The notes beneath the pieces were generated by a model. That model saw nothing but the letters and a program-made list of their open reading frames with translations, was not told the DNA's origin and did no database searches. A stretch of 44,747 nucleotides of DNA, from the NCBI GenBank assembly GCA_029912145.1, contig GCA_029912145.1_4350.1; one strand, given 5' to 3'. Of this stretch, positions 1 to 44,747 are shown piece by piece; within the stretch, counting starts at the first letter, position 1, and each line of letters starts with the position of its first letter. Origin of the DNA: Escherichia coli (GTDB lineage: Bacteria; Pseudomonadota; Gammaproteobacteria; Enterobacterales; Enterobacteriaceae). The position numbers and the translations under genes were made by a program.

Positions 1-174
1 GCAACGAAGCAAGGCATAATGCTCAGAAGATAGTTGTTTCTTCAATCGACCCCGGCGACGACCGCACGGTCAAGATTACTGGTTACAACTATGACGACGG
101 ATTCTATAAATACGACGGCGTCGCGCCATACGGCAGCAGCTTCTCCGACGGATTCAGCAATGGTTTTAATTAAA
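1..174 (+). CDS. 3-prime end of a CDS truncated by the window start (frame 3, ends ...SDGFSNGFN, stop at 172-174); probably a tail fibre or other tail protein
   Basis: Open frame from position 3 to TAA at 172-174, immediately upstream of the tailspike-like gene; function inferred from position only. Confidence 0.4.
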
Positions 175-185
175 GAGGACTCTAT

Positions 186-2171
186 ATGTCAAGCGGATGC
201 GGTGACGTTTTAAGCCTGGCGGATTTACAGACCGCCAAGAAACATCAGATTTTCGAGGCCGAGGTTATCACTGGCAAATCCGGCGGTGTAGCTACGGGTG
301 CAGACATTGATTACGCAACAAATCAGGTTACCGGGCAGACGCAGAAGACGCTTCCTGCCGTGTTGCGCGACGCGGGTTTTTCTCCGGTGTCATGGAATTT
401 CTCCACAGGCGGCACGTTAACCGTTAACGACCGGGACAAGGTGGTGTGTGACCCTGTTAGCAAAACATGGTACTCGTACGCAGGTACGTTACCAGTTGTT
501 GTCCCTGCATCGTTTAATCCAGTCGGTAACGCTAACTGGAAGCCGCAGGCAGACCCAAATTTGCGTAATGATTTGGCGTCAAGTACCGCCGGTTTGGGGG
601 CTTCACTGGTGTCTTTTTCCAACGGTAACACCGTTGAAACATTATCTGACGCGGACGGTGCCAAGAACATAGGCAGCGGCAAAAGGAGTTTGCTTGCACG
701 TAACAATGATATTAAGCATTCAGGAGACTTCTCTACCCTGCAAGCTGCAGTAGATGCATCGTTACCGAAAAATGACTTACTTATTTCCCCTGGTGAATAT
801 ACTGAAAAAGTTACTATTGGTAGCACACAGTTAAAAGGCGTTGGTGGGGCTGTAGTACTAAAAACACCAGCAAACTTTACAAACACTGTTCAGGTTAATT
901 TATCGACGCCTCATTGGCAATTCCGCCATAGTGGCGGTTTTGCTATAGATGGTTCTGGTACAACCGGGGCCGTAGGTATTAGTTTTGACCCGTCAGACCA
1001 ATATTCCGGACGTCATAATTTTAGTGATTTATACATACACAACATCAACAAGGCAATTCAGAAGCCTTCCGGGAACATCGGTAATACATGGAGAAATATT
1101 GGGGTATCTACGTGTGATTGGGGGTATTACGCGATTAGTGGCTCAAAGATGCATTGCGGGGCCGATACCCTCTACAATATCCACTTCGACGGCATCTCCA
1201 CCTATGCCGTCTACCTAAACGGCACTGTCGGTAACGGCGGGATAGGCGGATGGTGGCTTAAAGACTCCATTATTGAGGCTTCCGGAGGCGGCGGGATATA
1301 TTTAAAAAGCAAATCAGGTGACTGCCCTATATCTCCATGCGGGGTATCCAATGTATGGACGAGAGCGATTGCAACATCATCGGCTGTTCAGGTAGACGGC
1401 GTGGCGCAAAAACCGCGAGTTCTCAAGTTGGTAGACACCGCGATATTCTTTGCTGAGTATTCTTATCTCAATAACATCGAGCTATCCAACTCCAACTTAG
1501 TAACTTATGGTTGCCGTTTTGACAACGCCGATGGTAATCAGGATATTGTAGTGGATGCACAAAGCACCATTGTAGCCCACGATGTGTATTTAAACGGCAG
1601 TTCTGGAAAGAACGTTATTGTAGAGTCTGTCGCGTCGCAATCCGCAACGGTAGCCACTAAAAACTTGTCTCTGCGAGGAAATTTAACAAGGGGACGAGTG
1701 TTTAATACGCCGACGGGGAATAAGTTAAAAGCTATCACATTTGACTCAGGTAGCCATAATTTTTCTGGTAGCGGTACCGTTAACGGTAAGACTGTATCTG
1801 ACGGACTTCACGCCGCTACATGTACCGAATTTTCATTCCCTGGGTCCGGTTCATATGAAATGGTAGCGTCAAGAACGACACTTACATCCGGTAGATGGTA
1901 CGTGTGGGGCGTCAACTCTCGCCTCCGATCAGGAACAGCAGATGTGAGTATAACGTTAGGTATTACTATGGGTAGCGTTTATACTAAGTCTGGTGAGTGG
2001 ATTAGCACATTTGGGGTGGGTAAAGCTTCCGCTAACGGTATTGTAAGTCTGTACGTCTCTACTGCGGGAGGTTCAGATGCTGTTATCAGATTTAGCGACT
2101 TCTTCATCGCTGAGTTTACGACGCAGGCTCAGGCTTTAGCTTTCGCTAACTCCAGAATGTCGTTGGCTTAA
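186..2171 (+). CDS. Tailspike / tail fibre protein with predicted right-handed beta-helix (pectate-lyase-like) fold
   Basis: 661 aa ORF; Gly/Asn/Ser/Thr-rich repetitive beta-strand composition typical of beta-helix receptor-binding depolymerases; RBS before ATG at 186; terminator hairpin directly downstream. Confidence 0.7.
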   Translation: MSSGCGDVLSLADLQTAKKHQIFEAEVITGKSGGVATGADIDYATNQVTGQTQKTLPAVLRDAGFSPVSWNFSTGGTLTVNDRDKVVCDPVSKTWYSYAGTLPVVVPASFNPVGNANWKPQADPNLRNDLASSTAGLGASLVSFSNGNTVETLSDADGAKNIGSGKRSLLARNNDIKHSGDFSTLQAAVDASLPKNDLLISPGEYTEKVTIGSTQLKGVGGAVVLKTPANFTNTVQVNLSTPHWQFRHSGGFAIDGSGTTGAVGISFDPSDQYSGRHNFSDLYIHNINKAIQKPSGNIGNTWRNIGVSTCDWGYYAISGSKMHCGADTLYNIHFDGISTYAVYLNGTVGNGGIGGWWLKDSIIEASGGGGIYLKSKSGDCPISPCGVSNVWTRAIATSSAVQVDGVAQKPRVLKLVDTAIFFAEYSYLNNIELSNSNLVTYGCRFDNADGNQDIVVDAQSTIVAHDVYLNGSSGKNVIVESVASQSATVATKNLSLRGNLTRGRVFNTPTGNKLKAITFDSGSHNFSGSGTVNGKTVSDGLHAATCTEFSFPGSGSYEMVASRTTLTSGRWYVWGVNSRLRSGTADVSITLGITMGSVYTKSGEWISTFGVGKASANGIVSLYVSTAGGSDAVIRFSDFFIAEFTTQAQALAFANSRMSLA

Positions 2172-2176
2172 AACTA

Positions 2177-2200
2177 AGGCCCCAAACGGGGCCTTTTCTC
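2177..2200 (+). terminator. Rho-independent terminator after the tailspike gene (AGGCCCC-AAAC-GGGGCCT followed by TTTCTC)
   Basis: GC-rich stem-loop followed by a T-rich tract, seen directly in the sequence. Confidence 0.6.
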
Positions 2201-2337
2201 TACTCTTCTGATAACTTCTCCAGTACAAACGCCAGTTGCGCGTTAGCGGCATCTCTCTGTTGCCGTAGTCGTAGAACCTCCTCCTCAAGTTCCTTGATAC
2301 GTTTTTGCAACGCCGGAATCGGGGCTGTGATGTTCAT
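2200..2337 (-). CDS. Small coiled-coil protein (about 45 aa, MNITAPIPALQKRIKELEEEV...), not in the ORF track
   Basis: ATG overlaps the stop of the upstream minus-strand gene (ATGA overlap); heptad-like charged sequence; below the track length cut-off. Confidence 0.3.
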   Translation of the reverse strand: MNITAPIPALQKRIKELEEEVLRLRQQRDAANAQLAFVLEKLSEE

Positions 2338-2849
2338 TTGACAAATTTCCTCGCAAGATACGTTATTTCTTCTTCACAAAGTTCATCAAGGTCGTTAGAT
2401 ACAAATCCTCTGGAGAATGTTCTGCTAAATTTTAAACCAGCTTTATCATTGTCACCGGCGCACACCCATTCATACGGCAAAAGTGACATTTGCTGCCGTA
2501 AGTCAGCTGGTATGTTCGACCCCAATGCGCTAACTGCATTAAACCCGCAATTCATCAAAGCAACAGCTTTAAATATGCTTTCGGTAACAAATACCACCCC
2601 GCTACTTGGCAAATACTCAAGTCCCCATAAACACGGCCTTGTTGTTCGGGTAAAGTACCGCGCGTCTTTAGGGTTTTTACAGTTCTTTTCAGCATGTGGC
2701 TTGTAATGCTGGTATCCTCGTAGCCTACCGTCAAAACCCCACAAGTAGAATGTAGCAACGCCAGGGGCTAAGACTACCTGGAGACGGTCTGCGTCAAAAC
2801 CTCGTGACAGCAGATGCGCCTTAAGTAGTAACTCCTCGCCATCCATCAT
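2334..2849 (-). CDS. Toprim-domain protein (stand-alone, 171 aa)
   Basis: Conserved Glu in VFVTES and DxD in CAGDNDKAG match the Toprim signature; last gene of the leftward operon. Confidence 0.55.
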   Translation of the reverse strand: MMDGEELLLKAHLLSRGFDADRLQVVLAPGVATFYLWGFDGRLRGYQHYKPHAEKNCKNPKDARYFTRTTRPCLWGLEYLPSSGVVFVTESIFKAVALMNCGFNAVSALGSNIPADLRQQMSLLPYEWVCAGDNDKAGLKFSRTFSRGFVSNDLDELCEEEITYLARKFVK

Positions 2850-4270
2850 TTCTTACCTCGTCTCTTCATGTAATTAAGCAACTCTTCCTGTACCGATTTC
2901 TTCTCGTCAGTACGTGTGGCAACAACCTCGTCCAGCGTGTCTTTAGCGACGATGTGATAGAGGAACACCGGTCGCTCGTGCCCCGCTTGTTTCTGGCGGA
3001 CCGGGCCTATACGCTCAACAACCTGCAAATAGTGCTCAAGGTTCCAGCCTTGCGAGATGAACGCCAGATGATGACCCCCGTCCTGTAAATTCAAACCATG
3101 CCCGGCTGACGCAGGATGCACGCATAAAATCTCGATTTCCCCACGGTTCCACGCTTCCATCTGCTTATTACCCTTCGCACCTTTGGCAAATGCCTGGGCC
3201 TGCGGGAATCGCTTAAGGATGCGCTCCAGTTCGTGCTTGAACTGATAGGCCACCAGTAACGGCGCGCCCTGTAACTCTTCCACAATGGACTCCAGTGCGT
3301 CCAGTTTCGTGTCGTGCACTTTCTCCCAGTCTTTGGTTGCTTCGCCGTCAGGGCCCGAAACATACACGGCACCGGAGGCAATCTGCAGACACTTCGACGT
3401 CTTCGCCGCAGCGTTAGCCGCTTCAACTTCTCCGCTTTCCAGTTCCGCGAATAGCTTCTCCTCCATATCGATGTACGCCTGACGTGCTTTCTTCGGCAGG
3501 TCGATTTCAACCGGCACGATAACAGGCGCTTCACAACCGAACCACTCGGCGGCGTCAATCGTCAGACTGATGTCCTTCATCTTCTGGTGAATCTCGTTAT
3601 CTGCACCAGGGCGGGCGTGATATTCACGTGCCATCGCAGATTTTCCTTTCTGTACCGAATTAAACCAGCGGTCGGTGAATGCTGTATACGACGAACCTAG
3701 GCGCTCGCCAGCGTCGATAAACCAGTTCTGGCCCCACAAATCCTTGAGGCCGTTTGGTGACGGTGTACCAGTCAGGTTAATAAAACGCTTAACCCTTCCG
3801 AAAGCCACTTTACTAAGCGCCTTTGCACGCTTGCTACCACCTGAACGGCTGCGGAATGATTTAAGCTTCGTGCTTTCATCTGCAACGATAACCGTAAAAG
3901 GCCAGTCGTCTTTGCCGTAGTAGTCAATCAGCCACTCGATAACCTCATAGTTCGTGCAAACCACGTTAGCATCTGACTCCAGCGCCGCGATGCGGCGCTT
4001 CTCTGAACCAGTCGCATCTACAACACGCAGACATGGGAATTGCCATTTCTCTTGCTCTGCAGGCCACGTACCAGACGCAACCCGCAGCGGGGCGAGGATT
4101 AACACGCGGTCGTCATCATTAAGTTGGCCGTTTCGGAACAGTCGGTTTAATGCCCACAGTACGCTGCCAGTCTTCCCAGCGCCCATGCTTGCCCATATGT
4201 TGCAGCGATGATGCCGCAGCATGAACGAAGTCATGAGCTTTTGGTACTCACGCCTTTGAAACTTACTCAT
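2846..4270 (-). CDS. Superfamily-2 DNA helicase (SNF2/DEAD-like)
   Basis: Walker A GAGKTGS, DExx-like VADEST, motif III LTGTP, C-terminal helicase domain; 4 bp overlap with the upstream gene. Confidence 0.85.
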   Translation of the reverse strand: MSKFQRREYQKLMTSFMLRHHRCNIWASMGAGKTGSVLWALNRLFRNGQLNDDDRVLILAPLRVASGTWPAEQEKWQFPCLRVVDATGSEKRRIAALESDANVVCTNYEVIEWLIDYYGKDDWPFTVIVADESTKLKSFRSRSGGSKRAKALSKVAFGRVKRFINLTGTPSPNGLKDLWGQNWFIDAGERLGSSYTAFTDRWFNSVQKGKSAMAREYHARPGADNEIHQKMKDISLTIDAAEWFGCEAPVIVPVEIDLPKKARQAYIDMEEKLFAELESGEVEAANAAAKTSKCLQIASGAVYVSGPDGEATKDWEKVHDTKLDALESIVEELQGAPLLVAYQFKHELERILKRFPQAQAFAKGAKGNKQMEAWNRGEIEILCVHPASAGHGLNLQDGGHHLAFISQGWNLEHYLQVVERIGPVRQKQAGHERPVFLYHIVAKDTLDEVVATRTDEKKSVQEELLNYMKRRGKK

Positions 4271-5192
4271 TTACCGCCCCCATGAATGCCTTTATAAATT
4301 CAGCAGCTACTTGCGGGACGATGGCATTGCCGTAACCGCGCAATCGTCCCACTCTGGCGGGTATCCCATCAGCCAGCGGGAATGTGCCGGGTTCAACTGG
4401 CCTGAATTTTCCATCCCGGCATCCGAGCCAGTCTGCCTCTGACCAGAAGCCGTGATGCGGATTGGTCGCGATATTTTCAGTCCCTGCTCCGTTGAGTAGT
4501 CCAGCCTGTCGAAAGTCCGGTCCTTTCCGTCCTTGCGAATCACTGTCTCTCCGCTCCCTCTGTAATCGTTCGCGGTCGGCGTCGCCCATGCCGTCATCGC
4601 GGCGGCCCACCCCAGTTTGTTCGGTTTCGTCCTGCCGTCTGTGCTGCGCATGTTCACGTCGTTTGTTATCAGTGATACTGCTGGCGTGGGCCAATCTATG
4701 CGCGCCGAAGAAAAGTCGGTCGCGTTTGTGCGGTGCGCCGACGCTACAAGCTGGGAGTACGGCAAACCCGACGGCGTAGTTTTCTCCTTCCAGGTGAGTT
4801 TGTAAATCGCACATCCACGATTTTGCAATTGCTGGCGCAACCTGCTCCCCAAAGAGGACTGGAGGGCGGCACTCGCTGATGAGGTCGAGGAACACAGGTG
4901 CGAGGTGTCTCGGGTCGAACTGTCCGAGTTGCTTTCCCGCTGCGCTAAACGGTTGGCAAGGCGGGCTTCCCGTCCAGAGAGGCGCATCTTCCGGAACTCC
5001 CGCAAGTCTGAGCGCGAGAGGCCAGCCGCCGATACCAGCGAAAAAATGACACTGGGTGAATCCGTCGAGGTCTTCTGGCTTAACTTCAGTAATGCTTCTT
5101 TCATCTACAACTCCAAAAGGTATGTGACCCTGTTTTATTAATTCACGCAGCCACGCGGCTGCGCCTTTATCCCATTCGTTGTAATAGTTCAT
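4263..5192 (-). CDS. DNA (cytosine-5)-methyltransferase
   Basis: Motif I FFAGIGGW, motif IV catalytic SPPCQPFS, motif VI-like FGEQV, C-terminal motif X-like GNAIVPQV; low-complexity Arg/Asp-rich linker before motif X. Confidence 0.8.
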   Translation of the reverse strand: MNYYNEWDKGAAAWLRELIKQGHIPFGVVDERSITEVKPEDLDGFTQCHFFAGIGGWPLALRLAGVPEDAPLWTGSPPCQPFSAAGKQLGQFDPRHLAPVFLDLISECRPPVLFGEQVAPAIAKSWMCDLQTHLEGENYAVGFAVLPACSVGAPHKRDRLFFGAHRLAHASSITDNKRREHAQHRRQDETEQTGVGRRDDGMGDADRERLQRERRDSDSQGRKGPDFRQAGLLNGAGTENIATNPHHGFWSEADWLGCRDGKFRPVEPGTFPLADGIPARVGRLRGYGNAIVPQVAAEFIKAFMGAVNE

Positions 5193-5380
5193 TTTGCCAC
5201 CAGAACTAACTCTTTACGCCCGAACGCCGTAACGTTACCGGTTACATCTTCGATAACCAGTTTACCGTTCGACTCGACGTACACCGTATCAACGGCAACA
5301 GGCCGACGGGTCTTAACGTTGAAAATCATGTCGCCAGGTACGATGTCACGTGCTGGTTTGCGGTCATATTCGTGTTTCAT
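5189..5380 (-). CDS. Hypothetical protein (63 aa)
   Basis: ORF translationally coupled (4 bp overlap) to the methyltransferase gene; a promoter-like motif lies just upstream. Confidence 0.5.
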   Translation of the reverse strand: MKHEYDRKPARDIVPGDMIFNVKTRRPVAVDTVYVESNGKLVIEDVTGNVTAFGRKELVLVAK

Positions 5381-5410
5381 TTCTCAATTCCTTATATTGT
5401 TGGTGTAGGA

Positions 5411-5734
5411 CTAACTATAATAGTTCGCTATTAGGGCGTCAACCTGTTTAAACGAACCAACGACAAAAACATTAGCACCACGCTTACGCATCCGCTCGTG
5501 CTCCCGTAACTGGTGTGGATCCGGCTTCGTGCTTTCGTCTTTCTTTATCTCGACGAACCAGATGACGCCGCCGGGGAGAATTACCAGCAGGTCAGGGGCG
5601 CCGGAACGTCCTTCGTAGGAAAGTTTACGAACGAGGCCACCAATGGCCTCGAATCGGTCTTTTGCGTATTTCTGTATTTTGCCCTCAGGCGTACTCATCC
5701 ACACACCCCTCACGTTTCGTATGCGCAATACCAC
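5411..5734 (-). CDS. VRR-NUC domain nuclease (PD-(D/E)XK fold)
   Basis: PDLLV...VEIK core motif characteristic of VRR-NUC; sits beside the DNA polymerase gene. Confidence 0.8.
   Translation of the reverse strand: MVLRIRNVRGVWMSTPEGKIQKYAKDRFEAIGGLVRKLSYEGRSGAPDLLVILPGGVIWFVEIKKDESTKPDPHQLREHERMRKRGANVFVVGSFKQVDALIANYYS
5414..5442 (-). promoter_or_regulatory. Sigma70-like promoter, leftward: -35 TTGACG, 17 bp spacer, -10 TATAGT, with the dyad AATAG-N4-CTATT inside the spacer
   Basis: Motif read directly; it overlaps the last codons of the VRR-NUC gene; same architecture as the sites near 9.2 kb and 12.1 kb. Confidence 0.5.
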
Positions 5735-5779
5735 AGCGCGGACAGATCCGGCGGTCTTCTTCGTAGAACCAGTAAATTT

Positions 5780-5911
5780 TCATTCCAGCACCCACAGATA
5801 AATTGTTACTAACATACCTAATACGGCAACCATCATGCCGTATTGACCCTCGTGACAGTAGACACCGGCGGCGAATCCCGCCAGTACCGCAATAATCAGT
5901 TTACTTGGCAT
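5780..5911 (-). CDS. Possible small hydrophobic peptide (about 43 aa, MPSKLIIAVLAGFAAGVYCH...), overlapping the end of the polymerase gene; not in the ORF track
   Basis: ATG-initiated hydrophobic ORF in the gap between polymerase and VRR-NUC genes; no further support. Confidence 0.25.
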   Translation of the reverse strand: MPSKLIIAVLAGFAAGVYCHEGQYGMMVAVLGMLVTIYLWVLE

Positions 5912-8165
5912 ATCGCTTCATCTCCGCACCTTCAGCTACAAGAGGGAACCCCTCCGCCCATTCCGGCAATTCGCACATCAACCGCTCAAGCTCTGCTACA
6001 TTGTATTCCGGTGAATCTGGTGTCTCGCAGATAATCTCATCGTGTACGTGAAGTACAATCGGGTAGCCGTTTGCTTCTACGTTCAGCAGGGCATTAGCCA
6101 GCAAATCACGGCACAATGCCTGAGTGCAGTTTTCCACCAGTTTACCCGAGTAGGTGTACTGGAACCCCCACTGACGGGTTAGCTGATTTTCGCCCTGGTA
6201 CTTAATGCGCACGTTAGTAGACACCTTCCCGTCTCCATCTGTTTCTTTCGACACGCTCAACCCGACGCCCGGATAAGACATAACGCGACCCGACGGCAAC
6301 GTCATGCGCAACCACCAACCAGCGACTTTGTTGCCGTTGTTGTCCGTTTCTACGTTACGCGAAAACTTAACACCCCGCGGTCCCGCAGTGAACTCTTTAC
6401 CTGGATTGCGGATAGCCGCCATAGCCGCGTCTTCAATATCACGCCAGAAAGCTACTGTTTCCGGGTGTGACTCACGCCACATGCGCTTGATAGCGTCGCA
6501 GGTACGCCACACTTTCTTATCAAGAATATACGATGGTCGGTCATCCTTTTCACCTGGCCGCGGAGGTCGCTTGGCTTCCTGAATACGTGCCCATTCATAG
6601 CCGCGTGCAGTAGCGGCCCATATATGGTTGGGGAATGTCCCGTCCATTGTTTTTGCCATATCAACCAGGTTTAAGCCGAGGTTCTTAGCAAACTGAACGA
6701 AAGCACCGACACCACCAGCATAGCCAAGGCCCAATTCACATGCTTTACCTATCTGGCGTAGGTCACTACGGCTTTCGAGAATGTAATCAGGGTCCATGCC
6801 GAACATCTTACCCGCGGTTACACAGTAAATATCCAATCCCGCACGGAAGGTATCGAGAGCGGTTTCTTCTCCCGCCAGCCATGCCAACCCGCGACCTTCA
6901 ACGTTAGAGTAATCAGCTACGACAAACTTACGCCCGGCTTCCGGTATGATGCAGCTACGCACCGTCGATGCCGTTAGCTTGGCTACATCGAAACGGCGAT
7001 GCGCGCGGCCTTTAAACAACAGGTCGATTCCGTAGGACAATGGGTGTGTTACTCTCCACCAGTCCTTCTCTGACATCCAGTCATAACGTACTTTCTTCTT
7101 TTTATTCTTCGGGTCGTCATGATAGTACCCGCGCGCCAGGTTCTGTGGCTGGAAGCCTTTACCCGCGAACCGTAACGTACGCTTTGCCCCACCGTACTGG
7201 ATACAACCGCGGCGTCGGTCGTCCGACGAGCGGCCTAACAGCAGCGGGTTATATTTCGTGGACGCTGTTGACGCGGCCCCGAGGCGCATTTCGATAATCG
7301 TGCGGGCGTCGTCAGGTAAATCATCATCGGCCAGCAGGTCATTCAGCGTCGACTTCTGTGCGTTGTGTATGCGGTGTGCGGGGGCCAGTTCACGTAGAAT
7401 AGGCAGAAAGTCCTTACCGGTAAGCGAGCCGCCGTATTTACGTTGAGCTTCTTCCTGTAACTGTGCCTTGTGCTTCTCTACGGCTTCAATCGCGGCTTCC
7501 GCCAGTGCGACGTCAACCTTAAATCCGCGGTCGTTGATTAACTGGTCAAGTTCCAGTACACGGTCTTCGAACTCGGAGTTACCCCAACGCGGCAGCTTAT
7601 GGAAGACTTCACGCATCGCAGTGATGTCGCTCACGGCGTACCTGATGAACATCGCCCACTCGTCAGGGTGAGTTTCTGCGGTGTAGCGGCGGATTTTGTA
7701 GTTCTTCGGCGTCGGTTTAGAGAAACGCTTAATCAGAGCCTTGCCGCGTTTATCTTTCGCGTTGTCTGCAGACACGCCCAGCACTTCGCACAGCGCATCA
7801 AGAGAACCCGGCAGCGCGTGACGGAACGCCCAAATCATAGTATCAATGGTGTTACTTACCGGAATATCAAAGCCCCAGCAGTGTTTCATGATTAGGCGAT
7901 CGAAAAGTCCACCGTTGTGCCATACCATCTTAATGCGACTGTTTGGCTTAACCAGACGGCGTAGAGCGCGGTGTAAATCCACGGGCATATCACTGCCGTC
8001 GGTGCAATCCCATACCTGTACAGGCTCGTCGTCAAAAGCGTAGGTACAGATAAGCACTTCGGTAGTTGGATGCTCGGCGTAAGCATAGGAGCCGACTTTC
8101 TTCAAATCGGCTTCGGAGAATGTTTCAAAGTCTAAGTAAAGCAATGTGTTCATAGTCTGTACCAC
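5901..8165 (-). CDS. Family A DNA polymerase (Pol I-like, with 3-prime-5-prime exonuclease domain)
   Basis: Exo motif LYLDFETFS, polymerase motif B (RQIGKACELGLGYAGG), motif C HVHDEI; 754 aa. Confidence 0.95.
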   Translation of the reverse strand: MVQTMNTLLYLDFETFSEADLKKVGSYAYAEHPTTEVLICTYAFDDEPVQVWDCTDGSDMPVDLHRALRRLVKPNSRIKMVWHNGGLFDRLIMKHCWGFDIPVSNTIDTMIWAFRHALPGSLDALCEVLGVSADNAKDKRGKALIKRFSKPTPKNYKIRRYTAETHPDEWAMFIRYAVSDITAMREVFHKLPRWGNSEFEDRVLELDQLINDRGFKVDVALAEAAIEAVEKHKAQLQEEAQRKYGGSLTGKDFLPILRELAPAHRIHNAQKSTLNDLLADDDLPDDARTIIEMRLGAASTASTKYNPLLLGRSSDDRRRGCIQYGGAKRTLRFAGKGFQPQNLARGYYHDDPKNKKKKVRYDWMSEKDWWRVTHPLSYGIDLLFKGRAHRRFDVAKLTASTVRSCIIPEAGRKFVVADYSNVEGRGLAWLAGEETALDTFRAGLDIYCVTAGKMFGMDPDYILESRSDLRQIGKACELGLGYAGGVGAFVQFAKNLGLNLVDMAKTMDGTFPNHIWAATARGYEWARIQEAKRPPRPGEKDDRPSYILDKKVWRTCDAIKRMWRESHPETVAFWRDIEDAAMAAIRNPGKEFTAGPRGVKFSRNVETDNNGNKVAGWWLRMTLPSGRVMSYPGVGLSVSKETDGDGKVSTNVRIKYQGENQLTRQWGFQYTYSGKLVENCTQALCRDLLANALLNVEANGYPIVLHVHDEIICETPDSPEYNVAELERLMCELPEWAEGFPLVAEGAEMKRYAK

Positions 8166-8428
8166 GTCTGATAGTCTGCTTCTGTGAGATGGTCGTCGCG
8201 ATCTTGTTTCTTGTTTTTACCGCGTTCTATGATTTCTGCCCAAGTCCGGTCTGGGTCTGTGTCTTCTATTAAATGTTTATGCTCCTCGCATGCATAGTGT
8301 TTATACCAGTCTCGTACACCGTAAGCTGGAGGGTATTTAGTCATCCAAATTGCTCTAACTTTTTTACCTTCTGCCTTACAAAATTTGCAGTATGTGATGC
8401 GTCTGTATCTCTTAAGTTCCGCTGCCAT
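8150..8428 (-). CDS. Small Cys/His-rich protein (possible zinc-binding), 92 aa
   Basis: CKFC...CEEH pattern; ATG at 8428; overlaps the polymerase start. Confidence 0.5.
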   Translation of the reverse strand: MAAELKRYRRITYCKFCKAEGKKVRAIWMTKYPPAYGVRDWYKHYACEEHKHLIEDTDPDRTWAEIIERGKNKKQDRDDHLTEADYQTWYRL

Positions 8429-8443
8429 TATTTTCGACCCTTA

Positions 8444-8467
8444 GTAAAAAGGCCCAATGAAGGGCCT
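8444..8467 (-). terminator. Rho-independent terminator on the minus strand after the SSB-like gene
   Basis: Stem AGGCCC-TTCATT-GGGCCT followed by TTTTTAC, read on the minus strand. Confidence 0.55.
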
Positions 8468-8487
8468 TAGTTAAATTGATTCAGAAA

Positions 8488-9111
8488 TTAACGGCGGCGA
8501 CGTTCGCGACGCGGTGCGTCTTCTTCGTCGTCTTCCAGGTCATCGACGCTTGCAGCTACTTTAGAACCACCGAACGCTTTACCTTCGCCTACGTATTTAA
8601 TCGCCAGCAGGTTAACGCCGAGGACTTTATATTTCTGGCTGAACCAGATTTCTACGCTTACGTTAGCAACGCAGCCGCTGTAAACCTGTTCACCTTCAAT
8701 CTGTTCACCGTCTACATTGAAGTCCTGCTCTACCTGAGTCTCGCCTTTTTTAGAGGTTACAATCAGCGGTTGTTTCTGTGCCTTCGCTTTGAAGTAGAAG
8801 CCTTCCGGGAAGTCTTCAAACGGATTGTCGCGCTCGGCAATGTCTTTAATCGCGCATTTATCCATGTGCTTACCTTCACCGTAGTTGGACTTCATCCATT
8901 TCTCGGCAGCGGCTGCGCCTAACGCTTCTTCAACTACAGCGTAAACGGTGTCGTAGAGTGCATCGATTTGAGCATGGTCAGACGGCAGGATGATAGTCGC
9001 GCTGTACTGGCCTTTAGTGATTGAGCCATCATCGTTTTCACGGTCTTTTTCACGTTCAAATACGTTAACCCATGCAGTGTTTACTTTACGCAGATTCAGT
9101 TTAATACCCAT
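8488..9111 (-). CDS. Single-stranded DNA-binding-like protein (DUF2815-like) with acidic C-terminal tail
   Basis: 207 aa; C-terminal DDLEDDEEDAP acidic tail typical of SSB partner-binding tips; position within the replication module. Confidence 0.6.
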   Translation of the reverse strand: MGIKLNLRKVNTAWVNVFEREKDRENDDGSITKGQYSATIILPSDHAQIDALYDTVYAVVEEALGAAAAEKWMKSNYGEGKHMDKCAIKDIAERDNPFEDFPEGFYFKAKAQKQPLIVTSKKGETQVEQDFNVDGEQIEGEQVYSGCVANVSVEIWFSQKYKVLGVNLLAIKYVGEGKAFGGSKVAASVDDLEDDEEDAPRRERRRR

Positions 9112-9179
9112 CGTGATTTCTCGCTTTTCAGTTTATATTTCAAAGTTTACTCCGGGAAGCTGCCCGGCCAGTGATTAGA

Positions 9180-9208
9180 ACTATAATAGCTAACTATTCA
9201 GGTGTCAA
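9180..9208 (-). promoter_or_regulatory. Sigma70-like promoter, leftward: -35 TTGACA, 17 bp spacer, -10 TATAGT, dyad AATAG-CTAA-CTATT in the spacer
   Basis: Read directly; overlaps the 3-prime end of the 9194-9427 gene. Confidence 0.5.
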
Positions 9209-9427
9209 ATAAAATTTTGCAATAGGGATTATGTTCTCGAAATTAAGCATATTGGCCGGTTCGAACTCATCCTCTACAGGGTAGTATCGCATCATGGTAC
9301 CGTTCAAGAACGTGAACGATTCCGAGTGTAGATACCCATCCCAGTGCCATACCATCAAAAAATCTTTATCAGTCGGCATTTCATTTACTTGAATCATTCT
9401 AAATCCTCCTCTGTAACTTGATTCCAC
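9194..9427 (-). CDS. Hypothetical protein (77 aa)
   Basis: ORF in the operon, contiguous with flanking genes. Confidence 0.5.
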   Translation of the reverse strand: MESSYRGGFRMIQVNEMPTDKDFLMVWHWDGYLHSESFTFLNGTMMRYYPVEDEFEPANMLNFENIIPIAKFYLTPE

Positions 9428-10635
9428 TCAGGACGTTTGTCATCCGCCGTTGCGACGCATGGCGCACCGGGCTTACGGGTAATGAAGTCTTTCAGTTCTT
9501 CTTCCGGTACAATTTTAACCGCTTCGGTCGGTGTCATAAGAACTACCTTTTGCAGCATAGTACCGTACTTCTCGAATACTGCATCGGTATCTTTCCACGC
9601 ACGATTACCCGGGCGTCCTTCAACCAGTTTATACCCCGGCACTTTCTTACCGGAATGTAACGCAGCAGCCATAGCTTTCTCAACCTTGTCGATGTGCTGG
9701 CGCAACAACGGCAACTTCTCATACTCAGCTACGAGTTGCTCTGGCGTAAGCTCAAGTGCAAAGTCGTCCTCCAGTTCTTCCGCCAGCCCCGCGTTAACGG
9801 TTTTTGTACGCGCTGCGCATTGTTCAGAGAACCGACACCACTGACAACCATCTACCGACGGCTTGAAGTCCGACGCTTTCAGGTTCTTTTTACCCCGGAA
9901 ATAGGCATCAAGAGCCAACAGCGCCCGTTTCTGTGCAAACTTAGCGAACAGTTCCAGACCTTCAACCGAGATGTCCCACTCCGATGCACCGCCAGCGTAC
10001 GGCTGGAAGATGACCAGTCGAACGGTTGTTATGCTATAACGTCTCTTGAGTCGGCGATAAACGCCGAGAGCATAAAGCATAAGCTGCTTGTTTTCTTTCG
10101 CTTCGACACGATGCCGCCCGGTTTTCAGGTCGCAGATGATAAGCATGTGTTCGTCGGTGTTAGCCAGTTCCTGTATGGCAACAAGGTCAGCAGTTCCGAA
10201 CGTCTCAACGCCTTCATACCCCGGATGCAATACCTCAGTAAGATTAACACGCATTTCCAGCTTGGCGTAAGTCGCTATATCGATAATCGCCTTGCAGTAG
10301 TCGGTGTACTTGCGCACCTGCTCAATCATGTCCGCCGTAATCAGTACCGCGCCTTTCATCGGGCTGATTAGTGCCTTAATCTGGCCTTTGCCTTCATCCA
10401 GCACGTAAGCACCGACTTCACGCTCTAACGGCAGCGCAGTTCCGCGAATATAAGCGTTGAGATGGACCTCAGCTATGGTGTGCATTGCCGTGCCTAATAC
10501 AGCGGCTTTACCTGACGTGTTAGGGATATCTTTTTCACAGGCCAGTGATGCCGCGCAACTTAGCCACTTTTTAGCCCCTGACGGCGACAGTAAGGCATGT
10601 ACATCGTTATTGCCGCCGCGTTCTTTAAGAATCAT
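9394..10635 (-). CDS. PD-(D/E)XK nuclease, DUF2800 / Cas4-like exonuclease with C-terminal Cys cluster
   Basis: DLKTGRH...E.K nuclease core and C-terminal CQWCRFSEQC cysteine cluster; 413 aa. Confidence 0.75.
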   Translation of the reverse strand: MILKERGGNNDVHALLSPSGAKKWLSCAASLACEKDIPNTSGKAAVLGTAMHTIAEVHLNAYIRGTALPLEREVGAYVLDEGKGQIKALISPMKGAVLITADMIEQVRKYTDYCKAIIDIATYAKLEMRVNLTEVLHPGYEGVETFGTADLVAIQELANTDEHMLIICDLKTGRHRVEAKENKQLMLYALGVYRRLKRRYSITTVRLVIFQPYAGGASEWDISVEGLELFAKFAQKRALLALDAYFRGKKNLKASDFKPSVDGCQWCRFSEQCAARTKTVNAGLAEELEDDFALELTPEQLVAEYEKLPLLRQHIDKVEKAMAAALHSGKKVPGYKLVEGRPGNRAWKDTDAVFEKYGTMLQKVVLMTPTEAVKIVPEEELKDFITRKPGAPCVATADDKRPEWNQVTEEDLE

Positions 10636-10994
10636 CGTAAACGCTCCAAATACAAGTTTAATGCCTGTAACTGTTCTTCTGTAGGAATGAAAGAATCATC
10701 GCGATGTAAGTCGCTTAACTGTTGCAACATTCCTGCGAACTGACGTCTTGCGTCAACAGCGTCCATGTGATGCTTTTCACTTTTATATATTAATGTTTTC
10801 GGGTAATCCTCAAGCCTGCCAGACGATTTATTCACGCGGAGCGCACGAGCTTCATGCACAATGTGAATGTACTTTTTGCCGTTTTGTAACACAGTAGCTA
10901 CGCCGCTGCTCTTTCTGCGGTCGCCGACTGTGTAAACCTTGTCGCCACTACGCAGATTAAGCCACCATTTATCGGTCATACCCTGTTCTCCCAC
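10632..10994 (-). CDS. Hypothetical protein (120 aa)
   Basis: ORF with 4 bp overlap to the downstream gene. Confidence 0.5.
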   Translation of the reverse strand: MGEQGMTDKWWLNLRSGDKVYTVGDRRKSSGVATVLQNGKKYIHIVHEARALRVNKSSGRLEDYPKTLIYKSEKHHMDAVDARRQFAGMLQQLSDLHRDDSFIPTEEQLQALNLYLERLR

Positions 10995-11248
10995 TGGTCA
11001 ATTAAATGTCGTGTCTGGTGCTGGCAGTGCATGGCCCAGCTATACATCGACTCGAAGACATAAAAGTCAGGCTTGGCAAAAGTCGTGCGCTTAATCTGCG
11101 ACACGTGACGGCCTATATCTTTGGGCCTGGGTACTTTGCCTAAGTACGCCATCTCTTCCATCTGGTGCGCACCGGAAGGAGCGCGCAATAGCCATAGAGC
11201 CTCCGTGTTATCCCGTCGGTCAATACCTCGGTAGAGTTGGTAAATCAT
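10976..11248 (-). CDS. Hypothetical protein (90 aa)
   Basis: ORF in operon context. Confidence 0.45.
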   Translation of the reverse strand: MIYQLYRGIDRRDNTEALWLLRAPSGAHQMEEMAYLGKVPRPKDIGRHVSQIKRTTFAKPDFYVFESMYSWAMHCQHQTRHLIDQWENRV

Positions 11249-11290
11249 ATTACGACCCTCTGTTAAAGCAGCCAGAAGGCCGCGGGATAG

Positions 11291-11794
11291 TTATTCTTCT
11301 TCGAAATACTTGTTCTTAATCGCCGTCAGGCGTTTCAGGTATTCAGCCAGGTCTTCGTCTTTAATCGCGGCAATCTTCATTTTCTTACCGGTGAACTCCT
11401 CCAGCAGTTCATCGGAATCGTCGCACGCAGCATCGCTAGGACCTTCGTTAATTGCATCGTCGATAGCCTGAATCTGGTCACGAAGAGACTGGTAATCGAC
11501 CTCTTCTTTCTCTTCTTCTGGTTCTGGAGTCGGCTCCTCTACTTTAGCTTTACGCGGCTTGCGTTTCGGCTTCTCTTCTTCTTCTGCTGGTTTAGCGTCA
11601 ACGATGTCTTCACCTTCAACAGGGATTTCTTTTGTTGCTTCTTTTTCGCACTCAGCTACCGCTTCTTTGGTATACACTACCGTCTCTACTTCTAACGGCG
11701 CTGCAACTTGTGCTGACTGTTTCGCACTGTTCGCAGCAATCAGTTCATGTGCAACTACGAAACGTTCCAGTAATTTTAAGAATTGTTCTAACAT
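11291..11794 (-). CDS. Highly acidic protein with a short basic patch (167 aa)
   Basis: Runs of Glu/Asp (EEEKPKRKPRKAKVEEPTPEPEEEKEE, DDSDELLEE). Confidence 0.5.
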   Translation of the reverse strand: MLEQFLKLLERFVVAHELIAANSAKQSAQVAAPLEVETVVYTKEAVAECEKEATKEIPVEGEDIVDAKPAEEEEKPKRKPRKAKVEEPTPEPEEEKEEVDYQSLRDQIQAIDDAINEGPSDAACDDSDELLEEFTGKKMKIAAIKDEDLAEYLKRLTAIKNKYFEEE

Positions 11795-11816
11795 TTGTTT
11801 CTCCTGTTTATTTAGG

Positions 11817-12044
11817 TTACTCGCCGTCGCCTTCTGTAAGGCTATCGTCTATTAATTCAAATTTACCGTTTGAGTGTTGGATAGCTTCTTGCCCGCAATG
11901 GTCGCAAACCACCAGTTTATCGAATCCGTCAAACTCGTCCCCGACTACGCAAGAAAGTACAAATTTATGTTTTGTACATACTTCTTGATGTTCACCGAAA
12001 ATTACCCGGAAACATTTAGTTATAGCTCCAGTGATTATGTTCAT
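11817..12044 (-). CDS. Small Cys-rich protein (75 aa), first gene of the leftward operon
   Basis: ATG at 12044 downstream of the leftward promoter; CDHC and C..C pairs suggest a zinc ribbon. Confidence 0.5.
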   Translation of the reverse strand: MNIITGAITKCFRVIFGEHQEVCTKHKFVLSCVVGDEFDGFDKLVVCDHCGQEAIQHSNGKFELIDDSLTEGDGE

Positions 12045-12072
12045 ATCTTCACCTCTCGTTTGGTATGGGCTA

Positions 12073-12102
12073 ACTATAATAGCGAACTATTCATGATGTC
12101 AA
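12073..12102 (-). promoter_or_regulatory. Sigma70-like leftward promoter: -35 TTGACA, 18 bp spacer, -10 TATAGT, dyad AATAG-CGAA-CTATT in the spacer
   Basis: Read directly in the divergent intergenic region 12045-12166. Confidence 0.55.
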
Positions 12103-12106
12103 TGGG

Positions 12107-12135
12107 CTTTTCTAAAATAATTAATATGGTACTAT
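12107..12135 (+). promoter_or_regulatory. Candidate rightward promoter for the HTH gene: -10 TACTAT preceded by AATAT-GGTA-CTATT half-dyad, weak -35
   Basis: Back-to-back with the leftward promoter; -35 is poor, suggesting regulated expression. Confidence 0.35.
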
Positions 12136-12166
12136 TCACACATCAACTGACTAAGGAGTAATTGAC

Positions 12167-12382
12167 ATGCAACCATCCGAACTAGGCATCCGTGTAGAGC
12201 AACGCCGTAAAGAACTCGGCATCTCCCAGCGCCGTCTGGCGGTCCTGACCGGCGTTTCCCAGGGCGCAATTAACCAGCTGGCTCTCGGTGTAACTCAGGA
12301 CGTCCGCCCGGCAACGTTGTTTAAACTGGCGGAAGTGCTGGAAGTAGACGCTAAGTGGCTGGCGTTCGGTGAAGGGGCTTGA
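12167..12382 (+). CDS. XRE-family helix-turn-helix transcriptional regulator (Cro/CI-like), 71 aa
   Basis: HTH segment ISQRRLAVLTGVSQGAINQL; RBS AAGGAG before the ATG; divergent from the leftward operon. Confidence 0.85.
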   Translation: MQPSELGIRVEQRRKELGISQRRLAVLTGVSQGAINQLALGVTQDVRPATLFKLAEVLEVDAKWLAFGEGA

Positions 12383-12398
12383 CGCCCCTTTCTTTTTA
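12374..12398 (+). terminator. Rho-independent terminator after the HTH gene (GGGGC-TTGA-CGCCCC followed by TTTCTTTTT)
   Basis: Stem-loop plus T tract overlapping the stop codon. Confidence 0.6.
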
Positions 12399-12593
12399 TT
12401 GCACCTTTATCGGGTATCTTTTGCGAAACTTACCTAACCCGCAGTACACGCTGTAAGCCTCTGTGTAACTGAACACAACATGATACCCGCGCCCATAAGG
12501 AACTACGTTAAGAACTTCTACTACTTCGCCTCTGTGGTTGGTGTATTTATTACCTTTCAGTTCGTCGCTTACTTCTTTAAATTTACCGCTCAT
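12396..12593 (-). CDS. Hypothetical protein (65 aa)
   Basis: ORF overlapping the end of the primase-helicase gene by 4 bp. Confidence 0.4.
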   Translation of the reverse strand: MSGKFKEVSDELKGNKYTNHRGEVVEVLNVVPYGRGYHVVFSYTEAYSVYCGLGKFRKRYPIKVQ

Positions 12594-14857
12594 TCCAAAT
12601 CCTCCTCTGTCACTGTCAACATTTCATTCGGTTCGTATATTGTCTTTGGAATCTTGTTATCAGTTATTCTGGTGTTCAGCCTGTAACGACCTGGGATTAT
12701 CTGATTGTTTTCGTCAGTACCCGGAACAAGATACCCGGCCTCAACCATTTTCTTAATCTTCCCGCGTTCTATGGCTTCTTTGGAGTTAAACGCCTTTGCG
12801 TTGGGGTCTGACTGTGCGAGCTTATTCGCCGCGGCGACTGTGATGCCTTCGTTGCCGTTGTAGGTTCCTTCCGCCAGTTCAAACGCCGCGAGTATCGTGG
12901 CCTCCGAACTGTTGACGGCGTTCTCTACGGTTTTACGTACATTTTCTTTACCTTCTTTCGTCAACCCTTCTTCCCGCTCTTTCTCCTCGTCAGTTTTGAA
13001 CGGCTCGAAACCCCACGGCATCAACACAAGCGCCTTGTGTGGTTCAGGCAGGTCCAGGTTTACGATTGTGCCGTATTCCTCTGTGCTACCCAGGAACTCA
13101 ACCGCTCGGTATTCTTTAGGTGGCGGCGCTTCACGGAACTGTACCGACTCCAGCACCATGCCAACCGTCTTCTGCTGAGGCCCGTGCTTGAATTTCGAGT
13201 GATATACGTTTATCTGACGGTCGGTTGCACGTTCGATTGTCAGTTCCACATCAACACCCGCATACAGCGCCCCACTGCCGCGTGCTTTCTTTCCACCCTT
13301 CGGCGTATGGTGGACAACGCCTACTGCGGCTTTAGTTGCATCGCGTACTTCTTTCAGAATGGCGATAACTTTACCCATGCCGATTGCTGTTGATGAACTG
13401 TTCTCGTCGAACTTATCAATCGTCAGTGCCAGGGTCTGGTTAAGGGTGTCGAACGCAACCATGCCAATTGGCTCGTCGCCAGCAGTTTCGCGCATTAACT
13501 TAATCAGGCTTTTAAGTTTGCCGACTTCGCCCATATCGATGACATGTACATAATCTTTACCTTCCTCGCCGTATTTAGCCGCGAGCGCATCAATACGTGT
13601 ACGTGTGGCTGCCCCACCCTCGCCGTCGATATAGAAATGGTGACAACGCTGGGTGTCAGCCCCTGCAAACCGGTATCCGGCGGCGCTCAGGTACATCATC
13701 CCCAGCGTATAGAATGATTTGTACGTGCCCGATTCTCCGACGATACCCCAGATACAATCCGACGGCATGTACCCCTCAACGACGAAATCAGCCTTTACCG
13801 GCTCCGGTAACTCGTCCTCCTCTGAGTCCTCGTCGTCTTCCAGGTCGTCGAGGCTGCATGAGACAGATTCACGCGCCCCCCAACCGATGGCCTCTGCGAC
13901 TTCACTGAACGGCAGCCCGGTCGCATCGCACGCGTACTTCCACACCTCTTTCGGTGACAGGCCTTCTGTCGCCGTAATGTCTGTGTCGTGAATCATGGTT
14001 ACGTTTGGCGCTTCATACCCCTCGCGCGGGAAGCACAGCAGGAAGTCGTCCGGGCGCGGTGTCGGGTCGCTGTAGTTTTCGGCATGTTCCGGTGTGGCTG
14101 GCATCTTAAGGCCGCGCGGCGTCATGACGCCGCCGTACTCAAACGCCAGTGCTTCAAACGCGTCTGTAAACGCGGTGCGCAGTTCTTCCGGTATCTGGTA
14201 ATCCGATGCGCTGCTAACGTCAACGGCTGGGATGCCTTCCAGTAACTCGTTCGGGTCGATCAGGTCGTTGCGGCGCGACCAGATAACGGTAGCGCCGACC
14301 GGCGGCAGGTACATCGGCTGCGACAGAGTGAACCCGCTGCGGTCCGCACCCATGCCTTTGAAGAAGTGCTCCAGCAACCCATGACGAACACGGATGATAT
14401 CACCACCCTCAACTGGGCGGGCCAGCGGCATGACGACGCGAAAGCGAGGCGACTCATCGGTATGTGATGCCGTGGTGTAGAGACACATCGCCCGGCGGCT
14501 GCGATTAACCAGGCGCACCGCTTCCTGGTACTCTTCCGGTGTTGCACTGTCGAAGTCCAGATACGCCAGCGACGATTTGCTCACAGACGCGTCACAGCGA
14601 TAGAAGAAGCCTTTACGCGCTTGTTTAAAGCCACCGGTTTCCGGGTCTTTTACGGTGCTGTGTGTAGAATCGCACGCGGCCGTGATATAACCGGGCGCAG
14701 TCTTGGGGTTAATCCCGTCACGAACGGCATCGAGCGGCTGGATTAACTCTTTCAGGTCGTCCAGTGTTGCCGTGTGTGCGGTTCTGACATTTATATCCTT
14801 TTTCCCCGCCCGCGCGTTGCGGCGTGACCACGAGTAGGATAAAATTACATCGGACAT
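12590..14857 (-). CDS. DNA primase / replicative helicase (primase-polymerase-like N-terminus, RecA/DnaB-like P-loop domain)
   Basis: 755 aa; Walker A GESGTYKSF, downstream VHHTPKG motif, acidic linker; N-terminal domain consistent with D5/VirE-type primases. Confidence 0.75.
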   Translation of the reverse strand: MSDVILSYSWSRRNARAGKKDINVRTAHTATLDDLKELIQPLDAVRDGINPKTAPGYITAACDSTHSTVKDPETGGFKQARKGFFYRCDASVSKSSLAYLDFDSATPEEYQEAVRLVNRSRRAMCLYTTASHTDESPRFRVVMPLARPVEGGDIIRVRHGLLEHFFKGMGADRSGFTLSQPMYLPPVGATVIWSRRNDLIDPNELLEGIPAVDVSSASDYQIPEELRTAFTDAFEALAFEYGGVMTPRGLKMPATPEHAENYSDPTPRPDDFLLCFPREGYEAPNVTMIHDTDITATEGLSPKEVWKYACDATGLPFSEVAEAIGWGARESVSCSLDDLEDDEDSEEDELPEPVKADFVVEGYMPSDCIWGIVGESGTYKSFYTLGMMYLSAAGYRFAGADTQRCHHFYIDGEGGAATRTRIDALAAKYGEEGKDYVHVIDMGEVGKLKSLIKLMRETAGDEPIGMVAFDTLNQTLALTIDKFDENSSSTAIGMGKVIAILKEVRDATKAAVGVVHHTPKGGKKARGSGALYAGVDVELTIERATDRQINVYHSKFKHGPQQKTVGMVLESVQFREAPPPKEYRAVEFLGSTEEYGTIVNLDLPEPHKALVLMPWGFEPFKTDEEKEREEGLTKEGKENVRKTVENAVNSSEATILAAFELAEGTYNGNEGITVAAANKLAQSDPNAKAFNSKEAIERGKIKKMVEAGYLVPGTDENNQIIPGRYRLNTRITDNKIPKTIYEPNEMLTVTEEDLE

Positions 14858-14915
14858 GTTGTATTTCCTTCAGCAAGTAATTTGGCCTCGGCGTTCACCG
14901 CGTCGGGGCTTTCTT

Positions 14916-15149
14916 TTATTCCAGGTCTTCTAAAGTAGCGGTCATTCCGCGAACTTCAGCAAAGGCACTATATTTCCCGCCAACATTTTTCACGACGCCA
15001 GATTTAACCAGCACTTTTAACGACCCTTCAATAATGACGGAGCTATAGTACTTAAAATAACTGCGGCGCAAGTCGATAACGCTGCACGACCCTTTTTTAC
15101 GTGTCAACGAAACGACCGCCGTAAATACGCGTGACTGAAACTCGGTCAT
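14916..15149 (-). CDS. Hypothetical protein (77 aa)
   Basis: ORF following the HTH gene in the leftward operon. Confidence 0.45.
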   Translation of the reverse strand: MTEFQSRVFTAVVSLTRKKGSCSVIDLRRSYFKYYSSVIIEGSLKVLVKSGVVKNVGGKYSAFAEVRGMTATLEDLE

Positions 15150-15349
15150 TTCACGTTCTCCTTAATCCACGCTTCCACTTTCTCCGGGTCGAACGTACCG
15201 GGCTGCCGGCGACCCATAATGCGGATACAACAATCAGGGAACCTCCCACTCTTTAACCAGTTATTAAGCGTGCGGCGAGTAACCCCGATACGCTCAGCTA
15301 CTTCATTCTGTGTCATTCTCAAACCCTCATTATCAGTTAACGAAACCAA
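15146..15349 (-). CDS. Helix-turn-helix DNA-binding protein (AlpA/excisionase-like or MerR-like)
   Basis: HTH segment EVAERIGVTRRTLNNWLKSG; true start may be the internal Met (about 15316). Confidence 0.6.
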   Translation of the reverse strand: MVSLTDNEGLRMTQNEVAERIGVTRRTLNNWLKSGRFPDCCIRIMGRRQPGTFDPEKVEAWIKENVK

Positions 15350-15752
15350 GTATACATTGCGAATAATGGGAAATCAAACATAATCGCACCTATTGACATT
15401 ATGAAAATCTTCGTTTAAGGTGCTTCTATATCTTAGTTACTTTGATTCCTGTTCACCTTGTAATACCCGCTTGAAACGCAGCGGCGCCAAAGCGCCAGCG
15501 AAGTGTTAAGCGGCAGATTACTGAACATAAGAATTACCGTAACTTTCCTTCCGTAGTATCTCTGGTTGCCCTGGGCAAGTTCTATTCTCATCGGCAGCAT
15601 ATCTCTTAAGTATATGATAATTAAAAGTTTCTATAGTTGCCGTGAGCAATGTTGAGAGTACTTCACTCCGCTGGGGTGGGCTAACGCCCACCCACTGCGT
15701 TGCGTACTCTTTTAAGAAACGAAAGAATCACAGCGGCAACGTAACTATTCTC

Positions 15753-15781
15753 TTGCACACCCCAACATAATAGGGTACTAT
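15753..15781 (+). promoter_or_regulatory. Early-type promoter: -35 TTGCAC, 17 bp spacer, -10 TACTAT(TCA), with dyad AATAG-GGTA-CTATT
   Basis: Read directly, about 30 bp upstream of the first rightward gene. Confidence 0.6.
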
Positions 15782-15815
15782 TCACTTATCGAAACGAGAC
15801 AGAGGAGTGAGGGTT

Positions 15816-16007
15816 ATGTTTAAGAAGGGTCAGTTGGTTAAAACTAAACGCGGAGGGCAATATGTATTAGTGTTGCAGGACGAGAGCGAGTATGACGAGG
15901 ATAATCTGGTTGACGTATGGGGTCTGGTAAGAAAGAAAACTGGGTTCGCCTCACGCGATAATTTAGAACTCATCGGCAACAATTTTAAATTCAAAGGGGC
16001 GAAGTGA
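15816..16007 (+). CDS. Hypothetical early protein (about 63 aa)
   Basis: ATG at 15816 with RBS GAGGAG upstream; first gene after the promoter. Confidence 0.55.
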   Translation: MFKKGQLVKTKRGGQYVLVLQDESEYDEDNLVDVWGLVRKKTGFASRDNLELIGNNFKFKGAK

Positions 16008-16222
16008 TGATTAAGGTGGAGATTAAATCGAAAGAGACAAAACAAACTGTAGCCAGTAAAGAATTCAACAGTGAATCCGAAATAGGTCCCTGGTTAAAAC
16101 AGTACGTACATTTGCAGACGGTTTATATCATTCTGACGAAGGCAAGTGGCGTTACCGTTTTACTAGAACCGGCATCGAATAATGATGCTTGTGCCGACGA
16201 CTCTGAGGGAGGTTGCCGTTAA
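16004..16222 (+). CDS. Hypothetical early protein (72 aa)
   Basis: ATGA overlap with the upstream gene. Confidence 0.5.
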   Translation: MMIKVEIKSKETKQTVASKEFNSESEIGPWLKQYVHLQTVYIILTKASGVTVLLEPASNNDACADDSEGGCR

Positions 16223-16531
16223 TGAAAATTCGAATAACTGACCGCAGGCTTATAGATTTCGGTATCTCGGTAGGTGATGTTTTTCTGGCGTTCAGCAGCA
16301 ACCATTATGGTTTTATGATTGAGTACAAAGGGTCATTATTGTTCGTGTATCGGGATGAATGCGAGGTTCTGGTATGAGAGAAGCATTCGAACGGGGGGCC
16401 ATCGTCGAGGGTCTGCCGGTTAATAAGGGTTCGAAGAAAGAGTACCTGAACGTTAAGACGAGTCTCGCGTGGCGGGCGTGGAAAGCTGGTGCGAATGTAA
16501 TGGCTGGCGCATTTGAGAAGAGAGGCGATTT

Positions 16532-16717
16532 ATGAGCAAGTGGATTAAGTGTAGTGAGCGGATGCCGGAGCCTTATGAATACGTTCTTGTAACTGATTGT
16601 TTTGTTGGCTGTGAGGTTATGCGTGTTAATTCAGATGGCTACTGGGGGCCTGCAAAGAGTTTATATCACGGTGATATAACGCACTGGATGCCGTTACCTG
16701 AGCCGCCGGAGGTGTGA
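16532..16717 (+). CDS. Small phage protein, DUF551-like (61 aa)
   Basis: W.PLPEPP C-terminal motif characteristic of DUF551-type phage proteins. Confidence 0.5.
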   Translation: MSKWIKCSERMPEPYEYVLVTDCFVGCEVMRVNSDGYWGPAKSLYHGDITHWMPLPEPPEV

Positions 16718-16750
16718 TGTTCAATAGTTTGGGATTTTACTGAGTGACTT

Positions 16751-16790
16751 ACGCTGCTGTGTAGCAGCGTATCATTTTTCTCATTTTTGT
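16751..16790 (+). terminator. Rho-independent terminator (ACGCTGCT-GTGT-AGCAGCGT followed by a T-rich tract)
   Basis: Perfect 8 bp stem with T tracts downstream. Confidence 0.6.
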
Positions 16791-16864
16791 TCTATTTCAC
16801 CAAACGCAACAATCGAAGCGACTATTGCAGGAGATGCAACAACACAAACACCAATAAAATTTAC

Positions 16865-16893
16865 TTGCACACTAAGATAGAATAGGCTACTAT
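16865..16893 (+). promoter_or_regulatory. Early-type promoter: -35 TTGCAC, 17 bp spacer, -10 TACTAT(TCA), dyad AATAG-GCTA-CTATT
   Basis: Same architecture as the 15753 site; follows the terminator. Confidence 0.6.
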
Positions 16894-17226
16894 TCATTTA
16901 CACAAACTAGAGGAGAGACAGAGGATGAAAGATTATAGCGAAGTGACTTTAGGCGAGTTGCAGGACGAGTATGAAGATATGCTCTACCCGTTCATCTGCG
17001 ACGGAGATTACAACGGCGTCTATAACGGAGTGAGTGAAGAATATGAATACTAAAAACGAGCATTTGATTAAAGTTACCCCGGTATGGTCGGCGTGGGTTA
17101 TCGCCCCGACGGAAAGCACGTACCGAAATTTGTGTTCACTGATGAGAAAGTTGCGCGTGAGTGGCTTCGTGCAGGCAAGAAAGGTGAACGCGGCGTCATG
17201 AAGGTTGGGTTAGTAGGAGACGTAGT

Positions 17227-17691
17227 ATGAGTAACAAAAACGAAGTATTCGAGTACCTGATTGACCAGCTACGGCAGCAGGTAAATAACAACCAGTGCGA
17301 AGACCTGGCGCACGAGGTGCAGTCACTTAAGAATCAGTTACGTGACGCGTTGGAGCTGGTGGCTGAGTTACAGAGCGAGTTACAACATCAGATTGACCTG
17401 GCGGCAGGCGTGTATAGATGGTCTACCGCGCATTTCGACGAGAAAGGTAAAGTCTTCAAGGTCGAGAGTGGGGTTAAGACAGAGCAATCCGGTTGCCGGA
17501 AGGAAGATACCCAGGGATGCGAGCATGATTGGGTGCTAGATGAAAAAGGGGACTACTTCATTTGCGCTAAATGCGGTAAGCAAGAATCGGAATTGAGCGA
17601 TTGCCAACACGCTAATACCGTCGGTTTGCGCAAAGGCTTTGCGCCGGGTTTTACTAAAAAGTGTCTTGATTGCGGGGCTAAACTGAAATGA
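17227..17691 (+). CDS. Coiled-coil protein with C-terminal Cys-rich zinc-finger-like region (154 aa)
   Basis: N-terminal heptad-like region; CEHDW...CAKCGK...CLDCG cysteine pairs. Confidence 0.55.
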   Translation: MSNKNEVFEYLIDQLRQQVNNNQCEDLAHEVQSLKNQLRDALELVAELQSELQHQIDLAAGVYRWSTAHFDEKGKVFKVESGVKTEQSGCRKEDTQGCEHDWVLDEKGDYFICAKCGKQESELSDCQHANTVGLRKGFAPGFTKKCLDCGAKLK

Positions 17692-17892
17692 CCAGCATCT
17701 TATTTATCTGGGTACTGTCCGCAGGCCAGATGCACCTGGCGGCATCATAAACGTTTTACTCGATGGAGGCGTGCCAGTCAGCGGCACGCGCCGCTGAGAA
17801 CGCGCACTTTCTGTTTCAGGGTGACAAGCCCAACGATTCAGAGGTACGCGCTATCTGCTCACCTAAGCGACTTGGAAAACAGGAGAAATAAC

Positions 17893-18096
17893 ATGGTACA
17901 GAGATATTCTAAGTATGGGTCCGACAACCATTTCATTGACCGCCACGGGAAGTGGGTTAAGTTTGAGGACTACCAGAATCTTGACCTAAAGCTGTTGGAA
18001 GTTGAAGCCGAGTTACAGAAATACAAGGACCAGTTCCCGGATTACGTCGAGTGCGCGAACTGTGGGTCAGTTACACATGTGGGAGGGGTGGAGTGA
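17893..18096 (+). CDS. Small protein, paralog A (67 aa)
   Basis: ATG at 17893 with RBS AGGAGA; similar in sequence to the next gene. Confidence 0.5.
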   Translation: MVQRYSKYGSDNHFIDRHGKWVKFEDYQNLDLKLLEVEAELQKYKDQFPDYVECANCGSVTHVGGVE

Positions 18097-18275
18097 TGGT
18101 GCATAGATACGAAAACGACCACGGCGATATGTTTCAGGCCGCGGGAGGGCGCTGGGTCCTATACGAAGACTACGCGGAGCTGGCGCGTAAACTGCGCGAG
18201 CTTGCTAAGCAGGTAGTAAACAGTCCGTGCGACTGGAAGACGGATGAATTAGCGCGCGAGATTCTGGACCTATGA
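18096..18275 (+). CDS. Small protein, paralog B (59 aa)
   Basis: ATG overlaps the upstream stop (TGATG); shares the pattern G.WV..EDY..L..KL.E with paralog A. Confidence 0.5.
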   Translation: MVHRYENDHGDMFQAAGGRWVLYEDYAELARKLRELAKQVVNSPCDWKTDELAREILDL

Positions 18276-18565
18276 GCCTTGCAACTGACATCCTGAAACG
18301 GAGCGGCCTTGCGCCGCTGTCGCCGAGAGCGAACACACGAATATACAAGCGTCGCCGTAACGTGCTGTACCCAGAGATTCAGGACAGACGTAAAGCTATC
18401 CGCGCCTGTGGATTCCAGAACGGGAAGGCTGTGAATCTCGGTGAGTTTAAAACGCAGGAACGTGCGGCTATCGCTAATCGGTTATTTAATTACTGGAAAT
18501 CGCTGGGTTATGAAGATATTCCGACGAAACCACAGAGACGACAATACATCTGGCGTCATAAATAA
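18272..18565 (+). CDS. Hypothetical protein, possibly AP2-like DNA-binding (97 aa)
   Basis: Weak resemblance to AP2-type domains (GKAVNLGEFKTQERAAIA); low certainty. Confidence 0.4.
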   Translation: MSLATDILKRSGLAPLSPRANTRIYKRRRNVLYPEIQDRRKAIRACGFQNGKAVNLGEFKTQERAAIANRLFNYWKSLGYEDIPTKPQRRQYIWRHK

Positions 18566-18595
18566 ACCGTTATTAAGATAATTTCTAACCGTGCT

Positions 18596-18635
18596 ATCCT
18601 CCAGTTACTGCATACTTAATACGCACCTGGAGGAT
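18596..18635 (+). promoter_or_regulatory. Hairpin (9 bp perfect stem ATCCTCCAG / CTGGAGGAT) that sequesters the GGAGGA ribosome-binding site of the holin gene
   Basis: Perfect complementarity read directly; the RBS lies in the 3-prime arm, 6 nt before the TTG start at 18641. Confidence 0.4.
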
Positions 18636-18640
18636 TCATC

Positions 18641-18949
18641 TTGGATAAATTTACTGAAACAGTGACAGGCTGGCTTCTCGCTGCCGCGCTAGCCGGAGGG
18701 GTAATCGGACTACGACAACATAAGTCTGTTATTTCTGGCCCCATCGACGGATTCTGCTTTATCGCAACCGGCTTCACTTGCGCTGTATTCGGCGCGCCTC
18801 TTGCCGCTCAATGGTTCGGTATTACCGGAGAGCGCGAGATAGCTGGCCTCGGATTCATCATCGCAATTCTCTGGATGCCCATCTATTCCCGTCTCTCCGG
18901 TATCGTCTCTGGAGAATACATCGCTCGTCGAGGAGGCACAGATGAATGA
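18641..18949 (+). CDS. Holin candidate (three predicted transmembrane segments, 102 aa, TTG start)
   Basis: Hydrophobic segments; immediately upstream of the second membrane protein and endolysin. Confidence 0.6.
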   Translation: MDKFTETVTGWLLAAALAGGVIGLRQHKSVISGPIDGFCFIATGFTCAVFGAPLAAQWFGITGEREIAGLGFIIAILWMPIYSRLSGIVSGEYIARRGGTDE

Positions 18950-19214
18950 GTTATTCTGGTTCGGTGGTATGCTGGTAATCGGGGGCACATCGCTGTTTAA
19001 TGTGTATCATCCCAGCGTGGACGACGGATTATTTGGCCGGGTGCTCTATATCCTGACTGCCATCGTCTGTGCTGCCGGATGTATCCACCTGTTACAGGGC
19101 AGCATGTCACCAACGCTGCCTGAGACGTTAATCACATTAGTTGCGCTGCGTCAGATTCGCCAGGTGTGGCTGTCATACGGAGGACATAAGCGTGTCTCGA
19201 AATATTTCAGATAA
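18942..19214 (+). CDS. Second small membrane protein of the lysis cassette (holin/antiholin-like, 90 aa)
   Basis: Two hydrophobic segments; overlaps both neighbours. Confidence 0.5.
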   Translation: MNELFWFGGMLVIGGTSLFNVYHPSVDDGLFGRVLYILTAIVCAAGCIHLLQGSMSPTLPETLITLVALRQIRQVWLSYGGHKRVSKYFR

Positions 19215-19680
19215 TGGATTGCATTTTACCGCCGCGTTCGAGGGATTCCGAGGAACTGCGTATCGCGCTACACCGAATGAGAAGTACCTGACTATTGGGT
19301 ATGGAAGCTATGGCCCGCATGTTAAGGCGGGGCAGACCATCACTCCAGGACAAGGCCTCCTGTTACTTAATCGCGATATGGCTAAAGCCGTAGCTGCGGT
19401 TGATGCGGCAGCGCACCATTCACTGACACAGGCACAGTTCGACGCTGTGTGTGACCTGGTCTACAACGCAGGCGCTGGCGTGATTGCCGCTACCACGGGC
19501 ACAGGTAAGGCGCTGCGTTCTGGTGACATCGAGACGCTGCGGGCTAAGCTGACACTGTTCATCAACCAGAACGGCAGACCACTACTCGGCCTGCGTCGCC
19601 GTACAGCAGGTCGTCTGGCGCTGTTTGACGGTAAACCGTGGCAAGAGGCGGAGGCAATTGGGCGCGCGGTGAAAGGTTGA
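19192..19680 (+). CDS. Endolysin, lysozyme-like (glycoside hydrolase family 24-like)
   Basis: GTG start at 19192 preceded by RBS GGAGGA; catalytic-region pattern FEGFRG...TIGYG typical of phage lysozymes. Confidence 0.85.
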   Translation: MSRNISDNGLHFTAAFEGFRGTAYRATPNEKYLTIGYGSYGPHVKAGQTITPGQGLLLLNRDMAKAVAAVDAAAHHSLTQAQFDAVCDLVYNAGAGVIAATTGTGKALRSGDIETLRAKLTLFINQNGRPLLGLRRRTAGRLALFDGKPWQEAEAIGRAVKG

Positions 19681-19745
19681 CACCTAAGACTAATCCGACG
19701 ATACTTAAATCACCTCCTGTTCCATCCCTCTGCTCTCCAGTTTTA

Positions 19746-19779
19746 TCCCGGCCCTGACCCAGCCGGGATTTTTTTTTAT
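19746..19779 (+). terminator. Rho-independent terminator after the endolysin (CCCGGC...GCCGGG followed by T9)
   Basis: GC stem followed by a run of nine T. Confidence 0.7.
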
Positions 19780-19861
19780 CTATTTTCGGTAATGACTAGT
19801 TGACTATTACCCTCGACCCTATTATATCTACTTCATCGACAACGAGAACGGAGTAGAGAAG

Positions 19862-20059
19862 ATGAGTAACGTACCGACAATCGCAATAACCGAGGAACTT
19901 GAAGCCAAATGTATCGCATCAGTTATAGGGAATGGTTCGGTGGAAAAACTACAGATGAGGGCCGCTGCGGGCTACATACGCAGGGCTAATAGCGCGCAGA
20001 CTTATGTTTTACGTAAACGTTACCTCGTGAAAGCGTTAGAAATACTGGAGAATAACTAA
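19862..20059 (+). CDS. Hypothetical protein (65 aa)
   Basis: ORF after a promoter-like TTGACT element near 19800. Confidence 0.45.
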   Translation: MSNVPTIAITEELEAKCIASVIGNGSVEKLQMRAAAGYIRRANSAQTYVLRKRYLVKALEILENN

Positions 20060-20204
20060 TGAAAATCACAGATATCGAAGCATTCAAAGACGCGCAACTG
20101 ATGGCACGTATCGCCGTTAGTAACCTTAGCAACAGCATCCCGGCAGACGCGTTCTGGTTCGCTGCGATGCAGACACTTAAAGCAGCATATGCAGGAGAGA
20201 AGAA

Positions 20205-20402
20205 ATGAAAGTTAAAGCAGCTAAAATTCTCTGGTTACCCGCCCTTGACTATGTGACAGAGGGTAAAGTGTATGACGTATACAACCCGAAAACTACTGGT
20301 TTTGGTTATATAGTTGCCGATGACGGCTGTGATATTTACATAGACTTTGGTAGCGATGAAGGTGATGGTTTCCACGGCGTTAAATGGGAGATTGTCGAAT
20401 GA
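20205..20402 (+). CDS. Hypothetical protein (65 aa)
   Basis: ORF in a tightly packed array with overlapping stops and starts. Confidence 0.45.
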   Translation: MKVKAAKILWLPALDYVTEGKVYDVYNPKTTGFGYIVADDGCDIYIDFGSDEGDGFHGVKWEIVE

Positions 20403-20553
20403 GCGAACAAACACCAATCAGCCAACCGTTACGAGTAGGCCGTAAAGTCAGTCACACCCCGTTCCTGACACGCGAGGAACTGATGAAACGTAACAGTTTC
20501 CCGGGGCCGGACAAGAACAAGTATCTCAATCGCATGTGGGGAGAGCGTAAAGA

Positions 20554-20739
20554 ATGACTGACCGCGAATATGAAAAGATGATGGTTGAGGTCGTTAACAG
20601 CGGCGTAGACATCGGACACGTGATGCGCGTCCTGAATACTAAAATCGCGGTAGCCGAGCAAATGGTCGAGTCGCTTTACGAGACGCGCCGTGAACTGATT
20701 AACCGCTTCAACCTGAACAAAGGTGACACCAACGCCTAA
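20554..20739 (+). CDS. Hypothetical protein (61 aa)
   Basis: ORF in the array. Confidence 0.45.
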   Translation: MTDREYEKMMVEVVNSGVDIGHVMRVLNTKIAVAEQMVESLYETRRELINRFNLNKGDTNA

Positions 20740-21019
20740 AATCACAATCGCATCTCTCGAGCGCCGTATTCTGGTGCTTGAGTCGGAGAAACAGACGTTA
20801 GGCGGGCAACTGTCGATTAACGGTGAGTTTCAGCTGGAGGCGTTCCGTATACTCCTCGGCGTTATGAAGCAGGAACCCAGCGCATACGCGGGAGTGTTCC
20901 TTGACGAGGAAGGTTCGCAGACACTAAGTTACTACGCTACCGAAGAAGAATTAGCGTTCGACGGCCCCGCGGTATCTATCCCGCTGTTCGATAACTGGAT
21001 GGTGTACGACTATGACTAA
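20723..21019 (+). CDS. Hypothetical acidic protein (98 aa)
   Basis: ORF in the array. Confidence 0.45.
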   Translation: MTPTPKITIASLERRILVLESEKQTLGGQLSINGEFQLEAFRILLGVMKQEPSAYAGVFLDEEGSQTLSYYATEEELAFDGPAVSIPLFDNWMVYDYD

Positions 21020-21197
21020 AGCGCCTGAACCAGTAGTTATCGATGGCGTCCTGTGGAAGCCATACTCGGTTTACCACATCGACGCCGACGGGAAGAAGTT
21101 TAGCTTCTACATTTTTGCAATTAGCCGTGAGCACGCCGCTTGTGTGGTTGACGATATTCGAGAAACGGCGTGGCTTGGTGATGAGATAGCGGGGTGA
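21012..21197 (+). CDS. Hypothetical protein (61 aa)
   Basis: ORF in the array. Confidence 0.45.
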   Translation: MTKAPEPVVIDGVLWKPYSVYHIDADGKKFSFYIFAISREHAACVVDDIRETAWLGDEIAG

Positions 21198-21451
21198 GAG
21201 TATGAGTCTCGAGGTGGTTATCGGTCTGGTGGGTCTTAGTTACTTCATTGGGCTGTTGGTTGGGTTTCTGTGGGGTAAATACTAATGTTCAGTGACATTA
21301 ACGCGGCAATCGAAGAAGCAATCTGGCGTCGCTACAACGGCGAGCAACAACGGCATTTCTGCCTGGTGCAACGCGGTAACATGATTGCCGTAGTGCAGGA
21401 CCGCGATAACAAATATCCGAATGCGATGTGGACAACGAGGAATTTTTTAGG

Positions 21452-21688
21452 ATGATTACCAGCATTCCGAACCTGATTAAAGAATTCGGCACGATGGCCG
21501 AGACATGCCGGCAAACCGGCATCAACGAAATGACGATTGCGAAGTACAGCAAAGACGTTGATTGCGAGCGCCACGTAATTTATAACAATCGTCTGATGAC
21601 ACATGTTAAGACAAGCCCGGTGTTATTCACGCGCCGGGGTATCACTAAAACTGAGCAACGCATTGCTAAAGGGGAGAGTGGGGAATGA
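21452..21688 (+). CDS. Hypothetical protein with possible HTH (about 78 aa)
   Basis: Internal ATG of track ORF 21428-21688; segment ETCRQTGINEMTIAKYSK is HTH-like. Confidence 0.4.
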   Translation: MITSIPNLIKEFGTMAETCRQTGINEMTIAKYSKDVDCERHVIYNNRLMTHVKTSPVLFTRRGITKTEQRIAKGESGE

Positions 21689-21867
21689 TTGAGATTTTGA
21701 GGGCTACGAATGTTGCTGGTGACCTGGTGTTTTGGCTGGCCTTTCTCGGTGTGCTGATAAAACAACCGACTCTGTTTAACAGTCTCCCTCGTTACCTGTG
21801 GTGGCCTATGTTTTTAGGCATGGGTGTATCAGGCGTGGCAGGCATCCTTTTGTGGTTTTTCAAATGA
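21685..21867 (+). CDS. Small membrane protein (60 aa)
   Basis: Two hydrophobic segments. Confidence 0.45.
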   Translation: MIEILRATNVAGDLVFWLAFLGVLIKQPTLFNSLPRYLWWPMFLGMGVSGVAGILLWFFK

Positions 21868-21969
21868 GACTACTAATCATCCCTAACGCCTGGGCCATTC
21901 CCGTAGCCAACGACCATTACGGCGGCGACGGTAAAAGAGCGCAACGACACGGCCTATACAACTGATACA

Positions 21970-21992
21970 AGCCCTCTACGGAGGGCTTTTCT
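21970..21992 (+). terminator. Rho-independent terminator (AGCCCTC-TACG-GAGGGCT followed by TTTCT)
   Basis: Stem-loop plus T tract, read directly. Confidence 0.6.
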
Positions 21993-22027
21993 GTACATCC
22001 CGCCCAATCCCCTTATATAATCTATTT

Positions 22028-22046
22028 AGACGCGTAGGGCGCGTCT
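22028..22046. repeat. Inverted repeat AGACGCG-TAGGG-CGCGTCT upstream of the terminase small subunit gene; a third AGACGC copy lies near 22064
   Basis: Read directly; preceded by a TATATAAT -10-like element near 22014-22021. Confidence 0.5.
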
Positions 22047-22086
22047 GGTGCGCTCTGATGGTCAGACGCATATGCAAGGGGATTCT

Positions 22087-22596
22087 ATGAAGCTGAAACT
22101 TAAGCAGCCATCGCCAGAGGTGGTGCAAGCTGCACATGAAGAAGCTGTTAGCGCAAACCGTCGCCGTAAACAACCGCGCGGTAAACAGAGCCTTTATCAA
22201 TCATCCCGTAATTCCGCTGCGCTGTGGGACCCGGACTATTGCGACGAATTGATTCGTTTCTTTGACCGCACGTCGTGGGAGCTTGTGCCAACGTCTAAGG
22301 GTGATGAACGCCCACTGATTCAGGATAAGCCGCCGTCACTGGCCCGCTTCGCCTTACACATCGGCGTAACTATCCCGATAATTAAGCTGTGGCTGCGCGA
22401 GATTCCCGCATTTGCAGAAGCATACGAAACCGCCCAGGCTCTGGAAGAGGCATACTTCACTGAGACAGGGGCTGCGGGCATCTCGGCTACGTTTGCTGCC
22501 GCGAAACTGGGCCTGAATAAAACAGTTGTCGCCGAAGAAGTACGCGACGAGCCAATCAGCGAAGTAACAATTAAGGTGGTGTCCGGTGAACGTTAA
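22087..22596 (+). CDS. Terminase small subunit (putative)
   Basis: Position immediately upstream of and overlapping the large terminase gene; ATG at 22087 with RBS AGGGGA; no diagnostic motif, so positional call. Confidence 0.55.
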   Translation: MKLKLKQPSPEVVQAAHEEAVSANRRRKQPRGKQSLYQSSRNSAALWDPDYCDELIRFFDRTSWELVPTSKGDERPLIQDKPPSLARFALHIGVTIPIIKLWLREIPAFAEAYETAQALEEAYFTETGAAGISATFAAAKLGLNKTVVAEEVRDEPISEVTIKVVSGER

Positions 22597-23857
22597 TATC
22601 ACGGCAACGGAGCCGCAAGGCGCGTTTCTCGGTATGCATTGCAAGTTTCCGGCATTCGTAGCTGGCTTCGGTACGGGTAAATCCGAAGTTATGTGCAACT
22701 CTGCACTACTCGACAGCATGGAAGGTGGTAGCGATTCTATCATCGCCATGTATGAGCCGACCTATGACCTGGTGCGCCTCATCCTTGCACCGCGTATGGA
22801 AGAAAAGCTCACCGACTGGGGTATCCGGTACAAATACAACAAGTCTGACAACATAATCTATACGTCTTCCGGACAATTTGGGGATTTTGTTCTGCGTACA
22901 CTTGATAATCCAGCAAGAATCGTTGGCTACGAATCGTTTCGTGCGAAAATCGACGAGTTGGACACCCTTAACATGGAGCACGCCGAGCACGCGTGGAACA
23001 AAGTCATCGCCCGTAACCGCCAGTTGCCGCGGACATATAAACCTATTACACCGAAACCTGCTAATACCGTTTCCGTGTTCACTACTCCGGAAGGATTCCG
23101 TTTCGTACATGACCGCTGGGTAGTCAAAAAGAATCCAGGCTACGAGATGATTCAGGCGTCCACCCTGTCTAACCCGTTCCTGCCAGAAGATTATGTGCAG
23201 TCGTTACGCGACACATACCCAGGTCAGTTGATTGACGCCTACATCGACGGCAAGTTCGTAAACCTCACGTCCGGAACGGTATACTATGCTTACGACCGCA
23301 GGAAAAACAGCAGTCGCGAAACAATCAATCCCGGCGAGACTCTGTATATTGGGCAGGACTTTAACGTAGGTCACATGGCGAGCACGGTTTACGTGCAACG
23401 CGGTAAGGTCTGGCACGCTGTTGCCGAGTTGGTTGATATGTTCGATACGCCTGACGTAGTGCGGGCCATAACTGAGCGATGGAAAAGTAAGGGCCACTAT
23501 ATCGTTATGTACCCGGACGCCAGCGGCAAAAACCGTAAAAGCAACAACGCCAGTACCTCAGACATCGCTCAGTTACAGCAGGCCGGTTTCGAAGTACGCG
23601 CCAAATCAACAAACCCGTCGGTTAAAGACCGCGTATCAGCAATGAACAAGGCGCTTGAATCTGGTATGGTCATGATTAATGAGCAGGCATGCCCGGTTAC
23701 GGCGCGATGCCTTGAGCAACAGGCTTACGACAAGAACGGCGAACCAGATAAATCGGGTGGTGTGGACCACCAGAACGACGGGACCACATATCCTATCGCG
23801 TATGAAATGCCGATTCGCAAACCAGTTATTAATGTCCCGGTGACTTTCGCACTTTAA
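22586..23857 (+). CDS. Terminase large subunit
   Basis: Walker A-like AGFGTGKSEV near the N-terminus; size and position ahead of the portal gene. Confidence 0.85.
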   Translation: MNVNITATEPQGAFLGMHCKFPAFVAGFGTGKSEVMCNSALLDSMEGGSDSIIAMYEPTYDLVRLILAPRMEEKLTDWGIRYKYNKSDNIIYTSSGQFGDFVLRTLDNPARIVGYESFRAKIDELDTLNMEHAEHAWNKVIARNRQLPRTYKPITPKPANTVSVFTTPEGFRFVHDRWVVKKNPGYEMIQASTLSNPFLPEDYVQSLRDTYPGQLIDAYIDGKFVNLTSGTVYYAYDRRKNSSRETINPGETLYIGQDFNVGHMASTVYVQRGKVWHAVAELVDMFDTPDVVRAITERWKSKGHYIVMYPDASGKNRKSNNASTSDIAQLQQAGFEVRAKSTNPSVKDRVSAMNKALESGMVMINEQACPVTARCLEQQAYDKNGEPDKSGGVDHQNDGTTYPIAYEMPIRKPVINVPVTFAL

Positions 23858-23869
23858 GAGGATTATTCA

Positions 23870-25354
23870 ATGTTAACTATGAACGGTCAGAATCAGGGTG
23901 TTAAGACAAAACACCGGGAATGGCTGCACCACTTCGATAAATGGCAGAAGGTGCGCCACGCGCTGGAAGGCGACCTTATCCGCTATCTGCGCAACGTTGG
24001 GAAGAATGAGCCGGACCCGACCTACGCGGCACAGCGCCAGGAAGAATACGAGAACGGCGCTATCTGTTACAACTTCACCAAGAGAACGCTGGCGGGGATG
24101 GTCGGCAGTGTCATGCGCAAAGACCCCGAGCAGATTATACCGCCTGAACTGGAGTACCTGTTACGTAACGCGGACGGTTCTGGTGTCGGGCTGTGGCAGC
24201 ACGCACAGGATACGCTAATGGAGATTGATTCGGTGGGTCGTGGCGGGTTGCTGGTGGACGCCCCGGAGACAGCCGCGGCAACGGCAGCCGAACAGAACGC
24301 GGGGTTACTAAACCCGGTCATTGCATTCTACACTGCTGAGAACATCATCAACTGGCGACTGACCCGCATCGGCTCAGTGAACCGTGTGACGATGGTCGTG
24401 TTACGTGAGGTGTGGGAATACTCAGAACCAAGTGCAGAGTTCGAAACAAAGTTCGGTGAACAATACCGCGTTCTCGATTTGATTGACGGGCGCTACCGCC
24501 AGCGAATCTATCGCTTCGATGCCGAAGGTGGCGCTCAGGATGATGTAATCGAAATATTCCCGGAACTTGGCGAACAGTTACGGGGCAAAATCCCGTTCAC
24601 GTTCATTGGGGCAAGCAACAACGATGCGACCATTGATGATGCACCTTTGCTGCCGCTTGCTGAACTAAACATAGGACATTTCCGCAACAGCGCAGACAAT
24701 GAGGAGTCCAGTTTCGTTGTAGGTCAGCCAACTCTGTTCATCGCCCCGGGTGAGAACATGAGCATGGAACAGTGGAAAGAAGCCAACCCACACGGCGTGC
24801 GCATGGGGTCGCGTTCAGGCCATAACATTGGTTACGGCGGCAATGCGTTTCTGGTTCAGGCAGGAGAGAACAACCTCGCCAAGCAGAACATGCTGGATAA
24901 AGAGAATCAGGCCATCCAGATTGGCGCGCAGCTTATCACCCCGACGCAGCAAATCACCGCTGAATCGGCACGGCTGCAACGCGGCGCGGATACGTCCGTT
25001 ATGGCGACAATCGCACGTAACGTAAGCATGGCATATACCGATGCGTTGCGCTGGGTGGCTGCGATGCTAGGGTTGCGTGAAGGTACAGAGGTTGAGTTCA
25101 AGCTGAATATGGAGTTCTTCCTGCAACCAATGACCGCTCAGGACCGCGCCCAGTGGATGGCGGATATTAACGCTGGCCTGTTACCGGCTACAGCTTACTA
25201 TGCGGTATTGCGTAAGGCGGGCGTAACGGACTGGACGGACGAAGACATTCAGAACGCTATCGAGGATGCGCCTCTGCCTATGGGCGCGGTTACCCAGGTA
25301 GCAGGGGAGATTCCTGCTACAGCAAGACAGGAACAGGATGCCACTCAGCAGTAA
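23870..25354 (+). CDS. Portal protein
   Basis: 494 aa ORF between terminase and head-morphogenesis genes; RBS AAGAGG. Confidence 0.8.
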   Translation: MLTMNGQNQGVKTKHREWLHHFDKWQKVRHALEGDLIRYLRNVGKNEPDPTYAAQRQEEYENGAICYNFTKRTLAGMVGSVMRKDPEQIIPPELEYLLRNADGSGVGLWQHAQDTLMEIDSVGRGGLLVDAPETAAATAAEQNAGLLNPVIAFYTAENIINWRLTRIGSVNRVTMVVLREVWEYSEPSAEFETKFGEQYRVLDLIDGRYRQRIYRFDAEGGAQDDVIEIFPELGEQLRGKIPFTFIGASNNDATIDDAPLLPLAELNIGHFRNSADNEESSFVVGQPTLFIAPGENMSMEQWKEANPHGVRMGSRSGHNIGYGGNAFLVQAGENNLAKQNMLDKENQAIQIGAQLITPTQQITAESARLQRGADTSVMATIARNVSMAYTDALRWVAAMLGLREGTEVEFKLNMEFFLQPMTAQDRAQWMADINAGLLPATAYYAVLRKAGVTDWTDEDIQNAIEDAPLPMGAVTQVAGEIPATARQEQDATQQ

Positions 25355-25364
25355 GCTCACATAT

Positions 25365-25385
25365 AGCCCCGAAAGGGGCTTTCTT
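25365..25385 (+). terminator. Rho-independent terminator after the portal gene (AGCCCC-GAAA-GGGGCT followed by TTCTT)
   Basis: Read directly. Confidence 0.55.
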
Positions 25386-25423
25386 ATAGTATGCTATTAA
25401 CTTTAACGCCACAGGGTTTATCT

Positions 25424-26467
25424 ATGAGCTTACTTACATCATTAATCAGCCACCAGATATGGTTGCAACGCACCGCATCCGGTGAGGTGAAAGACCTCGC
25501 GCCGTTCATTCAGGAAATGCGGGACGAAATCAAACGGCAGGTGCTGTTATTCGGTGACGACGGGCGTAGCACCGCGCGACTGAATAAACTGTTACGCGAC
25601 CTTGAAGAAGCACTGGTGGGGCTTACGGGCGACTGGCAGACAAAGCTGACAGAAGACCTTAAGGAACTGGCGGCGTATGAGGCCGAGTGGAACGTAAAGA
25701 CACTGACCGCCAACGTAGCTGCGGAATTTGTTACACCTACCGCTGAACAGGTGTGGGCTGCTGCCGAGTTTCAACCGTTATCGTTGAGCGACAAGCCTGT
25801 TGACTTCACTAAGCTGATGTCAGGTTGGGGTGAAACCGAAGTCGCGCGCCTGGTAACGGGTGTTAAGATGGGCTTTGTTCAGGGTAAGACAACACGGCAG
25901 ATTGTTACAGAAGTAGTCGGTAAAGGCGGGCTGGCTGACGTATCAGAGAAATACGCCGCTACCGTAATCCGCACTGCGCTGTCTCACGTGTCCAACGAAG
26001 CCCGCAATGAAACATACCGCCAGAACGACGATATCATCGAGAAGTACGAATGGGTGTCAACGCTGGACAGCCGTACCAGTACGATTTGCAGGGCCAGAGA
26101 CGGGATGATGTGGGAAATCGGTAAAGGGCCAATGCCGCCAGCCCATCCGAATTGTCGGTCGTGCACAGCTCCGGTAATCAGTTCAGAGTTCGACTTCCTC
26201 GATAAAGGCGCAAAACGGGCGGCTAAGGGTGCAGATGGCGGTACTCAGGTAAACGCGGACACCACTTATTACGAGTTTCTGAAACAACAACCGGCGTGGT
26301 TTCAGGACCAGGCGCTCGGCCCGGTGCGAGGTAAGATTTTCCGTAACAGCGGTATATCGCCGGAAGAGTTTCGCGTAATATCTGTAGATGGTTTCGGGAA
26401 TCCGCTCACGCTTAAGCAGATGGCGGAACTCGATAAACGTGTTGCTGATTATCTGAAAGGGGATTAA
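25424..26467 (+). CDS. Head morphogenesis protein (Mu gpF / SPP1 gp7-like)
   Basis: HPNCRSCTAPV motif typical of the gp7/MuF family; follows the portal gene. Confidence 0.8.
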   Translation: MSLLTSLISHQIWLQRTASGEVKDLAPFIQEMRDEIKRQVLLFGDDGRSTARLNKLLRDLEEALVGLTGDWQTKLTEDLKELAAYEAEWNVKTLTANVAAEFVTPTAEQVWAAAEFQPLSLSDKPVDFTKLMSGWGETEVARLVTGVKMGFVQGKTTRQIVTEVVGKGGLADVSEKYAATVIRTALSHVSNEARNETYRQNDDIIEKYEWVSTLDSRTSTICRARDGMMWEIGKGPMPPAHPNCRSCTAPVISSEFDFLDKGAKRAAKGADGGTQVNADTTYYEFLKQQPAWFQDQALGPVRGKIFRNSGISPEEFRVISVDGFGNPLTLKQMAELDKRVADYLKGD

Positions 26468-26469
26468 CG

Positions 26470-26928
26470 ATGGGCTTTTTCAAAGTAACTGATGTACCGT
26501 CGCGCCGTGTAGTCCAGTACGCCCGAGTGTCTGGCTCTGGCGAGAACGTGGTGTTTATTAGGGATGAAAGTGTACTCGGTACACCAGTAGACGATATGCC
26601 GTTTGCGGATAAGACTGGCATCGCACTTCCTGCGGCGGGCATGCTTTACGAGATTCCGTATCTGGCTGATGCTGGCGACGTGTATTTCTCTGCACAACCA
26701 CAGGACGCTGAACTGGCAGACGGCAGCGCAACTATCACTGTAGAGGTTAAAGCCGGTAAAGCACCATATGCTCTGACCTGGTACAAAGACGGCAAGGAAG
26801 TGGTAAATGCGCCCGAAGAGGCTTTGTCTCTGACGGTTAACGCAGTTGGTGAATACTTCGTTAAGGTTACTGATGCCGATAGGGTAGAGGCTGTGAGTAA
26901 AGCGGCGAAGGTCACTAAGCCCGAATGA
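26470..26928 (+). CDS. Head-associated protein with C-terminal Ig-like domain (152 aa)
   Basis: C-terminal PYALTWYKDGKEV...GEYFVKVTD resembles Ig-like domains; shares this with the 30320-30661 gene. Confidence 0.5.
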   Translation: MGFFKVTDVPSRRVVQYARVSGSGENVVFIRDESVLGTPVDDMPFADKTGIALPAAGMLYEIPYLADAGDVYFSAQPQDAELADGSATITVEVKAGKAPYALTWYKDGKEVVNAPEEALSLTVNAVGEYFVKVTDADRVEAVSKAAKVTKPE

Positions 26929-26932
26929 TAGA

Positions 26933-26961
26933 AGGCCCCTTTAAGGGGCCTTAGTTTATTT
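26933..26961. terminator. Terminator hairpin between convergent genes (AGGCCCC-TTTA-AGGGGCCT followed by a T-rich tract)
   Basis: Read directly. Confidence 0.55.
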
Positions 26962-27240
26962 CTTTCCTAATGCTTTCTCGATTGCTCTTTTTGCCAGATT
27001 TAATGGATGGTCCTCATGGTAATCATCGGAAGATACCGCGCAAACATCCTCGACGTAATCGCGAAGCTGGCGAAGTGCTTCAAGTAACTCTGGTGCAGAG
27101 GAAATAAGCTTTGCGTTAGCCAATTTTACTGAGTCATTTTCCCTCATACTCATTACCTCCGCCACATAAACATCACCCGCCCAGATAGCCGTTTCGCAAT
27201 TAACCCATGTACCGTCTGTACCTTTAAATTTGTGTGTCAT
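26956..27240 (-). CDS. Antisense moron gene, hypothetical protein (94 aa)
   Basis: ATG at 27240 with RBS AGGAG; own TTGCAC-type promoter upstream and terminator downstream; opposite strand to the surrounding head genes. Confidence 0.6.
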   Translation of the reverse strand: MTHKFKGTDGTWVNCETAIWAGDVYVAEVMSMRENDSVKLANAKLISSAPELLEALRQLRDYVEDVCAVSSDDYHEDHPLNLAKRAIEKALGKK

Positions 27241-27267
27241 TTTGCATCTCCTGTTTAAGTTAACTGA

Positions 27268-27296
27268 ATAGTACCCTATTATATTGGTGTGTGCAA
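27268..27296 (-). promoter_or_regulatory. Early-type promoter on the minus strand: -35 TTGCAC, 17 bp spacer, -10 TACTAT(TCA), dyad AATAG-GGTA-CTATT
   Basis: Near-identical to the 15753 site. Confidence 0.6.
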
Positions 27297-27348
27297 ACTA
27301 TTTATTTACGTATTCCAGTTATTCCACTCAATTGTAAATGTTGGAATA

Positions 27349-27364
27349 AACTATTCGAATAGTT
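27349..27364. repeat. Perfect 16 bp palindrome AACTATTCGAATAGTT, abutting a TTGACT -35-like hexamer
   Basis: Read directly; built from the same GAATAG/CTATTC half-site as the promoter dyads. Confidence 0.6.
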
Positions 27365-27391
27365 GACTTTTCACTGAAAATGTGCTAAGCT
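27363..27391 (+). promoter_or_regulatory. Candidate promoter: -35 TTGACT, 17 bp spacer, extended -10 TGcTAAGCT
   Basis: Read directly; the -10 is only moderate. Confidence 0.4.
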
Positions 27392-27410
27392 CCACCTGAG
27401 CTTGTGAAGT

Positions 27411-27521
27411 ATGAACAAGCGACCGCGGCGCGGGCAGGTAACGGAGCGGGACGTAAGTCCTGAGTGTAGTTACGCTGACGCGTTCGGAAGGGCCATACTC
27501 TATTGCTTGTGTAAAAAGTAA
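27411..27521 (+). CDS. Possible small basic peptide (36 aa, MNKRPRRGQV...), or part of a noncoding RNA; not in the ORF track
   Basis: ATG-initiated ORF between promoter and terminator; weak RBS. Confidence 0.2.
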   Translation: MNKRPRRGQVTERDVSPECSYADAFGRAILYCLCKK

Positions 27522-27571
27522 CTGGTTTACTGAGATTACGCCGTTTCTATGTTTAAATGATAAGGACTAGC

Positions 27572-27598
27572 GCCCCGCTTTATGGCGGGGCTTTACTT
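27572..27598 (+). terminator. Rho-independent terminator or attenuator immediately upstream of the Rz-like gene (GCCCCGC-TTTATG-GCGGGGC followed by TTTACTT)
   Basis: Read directly; ends about 10 nt before the Rz RBS. Confidence 0.55.
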
Positions 27599-27616
27599 AT
27601 CGAGAAAGGGGGAAAC

Positions 27617-28003
27617 ATGAATCTTAAAGCAACTGTCGTAGCAGGAGCATGTTTCATCATCCTGGCTTACGCCCACGGCATTTACCAGTATCGCAGCGGC
27701 TGGAGCGAAGGCCGGGCGAATCTCGTTTCGCAGCAACAGCAGAAAGCGCAGGCTGAGTTAGCGAAGAAAACACAACGGCAGCAGCAGGACGAATCAAAGG
27801 CCGCCGCCGCTGACAACGAAGGCAAGACGAAATCAGAGGTGATTACCCGTGAAGTCGTTAAGTACATTAAAACGCCTGGTCGCAGCGTGTGCACTTTTGA
27901 CGATGCTCGCGTCCTGCTCAAGTCCCGCGCCGTCGCCAACGCCAATTCCATCTCCGGATACGACGATGATGCAGCCGCCGTGCAAGCTGGCGCCACCAAG
28001 TAG
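27617..28003 (+). CDS. Inner-membrane spanin (i-spanin, Rz-like)
   Basis: N-terminal transmembrane segment (ATVVAGACFIILAYA), Gln/Ala-rich coiled coil, periplasmic C-terminus; RBS AAGGGGGA. Confidence 0.7.
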   Translation: MNLKATVVAGACFIILAYAHGIYQYRSGWSEGRANLVSQQQQKAQAELAKKTQRQQQDESKAAAADNEGKTKSEVITREVVKYIKTPGRSVCTFDDARVLLKSRAVANANSISGYDDDAAAVQAGATK

Positions 28004-28112
28004 TGACGCGGACGAGGATTTAGCTATCGACGTTCAGAACGCCGAATGCGTACGGCAACTGAGACTGAAAGTGTTCATGTTGCAGGATTACGTGAGGAAT
28101 ATTCTGGAATAG
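27849..28112 (+). CDS. Outer-membrane lipoprotein spanin (o-spanin, Rz1-like), overlapping the 3-prime end of the i-spanin gene in the +1 frame
   Basis: Signal peptide with lipobox LASC followed by a Pro-rich mature region; overlapped architecture extending past the Rz stop. Confidence 0.65.
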   Translation: MKSLSTLKRLVAACALLTMLASCSSPAPSPTPIPSPDTTMMQPPCKLAPPSSDADEDLAIDVQNAECVRQLRLKVFMLQDYVRNILE

Positions 28113-28194
28113 TTGCCTTGCATGTTGGAATAATTTATTCTTGACATGTAAATCCGGGTGGCCCGGATTCCAACGTCCAGGGGACATACTGACT

Positions 28195-28896
28195 ATGAAT
28201 CGTTTTTTACGTTATCCGTTCCAGGAAGAAGCTGGAGCAGAAGATAAAGCTGGTGGCGGTGACGCTCCTAAAATGTTCACCGCTGAAGAAGTTCAGGCGC
28301 TGATTGAGAAAGAAGTTGCCGGGCTTAAGGCCAATCAGGAAGCATTGCTGGCGGAGAAGAAAGAAGCCGCCCGTAAAGCAAAAGAGGCCGAAGAAGAACG
28401 GCAGCGTGCGCACCAGGAGGCGTTAAAGGCCGCCGGTAAGATGGACGAGTTTGAAAAGACGATTCGTAGCCAGTATGACCCGGTGTTAGCCGAGAAAGAT
28501 GGCCGCATCTCCAAAATGGCAGAGCGCATCCTCGGCAGCGAACGTAAAGCGGTGCTAGGCTCTTTCGCGGGTGACTTTATTACCCCGGAAGCAGTGGACA
28601 TCCTTGCGCCGTTCGTTAAGACTGAGTTCGAAGGTGATGATGTGGTTACTAAGTTTGTCGGCGCAGACGGTAACGTAATCACGACTGACCCGGAACAGTT
28701 CCGCAAATACCTGCGCGAACACAAAGCGTTTTCGCATTTGATTAAAGCAAATGCAGCTTCCGGCGGCGGGGCTTCCGGTGGCAAAGGCGGCGGGGCCGCA
28801 CCAGTGTTTAAAGACATGAGTGAAGCAGAGCGTTTAGCCCTGTATAAATCGAACCCTGCCGAATTTGAACGGCAACTTAAAGCCCTGAGGAAATAA
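28195..28896 (+). CDS. Scaffolding protein (putative)
   Basis: Ala/Glu/Lys-rich coiled-coil sequence, directly upstream of the major capsid gene. Confidence 0.6.
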   Translation: MNRFLRYPFQEEAGAEDKAGGGDAPKMFTAEEVQALIEKEVAGLKANQEALLAEKKEAARKAKEAEEERQRAHQEALKAAGKMDEFEKTIRSQYDPVLAEKDGRISKMAERILGSERKAVLGSFAGDFITPEAVDILAPFVKTEFEGDDVVTKFVGADGNVITTDPEQFRKYLREHKAFSHLIKANAASGGGASGGKGGGAAPVFKDMSEAERLALYKSNPAEFERQLKALRK

Positions 28897-28898
28897 TA

Positions 28899-29954
28899 AT
28901 GGCAATTACCACTATCGGCGATATCGTAACTGGCAACATCCCGGTCCTGGCGTCTTATATGACCGAGGACCCGGTAGAAAAAACCGCGTTCTTCCAGTCT
29001 GGTATTCTCACCCCGACCCCATACGCCGCCGAGATTGCCCGCGGCCCGTCCAACGTCGCTAATATTCCTTTCTGGAAAGCGATTGATACCTCTATCGAGC
29101 CGAACTACTCGAACGACGTATACCAGGACATCGCCACCCCGCGTAACGTGCAGACCGGCGAGATGATGGCGCGCGTTGCGTACCTGAACGAAGGTTTCGG
29201 TCAGGCGGATTTGACCGTTGAACTGACCAGCCAGAACCCGCTGCAATCCGTAGCGTCACGTCTGGATAACTTCTGGCAGCGTCAGGCACAACGCCGTCTG
29301 ATTGCTACCGCGCTCGGGCTGTACAATGACAACGTAGCCGCTACCGACGCATACCACGAGCAGAAGGACATGGTAATCGACGTGTCTGCTACTCTGGGCT
29401 TCGATGCGGGCGCGTTCATCGACGCTACCCAGACTATGGGCGATGCTCTGATGGGCAACGGCGGTGAAGTGCTGGGGGCTATCGCGATGCATAGCTTCGT
29501 TTATGCGCAGGCACGTAAGCAGCAGCTTATCGACTTCATCCGTGACGCGGACAACAACACCATGTTCGCCACCTACCAGGGCTACCGCGTGATTGTTGAC
29601 GACAGCATGACCGTAGTCGGCACTGGCCCGACCCGTAAGTTCATCTCCATCATCTTCGGCAACGGCGCTATCGGTTACGGTGAAGGTTCTCCGTCCAACC
29701 CGCTGGAATACGAGCGCGAAGCGTCCCGCGGCAACGGCGGCGGCGTTGAAACCCTGTGGACCCGTAAGACCTGGTTGCTACATCCGTTTGGTTACAGCTT
29801 CACCAGTGCAGTAATCACTGGCAACGGCACCGAGACTACCCCGCGCTCTGCTTCCTGGCAGGACCTGGCGAACGCCTCCAACTGGAACCGTGTGGTTGAC
29901 CGCAAGCACGTACCGATTGCCTTCCTGGTAACTGGTGTCGGTGCTCAAGGTTAA
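28899..29954 (+). CDS. Major capsid protein
   Basis: 351 aa ORF after the scaffold gene, followed by a strong terminator; positional and compositional inference. Confidence 0.75.
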   Translation: MAITTIGDIVTGNIPVLASYMTEDPVEKTAFFQSGILTPTPYAAEIARGPSNVANIPFWKAIDTSIEPNYSNDVYQDIATPRNVQTGEMMARVAYLNEGFGQADLTVELTSQNPLQSVASRLDNFWQRQAQRRLIATALGLYNDNVAATDAYHEQKDMVIDVSATLGFDAGAFIDATQTMGDALMGNGGEVLGAIAMHSFVYAQARKQQLIDFIRDADNNTMFATYQGYRVIVDDSMTVVGTGPTRKFISIIFGNGAIGYGEGSPSNPLEYEREASRGNGGGVETLWTRKTWLLHPFGYSFTSAVITGNGTETTPRSASWQDLANASNWNRVVDRKHVPIAFLVTGVGAQG

Positions 29955-29964
29955 GCTATAATCG

Positions 29965-29992
29965 AGAGGGACTTCGGTCCCTCTTTTCATTT
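29965..29992 (+). terminator. Rho-independent terminator after the major capsid gene (AGAGGGA-CTTCGG-TCCCTCT followed by TTTCATTT)
   Basis: Read directly. Confidence 0.6.
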
Positions 29993-30007
29993 ACTAAGAG
30001 GTAAATT

Positions 30008-30232
30008 ATGGCTAAGACCGGAAAAGGCTTGCCGCGCAGCCTTCAGAATGTCGACTTCGGTGACTTTGATATCCCAGTCACGCCTGCTACTACCAGCGTA
30101 GTTGGTGGGGTTAGAAAGTCAGCTACTGTGGCTGCACCTGCGGCCATTACCGCCGCCGCCAGGGTGCCGTCCGCCGCGGCACCGACTACGGAAGAGTTCG
30201 GCGCCCTTGTAGCGGAGTACAACAAACTCTGA
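30008..30232 (+). CDS. Hypothetical Ala-rich head protein (74 aa)
   Basis: RBS AGAGG before ATG; the frame stays open for 24 codons beyond the TGA stop. Confidence 0.45.
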   Translation: MAKTGKGLPRSLQNVDFGDFDIPVTPATTSVVGGVRKSATVAAPAAITAAARVPSAAAPTTEEFGALVAEYNKL

Positions 30233-30319
30233 ACCGATGTTACCGCGCTGCGCACTACCGTAGCAAATCTGTTGACTGCGCTTAAAAACGCAGGAACTGT
30301 AAGCTAAAGGAGCTTAAAA

Positions 30320-30661
30320 ATGGTTGATGTAATCAAACGTCGCATTACCGGTGTTTCAGCCGATACCGTAGGCGCTAAAATCGATATGGCAAATATCGCC
30401 CCCGCGTCTTTCTCATCTGCGCCGGCGAGTACTACCTCAGTAACCGCAAGTGAAACTATGACGCTTACCGTAACCGTAACTGGCGGTCTGAAGCCATACT
30501 CCTACCAGTGGTACAAGAACAACAACGCTATCGCCGGGGCAAACGCTGCTTCCTATGTAAAGGCGTCTACTACTAGCGCAGATTCAGGCACGTATAAAGT
30601 GGTTGTTCACGATGTGTATGGTAATATTATCTCCAGCAGCACTGAAGCAACTGTGTCTTAA
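30320..30661 (+). CDS. Ig-like domain protein (possible head decoration protein, 113 aa)
   Basis: GGLKPYSYQWYKNNNAIAGA...GTYKVVVHD resembles Ig-like folds; RBS AAAGGAG. Confidence 0.55.
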   Translation: MVDVIKRRITGVSADTVGAKIDMANIAPASFSSAPASTTSVTASETMTLTVTVTGGLKPYSYQWYKNNNAIAGANAASYVKASTTSADSGTYKVVVHDVYGNIISSSTEATVS

Positions 30662-30880
30662 TACAACGGCCCTTCGGGGCCGTAATAAGGAAAGGTCATG
30701 GCAGATAATTATGTAATCCGCGAAAAGTACACCCACGTTGATGTTGTTGACGGTCAGGTGATGCCTGTTCGCGGTGCGGTAGAAGCGGAAGAACTGGTTG
30801 CAACACAACCGGACAACGAAGAAGCGCACAACAACGGTGGTGGTACTAAGCGACGTCGCCGTAAGTCAGAGGAATAATTT

Positions 30881-31393
30881 ATGCCGCTAATCGTGGAAGA
30901 TGGGTCGATAGTACCTAACGCTGACAGTTACGTTAGTCTGGCTGACGCCCGCGCGTTAGCGGCTAACTATGGCCTGGAGCTACCGGAAGACGATACTGCC
31001 ACCGAAGTAGCCTTGCGCAACGGCGCTACTTATGTCGGGCTTGCAGAACCGCAGATGTGCGGCCGCCGTGTGTCCGCCGAGCAGTCCCTGGCGTACCCAC
31101 GTACGGGAACAACACTAAACGGCTTCACCGTAGCTGATAATGTTATCCCACCGCAGTTAATCCGGGCGCAGGTAATCGCCGCTGTTACGTATGGAGCGGG
31201 CACTGATGTTCGGGCTAACTCCGATGGACGTTCCGTGCAGACCGAGCGTGTAGAGGGTGCGGTAACAGTTACCTACTTCAACAACGGCAACAGCGGGGCC
31301 ACAACCGCGATTACCGCCGCTGACGACGCCTTACGCCCGTTACTGTGTGGTGGTCTTAACAACGGCTTCTCATTTAATGTGTACCGGGGTTAA
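30881..31393 (+). CDS. Head-tail connector / adaptor protein (putative)
   Basis: Position in the head-tail joining block; N-terminal SYVSLADARA pattern resembles gp6-type connectors. Confidence 0.45.
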   Translation: MPLIVEDGSIVPNADSYVSLADARALAANYGLELPEDDTATEVALRNGATYVGLAEPQMCGRRVSAEQSLAYPRTGTTLNGFTVADNVIPPQLIRAQVIAAVTYGAGTDVRANSDGRSVQTERVEGAVTVTYFNNGNSGATTAITAADDALRPLLCGGLNNGFSFNVYRG

Positions 31394-31395
31394 AA

Positions 31396-32010
31396 ATGGC
31401 GAAGACTAAATCAGAGATGTTTACTCTTATCGGCGCAAACCTCCCCGATAACACTACCGGGCTTATTACCTCAGCAGCGTTGCGCGAGGTAATGACACAG
31501 ATGGCTGACTCACCTATTTACGCCACTCCAGGTGTTAAAGAGGTTGAAGTTCTCCGTGCCGCGTCTACGGTAACCCAAGCGCCTACCGCGGTAGATACGG
31601 CATTGCAGTTAACTTTCGGTGCAGCTCAGGGTAGTGCATCCGACCCGGTAATGATTAATGCTGCGGGGCTGGTTACATTCAACACCGCCGGTAACTACGC
31701 CGTTCGCATCAAGTTACAGGCAGGCCGCACAGGTGCCAGCGGAACGTCTATCCTGTTATCACGCATTCTTCTGAACGGTGCTCAGTACGGCTCACCTGCC
31801 GCCACGAAACTGGTAAGCGCGGACACCACAATCCCGATTGAATCTCGCGTTGTTATTAACCCAACAGCAGGCCAGACGTTTGCCGTTCAGATTATGCGGG
31901 ATAGCGTCGGAACTAACTTCGGTGGTGTATACCCGCAAGCGGCTACCGTAACCGCATGGGGTACAGCCCCGTCCGCGTTGCTGGTTATTTCGAGACTGGA
32001 GGCCGCCTGA
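31396..32010 (+). CDS. Structural protein, head-tail joining block (204 aa)
   Basis: Gene order; tight coupling to neighbours. Confidence 0.45.
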   Translation: MAKTKSEMFTLIGANLPDNTTGLITSAALREVMTQMADSPIYATPGVKEVEVLRAASTVTQAPTAVDTALQLTFGAAQGSASDPVMINAAGLVTFNTAGNYAVRIKLQAGRTGASGTSILLSRILLNGAQYGSPAATKLVSADTTIPIESRVVINPTAGQTFAVQIMRDSVGTNFGGVYPQAATVTAWGTAPSALLVISRLEAA

Positions 32011-32369
32011 TGAGCACCGCTTTCAGTAAACGTATGCAAGGCGTGGGTACACGCCTGCTAACCAAATTCGGCAGCACGGTATCTCTGGTTCGTGCTGGCT
32101 CGAAAGTGTGGGATGAAGTTCTCGGTGAGTACGTCTGGTCTGCGGATGAAGTGTTGCTGTTGAAAGCGGTTCCGGTTCCGGTTAATGCTGGACTGGTAAA
32201 CGGTTCGACGATTCAGGCGGCCGACATGATTGTTAAAGCCGATTACAGCGTCGTTCCGAAGATGGAAGACAAGGTTCAGTTTAGCGGCGCGCAATGGTCT
32301 ATCGTAGCTATCGAGACGAAGATGGTTAACGATGATGTCGTGGCATATTTTATTCAGGTGAGAAAATGA
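32010..32369 (+). CDS. Head-tail joining / head closure protein (putative, about 119 aa)
   Basis: ATG overlapping the upstream stop (TGATG); gene order. Confidence 0.45.
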   Translation: MSTAFSKRMQGVGTRLLTKFGSTVSLVRAGSKVWDEVLGEYVWSADEVLLLKAVPVPVNAGLVNGSTIQAADMIVKADYSVVPKMEDKVQFSGAQWSIVAIETKMVNDDVVAYFIQVRK

Positions 32370-32761
32370 GTTTCGCGCTTGATGTCTCTAAGTTCGTGGA
32401 AAAGGCGAAGAAGAACCCTGAGAAGGTGATGCGTCAGGTGTCTATCAAGCTGTTTTCCGCTATTATAAAGGCGAGTCCGGTAGATACTGGTCGGTTTCGC
32501 ATGAACTGGATGGCATCTGGTGGTACTCCTGCTTCCGGGATTACGGATGCTACGGATAAATCAGGAAACACAGCAACCGGAAACGCTACAAGTTTCGTGC
32601 TGAAAGCCACCGACTGGCATGAGTTCACGCTGACAAATAACCTGCCGTATGCACAACGGCTGGAGTATGGCTGGTCGCAACAGGCCCCGCAAGGATTCGT
32701 CAGGATTAACGTGTCCCGCTTCCAGCAACTCATTAACGAAGAAGCTAGCAAGGTGAGATGA
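32366..32761 (+). CDS. Tail completion protein (putative)
   Basis: Gene order upstream of the major tail gene. Confidence 0.45.
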   Translation: MSFALDVSKFVEKAKKNPEKVMRQVSIKLFSAIIKASPVDTGRFRMNWMASGGTPASGITDATDKSGNTATGNATSFVLKATDWHEFTLTNNLPYAQRLEYGWSQQAPQGFVRINVSRFQQLINEEASKVR

Positions 32762-33174
32762 TGGGCTACTTTGAGGACTTAACAAAGGCGTTTGATGTGC
32801 CGCTGGTAGCCTTCGGAACCACCAACGGCATCAAGGTAGCGCTTGAAAACATCGACGCGCCGACGTCAACAGATACGCCGTATCTGGCAAGTTACATGTT
32901 GCTGGCGGATACCGAGCAGGCTGACTTATTCTTCACGGAACAACGCGCCGGTGTCTATCAGATAGACATTAACTACGCATCGGTGAAAGGTAGCGCGCCA
33001 ATCAATAAAATGGCAGACTTACTTAACACGGCGTTTAAATCAGGTAAGTCATTTTCACGTAACGACATCTGCGCCGAGGTTCAATCGGTTAGCCTGGGGC
33101 CGCTGATTGTAGAAAACGGATGGGCCAAAAGACCATTGTCAATTAACTTTATTGCATTCACCAAGAGGCTGTGA
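32758..33174 (+). CDS. Tail terminator protein (putative)
   Basis: Gene order immediately before the major tail gene. Confidence 0.45.
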   Translation: MMGYFEDLTKAFDVPLVAFGTTNGIKVALENIDAPTSTDTPYLASYMLLADTEQADLFFTEQRAGVYQIDINYASVKGSAPINKMADLLNTAFKSGKSFSRNDICAEVQSVSLGPLIVENGWAKRPLSINFIAFTKRL

Positions 33175-34343
33175 ATATGGCTACAACTCCTTTTAAGGGC
33201 GCGAATACCGCGCAATTCTATGTGGCGGAAACTACCCCGGGCGTAACACCGGCTAACCCGGTATGGTCGCCACTGCGTAACACAGGCGGCGTTCCTGCCA
33301 TTACCCGTGACACGCTGACCTCCAACGAACTGGACGGCAGCCGCGAAACTACATCCATCCGCACCGGTAACAAGCAGGTTAGCGGTGAATATGCTATTGA
33401 GCTTAGCTCGAAAAGCCAGGATGACTGGCTAGCCGGGGCTTTAGGCTCTACGTGGCGGGCTGGCGTATCTCTGTCAGGGCTATCGATTACCGTCGCACCG
33501 GCTGGCAAGACGTTCACACGTGCCACCGGCAACTTTATCACTGACAAAGTTAGGGTAGGCGACCTGATTGCGTTTACCGATTTAACTGGCGATAATGCAA
33601 AACCATTTATTGTTACTGCAGTAACGGCTATGGTTGTTACTGGTGCAGGCATCCAACACACCCTGACCACCGAGACAAAAACTAGTAAGGCTAAAACTGG
33701 CTACACGCTGGAAACCGGTAATACGTGTAAGACGTTCTCTATCCTTACCTGGTACAAAGGCCAGTGCGGCGGTACTGACGCGTACACGTTAACCAAAGGC
33801 GTGGAAGTTTCTGGTTTTACCATCGAACAGGCTGTTAACGCGATGGTAACTGGCAGCTTCCCATTCATCGGTCGCAGTCAGGAGATTCTCACCACGCTGC
33901 CGACCGGTTCCAACTTCTCATCTGTTACTTTTGGTGATGAGCCGTTTTCTTCGGTTGACGTTTCCGTGTTCGATGGTTCTACGCCGTTGCGATGCGACAG
34001 TCTGACTATCACCAACGATAACAGCGCGTCCGCGCAGTTCGAACTTGGTAACACTAACGTAGCGTTTGTTGAGCGTAGCCGCGCGGCTAACACTTTCTCC
34101 ATCTCCGGCAAGCTGTACGACATGGTGATGATTCAGAAGTTTATCAACGAACAGCAGGTAGAGATTAACTCTATTCTGGCGGGGGTAAACGGGGCTATGT
34201 CTTTCAGTTTGAAACGCGCAGAGCTTACAGCAGTAACACCAGAGATTGGCGGACCCGAGTCAATCACTCAGTCCATTGAGGGGCAGGCCACCGGCAACCA
34301 GTACCAGTCGTCTATCGTAATTCAACGTATCACCTACGCATAA
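33171..34343 (+). CDS. Major tail protein
   Basis: 390 aa ORF preceding the tail chaperone and tape-measure genes; strong terminator downstream. Confidence 0.7.
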   Translation: MNMATTPFKGANTAQFYVAETTPGVTPANPVWSPLRNTGGVPAITRDTLTSNELDGSRETTSIRTGNKQVSGEYAIELSSKSQDDWLAGALGSTWRAGVSLSGLSITVAPAGKTFTRATGNFITDKVRVGDLIAFTDLTGDNAKPFIVTAVTAMVVTGAGIQHTLTTETKTSKAKTGYTLETGNTCKTFSILTWYKGQCGGTDAYTLTKGVEVSGFTIEQAVNAMVTGSFPFIGRSQEILTTLPTGSNFSSVTFGDEPFSSVDVSVFDGSTPLRCDSLTITNDNSASAQFELGNTNVAFVERSRAANTFSISGKLYDMVMIQKFINEQQVEINSILAGVNGAMSFSLKRAELTAVTPEIGGPESITQSIEGQATGNQYQSSIVIQRITYA

Positions 34344-34347
34344 AACT

Positions 34348-34373
34348 AAGGCCCCTTTCGGGGCCTTTTTCTT
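34348..34373. terminator. Bidirectional terminator between the major tail gene and the antisense cassette (AAGGCCCC-TTTC-GGGGCCTT with T-rich tracts on both sides)
   Basis: Read directly. Confidence 0.65.
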
Positions 34374-34926
34374 ACAAACCTAATTTTAAAGCAATGTCTA
34401 TAACGTTCGATTTAACGTCACCCGGTATGATGTAGGTGTCGTAATCTTTTACACCACTAACATCATACAGATAGCCACGGCTATCGCCGATGAACGTATA
34501 GCCGTCACGATGGAGGCGAACGATTTGCACGTCATGCCCTGCGGCGACGATAGGGGCAACTTCACTGGCGAATCCACCGTCGGACACTACAAAAACTTCG
34601 TCGCCGTCAGGCAAGTTTTCAGCAAGATACTTACCGAAATAATCATCGCCGAATACCGGTTTAATGAATTGCTCAGAAATGGCAATCATTAACTGGCGGC
34701 GGGACAACCCATTAAGAAAACCCTCGGGTTTTTCTTTCCGCGCCCGGTCGTCGTAGCCGTCGAGAAATTCGTGGTAAGCATCCTGGCCTAACGCTGCCAA
34801 AGCAATATTGAACATTGGATTCTTGAAACTGGTAGTTCCTTTCGCAAAGCCCATTTCTACCAGCGCCATAGCAAGCGTGTCTTTCCCGCAACCCGCAGGG
34901 CCATTAAGAATAATTACCTTAGCCAT
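34372..34926 (-). CDS. P-loop nucleotide/polynucleotide kinase (dNMP-kinase-like)
   Basis: Walker A GPAGCGKDT near the N-terminus; 184 aa; last gene of the antisense cassette. Confidence 0.65.
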   Translation of the reverse strand: MAKVIILNGPAGCGKDTLAMALVEMGFAKGTTSFKNPMFNIALAALGQDAYHEFLDGYDDRARKEKPEGFLNGLSRRQLMIAISEQFIKPVFGDDYFGKYLAENLPDGDEVFVVSDGGFASEVAPIVAAGHDVQIVRLHRDGYTFIGDSRGYLYDVSGVKDYDTYIIPGDVKSNVIDIALKLGL

Positions 34927-35414
34927 TATTTATCGCTCCCGTGTGGTTTTAAGTGTGTAGAGTTCCCGTTACAGTCGTATTCGGTAACTGCGTGTGCGGT
35001 TATGCCGAGGTCACGGAAATGCTTTATTACCGCTGGAGAGTCGTCGAACGCACACAAGATTCTTTCCAGTCCGAAAGCACGCAACACCTCTTCTTTAATT
35101 ACGATGTCTTTTCTGTTGTCGTGTTTGCTGCGCATGATTAGCGTGTCAAACCTAACGTTATTTTCTCGTAACCATTCGCGAGTCTCCTCCTCAGCGTCAT
35201 CACTTCGCCCGGTAAGGATAATTATAGTAAGTCCGGAATGCCACAGTACGCTACACAAATGGATATTGTCGTATATCGGAGCGTCATCTTTGCAGGCCAT
35301 GTTAAATGGCTTCCACGCCCACGTTTCTCCGTAGTTATCTTTTGGTAACAGGTGTAAGCGATGGGTACCGTCGGCCAATGTCCCGTCTAAATCGAAAATT
35401 ACAATATCTTTCAT
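34926..35414 (-). CDS. HAD-superfamily phosphatase resembling the 3-prime-phosphatase domain of T4 polynucleotide kinase
   Basis: N-terminal DxDGT motif (IVIFDLDGTLA) and downstream segments resembling the T4 Pnk phosphatase domain as recalled; 162 aa; not alignment-verified. Confidence 0.65.
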   Translation of the reverse strand: MKDIVIFDLDGTLADGTHRLHLLPKDNYGETWAWKPFNMACKDDAPIYDNIHLCSVLWHSGLTIIILTGRSDDAEEETREWLRENNVRFDTLIMRSKHDNRKDIVIKEEVLRAFGLERILCAFDDSPAVIKHFRDLGITAHAVTEYDCNGNSTHLKPHGSDK

Positions 35415-36541
35415 CCCAGCATCTCCGGTGAAATAGTTAAACGTGCGACCTCGCCATATTCGGCGCTATAAGTAATTACATTTGCACTGCGGCCCGACAT
35501 CCATCCGCCGCGAGAGGCGTAGGCGTCTTTAGCCGCTAAGGTGCGGTGTTGCTCAACAATCATGTTACGGCTTTCTACAATCTTCTGGTGGTGCAGATGG
35601 CCTACGTGGGCGTAGCTGTAAACACTCTCGCCGAACGCTTTACGGAACTTGGCAATCATAACCGGTTCGATAGCGTCGAATCGTGCTTTATGCCCGTGAT
35701 GGAAGAACAGCGTCGTTTTGCCGTGTTGCACCATCTTGTAAACATCCGGCGACGTATCGACGAATACACGAGGCTCGTTGTCGTACAGTGTGCTGAACAT
35801 CTCCGCCAGCCAAATCATCCCGGATTCGTCGTGGTTCCCCTGAACTATAAGCAAGCGAACAGTTTTATGCTTAACCAGAGCCATATCAACAACACGGCGG
35901 ACCATGCGAATCATGTAGCGGACAAGTTTCTGGTAACGCGTGTCGGCGTCAAGGACATGACCACTCGCCGGTGTAACGGCGTCAAGACTATCGAAGTGAG
36001 CTAAGTCGCCAAGAAGATTAATAACCCCCGTACCTGCATCCGGTGCTTTCTGAAACGCAGCATCAAGCCAACGAGAGAATAAGTCCTCCGCGATTTTCAT
36101 ATCCCAGTCGTCGCCGCTCTCGTCAGCCCAGGCTAACATACCGAGATGGAAATCAGATACCGTGTAAAGATTGAGTAGTTTATCGTCACGTTTGGCTCGT
36201 GCCGGTTTAACAGGCGCAACGGGCGTAATCTCTGACTTCATGCCCTCTATTACGGCTTTCATCAATTCAACCTGACGTTCGGCATCAGCGTCGGTCTTAA
36301 CCCATTGCAACTTAGTGTTGCCGAACTCGTCCACCAGGGACGACGTTCCTTTAATCTTGTAACCGTCTGGTACAAGGTGACTAACGTCGCGCCCGTGGCC
36401 TACGCCTTTCTTAGCCAGCTTCGCTTTACGGATTCGGATAACGCGGTCTGAGATTCCGTATTTACGGGCGATATCGATATTCTTCATCCCGGCGTTCAAT
36501 TCTTCCTGTAATTGCTCGTCGGTTATTTTCTTCTGGGCCAT
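35411..36541 (-). CDS. Metallophosphoesterase (calcineurin-like, Mre11/SbcD-type motifs) with N-terminal HTH-like segment
   Basis: Motifs DFHLG, GDLAHFD, GNHDE, GHLHH; start at the internal ATG (36541) with RBS GAGGAA; track ORF extends to 36646. Confidence 0.7.
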   Translation of the reverse strand: MAQKKITDEQLQEELNAGMKNIDIARKYGISDRVIRIRKAKLAKKGVGHGRDVSHLVPDGYKIKGTSSLVDEFGNTKLQWVKTDADAERQVELMKAVIEGMKSEITPVAPVKPARAKRDDKLLNLYTVSDFHLGMLAWADESGDDWDMKIAEDLFSRWLDAAFQKAPDAGTGVINLLGDLAHFDSLDAVTPASGHVLDADTRYQKLVRYMIRMVRRVVDMALVKHKTVRLLIVQGNHDESGMIWLAEMFSTLYDNEPRVFVDTSPDVYKMVQHGKTTLFFHHGHKARFDAIEPVMIAKFRKAFGESVYSYAHVGHLHHQKIVESRNMIVEQHRTLAAKDAYASRGGWMSGRSANVITYSAEYGEVARLTISPEMLG

Positions 36542-36579
36542 GCTTACTTCCTCGTGTTTAGGATTTGTCTTATAGTAGC

Positions 36580-36771
36580 CTACTTCTCTTTCACGTTCGA
36601 GTTGCAAGCCCAGATTAAAATGAATACCCACGGCAACAGAATCCACCCGAGAAATAAGTTAGCCATGAATATCGCCAGCTTTGCTTTATGGTTACGCATA
36701 TGTGCCACCAAAAACGGGATAAAATAAACGGCTACAAAAATAATTAAGAAGAACATAGTGATACCGGTCAT
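36580..36771 (-). CDS. Superinfection-immunity (Imm)-like small membrane protein
   Basis: Motif RNHKAKLAIFMANLFLGWILLPWVFILIWA matches the Imm-superinfection family signature as recalled; RBS AGGAG before ATG at 36771. Confidence 0.55.
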   Translation of the reverse strand: MTGITMFFLIIFVAVYFIPFLVAHMRNHKAKLAIFMANLFLGWILLPWVFILIWACNSNVKEK

Positions 36772-36813
36772 AACATAACTCCTGATTTGAGATAACATCG
36801 TTGGTGTAAGTGA

Positions 36814-36842
36814 ATAGTACGCTATTATATTGGGGAGTGCAA
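36814..36842 (-). promoter_or_regulatory. Early-type promoter on the minus strand driving the cassette: -35 TTGCAC, 17 bp spacer, -10 TACTAT(TCA), dyad AATAG-CGTA-CTATT
   Basis: Near-identical to the 15753, 16865 and 27296 sites. Confidence 0.6.
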
Positions 36843-36949
36843 GTAGTGTGCTAGAATAATTTTGCGCCTAGTGTCGCACACGAAAAGCGGGTGGTTCCCG
36901 TCTGGCGCATTTCCTTTAACCAGTAACCTCTTAACCAAAGGATTAAAGA

Positions 36950-37366
36950 ATGAAACTTTCTGATTTTTATTACGAAGCGGAAGCCGAAAAGGGCGCACGT
37001 ATGCCGATACCGCTAAAAGACGGTACTGATTCCGGGGAATGGCTTAATGTTGTTTCTCCTGAGGCGGACGTTGCCGTTAAGGCTATGCGCGCGTTCACCC
37101 TTGCATACCGGGCAGTATTAGGGAAATTAAAACCGCTTCGTGATAAGTGCGAAGAGATGAAAGATTTCTCTGAATACAACCTGAAGATGGAAGACGCGGC
37201 GACGGACCTTAACCGTCAGTTAGCGATTGAATTGGTTAACGGGTGGAGCCTTGACGACGAATTCAATAAAGAGAATCTGAACACACTCCTGACGCAATAT
37301 AAACGACTCGCGGAACTTGTTGTTGTGTTTCATAACGAACAACTGCACCAGCTACAGGAAAAGTAG
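36950..37366 (+). CDS. Tail assembly chaperone (gpG-like)
   Basis: Position between major tail and tape-measure genes. Confidence 0.6.
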   Translation: MKLSDFYYEAEAEKGARMPIPLKDGTDSGEWLNVVSPEADVAVKAMRAFTLAYRAVLGKLKPLRDKCEEMKDFSEYNLKMEDAATDLNRQLAIELVNGWSLDDEFNKENLNTLLTQYKRLAELVVVFHNEQLHQLQEK

Positions 37367-37371
37367 ACGCG

Positions 37372-37731
37372 TTGCTCCAGTTCGCCCGTTGGAACTTCAT
37401 AACCCGCCACAAACGGCGGGAATTTGACAGTATCGCCGATGGGCATAAAGCCGCGCTAATTGCTATGGGGGTTATGCAAGACGCGCCGGATGCAACGCAG
37501 GCCGCTGGGCCGGAATGCCCCCCTGAGCTACTAACCACATTTGAGAAGTACAGGGAAATTAAATTCACCCGCCGAGTGGACGACGACGGCATCAAGATGT
37601 ACCCGCGCGAGCAATTACGATGGTCAGATTTAGTGGCGTACAGCACCGTTTCAGGCCAGAATATAGGGATGTTCGAATCCGACATCATCATGAGCTTAGA
37701 CGCTATTTTCGAGGGTAGAAACGATGGCTGA
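37372..37731 (+). CDS. Tail assembly chaperone, second ORF (gpT-like), in the -1 frame relative to the first; possibly expressed as a G-T fusion by frameshifting
   Basis: No ATG start (track start is TTG); -1 frame overlaps the end of the upstream ORF; overlaps the tape-measure start. Confidence 0.5.
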   Translation: MLQFARWNFITRHKRREFDSIADGHKAALIAMGVMQDAPDATQAAGPECPPELLTTFEKYREIKFTRRVDDDGIKMYPREQLRWSDLVAYSTVSGQNIGMFESDIIMSLDAIFEGRNDG

Positions 37732-40063
37732 TGTAGCTAGTTTAGTAGTAAAAGTAACAGAGCAAGGCGCGAAAGCCACATCAGACCGTCTTGACAACCT
37801 TTCAAAGTCCGCAAAAGTAGCGGGGGCCGCCGTAGCAGGCCTTGCTTCTATCGTAGCGGCTACCGCGTATAAAGCTGCCCAAGAACTGGTTGACTCACAG
37901 CGGCAACTGGACAAGATGTCCGCCAGTTTGAAGACCTTAACAGGAAGTACCCAAGGTGCTAAACAGGCGCTAAGTATCCTGCAAGATTTTGCCCGCGATA
38001 CCCCATACGGACTGGAGCAGGCGGTGGAAGGCTTCCGTAAGCTGGTGGCCCTTGGCCTTACCCCATCCGAGGAGGCGTTGCGGTCCTACGGCAATACCGC
38101 ATCGGCTATGGGCAAGGACCTTAATCAGATGATTGAGGCGGTAGCCGACGCCAGTACGTTTGAGTTCGAACGCCTAAAAGAATTCGGCATCAAAGCCAAG
38201 CAGAACAAAAACGACGTAGAGTTTACATTCCAGGGGACAACAACCGTAGTTAAGAAAAGCGCTGCCGATATTGAGCAGTATTTACTTAATATTGGTAACG
38301 TAAATTTTGCCGGTGCCATGGCGGACCAGGCCAACACCCTTAATGGCGCTATCGCGAGCGCCAGTGACTCATGGTCGCAGCTAAAAATGACGCTTGCCAC
38401 CAGTCTTGATGTTGGCGCACTTGCGGAACCTATCAGGTATATCTGTGACTTGATCCAGGAATTAAACGCATCTGTTGCTTCCGGTGAATTAGCCGCTGAA
38501 ATGCAGATGTGGGGCGACATAGCGTCGGAAGTAGGAAGCGCTATCGAGATGTCATTCGACGCTGCGTTTGGCTTTGTTGGTGATGCCATCAACGGGCTTA
38601 ATGAACTGTGGGATTTCAGCAGCAAGAGTATTACCGATAGCGGAGAACAAACGGCCACCACCATCGCTGAATCCGCCGCCGATGCTCTTGACTTCATCGC
38701 GGAAGAGTTCACCGCGATGGAGAGATTCTTTGAAGATATGGTTAAAGGTGCTCAGGACGCTGGCCGTCTTGTACGCGCCGCTTTTACCCCCGGGGAATCA
38801 GTAGACGTAGCTAAAAATATCAACTTCCAGCTTGGCATGGCTTTGGATACCCAGCGCGATATCGCCGACGTTACGCGTAAAAGTTTCCGCGAACAGGTAG
38901 AAGCTCAACAGGATATTGTAGCGTTAAAACGCGCGGCGTATGACATCGATAAGGAGTCCGCAAAAGCTGAGGGGTTAAACAAATTTAAGGTAACCGGAAC
39001 CGGCGGCGGTTCTGACGATGACGGGTCAGCCGCAAAAGCCGCTAAGAAAGCAGCGGACGCGTTCAAGCGCCAGAAAAAGGCGGCGGAAGACTTCTACTAT
39101 CAGTCAATCCATCTTAATGATGACGTATTTCAGAAAATAGAAGCTAACCAGGAAGAGCAACTGTCTAAGTTGCAGGATTTTTATAGCAATAAGCTTCTTA
39201 GCGACCAACAGTACGAAAACGCCAAGACGCAGATTATGCTCTCTGCCGAACAGGCCCGCCAGGAAGAACTGGACAAGAAAAGGAAAGAAGCCCAGGAGAA
39301 GCAGCAGAAAGGTGATGATTTCATGGCTCAGATTATGGGCCAGAACGCCACCGAGCTTGAGCTTCTGGATATTCAGGAACAGCAGAAACTGGCGGTAGCC
39401 GATAAGTACCGGGAACAAGGTCTGATTAGCGAGAAGCAGTATCAGGCCGCGCTTAACGCCATCAACGAGCAGTACGCAACCAAGCGTGCCGACGCAACGG
39501 CAACAGCTTTCGGTAACATGGCTTCAAACATCGGGTCTGCGTTGGGCGAGGCTTCTGGTGCGTACAAGGCATTCGCTATCGTACAGGCCACTATAGCCAC
39601 GTACACCGCAGCTATCGAGGCGTACAAGTCAACGGCTGCTATCCCTGTTGTTGGCCCGTTCCTGGCCCCTGTAGCCGCTGCCGCTGCCGTCGGGGCAGGT
39701 ATGGCGCAGATTTCCGCTATCAGGTCAGCACGTGAACAGGGTGGACAGTTATCCGCCGGGCAGGCTTCCACCATCGCTGAACGCGGTAAACCCGAAGTTA
39801 TCATGCCCGCTGGCGCATCGCGTGTGCGCACCGCGCAGCAGATGAAAGAAATTATGGGGCAAAACGGGTCTTCTTCCGGCCCATCTAATGTTACCATTGT
39901 AAATAATACATCGAGTCAGATTGGCAACGTATCCACCGAGCAGGATGATGAAGGCCGTCTGCGTATCATCATAGAAGAGCAAGTTGCTGCATCTTTGCAG
40001 AACAGCAACAGTAAGATTAGCAAGGCCCGCAAGGCCACAAGAAACGCGCCGGGGTTTAAATAA
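37724..40063 (+). CDS. Tail tape measure protein
   Basis: 779 aa, Ala/Gln/Glu-rich with coiled-coil regions and C-terminal hydrophobic/Gly-rich segment; position. Confidence 0.85.
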   Translation: MADVASLVVKVTEQGAKATSDRLDNLSKSAKVAGAAVAGLASIVAATAYKAAQELVDSQRQLDKMSASLKTLTGSTQGAKQALSILQDFARDTPYGLEQAVEGFRKLVALGLTPSEEALRSYGNTASAMGKDLNQMIEAVADASTFEFERLKEFGIKAKQNKNDVEFTFQGTTTVVKKSAADIEQYLLNIGNVNFAGAMADQANTLNGAIASASDSWSQLKMTLATSLDVGALAEPIRYICDLIQELNASVASGELAAEMQMWGDIASEVGSAIEMSFDAAFGFVGDAINGLNELWDFSSKSITDSGEQTATTIAESAADALDFIAEEFTAMERFFEDMVKGAQDAGRLVRAAFTPGESVDVAKNINFQLGMALDTQRDIADVTRKSFREQVEAQQDIVALKRAAYDIDKESAKAEGLNKFKVTGTGGGSDDDGSAAKAAKKAADAFKRQKKAAEDFYYQSIHLNDDVFQKIEANQEEQLSKLQDFYSNKLLSDQQYENAKTQIMLSAEQARQEELDKKRKEAQEKQQKGDDFMAQIMGQNATELELLDIQEQQKLAVADKYREQGLISEKQYQAALNAINEQYATKRADATATAFGNMASNIGSALGEASGAYKAFAIVQATIATYTAAIEAYKSTAAIPVVGPFLAPVAAAAAVGAGMAQISAIRSAREQGGQLSAGQASTIAERGKPEVIMPAGASRVRTAQQMKEIMGQNGSSSGPSNVTIVNNTSSQIGNVSTEQDDEGRLRIIIEEQVAASLQNSNSKISKARKATRNAPGFK

Positions 40064-41481
40064 TGAGCGACTTATACTTTCCACGTAGCCTTAAGCCGGT
40101 GGTATCAAAAGGCTACTCAATGACCAGACGTAACAACGTCTGGAGTGTAGATTTAGCCGGTGGCGGGGTGCGTCAGGGCCGTGACACGTATTACGACGTG
40201 TTCCCTGTTAGCGTAACCCTGATTACATCCGCAATGGGGCGACAGGCGTTTCTGTCGTTCCTCGAGAAAGTCGATGGTGGCGCGTCAAGTTTCTGGATGG
40301 CGCACGACTTCGGCATGGGTATTGAGGATTATCAGGTAACCATCACGTCCACTATAGCGGAGTCCACCGAAGACGGGATTAACTGGACAATTACCTTCAC
40401 GGCAACCGCCGAGAAATCGCCGTTCCAGGACCTTGAGAACCAATGCCTGATTAACAATCTTCCGGATTTGTATGGCTGTTATGGTGATTGCCTGGGCAGT
40501 TTCCTGAAAATATATGCGAACTACGAGACTACGTTCCCACGCATCTGGAGTAATGAAGGGCCTGCGGGATACCCGCCAATTAACCTTCTGGCGTCCGCGC
40601 TGGATAGCCGCATTGTTTATGAGGGGCCACAGGTATACCACATCAACCGAAACGGCAATCTTGTGCCATCAGCCGCAAATGAATGGCCCCTTACGTTTAT
40701 TGACGGGGTTGCTGTTGGGCGTGTGCCACCAGAAGGCGGTTCTATTAACTACCAGATAGGCGGGTTAGGTATTGGGTGGGTACATACTTTCAACCGTATA
40801 CCACTAACATCAACAAAGGACAGTGTATATCAAGGCAACCTGGCGGGCACAGTCACCCCAACAGCAGAAAATAACAGCCATTTCTTGTATGCCAAATCGC
40901 TGGGGGATTCAGTAATAGATGTTGGGGAAACATATACTGCTACGGTAATTCTTAAGGCGAATGGTGTCCAGTTTATTCAGGTTTATTGGAACGCAGGTAG
41001 CACAGGGATTTCATCGCACTACTCTAACTTCGACCTTATTAATAAAGCTGTATCAGGCACGGCGACATCGGCTTTCGTAACTGAAATATCTGATGGGTGG
41101 GTTCTATGCTCAACTACCACAACCGCGACAGGAGACGGTTCTGCGCTATCCTCCATCGCGGTGGCAAGCGTACCGTCTATGACGTCTACCAGATTCCCGT
41201 CTTACGCATCGGATGGAGCATCTTCTTTTTCAGTTGCGTCCGCTCAGGTTGAAAAAAAACCATTTGCCACGTCGCCGATAGTAACTGACGCATCACCATC
41301 CGCCCGCCCGGCGGCATCGGCAAAAGTAGCAATGAACGGCGCAACAAGCATCGACATTACCTATTCTGACGGCACTGTGGTAAACATTCCAGCGATTGGA
41401 GATTACGCCGCCATCCCACAGGCTGATTCTGCGTGGGGCAGTAAATACATCACTCGTATTGATTTTAATGTGGGCGGTTAA
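40063..41481 (+). CDS. Minor tail protein (distal tail / tip component)
   Basis: ATG overlapping the tape-measure stop; position. Confidence 0.55.
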   Translation: MSDLYFPRSLKPVVSKGYSMTRRNNVWSVDLAGGGVRQGRDTYYDVFPVSVTLITSAMGRQAFLSFLEKVDGGASSFWMAHDFGMGIEDYQVTITSTIAESTEDGINWTITFTATAEKSPFQDLENQCLINNLPDLYGCYGDCLGSFLKIYANYETTFPRIWSNEGPAGYPPINLLASALDSRIVYEGPQVYHINRNGNLVPSAANEWPLTFIDGVAVGRVPPEGGSINYQIGGLGIGWVHTFNRIPLTSTKDSVYQGNLAGTVTPTAENNSHFLYAKSLGDSVIDVGETYTATVILKANGVQFIQVYWNAGSTGISSHYSNFDLINKAVSGTATSAFVTEISDGWVLCSTTTTATGDGSALSSIAVASVPSMTSTRFPSYASDGASSFSVASAQVEKKPFATSPIVTDASPSARPAASAKVAMNGATSIDITYSDGTVVNIPAIGDYAAIPQADSAWGSKYITRIDFNVGG

Positions 41482-41484
41482 CTT

Positions 41485-42000
41485 ATGAGTCAGGAATCAG
41501 TAGAAGCAGCCTACCGCCGTAAGCTGGCCTCAAACCCCGACGGCGAGATTGACTACACGACGCTGGAGATAGTGCATCCGCTTCTTTCGAAGCGGTATTT
41601 ACTTGTGCGCGGGCTACAGGAACTTACGGCAACACTGGAGACAGGCGAAACTATCACATTCGAACCTACCCCGATGGAGGCGTCGGGGGCGGCTAACAAC
41701 AGTGATATGGACCAGACGACAACATTCACTCTGCCGGATATTCTCAATCAACTGGATGATGAGATGGATAAAATCCCGATGAGTAATACCGAGTTACCGA
41801 AGTTCATATTCCGCCGTTACGTCAGCACTGACCTGTCTTACCCGGCTGACGGCCCTGTCGTGTACGAGTTACAGGCCATTAATCAGGAGAAGGGCGAGTT
41901 CTCCGCAGATGTCGGTACACCTATGCTGAACCAACGAAGCACTGGTATACTGATGACACCTAAAGAGATACCGTTATTACGCGGCCTGTTGACCACATGA
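41485..42000 (+). CDS. Minor tail protein (gpL-like, putative)
   Basis: Gene order. Confidence 0.5.
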   Translation: MSQESVEAAYRRKLASNPDGEIDYTTLEIVHPLLSKRYLLVRGLQELTATLETGETITFEPTPMEASGAANNSDMDQTTTFTLPDILNQLDDEMDKIPMSNTELPKFIFRRYVSTDLSYPADGPVVYELQAINQEKGEFSADVGTPMLNQRSTGILMTPKEIPLLRGLLTT

Positions 42001-42362
42001 ATATTAACGACTACACGGGAATACCTTACGACTTTCGCAAACGCAATTGCTGGCATCACGTTCGCATTGTACGGGCCGATGCCGGGTTAGAAACCCCGGC
42101 GTTCGACGTTACAAGCCCAACGGCGATTAACGAAGCGTTCGACGAAGGCCATCGTGACACGAAGGGGCTTACGAAGATTGATAAGCCTGAAAACTTCTGT
42201 GCGGTGCTTATGGGGTATCGCCGTGGCGGTCGTATCGTGTGGCACGCGGGAGTTTACTTCGACGGGATGGTGAGTCATTGCGAGCTTGCGTCCCGTCAGG
42301 TACGACTTGACCGGCTGGCGGACCTCAGAGACACGTACACGGAGATTGAATTTTGGCGATAA
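41997..42362 (+). CDS. Tail assembly protein with NlpC/P60-like Cys-His motif (gpK-like)
   Basis: NCWHH...H pattern consistent with a C40 peptidase-type domain; gene order. Confidence 0.5.
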   Translation: MNINDYTGIPYDFRKRNCWHHVRIVRADAGLETPAFDVTSPTAINEAFDEGHRDTKGLTKIDKPENFCAVLMGYRRGGRIVWHAGVYFDGMVSHCELASRQVRLDRLADLRDTYTEIEFWR

Positions 42363-42418
42363 TCCTGCACTACACGCGAAATGCCGACGGGGCTTTCGAC
42401 CGTACAAAACACGTCGGG

Positions 42419-44747
42419 ATGCCGATGGAGTTTGTCGTTAACCGTATCCCGGACGGCGTTCCGGTACGCGTCTATCTTGGCGAGATTGGTGATGATACTG
42501 ATGTTACAGACGACTTCGACGCGCTCAAAGACGAGGACGCCGTGTACCACATTATTGAGGGCGCTGGCGGCGGCATTGGCGACGCCATCGGGAGAGTATT
42601 CAGTTTCATCCTTAAGCCAATCGCCAAATTGTTCAGGCTAAACACAGCGGCTAACGCTAATTATTCCGCTACCAACAATCAGGCTACGTCGCCTGGCAAC
42701 AGTCTCACCGACCGCTCAAACAAGCCACGACCTTATGAGCGTTCTTATGATATCTGCGGGACAGTGCAGATCATCCCCAATGACCTGATGCAAACATATA
42801 AGGTGTTTAATGCCTCTGGGGTACTTATTGAATATGCGTACTATGACGCCGGTCGAGGGTATCTGCATATTGAGGAAGACGGTGTAACTGAGGCAGATAC
42901 CCGAATCAGCGAGATAACTGGCTCGTCGGTGGCGGTGTATTACCCTTACACTTCGCCGAATAACACCAACGCCCCACAATTGCATATTGGCGACCCGATA
43001 GACCAGAAATTGTACGTTACATTTAAAAACGCCGATGTCGATGGCGCTGTTCTTCCCGCCCCTAATGATATCGCTATAGACGTGCAGGACTACACTGTCC
43101 AGCGGCAGGGAACAACCGGCGTTGTAATAGGCGATGACGCTGGTTTCGATGAGTTTTTGGCTGTCGGAGACCTGGCATATTTCGATAACGTATATGCGGA
43201 CACAACTCCTGGGTTTTTAGGTAATGAGGTTAACTTAAACGGGAGGTACACTGTTCTTTCGGTTAGTGAAACCACCCTTATTGTGGACGTCAGTACAAAT
43301 CAATCAGTATGGAACCGGCTAGGGGCGTCTGTGTGGTTTATAGGTGAAGAGGGTAACCATCTTATAGGCCCGGCGGACACTTACGCGGCTTCTCTCTCTG
43401 AATGGACGTACATCACCCGCGGTATTGTCGACCGTGTTGTAGCCAATGTCGCCGCCAGCAACGGCATGTATAAATACAACGGCGGCTATAACCGCGCTTC
43501 AGTGACAGTGGAACTGCAATACCAGATGGTTGATGAGCTGAAGCAGCCTGTAGGTGATATATTCACCGTGCAAGGCACTGTTACAGGGAGAAACACCGAT
43601 TACACTGGTATTACCCTATACGGAAGCTTGCCTACCGCTTCCAGATTCCGCGCCCGTATGCGCCGTGTTTCCGATACTGATAAAAATTTTAAGGGTACTG
43701 TTAGCGACGAGGTTACTTTCACTAATCTGTACGGGCAGTCACTGGATACAACCCCGCACTACGGCAACCGCACTACTGTACACTGCGCTCGTAAACAAAC
43801 CCCACGTGCCGCCGAGGTGTCAGAACCGGAACTGCGCATGATTGCTACCGAGATGTGCTACAAATACTTAGGTAACGGCGTATTCGATACGGTAATGACA
43901 CCGAACACTCAGGCCGTGCAGTCGCTAATCAGGCTGGCGCGTGACCCTGTGGTGGGTAATCTGGAACTGACAACGGCAAATATGGACAAGTTACTTGCCG
44001 TGCAGGAAGAAATTGAGTCGTATTTTGGCAGTGAATTAGCCGGGCAGTTCTGCTACACGTTCGACGACTACGACACCACGATGCAGGACATCGTTCAGAC
44101 CATCGCGGAAGCCGTTTTCTGTACTGCGTACCGTAAAGGTGCGGATATTATGCTGCGATTTGATCGTCCGGTTGCGGGGCCCGAAATGGTGTTCACCCAC
44201 CGCAGCAAAACTACTGGTACAGAGAAATGGACGCGCACGTTCAACGATTCGACAACCTATGATAGCCTGTCGTTCTCATACATCGACCCGGATACTAACG
44301 TACAGGAAACGATTTATATCCCGGAAGAACTCGGCGCGAACACCGAGGAATATGAATCGAAGGGCGTACGTAACTATCAGCAGGCATATTGGCTGGCGTG
44401 GCGTCGCTACCAGCGCAACGCGTTAAGTAAAGTTGTCGTAGAGTTCGAAGCTACCGAAGAGGGTGCACTCGCTACACCGGGTGGTGTAATCAGCGTGGTT
44501 AAAGGTTCACGTATCGCGCCTCAGGATGGTTATGTTGTTGCCGTTAATGGGCTTACGCTGACACTGTCGCAACCTGTTACGTTTACCCCCGGCGATGACC
44601 ACTCCATCATCCTCAAGAAGCGCGATGGCTCCGTGCAGAGTATTTCTGTTATCAAAGGAAGCCACGACCGCGAGGTGATTATGCTCTCCGCGCCGGAGGA
44701 GGCAATCTACACGGGGAATAGCGCACTAAAAACTGAGTTTTCATTCG
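42419..44747 (+). CDS. Central tail fibre / host-specificity protein (gpI/gpJ-like), 3-prime end truncated by the window
   Basis: Frame 2 is open from about 42350 to the window end (more than 770 codons) and is absent from the ORF track because it has no stop; start may be TTG near 42353 or ATG at 42419. Confidence 0.6.
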   Translation, partial: MPMEFVVNRIPDGVPVRVYLGEIGDDTDVTDDFDALKDEDAVYHIIEGAGGGIGDAIGRVFSFILKPIAKLFRLNTAANANYSATNNQATSPGNSLTDRSNKPRPYERSYDICGTVQIIPNDLMQTYKVFNASGVLIEYAYYDAGRGYLHIEEDGVTEADTRISEITGSSVAVYYPYTSPNNTNAPQLHIGDPIDQKLYVTFKNADVDGAVLPAPNDIAIDVQDYTVQRQGTTGVVIGDDAGFDEFLAVGDLAYFDNVYADTTPGFLGNEVNLNGRYTVLSVSETTLIVDVSTNQSVWNRLGASVWFIGEEGNHLIGPADTYAASLSEWTYITRGIVDRVVANVAASNGMYKYNGGYNRASVTVELQYQMVDELKQPVGDIFTVQGTVTGRNTDYTGITLYGSLPTASRFRARMRRVSDTDKNFKGTVSDEVTFTNLYGQSLDTTPHYGNRTTVHCARKQTPRAAEVSEPELRMIATEMCYKYLGNGVFDTVMTPNTQAVQSLIRLARDPVVGNLELTTANMDKLLAVQEEIESYFGSELAGQFCYTFDDYDTTMQDIVQTIAEAVFCTAYRKGADIMLRFDRPVAGPEMVFTHRSKTTGTEKWTRTFNDSTTYDSLSFSYIDPDTNVQETIYIPEELGANTEEYESKGVRNYQQAYWLAWRRYQRNALSKVVVEFEATEEGALATPGGVISVVKGSRIAPQDGYVVAVNGLTLTLSQPVTFTPGDDHSIILKKRDGSVQSISVIKGSHDREVIMLSAPEEAIYTGNSALKTEFSF

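Follow-up and report, generated by a model that had tools for sequence, protein, structure and literature searches.

Two overlapping genes at positions 27617-28112 of the 44,747-nucleotide stretch of phage DNA analysed here (the window) encode a small membrane protein and a lipoprotein, as the two parts of a spanin would, and they are located among head genes at a distance from the holin and endolysin genes. The locus raises three questions: whether both reading frames are genes, whether the pair is the spanin of this phage, and what the separation from the other lysis genes signifies. The evidence described below indicates that the pair is very probably the two-component spanin of a Kagunavirus, the last of its three lysis functions.

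Phage identity and gene neighbourhood

A search with the 2 kb around the pair matched 490 phage records, the best of which were Escherichia siphophages of Kagunavirus (Guernseyvirinae) with 94-99% nucleotide identity. Judged by these matches, the window is a Kagunavirus genome. The matching Kagunavirus records label both genes as "putative spanin", "Rz-like spanin (x2)" or "i-spanin / o-spanin", and the last terms are used here. Phage Ivi (~95% identity) has a gene order identical to that of the window. The order is class I holin, class II holin, endolysin, small ORFs, small and large terminase and portal, followed by minor capsid protein, Ig-domain protein, one reverse-strand gene, i-spanin, o-spanin, scaffold and major capsid protein.

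The neighbours of the pair are head genes according to PHROG, terminase and portal included. A head morphogenesis gene (25391-26467) and a Hoc-like head-decoration gene (26470-26928) are located upstream of the pair, and the scaffold gene (ATG 28195 to 28896) and the major head protein gene (28899-29954) are located downstream. These assignments agree with the sequence-only reading, a short note made from the letters of the window, which had described the pair as embedded among head genes. The slot occupied by the reverse-strand gene at 26956-27240 varies in content among relatives. A small ORF at 27411-27521 (36 aa), listed as hypothetical in Bas76 and EnJE6, had no PHROG match. The MB78 "ribosomal frameshifting" site in the scaffold gene was also considered and was rejected for the window; the heptamer is conserved, yet both alternative frames stop almost immediately.

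The same spanin layout was found in Ivi, SE2, Otaku and VSiA, and in the Dhillonvirus (HK578-like) KarlBarth. The KarlBarth pair, bas17_0005/0006, includes a homologous o-spanin with ~44% identity over the C-terminal half, and likewise follows the minor capsid gene and precedes the scaffold and major capsid genes. Its reverse-strand gene lies 3' of the spanin pair, whereas that of the window lies 5'. Because the position is kept throughout the subfamily and in Dhillonvirus, the arrangement is ancestral and ordinary; Guernseyvirinae and Dhillonvirus have in common a pair placed 3' of the head-morphogenesis/decoration genes and 5' of the scaffold gene.

Earlier publications on this phage group already describe the spanin pair, the overlap of its two genes and their separation from those for holin and endolysin. 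The announcement of Escherichia phage Schulenberg (MK931438; Microbiol Resour Announc 2019, PMC6763661) describes overlapping spanins separate from the holin/endolysin genes, and the same sets of genes appear in the papers on Golestan and SeF1. Schulenberg is a different isolate, and the accessory genes near its spanin pair differ from those of the window. The unusualness that the sequence-only reading had implied for this arrangement did not hold, the arrangement being the norm for the subfamily.

The two reading frames and their products

The i-spanin gene (27617..28003, plus strand; 128 aa) starts with ATG at 27617, seven bases 3' of AAGGGGG, and its stop ends at 28003. The product matched phrog_2536, labelled "Rz-like spanin", over residues 1-127 of 128 (E 7e-55) and shared 91% identity with the proteins annotated as i-spanin in phages Schulenburg and Sciku. 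The most hydrophobic stretch of 15 residues begins at residue 5 (ATVVAGACFIILAYA, residues 5-19; Kyte-Doolittle value of 2.2). A single hydrophobic segment, residues 5-21 (27629..27679, plus strand), is the predicted inner-membrane anchor, and AlphaFold2 placed a helix from residue 3. No further hydrophobic segment was detected by Kyte-Doolittle analysis beyond residues 5-21, and the remainder of the protein is hydrophilic. The inner-membrane member of a two-component spanin is expected to have one N-terminal transmembrane segment, with the remainder in the periplasm, and hydropathy predicts one such segment in the i-spanin. C92, predicted to be periplasmic, and the motif PGRxVCxF were invariant in three genera, unlike C12 in the membrane segment, which was not invariant across genera.

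AlphaFold2 modelled the i-spanin with helices at residues 3-66, 73-84, 96-109 and 115-123, at a mean pLDDT of 55 and from a shallow alignment (87-97% identity). This low-confidence model, too poor for a fold comparison, makes a helical periplasmic domain a reasonable prediction. The helix at residues 30-66 is rich in Q, A and K, and strongly hydrophobic residues occupy 18% of its a/d positions in the best register, or 55% if Ala is counted. Analysis of heptads and of the hydrophobic moment in the long helix did not support a clear coiled coil. The Rz-like protein with an N-terminal transmembrane segment described in the sequence-only reading was therefore recovered (hydrophobic segment and phrog_2536 match), but its coiled coil was not, given the low pLDDT and the weak heptad pattern.

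The o-spanin gene (27849..28112, plus strand) is in the +1 frame relative to the i-spanin gene and encodes a precursor of 87 aa and a predicted mature lipoprotein of 65 aa. It starts with GTG at 27849, and its stop ends at 28112. A Shine-Dalgarno sequence, GAGGTGA (27836..27842, plus strand), was read within the i-spanin frame, and GAGGTGA, GGAGGC or TGAGGTGA was present at equal distance in Ivi, SE2, dunkel, skrot, EnJE6, Bas76 and Otaku. The lipoprotein signal peptide (residues 1-22) and lipobox L-A-S-C23 are encoded at 27849..27917 (plus strand). The signal has K2, K8 and R9 in its n-region, followed by a hydrophobic core, and residues 13-23 fit a PROSITE-type lipobox pattern (ACALLTMLAS, then C23), with Ser and no Asp at position +2; the signal and lipidation are predictions from this pattern. 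The mature part contains 10 Pro, and cysteines at 45 and 67.

Matches of the o-spanin to two PHROG families, both labelled Rz-like spanin, were found, namely phrog_1267 (E 9.5e-19, residues 8-86) and phrog_5672 (E 4.6e-30, residues 41-87). The protein was 95% identical to the annotated o-spanin of phages Sciku/Shashou, and the two spanin proteins of the window were 91-95% identical to those of K1H, Sciku and Schulenburg. A large protein collection held 77 relatives of the o-spanin, down to 48% identity, several of which were named o-spanin. AlphaFold2 (pLDDT 81) gave a signal helix at residues 3-21, an extended Pro-rich linker, and a helix at residues 54-86 with pLDDT >90.

The two genes share a dual-coding overlap of 155 bp (27849..28003, plus strand), which encodes the C-terminus of the i-spanin in one frame and the signal peptide and Pro-rich linker of the o-spanin in the other. 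The o-spanin gene of a two-component spanin is embedded in the i-spanin gene, overlaps it or directly follows it; here it overlaps and continues 109 bp 3' of the i-spanin stop, which places the pair in the "overlapped" class. The claims that a lipoprotein with lipobox LASC and a Pro-rich body starts inside the Rz-like gene in the +1 frame, and that it runs 109 bp past the stop of that gene, were accurate both in the pattern match and in the exact coordinates.

Overlapping frames allow more than one explanation. The 128-aa gene alone could be real, with the +1 ORF being either a chance frame or the source of a 47-48-aa product from an internal ATG. Most gene callers and many records give only a 144-nt ORF from ATG 27966/27969, or nothing; most GenBank/RefSeq records start the o-spanin at this internal ATG and so lose the signal peptide and lipobox. 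In addition, long alternative-frame ORFs are common in the window. However, failure to call overlapped o-spanins is a documented artefact (PMC6139136), and a 47-aa product would lack an export signal although it would carry two invariant cysteines and have lipoprotein homologues.

We re-derived the gene pair from the raw DNA of nine phages in four lineages (Kagunavirus, Jerseyvirus, Cornellvirus and a Serratia phage), including Kagunavirus Ivi and Bas76, Jerseyvirus SE2, dunkel, skrot and EnJE6, Cornellvirus VSiA, and Serratia phage Otaku. Every pair consisted of an i-spanin of 119-128 aa followed by a +1-frame lipoprotein of 85-87 aa with a Shine-Dalgarno sequence and a lipobox. The lipoboxes of these pairs were LASC, LSAC, LNGC, TTAC and ITGC, and LNGC, TTAC and LAGC occurred in homologues. 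By this comparison, all four lineages keep the o-spanin frame, the Shine-Dalgarno sequence and the lipobox Cys. The full frame (85-93 aa) was open in every lineage examined despite a diverged N-terminus, which argues against a chance frame. The whole window was also scanned in six frames for lipoprotein-type ORFs, defined by a length of at least 40 aa, a charged n-region, a hydrophobic core and a lipobox. One ORF, the o-spanin, was returned, compared to an average of 0.2 in 20 shuffles; chance lipobox ORFs are thus expected at only 0.2 per genome.

Alignment of 24 full-length o-spanins, with homologues down to 43% identity, showed a variable signal peptide and linker, a retained lipobox Cys, invariant P44, C45 and C67, and near invariance of the C-terminal 35 residues (segment DADEDLAIDVQNAECVRQLRLKV). 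The 109-bp extension encodes this conserved segment and is free of constraint from any other gene. In seven Kagunavirus and Jerseyvirus sequences that aligned without gaps, the variable sites of the non-overlapped tail were distributed as 8/3/19 over codon positions 1/2/3, and the ratio of synonymous to non-synonymous changes was ~12:5 compared to Jerseyvirus. Because variation falls mainly at third codon positions, the tail is translated and has the signature of purifying selection, which speaks against a chance frame. Within the overlap, variability was greatest at the wobble positions of the i-spanin. This agrees with a published remark on tolerant parts, which names the o-spanin signal and linker and the i-spanin C-terminus (PMC6139136).

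We give almost no credence to the 128-aa gene standing alone. The GTG 27849 start (87 aa) is the correct o-spanin gene model and is better than that of most records. The gene structures, their signals, the conservation of both frames, family membership and synteny were established here. The practical value of these results is in annotation, as the public records of related phages mostly truncate or omit the o-spanin. The "p11.5" of a 1995 MB78 record corresponds to the o-spanin frame.

Probable spanin function and relation to known spanins

Lambda Rz/Rz1 is the prototype two-component spanin. The pair resembles it in combining a predicted anchored, helical inner-membrane protein with a predicted Pro-rich outer-membrane lipoprotein in the +1 frame, with periplasmic cysteines. 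The two differ in three respects. Lambda Rz1 is wholly embedded in Rz, whereas the o-spanin of the window passes the i-spanin stop; mature lambda Rz1 has ~40 aa, fewer than the mature o-spanin, in which a C-terminal helix is modelled with confidence; and lambda Rz/Rz1 directly follow the endolysin gene R in one cassette, whereas the pair is 7.9 kb away from its endolysin gene.

Membership in the lambda families was rejected, as neither the Rz (PF03245) nor the Rz1 (PF06085) model of Pfam matched at E <= 0.1. The best Pfam matches of the i-spanin were sub-threshold and were to unrelated families or DUF2514 (13.3 bits vs 26), and the o-spanin had none. Membership in P2 LysC (NCBIfam NF038368, Rz1-like) was likewise rejected, at 15.2 bits and E 0.018 vs a cut-off of 27. 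Neither spanin protein had an above-threshold family in Pfam or NCBIfam.

The pair does correspond to a described family. Kongari et al. 2018 (BMC Bioinformatics 19:326; PMC6139136) defined a "Jersey" i-/o-spanin family, classed as "overlapped" with an overlap of 155 bp, and its members include Kagunavirus K1G, K1H and K1ind1-3 and Jerseyvirus SE2, SETP3 and Jersey. This family equals PHROG 2536 plus PHROG 1267/5672, and the window pair shares its proteins and its 155-bp overlap. There was no substantive difference between them, and the window pair is an isolate-level variant. FSL_SP-031-type Cornellvirus members have an overlap of 8 bp and are counted as "separated" (PMC6139136). Cornellvirus VSiA shows this 8-bp-overlap variant. 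The description of the pair as an overlapped two-component spanin apart from the holin and endolysin genes was supported by the signals, by PHROG and by the curated annotation of 91-95% identical proteins.

The current model for lambda Rz/Rz1 is fusion of the inner and outer membranes. By analogy with that class, a topology, complex formation, disulfides and a fusion step may be proposed for the pair. The N-terminal hydrophobic segment would anchor the i-spanin in the inner membrane, and the domain exposed to the periplasm would be largely helical. Translation of the o-spanin in the +1 frame would start from a ribosome-binding site of its own, and the product would be cut between LAS and C23 and lipidated; the presence of Ser instead of Asp at residue +2 would direct it to the outer membrane, in the inner leaflet. 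The periplasmic parts of the two proteins would then bind each other and form a bridge across the periplasm. Both proteins have cysteines in their predicted periplasmic parts that could form intermolecular disulfides (C92 in the i-spanin, C45 and C67 in the o-spanin), and the bridge is probably stabilised by disulfides at these positions, with probably disulfide-linked dimers. An intact murein meshwork would keep the bridge inactive. Once the holins (18641-19214) had released the lysozyme (19192-19680) and the wall was degraded, the spanin complexes would disrupt or fuse the membranes and complete lysis. The pair would be transcribed together with the head genes.

Alternatively, the pair could serve another envelope function, as a superinfection exclusion or receptor masking lipoprotein with a membrane partner, and the true spanin could be absent or the outer membrane disrupted in another way. 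T5 Llp and Cor proteins are phage lipoproteins with such roles in superinfection exclusion or receptor masking. This possibility would fit a pair that is not adjacent to the holin and endolysin genes. It would also fit the lack of a significant match to experimentally studied spanins and the searched literature, in which no experimental test of this spanin family was found; the assignment of spanin function is based on class-defining features and curated annotation. However, a type-II-like membrane protein with a helical periplasmic domain, joined by an overlapping +1-frame, Pro-rich lipoprotein with conserved periplasmic cysteines, is the defining signature of a two-component spanin (PMC6139136). 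Because the o-spanin is the sole lipobox ORF in the genome, with 0.2 expected, there is no competing candidate to serve as the spanin, and the six-frame lipobox scan showed no second one, unimolecular or two-component, beside the endolysin gene. A separate Imm-like superinfection-immunity gene is present in relatives, and the position of the pair, universally conserved across the genera compared, suits an essential lysis role better than an accessory one. A different envelope function is therefore highly improbable, and the spanin assignment is retained in what follows.

Position relative to the holin and endolysin genes

The lysis cassette is located upstream of the pair. A first holin-family gene (18641..18949, plus strand; 102 aa) matched phrog_2359 (holin, E 1.8e-29), has hydrophobic segments and is annotated as a class I holin in Ivi. 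A second (18942..19214, plus strand; 90 aa) matched phrog_2508 (holin, E 2.5e-34). In phage Schulenberg these are termed holin/antiholin (PMC6763661). The third gene (19192..19680, plus strand) encodes a soluble lysozyme-family endolysin, with matches to Pfam PF00959 (Phage_lysozyme, E 8.9e-26) and to PHROG endolysin families. The endolysin likely starts with GTG at 19192, with GGAGGA upstream, whereas the mechanical ORF begins with TTG at 19141. No hydrophobic (transmembrane-like) segment was found at the endolysin N-terminus. The distance from the end of the lysozyme gene (19680) to the spanin start is 7,937 bp, and the sequence-only reading was correct in placing a holin and an endolysin at 18641-19680, about 8 kb from the spanins. 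Lysis genes thus need not cluster, which is relevant to the engineering and screening of therapeutic Kagunavirus and Jerseyvirus phages.

A terminator-like stem-loop is located directly before the pair (27572..27591, plus strand). It is located 25 nt upstream of the i-spanin ATG, reads GCCCCGC-(loop)-GCGGGGC followed by TTTACTTAT, has 8 pairs of which 7 are G-C, and has a U-rich tail (TTTACTTATC). As a description, "behind a terminator" was borne out. Kagunavirus and some Jerseyvirus share exactly this hairpin; in SE2 and EnJE6 the arms read GCCCGGC/GCCGGGC, so that both are changed and pairing is kept.

The same reading implied that the separation is a matter of timing, with the holin and endolysin genes expressed early and the spanin late, gated by the upstream terminator. 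The proximity of the hairpin to the i-spanin start and its conservation with a compensatory change are consistent with such a gate, as is a further hairpin 3' of the Hoc-like gene (26932-26952). Several results oppose it. The holin and endolysin genes are on the plus strand like all of the structural genes and directly precede the packaging genes, with ~2.4 kb between them and the small terminase gene. In RNA-seq of Kagunavirus vB_Eco_K1B4, which gives coarse temporal classes only and names neither spanins nor holins, the lysozyme, F-like head protein, capsid and tail genes were all in class "middle". The assignment of the holin and endolysin genes to an "early region" is unsupported on both counts.

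The Dhillonvirus i-spanin provides further evidence against a timing gate. It is shorter, its gene overlaps the minor capsid gene at the end of the latter, and the upstream intergenic region with its hairpin is absent; because this pair lacks the hairpin, the upstream hairpin is not needed for spanin function. A scan of 26400-28400 returned no sigma-70-like promoter, compared to an average of 1.8 in shuffles. Timing is an improbable explanation for the separation, and the co-transcription with head genes proposed above for the spanin is preferred.

A second stem-loop, AATCCGGG-TGG-CCCGGATT (28151..28169, plus strand), was read between the o-spanin stop and the scaffold ATG (28195) and has no T tract. 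It is retained among relatives with different outer pairs, as CACCGGG-TGG-CCCGGTG in Jerseyvirus and GCCGGG-TGG-CCCGGC in Otaku. An Rfam scan of 26800-28300 (E <= 1) detected no known RNA family, so that neither the hairpins nor the intergenic region correspond to a described RNA. It is possible, but doubtful, that the stem-loops at 27572-27591 and 28151-28169 are conserved regulatory RNA elements that set the amount of spanin relative to scaffold and capsid. Their roles could then be those of a partial terminator or 5' stabiliser and of a processing site. If so, the tuning of outer-membrane disruption would depend on head-gene expression and not on the holin-endolysin cassette, and the stem-loops would set the spanin dose against the very abundant scaffold and capsid proteins encoded on the same late transcript.

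Spanin position and public annotation of the o-spanin

A homologous spanin pair was found in Dhillonvirus KarlBarth (L010, 4548-4989), at the same head-module position as the i-spanin (27617-28003, +) and overlapping o-spanin (27849-28112, +) genes of the window. The placement of spanins within the head module is therefore a synteny older than Guernseyvirinae. In KarlBarth, there is an overlap between the i-spanin and the end of the minor capsid gene, and the spanin pair is followed by a reverse-strand gene.

The o-spanin is wrongly annotated in many public records. It is shortened to 47-48 aa in the SE2 RefSeq, skrot, and Bas76 records, and likewise in the protein family phrog_5672, by a start at an internal ATG, which results in loss of the signal peptide and lipobox. 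The record of Serratia phage Otaku is missing the o-spanin annotation, and that of EnJE6 places the label "o-spanin" on the i-spanin. The loci concerned are 27966-28112 in the window and, in sequences of related phages, 11480-11623 (L002), 1119-1262 (L006), 1131-1274 (L009), 11179-11436 (L003), and 728-1223 (L007).

The 1995 record of Salmonella phage MB78 (L004, X87092.1) has loci of interest at 1232-1555 and 2252-2258. Its CDS "p11.5" represents the reading frame of the o-spanin, lengthened upstream to an ATG, and its i-spanin frame appears to be interrupted by frame changes. In the scaffold gene (p26/p28), the record also marks the heptamer TTTAAAG as a site of "ribosomal frame shifting". 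This heptamer is conserved at about 28807-28813 of the window, again in the scaffold gene, where both alternative frames hit stops within a few codons.

Sequences flanking the spanin pair

Two stem-loops bracket the spanin pair, and neither had a family match in Rfam. In SE2 and EnJE6, G-C replaces a C-G pair of the upstream stem-loop (27572-27591). At 28151-28169, the downstream stem-loop AATCCGGG-TGG-CCCGGATT has no T tract and lies 26 nt upstream of the scaffold ATG at 28195; compared with Jerseyvirus (CACCGGG..CCCGGTG) and Otaku (GCCGGG..CCCGGC), its core CCGGG-NGG-CCCGG is kept and the outer pairs vary.

Within the 377-bp intergenic region 5' of the spanins is a 36-aa ORF (27411-27521, +) that could be a small gene or merely conserved regulatory DNA. 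It is annotated as "hypothetical protein" in the Bas76 and EnJE6 records and has a partial likeness in SE2 (..AFGRAxLYC..); no PHROG match was found for it.

Downstream of the Hoc-like gene and ahead of the spanins, a bidirectional-looking hairpin (26932-26952) precedes a 94-aa reverse-strand gene (26956-27240, -) of phrog_1273, a family of unknown function. Among the matches listed for the region, only Kagunavirus LM02P1 also has this gene. Its slot holds a beta-clamp-domain gene in Ivi, an adenine methyltransferase in dunkel, and an HNH endonuclease in fEg-Eco19, and is empty in SE2 and EnJE6. The slot appears to be an accessory-gene hot spot.

Endolysin start and type

At the locus 19141-19214, the mechanical ORF of the endolysin starts at TTG 19141; the likely start is the alternative GTG 19192, with GGAGGA just upstream. 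From this GTG, the gene shares 23 nt with the end of the second holin gene, and Ivi is annotated alike. Because no N-terminal hydrophobic segment is present in the enzyme, its sequence looks like that of a canonical holin-dependent endolysin, not a SAR endolysin.

What the first reader, a model, noticed from the sequence alone, without database searches (positions are those of the whole stretch)
34348..36850. Antisense four-gene cassette in the tail module: Imm-like protein, HTH-metallophosphoesterase, Pnk-type HAD phosphatase and P-loop kinase under an early-type promoter
Seen in sequence: four minus-strand genes sit between the major tail gene and the tail chaperone genes, bounded by a TTGCAC-N17-TACTAT promoter (about 36814-36842) and a bidirectional terminator (34348-34373). 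The products carry a superinfection-immunity-like membrane motif, the four metallophosphoesterase motifs (DFHLG, GDLAHFD, GNHDE, GHLHH) behind an HTH-like N-terminus, a DxDGT HAD motif, and a GPAGCGKDT P-loop. Established knowledge: T4 polynucleotide kinase combines a P-loop 5-prime kinase with a DxDGT HAD 3-prime phosphatase, and bacterial Pnkp adds a metallophosphoesterase; such end-healing enzymes repair tRNA cut by anticodon nucleases. Inference: this may be a split end-healing or anti-defence module co-expressed with superinfection exclusion. An alternative is nucleotide-pool metabolism (dNMP kinase plus nucleotidase). No ligase gene is visible in the window.
Basis: partly seen in the sequence, partly recalled or inferred. 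Interest (0 to 1): 0.8.

Follow-up and report, generated by a model that had tools for sequence, protein, structure and literature searches.

The report
Phage nuclease, phosphatase, dNMP-kinase operon
The four backwards-facing genes inside this coliphage's tail-gene block are real. They are a known, already annotated set (exclusion protein, nuclease-like enzyme, phosphatase, nucleotide kinase) that most likely feeds DNA building blocks to the phage rather than repairing cut RNA.

Summary
The window is a near-complete Kagunavirus (Guernseyvirinae) genome, 99.9% identical over the cassette to published coliphages. All described features exist:
- four minus-strand genes between the major tail gene and the tail chaperones
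- every quoted motif
- a terminator hairpin
- a TTGCAC-N17-TACTAT promoter, which is one of four near-identical copies in the genome and is conserved in Salmonella Jerseyvirus

The "split end-healing" reading is only partly right.
- **HAD protein:** it does belong to the T4 Pnkp phosphatase family, and the catalytic residues are conserved.
- **P-loop kinase:** it is a T4 gp1-type dNMP kinase, not a Pnk-type kinase (best fold match 1DEK, same PHROG as gp1).
- **HTH-metallophosphoesterase:** it falls in the Mre11/SbcD/PolD-DP1 nuclease clade, not the lambda-phosphatase/Pnkp clade.
- **Ligase and tRNAs:** the genome has neither.

The MPE-HAD-kinase trio recurs in the same order in Webervirus and Gajwadongvirus. 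Distant members of the kinase family sit beside dUTPase, ThyX, RNR, SHMT and ThyA. A stand-alone HAD of this subfamily is coupled to nrdB in an RB49-like phage that also carries pseT.

The best reading is a DNA/nucleotide-supply operon plus superinfection exclusion. GenBank already annotates it this way, and a 2026 Drexlerviridae paper proposes the same. Interest is low.

The parts
34348..34367 (.). G+C-rich hairpin (AAGGCCCC-TTTC-GGGGCCTT) shared by the convergent major tail gene and the cassette. It is terminator-like on both strands.
   Evidence: 8-bp stem with 6 G-C pairs. A T-run follows on the + strand; the tail on the - strand is weaker. Sequence.
34372..34926 (-). 184-aa P-loop kinase of the T4 gp1 dNMP-kinase family (GKDT P-loop). 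It is the last gene of the operon, and its start overlaps the HAD stop codon.
34926..35414 (-). 162-aa stand-alone HAD phosphatase of the T4 Pnkp phosphatase family (DLDGT). It overlaps the MPE stop codon by 4 nt.
   Evidence: Pfam HAD_PNKP 3e-20 and Acid_phosphat_B 2e-9. PDB Pnkp1 4xrp at 4e-6 and T4 Pnk 1ltq at 2e-3. Catalytic residues aligned to T4 Pnkp.
35411..36541 (-). 376-aa protein: an N-terminal helix-turn-helix (about residues 8-44), a beta-hairpin/helix linker, then a binuclear metallophosphoesterase core of the nuclease clade.
36580..36771 (-). 63-aa protein of the superinfection-immunity (Imm) family with two hydrophobic helices. It is the first gene of the operon.
   Evidence: Pfam Imm_superinfect 1.8e-13, 50.6 bits against a cut-off of 27.9. 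PHROG 1039. AGGAG ribosome-binding site before the ATG at 36771. It is the most variable gene of the cassette.
36814..36842 (-). Promoter TTGCAC-N17-TACTAT with a conserved spacer. It is one of four near-identical copies in the genome.
   Evidence: 4 matches against 0.27 expected; alignment of the four copies. TTGCA and TA.TAT are invariant across four Kagunavirus genomes and Jerseyvirus SETP7.

Best explanation
This is a compact operon transcribed by the host RNA polymerase and embedded antisense in the tail module of a Kagunavirus. It combines a superinfection-exclusion membrane protein with three DNA/nucleotide-metabolism enzymes:
1. an HTH-tethered metallophosphoesterase of the Mre11/SbcD/PolD-DP1 nuclease type, which is a core gene of several siphovirus families
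2. a Pnkp-family HAD phosphatase that removes phosphate from nucleotides or 3'-phosphorylated DNA ends
3. a T4 gp1-type dNMP kinase that converts 5'-dNMPs to dNDPs

The three enzyme genes overlap at their start and stop codons, which suggests translational coupling (inference). They form a module that recurs in unrelated phages.

Shown here: the family assignments, the conserved catalytic residues, the synteny and the promoter family.

Inferred: the enzymes work as a supply line that turns DNA breakdown products into precursors for phage DNA synthesis. The nuclease releases nucleotides or oligonucleotides, the phosphatase clears 3'-phosphates or unwanted nucleotides, and the kinase recharges the dNMPs. 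Also inferred: the Imm-like protein blocks DNA entry by later-arriving phages. It is not an RNA end-healing system.
For: - **Kinase neighbourhoods.** Across 76 IMG/VR loci (32 kinase clusters), distant family members sit next to dUTPase, ThyX plus RNR, SHMT, thymidylate synthase and an NT5C-type HAD nucleotidase.
- **HAD.** The T4 Pnkp catalytic residues are conserved. It also scores above the cut-off for class B acid phosphatase; in my recollection (not tested here) members of that family are nucleotidases. An RB49-like phage carries a stand-alone HAD of this subfamily (43% identity) overlapping nrdB, in addition to a full pseT.
- **MPE.** Nuclease-clade fold.
- **Synteny.** The trio keeps the same order in Kagunavirus, Webervirus and Gajwadongvirus.
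- **Second MPE family.** A different HTH-MPE family precedes (HAD-)kinase in contigs with a T7-like gene layout.
- **Literature.** T1 and TLS degrade the host chromosome and reuse its nucleotides, and the nuclease is unidentified (PMC11447400). A pangenome study of 522 Drexlerviridae found PNK and dNMP kinase to be the commonest genes after the 'DNA repair exonuclease' and proposed that they enhance nucleotide supply (PMC13164509).
- **Promoter.** Four copies; two head the block of small ORFs at 15.8-17 kb that I presume to be early.
Against: - No activity has been measured for any of the four proteins.
- In T1, Dhillonvirus, Vibrio phages and Jerseyvirus the MPE occurs without HAD or kinase. 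Its link to the other two may therefore be shared timing rather than a shared pathway.
- A Pnkp-type 3'-phosphatase has no obvious substrate in a pathway that yields 5'-dNMPs.
- Kinase-ligase adjacency in about 5 of 32 clusters also fits DNA end processing.
- In the only Kagunavirus RNA-seq time course, the Imm homologue peaked in the last class, together with the DNA polymerase and methylase genes. 'Early' timing is therefore unproven.
Confidence: 0.55

Rival explanations
1. Split end-healing module. The HAD removes 3'-phosphates and the kinase phosphorylates 5' ends of broken RNA or DNA. The MPE trims ends or opens cyclic phosphates. Sealing is done by a host ligase, or by a phage DNA ligase where one is present.
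For: - The HAD has every T4 Pnkp phosphatase catalytic residue, and its best PDB hit is the RNA-repair enzyme Pnkp1.
- HAD and kinase form a conserved, overlapping gene pair in 7 of 32 kinase clusters.
- In Gajwadongvirus the trio is followed directly by an ATP-dependent DNA ligase.
- By its abstract, P. putida MPE nuclease leaves a mixture of 3'-PO4 and 3'-OH ends (PMC7826289, listed); 3'-PO4 ends would need a 3'-phosphatase.
Against: - The kinase is gp1-type, not Pnk-type, by fold and by family.
- The MPE is not in the lambda-phosphatase/Pnkp clade.
- There is no ligase and no tRNA gene in this genome, nor a ligase in the flanks of the HAD-kinase or Webervirus loci.
- An RB49-like phage keeps this HAD subfamily next to nrdB while also having pseT and an RNA ligase elsewhere.
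- The kinase family's neighbours are dNTP-synthesis genes.
Confidence: 0.12
2. There is no shared pathway. The HTH-MPE is a core replication or recombination nuclease (or a DNA-bound regulator). HAD plus kinase is an independent accessory nucleotide-pool pair that landed beside it, and adjacency reflects only co-expression from the same promoter.
For: - The MPE is far more conserved than its neighbours: mean 97.5% identity against 89% for the HAD, 92% for the kinase and 79% for Imm.
- It is persistent in 508 of 522 Drexlerviridae.
- It occurs alone in T1, Bas84, Vibrio phages and Jerseyvirus.
- In Tlsvirus-like contigs the HAD and kinase have no MPE within 6 kb.
Against: - The same MPE-HAD-kinase order, with overlapping or closely spaced reading frames, appears in three unrelated phage families.
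- A second, non-alignable HTH-MPE family occupies the same position upstream of (HAD-)kinase in contigs with a T7-like gene layout.
Confidence: 0.25
3. Counter-defence against nucleotide-based immunity. The enzymes remove or convert nucleotide danger signals, or replenish pools depleted by host dNTP-degrading defence systems.
For: - A host PUA-Calcineurin-HAD defence system senses m6-dAMP released by phage-driven chromosome breakdown and depletes dNTPs (bioRxiv 10.64898/2026.01.15.699771). A fast phage dNMP kinase could in principle blunt such a signal.
- The cassette sits with a superinfection-exclusion gene in a moron-like antisense slot.
Against: - No PADLOC match.
- The MPE is a persistent core gene rather than a variable accessory gene.
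- No experimental link exists.
- The idea is purely analogical.
Confidence: 0.06

Closest known systems
T4 gp1 deoxynucleoside monophosphate kinase (PDB 1DEK)
   Different: Only 20% identity. It is shorter (184 aa against 241 aa). HMMER finds no match to 1DEK by sequence or by profile. Substrate range is unknown.
T4 polynucleotide kinase-phosphatase (pseT), phosphatase domain, and Capnocytophaga Pnkp1
   Same: Pfam HAD_PNKP. The nucleophile, acid/base, Mg-binding and phosphate-binding residues are all conserved.
   Different: It is stand-alone, with no fused Pnk-type kinase. It has a 16-residue insert after motif I that T4 lacks. It is paired with a gp1-type kinase. A closer homologue (43% identity) sits beside nrdB in an RB49-like phage that also has pseT.
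Mre11 / SbcD / archaeal PolD DP1 metallophosphoesterase nucleases
   Different: It has an N-terminal HTH domain. No Rad50/SbcC partner gene is present. Sequence-profile matches to PDB nucleases are insignificant (E 0.3-1). Nuclease activity is untested.
Drexlerviridae 'DNA repair exonuclease - polynucleotide kinase - dNMP kinase' block (KanT1 pangenome study, PMC13164509)
   Same: Orthologous trio in the same order, with 42-56% protein identity. That paper proposes the same nucleotide-supply interpretation.
   Different: In Drexlerviridae the block sits at the end of the replication module, before the lysis genes. Here it is antisense inside the tail module, preceded by an Imm-family gene and driven by its own promoter.
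T4 Imm / Pfam Imm_superinfect small membrane proteins
   Same: Pfam match above the gathering score. It is small and has two hydrophobic helices.
   Different: Exclusion activity is untested. The gene is highly variable, or replaced, among close relatives.

Membership tests
T4-type Pnkp end-healing enzyme (kinase plus phosphatase) | DxDxT HAD 3'-phosphatase with the Pnkp catalytic set (Asp nucleophile, Asp acid/base, Ser/Thr, Lys, Mg-binding Asp) | tested here: met
   D8, D10, T68, K107 and D125 align with T4 D165, D167, S211, K258 and D278. The roles of these residues are taken from PMC3592404. Pfam HAD_PNKP 3e-20.
T4-type Pnkp end-healing enzyme (kinase plus phosphatase) | P-loop polynucleotide 5'-kinase of the Pnk family | tested here: not met
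T4-type Pnkp end-healing enzyme (kinase plus phosphatase) | Partner ligase to seal the healed ends | tested here: not met
   No ligase among the annotated genes of the 99.9%-identical genome, nor in the Pfam scan of the large replication ORFs. All remaining ORFs are under 140 aa.
T4-type Pnkp end-healing enzyme (kinase plus phosphatase) | Activity on polynucleotide 5'-OH and 3'-phosphate ends | not testable with these tools
   Requires enzyme assays.
Bacterial Pnkp/Hen1 RNA repair system | Metallophosphoesterase phosphatase module of the lambda-phosphatase clade | tested here: not met
Bacterial Pnkp/Hen1 RNA repair system | Ligase domain and Hen1 methyltransferase partner | tested here: not met
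   None is encoded in the genome.
T4 gp1-type dNMP kinase family | NMP-kinase fold with a GxxxxGKD P-loop and closest similarity to gp1 | tested here: met
T4 gp1-type dNMP kinase family | Genomic association with dNTP-synthesis genes | tested here: met
   dUTPase, ThyX, RNR, SHMT, ThyA and an NT5C-type HAD lie adjacent to distant family members.
T4 gp1-type dNMP kinase family | Phosphorylation of dNMPs to dNDPs | not testable with these tools
   Requires enzyme assays.
Mre11/SbcD-type metallophosphoesterase nuclease | Binuclear MPE motifs I-V (DxH, GD, GNH[DE], H, GHxH) | tested here: met
   D130, H132, D179, N236, H237, H282 and H317 are invariant, and H315 is conserved in at least 90% of the 33 homologues.
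Mre11/SbcD-type metallophosphoesterase nuclease | Fold closest to the nuclease members of the superfamily | tested here: met
   DP1 15.8, Mre11 15.3, SbcD 14.9. The margin over generic phosphodiesterases (13.5) is modest.
Mre11/SbcD-type metallophosphoesterase nuclease | Rad50/SbcC ATPase partner | tested here: not met
   No such gene in the genome.
Imm_superinfect (PF14373) | Pfam match above the gathering score; small protein with two hydrophobic helices | tested here: met
   50.6 bits against a cut-off of 27.9. Two hydrophobic stretches are visible in the translation.
Imm_superinfect (PF14373) | Exclusion of superinfecting phage | not testable with these tools
   Requires plating assays.

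The most novel reading that the evidence does not exclude
The HTH-MPE, HAD and gp1-type kinase form a self-contained route from host DNA to dNDPs. In this reading the HTH-MPE is the long-unidentified nuclease that destroys the host chromosome in T1-like and Kagunavirus infections, and the Pnkp-type HAD clears the 3'-phosphate ends or 3'-phosphorylated nucleotides that such an MPE nuclease leaves behind.
Probability: 0.2. Interest if true: 0.5.

Novelty: already known. Interest (0 to 1): 0.22.

Why it matters
The cassette is present, under the same gene names, in hundreds of deposited phage genomes. The MPE, HAD and kinase genes each occur in 1500 to 2400 phage records. Confirming it here adds no new kind of system.

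What remains open is the biochemistry. No member of the stand-alone HAD subfamily, this gp1-like kinase clade or the HTH-MPE family appears to have been assayed. T1-like phages are known to recycle host DNA using enzymes that have not been identified. Showing that this trio does that job would close an old gap in T1 biology and correct the widespread 'polynucleotide kinase' and 'DNA repair exonuclease' labels. This matters to phage specialists but is not a conceptual surprise.

Tried and rejected
- **PDB sequence searches, kinase.** Single-sequence and profile searches gave only generic P-loop matches to AAA ATPases. The assignment needed the structure model.
- **PDB sequence searches, MPE.** These gave only weak HTH and MPE matches.
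- **PADLOC.** No match for any of the four proteins.
- **Generic promoter scan.** It missed the cassette promoter. A pattern search found the four-copy family, and a canonical TTGAC-N-TAnnAT pattern found nothing.
- **Second HTH-MPE family.** hhalign between the family from contigs with a T7-like layout and this one aligned only the HTH, at 18% probability. I do not call them homologous.
- **SbcD elsewhere in the genome.** I checked whether the phage's other 'exonuclease' is SbcD-like, as one paper states for Golestan. In this window it is a PD-(D/E)XK DUF2800 protein.
- **Base composition.** There is no sign that the cassette is foreign.
- **Transcription timing.** The K1B4 time course puts the Imm homologue in the last-peaking class, together with polA and the methylases. 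That classification is too coarse to settle early versus late.
- **Calcineurin-CE/HAD defence analogy.** Kept only as a low-probability rival.
- **Caveat.** For Pnk, the T4-like APCEc01 gene taken from GenBank gave the same result.
Full report
**What the window is.** Megablast of 34300-36900 finds 327 phage records. The best are Escherichia phages vB_EcoS-phiEc4 and vB_Eco_K-02, at 99.9% identity over the full length. The relatives that carry taxonomy are Kagunavirus, subfamily Guernseyvirinae. In those records the four genes are already annotated as 'superinfection immunity protein', 'DNA repair exonuclease' (or calcineurin-like phosphoesterase), 'polynucleotide kinase' (or acid phosphatase) and 'deoxynucleoside monophosphate kinase'. 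K1ind1, deposited in 2010, already noted similarity of the three enzyme genes to Era103 and T1.

- The four minus-strand ORFs, the quoted motifs and the flanking major tail, tail chaperone and tape-measure genes are all as described.
- The probable starts are the ATG at 36771 for the Imm-like protein (63 aa, AGGAG ribosome-binding site) and the ATG at 36541 for the MPE protein. The latter gives 376 aa, the length of nearly all homologues.
- The MPE, HAD and kinase reading frames overlap at their junctions, which suggests translational coupling (inference).
- The hairpin at 34348-34367 scores as terminator-like on both strands.

**The promoter.** TTGCAC-N17-TACTAT at 36814-36842 matches only 7 of 12 consensus positions, so the generic scan missed it. 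The pattern occurs four times in the window, against 0.27 expected; no shuffle out of 100 reaches four. The four copies share about 36 nt, including the spacer. Two of them head the plus-strand block of small ORFs at 15.8-17 kb, which I presume to be early genes; this is not shown. One drives a 94-aa antisense ORF in the head module. The fourth drives this cassette. Both hexamers are conserved in Jerseyvirus SETP7. 'Same promoter class as the small-ORF block' is therefore shown; actual timing is not. In the one Kagunavirus RNA-seq time course, the Imm homologue fell in the last-peaking class, together with the DNA polymerase and methylases.

**The HAD protein is Pnkp-type.** Pfam HAD_PNKP scores 3e-20, and Acid_phosphat_B also passes its cut-off. 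The best PDB hits are Pnkp1 and T4 Pnk. In an alignment with T4 and a T4-like Pnk, residues D8, D10, T68, K107 and D125 match the T4 nucleophile, acid/base, Ser211, Lys258 and Mg-binding Asp278. R19, R70, D103 and D124 match R176, R213, D254 and D277.

However, a closer stand-alone homologue (43% identity) overlaps nrdB in an RB49-like phage that also has pseT and an RNA ligase. This suggests that the stand-alone subfamily has a nucleotide-metabolism role distinct from end-healing.

The protein occurs in 2054 phage records: Guernseyvirinae, Dhillonvirus, Drexlerviridae including T1, and Vibrio, Rhodobacter and Campylobacter phages. It is the most conserved gene of the cassette, with mean identity 97.5% against 92% for the kinase, 89% for the HAD and 79% for Imm.

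**Comparative context.**
- The MPE-HAD-kinase trio occurs in the same order in Webervirus and in the podovirus genus Gajwadongvirus (ECBP5, MR4). There the proteins are 53%, 56% and 43% identical to those in this window, and a DNA ligase follows.
- Jerseyvirus has only Imm plus MPE in the same antisense slot. T1, a Dhillonvirus and Vibrio phages have the MPE alone.
- In 76 IMG/VR loci carrying the kinase (32 clusters at 60% identity), HAD-kinase adjacency occurs in 7 clusters and the full trio in 4.
- A second HTH-MPE family, not alignable to this one, sits upstream of (HAD-)kinase in contigs with a T7-like gene layout.
- Distant kinases lie next to dUTPase, ThyX plus RNR, SHMT, thymidylate synthase, an NT5C-type HAD and, in a few cases, a DNA ligase.

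**Absences.** There is no ligase, no tRNA gene and no PADLOC match.

**Interpretation.** The most economical reading is an operon for DNA and nucleotide supply plus superinfection exclusion.
- The literature supports the frame. T1 and TLS degrade the host chromosome and reuse its nucleotides, and the responsible enzymes are unidentified (PMC11447400).
- A 2026 Drexlerviridae pangenome study noted that PNK and dNMP kinase are the commonest genes after the 'DNA repair exonuclease', and proposed that they enhance nucleotide supply (PMC13164509).
- The step from 'families and synteny' to 'a pipeline' is inference.
- A split end-healing system remains possible but is disfavoured: two of its three defining parts fail the membership test.
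- Another possibility is that the MPE is a core replication or recombination nuclease merely co-expressed with an accessory HAD-kinase pair.

**Verdict.** The cassette is already known and annotated, and interest is low. The residual value lies in the uncharacterised biochemistry of a very widespread phage gene trio.

Noticed in passing
window 36861-36925 (+): Rfam int-alpA RNA (RF02996) matches just above its gathering score (36.6 against 35.8 bits, full model). The match lies in the conserved leader between a possible extended -10 promoter (TGcTAGAAT, 36849-36857) and the tail chaperone gene. The homologous position scores 31.8 bits in phage EM1 and 26.2 bits (partial) in Jerseyvirus SETP7. 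The fold z-score is only -1.0. Function is unknown.
   Followed up: partly
window 15753-15781 (+), 16865-16893 (+), 27268-27296 (-), 36814-36842 (-): A four-copy promoter family with about 36 conserved nt (TTGCAC, a conserved spacer containing a TATAAT-like hexamer, TACTAT, then TCAcTTA). The conserved spacer suggests that a regulator binds there, or that two -10 elements overlap.
   Followed up: partly
window 26956-27240 (-): A second antisense gene inside the structural region: a 94-aa ORF in the head module, driven by the promoter copy at 27268-27296. Its function was not examined.
   Followed up: no
L051 4710-5681, also L050, L056, L057, L059, L078, L045, L046 (IMG/VR contigs): A different HTH-plus-metallophosphoesterase protein of about 325-375 aa (Pfam Metallophos 8e-6). 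It sits directly upstream of (HAD-)kinase and, by its N-terminal sequence (not scanned), a T7-like RNA polymerase gene. It is not alignable to the Kagunavirus MPE beyond the HTH.
   Followed up: partly
L090 3998-4474 (Escherichia phage PHB13, RB49-like): A stand-alone HAD '3'-phosphatase' 43% identical to the window's HAD. It overlaps the end of nrdB, in a genome that also encodes a full pseT and an RNA ligase a few kb away.
   Followed up: partly
L019, L020, L023, L025, L026 (IMG/VR Kagunavirus contigs), slot equivalent to window 36580-36771: The Imm-family gene is not detectable by tblastn in 5 of 16 close relatives and is only 68-72% identical in most others, while the adjacent MPE stays at 94% or more. 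The exclusion gene appears to be swapped or fast-evolving.
   Followed up: no
L006 4628-4858 (Salmonella phage SETP7): In Jerseyvirus, the place occupied by HAD plus kinase in Kagunavirus holds a 76-aa ORF. I printed its translation but did not compare it with the HAD or kinase, and it was not characterised.
   Followed up: no

Follow-up and report, generated by a model that had tools for sequence, protein, structure and literature searches.

The two tail assembly chaperone ORFs described here, ORF1 and ORF2, are very probably joined by a -1 ribosomal slip on the tetramer A_AAG next to the stop codon of ORF1, a reading that rests on comparison of the junction with those of related phages. In that comparison, the conserved unit is the tetramer A_AAG together with the stop, and not a heptamer. 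A frameshift in this chaperone pair is not a new proposal, as phages of the genus that have an identical junction have carried this annotation for a long time. What is new is that conflicting annotations of the pair are resolved in favour of the frameshift, and that its signal is defined more narrowly.

The 901 bases around the junction are 100% identical to Escherichia phage VB_EcoS-Golestan (Kagunavirus, Guernseyvirinae) and to several near-identical isolates. The locus matched 386 phage records by DNA and 516 by the ORF1 protein, mostly of Salmonella Jerseyvirus and Escherichia Kagunavirus. By standard decoding, ORF1 (36950-37366, plus strand) encodes a G-like tail assembly chaperone of 138 aa, with an SD sequence AAGGA 6 nt 5' of its ATG. 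It matches Pfam PF08748 (Phage_TAC_4) with 32.5 bits, for a curated cut-off of 21.1, and it also matches phrog_313. The T-like part in the -1 frame (37363-37731, plus strand, 122 codons and a stop) belongs to PF23812 (Phage_TAC_18), ORF2 scoring 66.9 bits with an E value of 1.8e-18, and matches phrog_4557 (E 4e-62). Both ORFs are covered by phrog_15027, a single profile of 259 positions, of which 1-138 correspond to ORF1 and 136-259 to ORF2. This indicates that fused forms of the pair are already present in databases.

The chaperone pair lies directly upstream of the gene for the 779-aa tape measure protein (37724-40063, plus strand; phrog_1538, E 2.6e-205), whose ATG overlaps the ORF2 stop (ATGGCTGA). 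This overlap (37724-37731) would be reached by translation only in the frame-shifted minority of ribosomes, and the tape measure gene has its own SD sequence, GAGGG, 8 nt upstream. The tail tube gene (33171-34343, PF18906) is found upstream of the chaperone pair, but four minus-strand genes (34372-36798) stand between them. This block of 2.4 kb, or 2.6 kb of DNA with its flanks, breaks the usual tube-G-T-tape measure order. Its genes encode a P-loop protein of 184 aa with no Pfam match, a PNKP-type HAD phosphatase, a metallophosphoesterase annotated as “DNA repair exonuclease”, and a T4 Imm-like superinfection immunity protein. At the same place, Serratia phage Eta and phage Shemara have one small gene only. 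No phage-encoded tRNA was found.

ORF1 ends with CAG GAA AAG TAG (37355-37366), and CAGGAAAAGTAG is located at the ORF1/ORF2 junction. An earlier note on this DNA had placed ORF2 in the -1 frame relative to ORF1, which is borne out by the sequence and by the ORF list (37372 = 1 mod 3, 36950 = 2 mod 3). After a TAA at 37333-37335, the -1 frame is open from 37336 to the TGA at 37729-37731, such that it overlaps ORF1 by 28 nt before the stop, close to the 30 nt that had been estimated, and continues for 122 codons past the slip point. ORF2 had also been described as having no ATG. There is indeed none before 37465, the first ATG of this frame, but it would be untrue that a start codon is missing: a TTG is present at 37372, and it is the start retained in the ORF list, in RefSeq and in most GenBank records.

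No canonical X_XXY_YYZ heptamer is present in the overlap, and there is no other homopolymeric run in 37336-37366. The heptamer G-GAA-AAG (37357-37363, plus strand), which the earlier note had put forward while pointing out that it is not canonical, is indeed not of the X_XXY_YYZ form; the known class of Z_ZZN tetramers answers this worry. In GAA AAG (37358-37363), AAG is read as a 0-frame codon, and the A_AAG that includes it (37360-37363, plus strand; the last base of GAA and the Lys codon) is a Z_ZZN tetramer, kept in relatives. Directly 3' of this slip site is the 0-frame stop TAG (37364-37366, plus strand), a “shifty stop” whose adjacency is conserved and which overlaps the first -1 codon, GUA (37363-37365). 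AAAGTAR is not rare per se, as it is seen 15 times in the window, that is, the whole stretch of 44,747 nt analysed, for 11.4 expected; its position and its conservation are what go beyond chance. The predicted fusion (36950-37363 joined to 37363-37731) has 260 aa, and its junction reads ...LQEK/VDALLQFAR..., where the slash marks the change of frame.

The earlier note had proposed comparing the junction among related phages. Loci were collected for this comparison from IMG/VR, 27 and then 80, plus nine from GenBank (36 + 80), down to approximately 45% identity of the fusion protein. Each ORF1 was read from where the match begins to its stop, without requiring any motif. In the 80 loci the -1 arrangement and NNA_AAG proved to be conserved. 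ORF1 had 138 codons in nearly all complete loci, and every complete locus had behind it a -1 ORF of approximately 121-122 codons. The motif-free walk to the ORF1 stop ended on NNA_AAG in every complete related locus. The last seven bases differed (GGAAAAG, GGCAAAG, CGCAAAG, AGCAAAG, GGTAAAG, GTCAAAG, GGGAAAG and AAAAAAG), whereas the last four were always AAAG. A stop, TAG or TAA, followed AAG directly in all complete loci except L089, where it is found one codon later (AAG TTA TAG) and where the -1 frame still reads V-I-A-L-Y.

The second ORF was in the -1 frame in all loci, without a conserved start of its own. At the position of the RefSeq ORF2 start (37372), 21 of 23 lineages have CTG in place of TTG, and in many lineages no ATG, GTG or TTG occurs in the -1 frame until 89-140 nt after the stop. 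From the junction onward, the peptide K-V-x-A-L-Y-x-F-A is conserved. Taken together, the conservation at synonymous sites described below, the CTG codon, the distant starts and the conserved peptide make independent initiation unlikely as a general explanation, and a -1 shift at A_AAG is the best explanation for them. The overlap between ORF1 and the -1 frame ranges from 7 to 205 nt across loci. In L085 and L092, the -1 frame opens just 7 nt before the stop, so that a shift there must fall on C_GCA_AAG. Elsewhere, canonical heptamers occupy the homologous site: G_GGA_AAG, which is that of λ, in L069, and A_AAA_AAG in L099 and L100 (IMG/VR 3300027985). Within a single family, the site thus drifts between a bare tetramer and a full heptamer.

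Conservation at synonymous sites was analysed in a reduced set of 23 lineages having less than 85% nucleotide identity (mean 58%). The 94 codon columns that surround the junction contain six third positions without any variation, one of them in a Trp codon. The other five are all in a 17-nt block: the final A of codon 137 and the third bases of AAG (G), GUA (A), GCG (G) and YUG (G). Codon 137 always ended in A, whether it encoded Glu, Ala, Val, Ser or Lys, A being the rarest third base (19%) elsewhere in these genes. Codon 138 was always AAG, AAA accounting for 45% of the Lys codons elsewhere in the same genes. Third positions vary in the 0 frame up to the junction, and precisely from there on it is those of the -1 frame that vary. 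In this frame-switch analysis, the filter on loci required AAAG and a stop, such that the invariance at -4 to +2 is circular and the rest is not; the unbiased evidence for AAAG and the stop is that of the motif-free ORF1 walks.

That the slip occurs, how often, in the P or in the A site, and which roles G and GT would have, we infer as follows. Most ribosomes would terminate at the TAG (37364-37366) and produce the 138-aa chaperone, the presumed counterpart of λ gpG. A minority would slip back by one base, with tRNA-Lys on AAG (37361-37363); the tRNA would re-pair with AAA (37360-37362), and decoding would resume at GUA, at 37363. The shifted product would be the 260-aa fusion, a counterpart of gpGT, the C-terminal 122 residues of which would be the Phage_TAC_18 domain. 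The signal would be the minimal tetramer A_AAG, and not a heptamer for tandem slippage, and the stop that follows it immediately probably contributes by making the ribosome pause while peptidyl-tRNA-Lys occupies the P site. If λ is a guide, the G portion shared by the two proteins would coat the tape measure protein, the T portion would bring in the tail tube protein, and neither the G nor the GT counterpart would end up in the virion.

In E. coli, AAG is read by tRNA-Lys(UUU) only. This point is also discussed in a reporter study (PMC4066793), in which A_AA.G was the most shift-prone tetramer in E. coli, at 5.6% with a pseudoknot, and in which tetramers without a stimulator were barely above background. 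In the Atkins review (PMC5009743), Z_ZZN is given as the minimal -1 site.

The slip could also take another form, in which tRNA-Glu and tRNA-Lys move in tandem on G_GAA_AAG, the heptamer that the earlier note had proposed, the former from GAA to GGA and the latter from AAG to AAA. In this phage GGA would allow tRNA-Glu to re-pair, the middle position being a G:U, and GGAAAAG is kept in 12 of the 23 lineages. However, lineages having C_GCA_AAG, A_GCA_AAG or G_TCA_AAG keep the full arrangement. GCA or TCA before AAG offers no re-pairing to the P-site tRNA, which indicates that the common mechanism is not a tandem heptamer slip, and we hold the tandem form to be rather doubtful. The A_AAG part of the proposed site stands as conserved, and the heptamer itself is not the conserved unit. 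Since the stop is the only constant neighbour of the tetramer, the pattern of conservation leads us to favour a slip of peptidyl-tRNA-Lys in the P site, with UAG or UAA in the A site.

A different possibility is that ORF2 is made only as a separate protein of 119 aa, from the TTG at 37372, either de novo by means of a weak AGGA or by re-initiation after the TAG five bases upstream. This is how RefSeq and most GenBank records annotate it; the TTG is present, and the AGGA, 11 nt upstream and with -4.3 kcal/mol, is poor but not impossible. The constant 5-nt spacing between stop and YUG, and the invariant third position of YUG, are also as a restart codon would show. Yet CTG, the codon of 21 of the 23 lineages, is a very poor bacterial start, and lineages with the heptamers CGCAAAG, AGCAAAG or GTCAAAG have no AGGA. 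Separate synthesis would leave unexplained the invariant synonymous NNA_AAG, the canonical heptamers of L069, L099 and L100, and the strict -1 relation. By analogy with λ, a T domain devoid of G would in addition lack the part that binds the tape measure (PMC5009743). We consider that exclusive synthesis of a separate ORF2 protein is highly unlikely. The two routes could also operate side by side, the GT fusion being made by frameshift and some free T by re-initiation at UUG or CUG, with GCG-YUG kept for the second. The invariant third positions of GCG-YUG, which frameshift alone does not explain, and the constant spacing to the stop would fit such a scheme. However, the literature consulted gave no precedent for a free T protein, CUG is a very weak initiation codon, and GCG-YUG could just as well serve as 3' context or form the 5' side of a stem. 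Such a double origin appears extremely improbable to us, and the -1 slip on A_AAG next to the stop remains the preferred reading.

Other candidates were tried and rejected. For transcriptional slippage, only four A's are available here, and three in many lineages. Amber read-through in the 0 frame would meet a TAA 11 codons after the TAG, and the +1 frame is open for only 4-49 codons past the stop.

The GCG-YUG block (37369-37374, plus strand, at +5 to +10; GCGTTG in this phage), which includes the TTG of the RefSeq ORF2, is invariant in the 23 lineages, third positions included, and the spacing from stop to YUG is 5 nt in all of them. It can pair with conserved GAY-AGY codons located approximately 55 nt downstream. 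The candidate long-range stem (37371-37431, plus strand), in which 37371-37384 would pair with 37419-37431, starts 7 nt after the slip site. In this register (+7 to +20 with +55 to +67), 79.6% of cells were paired, versus 31-44% in slid registers. No covariation was detected in the candidate stem, and 169 of 500 shuffles reached the observed value, which indicates that column composition is enough to produce the pairing. The two arms both code for conserved peptides. Pairing with Y would explain the retention of G in the block. Neither a stem arm, nor a restart codon, nor a 3' context was found to account for the invariance of GCG-YUG.

Consensus folding of the 23 lineages by RNAalifold gave essentially no structure (3 pairs, -0.14 kcal/mol). 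After randomisation of synonymous codons, the mean z of the junction region was -0.85, a value matched by control windows (-1.22 to +0.55), so that the excess of structure is not specific to the region. In this lineage, segment 37358-37470 folds remarkably well, with -40.1 kcal/mol (z -2.7, and -2.8 versus synonymous variants), and contains a perfect CCCGCC/GGCGGG hairpin (37403-37420); the other lineages of the family do not share this fold. Rfam gave no match, even at E = 10. An SD-like stimulator upstream of the slip site is absent in this lineage, and strong in only two of the 23. The shift in B. subtilis cdd relies on such an upstream SD-like sequence, and none is conserved here. Tentatively, it could be that Guernseyvirinae-type phages use a compact cassette made of A_AAG, the adjacent 0-frame stop and GCG-YUG at +5 to +10, without heptamer, conserved structure or SD-like sequence. 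Such a cassette would be a “-1 shifty stop”, and the G:GT ratio might be set by the kinetics of termination and by the short 3' context.

The arrangement is of the ordinary λ G/GT type (PMC5009743), and departs from one textbook trait of it in that the site is an A_AAG tetramer instead of X_XXY_YYZ. In λ, frameshift takes place on G_GGA_AAG (Levin et al. 1993; Xu et al. 2004, 2013, 2014; as cited in PMC5009743). As in λ, two overlapping ORFs immediately precede the tape measure gene, with the second in the -1 frame, the slip would take place where the first ORF ends, on an AAG codon for Lys, and an abundant short product and a rare fusion would be expected. The λ heptamer, GGGAAAG, is one base apart from the GGAAAAG found here, and the relative L069 has exactly that of λ. 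Unlike in λ, the heptamer does not begin with XXX, the slip site is immediately followed by the stop, and the 2.4-kb minus-strand block parts the tube gene from the chaperone gene. The families matched here are Phage_TAC_4 and Phage_TAC_18, and the likeness to λ is one of position, frame and logic. A search of PDB sequences for homology to λ gpG or gpT gave no match below E = 0.3. An AlphaFold model built from 5 sequences had a pLDDT of 52.7, too poor for a fold search.

Other Z_ZZN sites, such as A_AAG in elements of the IS3 and IS1 families and CGA_AAG in B. subtilis cdd (Mejlhede et al. 1999, as cited in PMC5009743), resemble this one in that a lone tRNA-Lys re-pairs from AAG to AAA, and in that the preceding codon need not re-pair (PMC4066793, PMC5009743). 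They differ in that the tetramers tested in reporters needed a pseudoknot stimulator (PMC4066793), whereas no such element is conserved here. The “shifty stop” systems have in common with the present site a conserved stop at or next to the shift site, which may act as a slow-to-decode codon in the A site. Those cited in PMC5009743 are the original description (Weiss et al. 1987), prfB and antizyme, which are +1, and PEMV, with G_GAU_UUU_UGG_UAG, which is -1. In contrast to the present site, the well-studied cases are +1, and it is from its conservation that we ascribe a role to the stop here.

Closer relatives, namely the Kagunavirus phages K1ind2, K1ind3 and K1H, the Jerseyvirus Shelanagig and the Cornellvirus Shemara, have homologous genes with the same site and show no difference in kind. 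K1ind3 and Shelanagig have an identical CAGGAAAAGTAGACGCG, and the deposited fusions carry the junction EK/V that is predicted here. A joined CDS in two pieces covers the homologous pair in K1ind3 (ORF22A/22B), in K1H (ORF19A/19B), in Salmonella phage Shelanagig and in Shemara. We built the fusions of the relatives by reading ORF1 through its last AAG and then the -1 frame from the G of that AAG. Those of K1ind2/3, K1H, Shelanagig and Shemara were exact matches to ADA82468.1, ADA82316.1, YP_010747304.1 and YP_010582519.1. The predicted Golestan fusion had no exact match in the protein collection searched. The frameshift fusion that the earlier note had supposed thus gains support from the relatives, congeneric phages with an identical 12-nt junction having been deposited with a joined CDS.

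Most of the related records examined nevertheless contain two separate CDSs. The RefSeq record of Golestan has two separate “tail assembly chaperone” CDSs; the Golestan paper makes no chaperone call for either ORF and mentions no frameshift (PMC7203180). Over hundreds of Guernseyvirinae records, the annotation of ORF2 is inconsistent: it is labelled as a hypothetical protein, as a second chaperone with a TTG start, as truncations of 87-88 aa or 110 aa from internal starts, or as part of a joined CDS. In the Shashou genome note, the same junction was read as having “no canonical slippery sequence” (PMC6776780). Two genome notes of a single laboratory draw contrary conclusions from this one junction. 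No experiment on the fusion, either proteomic or genetic, was found in the literature for any member of the Guernseyvirinae. In this group, annotators and prediction programs should accept A_AAG followed by a stop, and not demand X_XXY_YYZ. Approximately 23 diverged lineages keep a bare tetramer by a stop without any recognisable stimulator, which makes them a simple natural test case of how little sequence suffices for a low-level programmed -1 shift in enterobacteria.

Some loci of the survey stand apart. In L006, L030 and L041 (Salmonella phage SS3e, NC_006940.2), ORF1 is in short pieces (37 + 100 codons), and a “tail assembly chaperone” of 258 nt is annotated. The broken ORF1 of the SS3e record probably reflects old sequencing errors and not biology. 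The distant ORF1 homologues of Vibrio phage BA3 (L038) and Serratia phage Serbin (L039), at 26-30% identity, also have a -1 ORF behind. An A_AAG is found near the end of their ORF1, within GTA_AAG_CAA_AAG in BA3 and CGA_AAG in Serbin, neither of which abuts the stop. The CGA_AAG of Serbin is the same hexamer as that of B. subtilis cdd.
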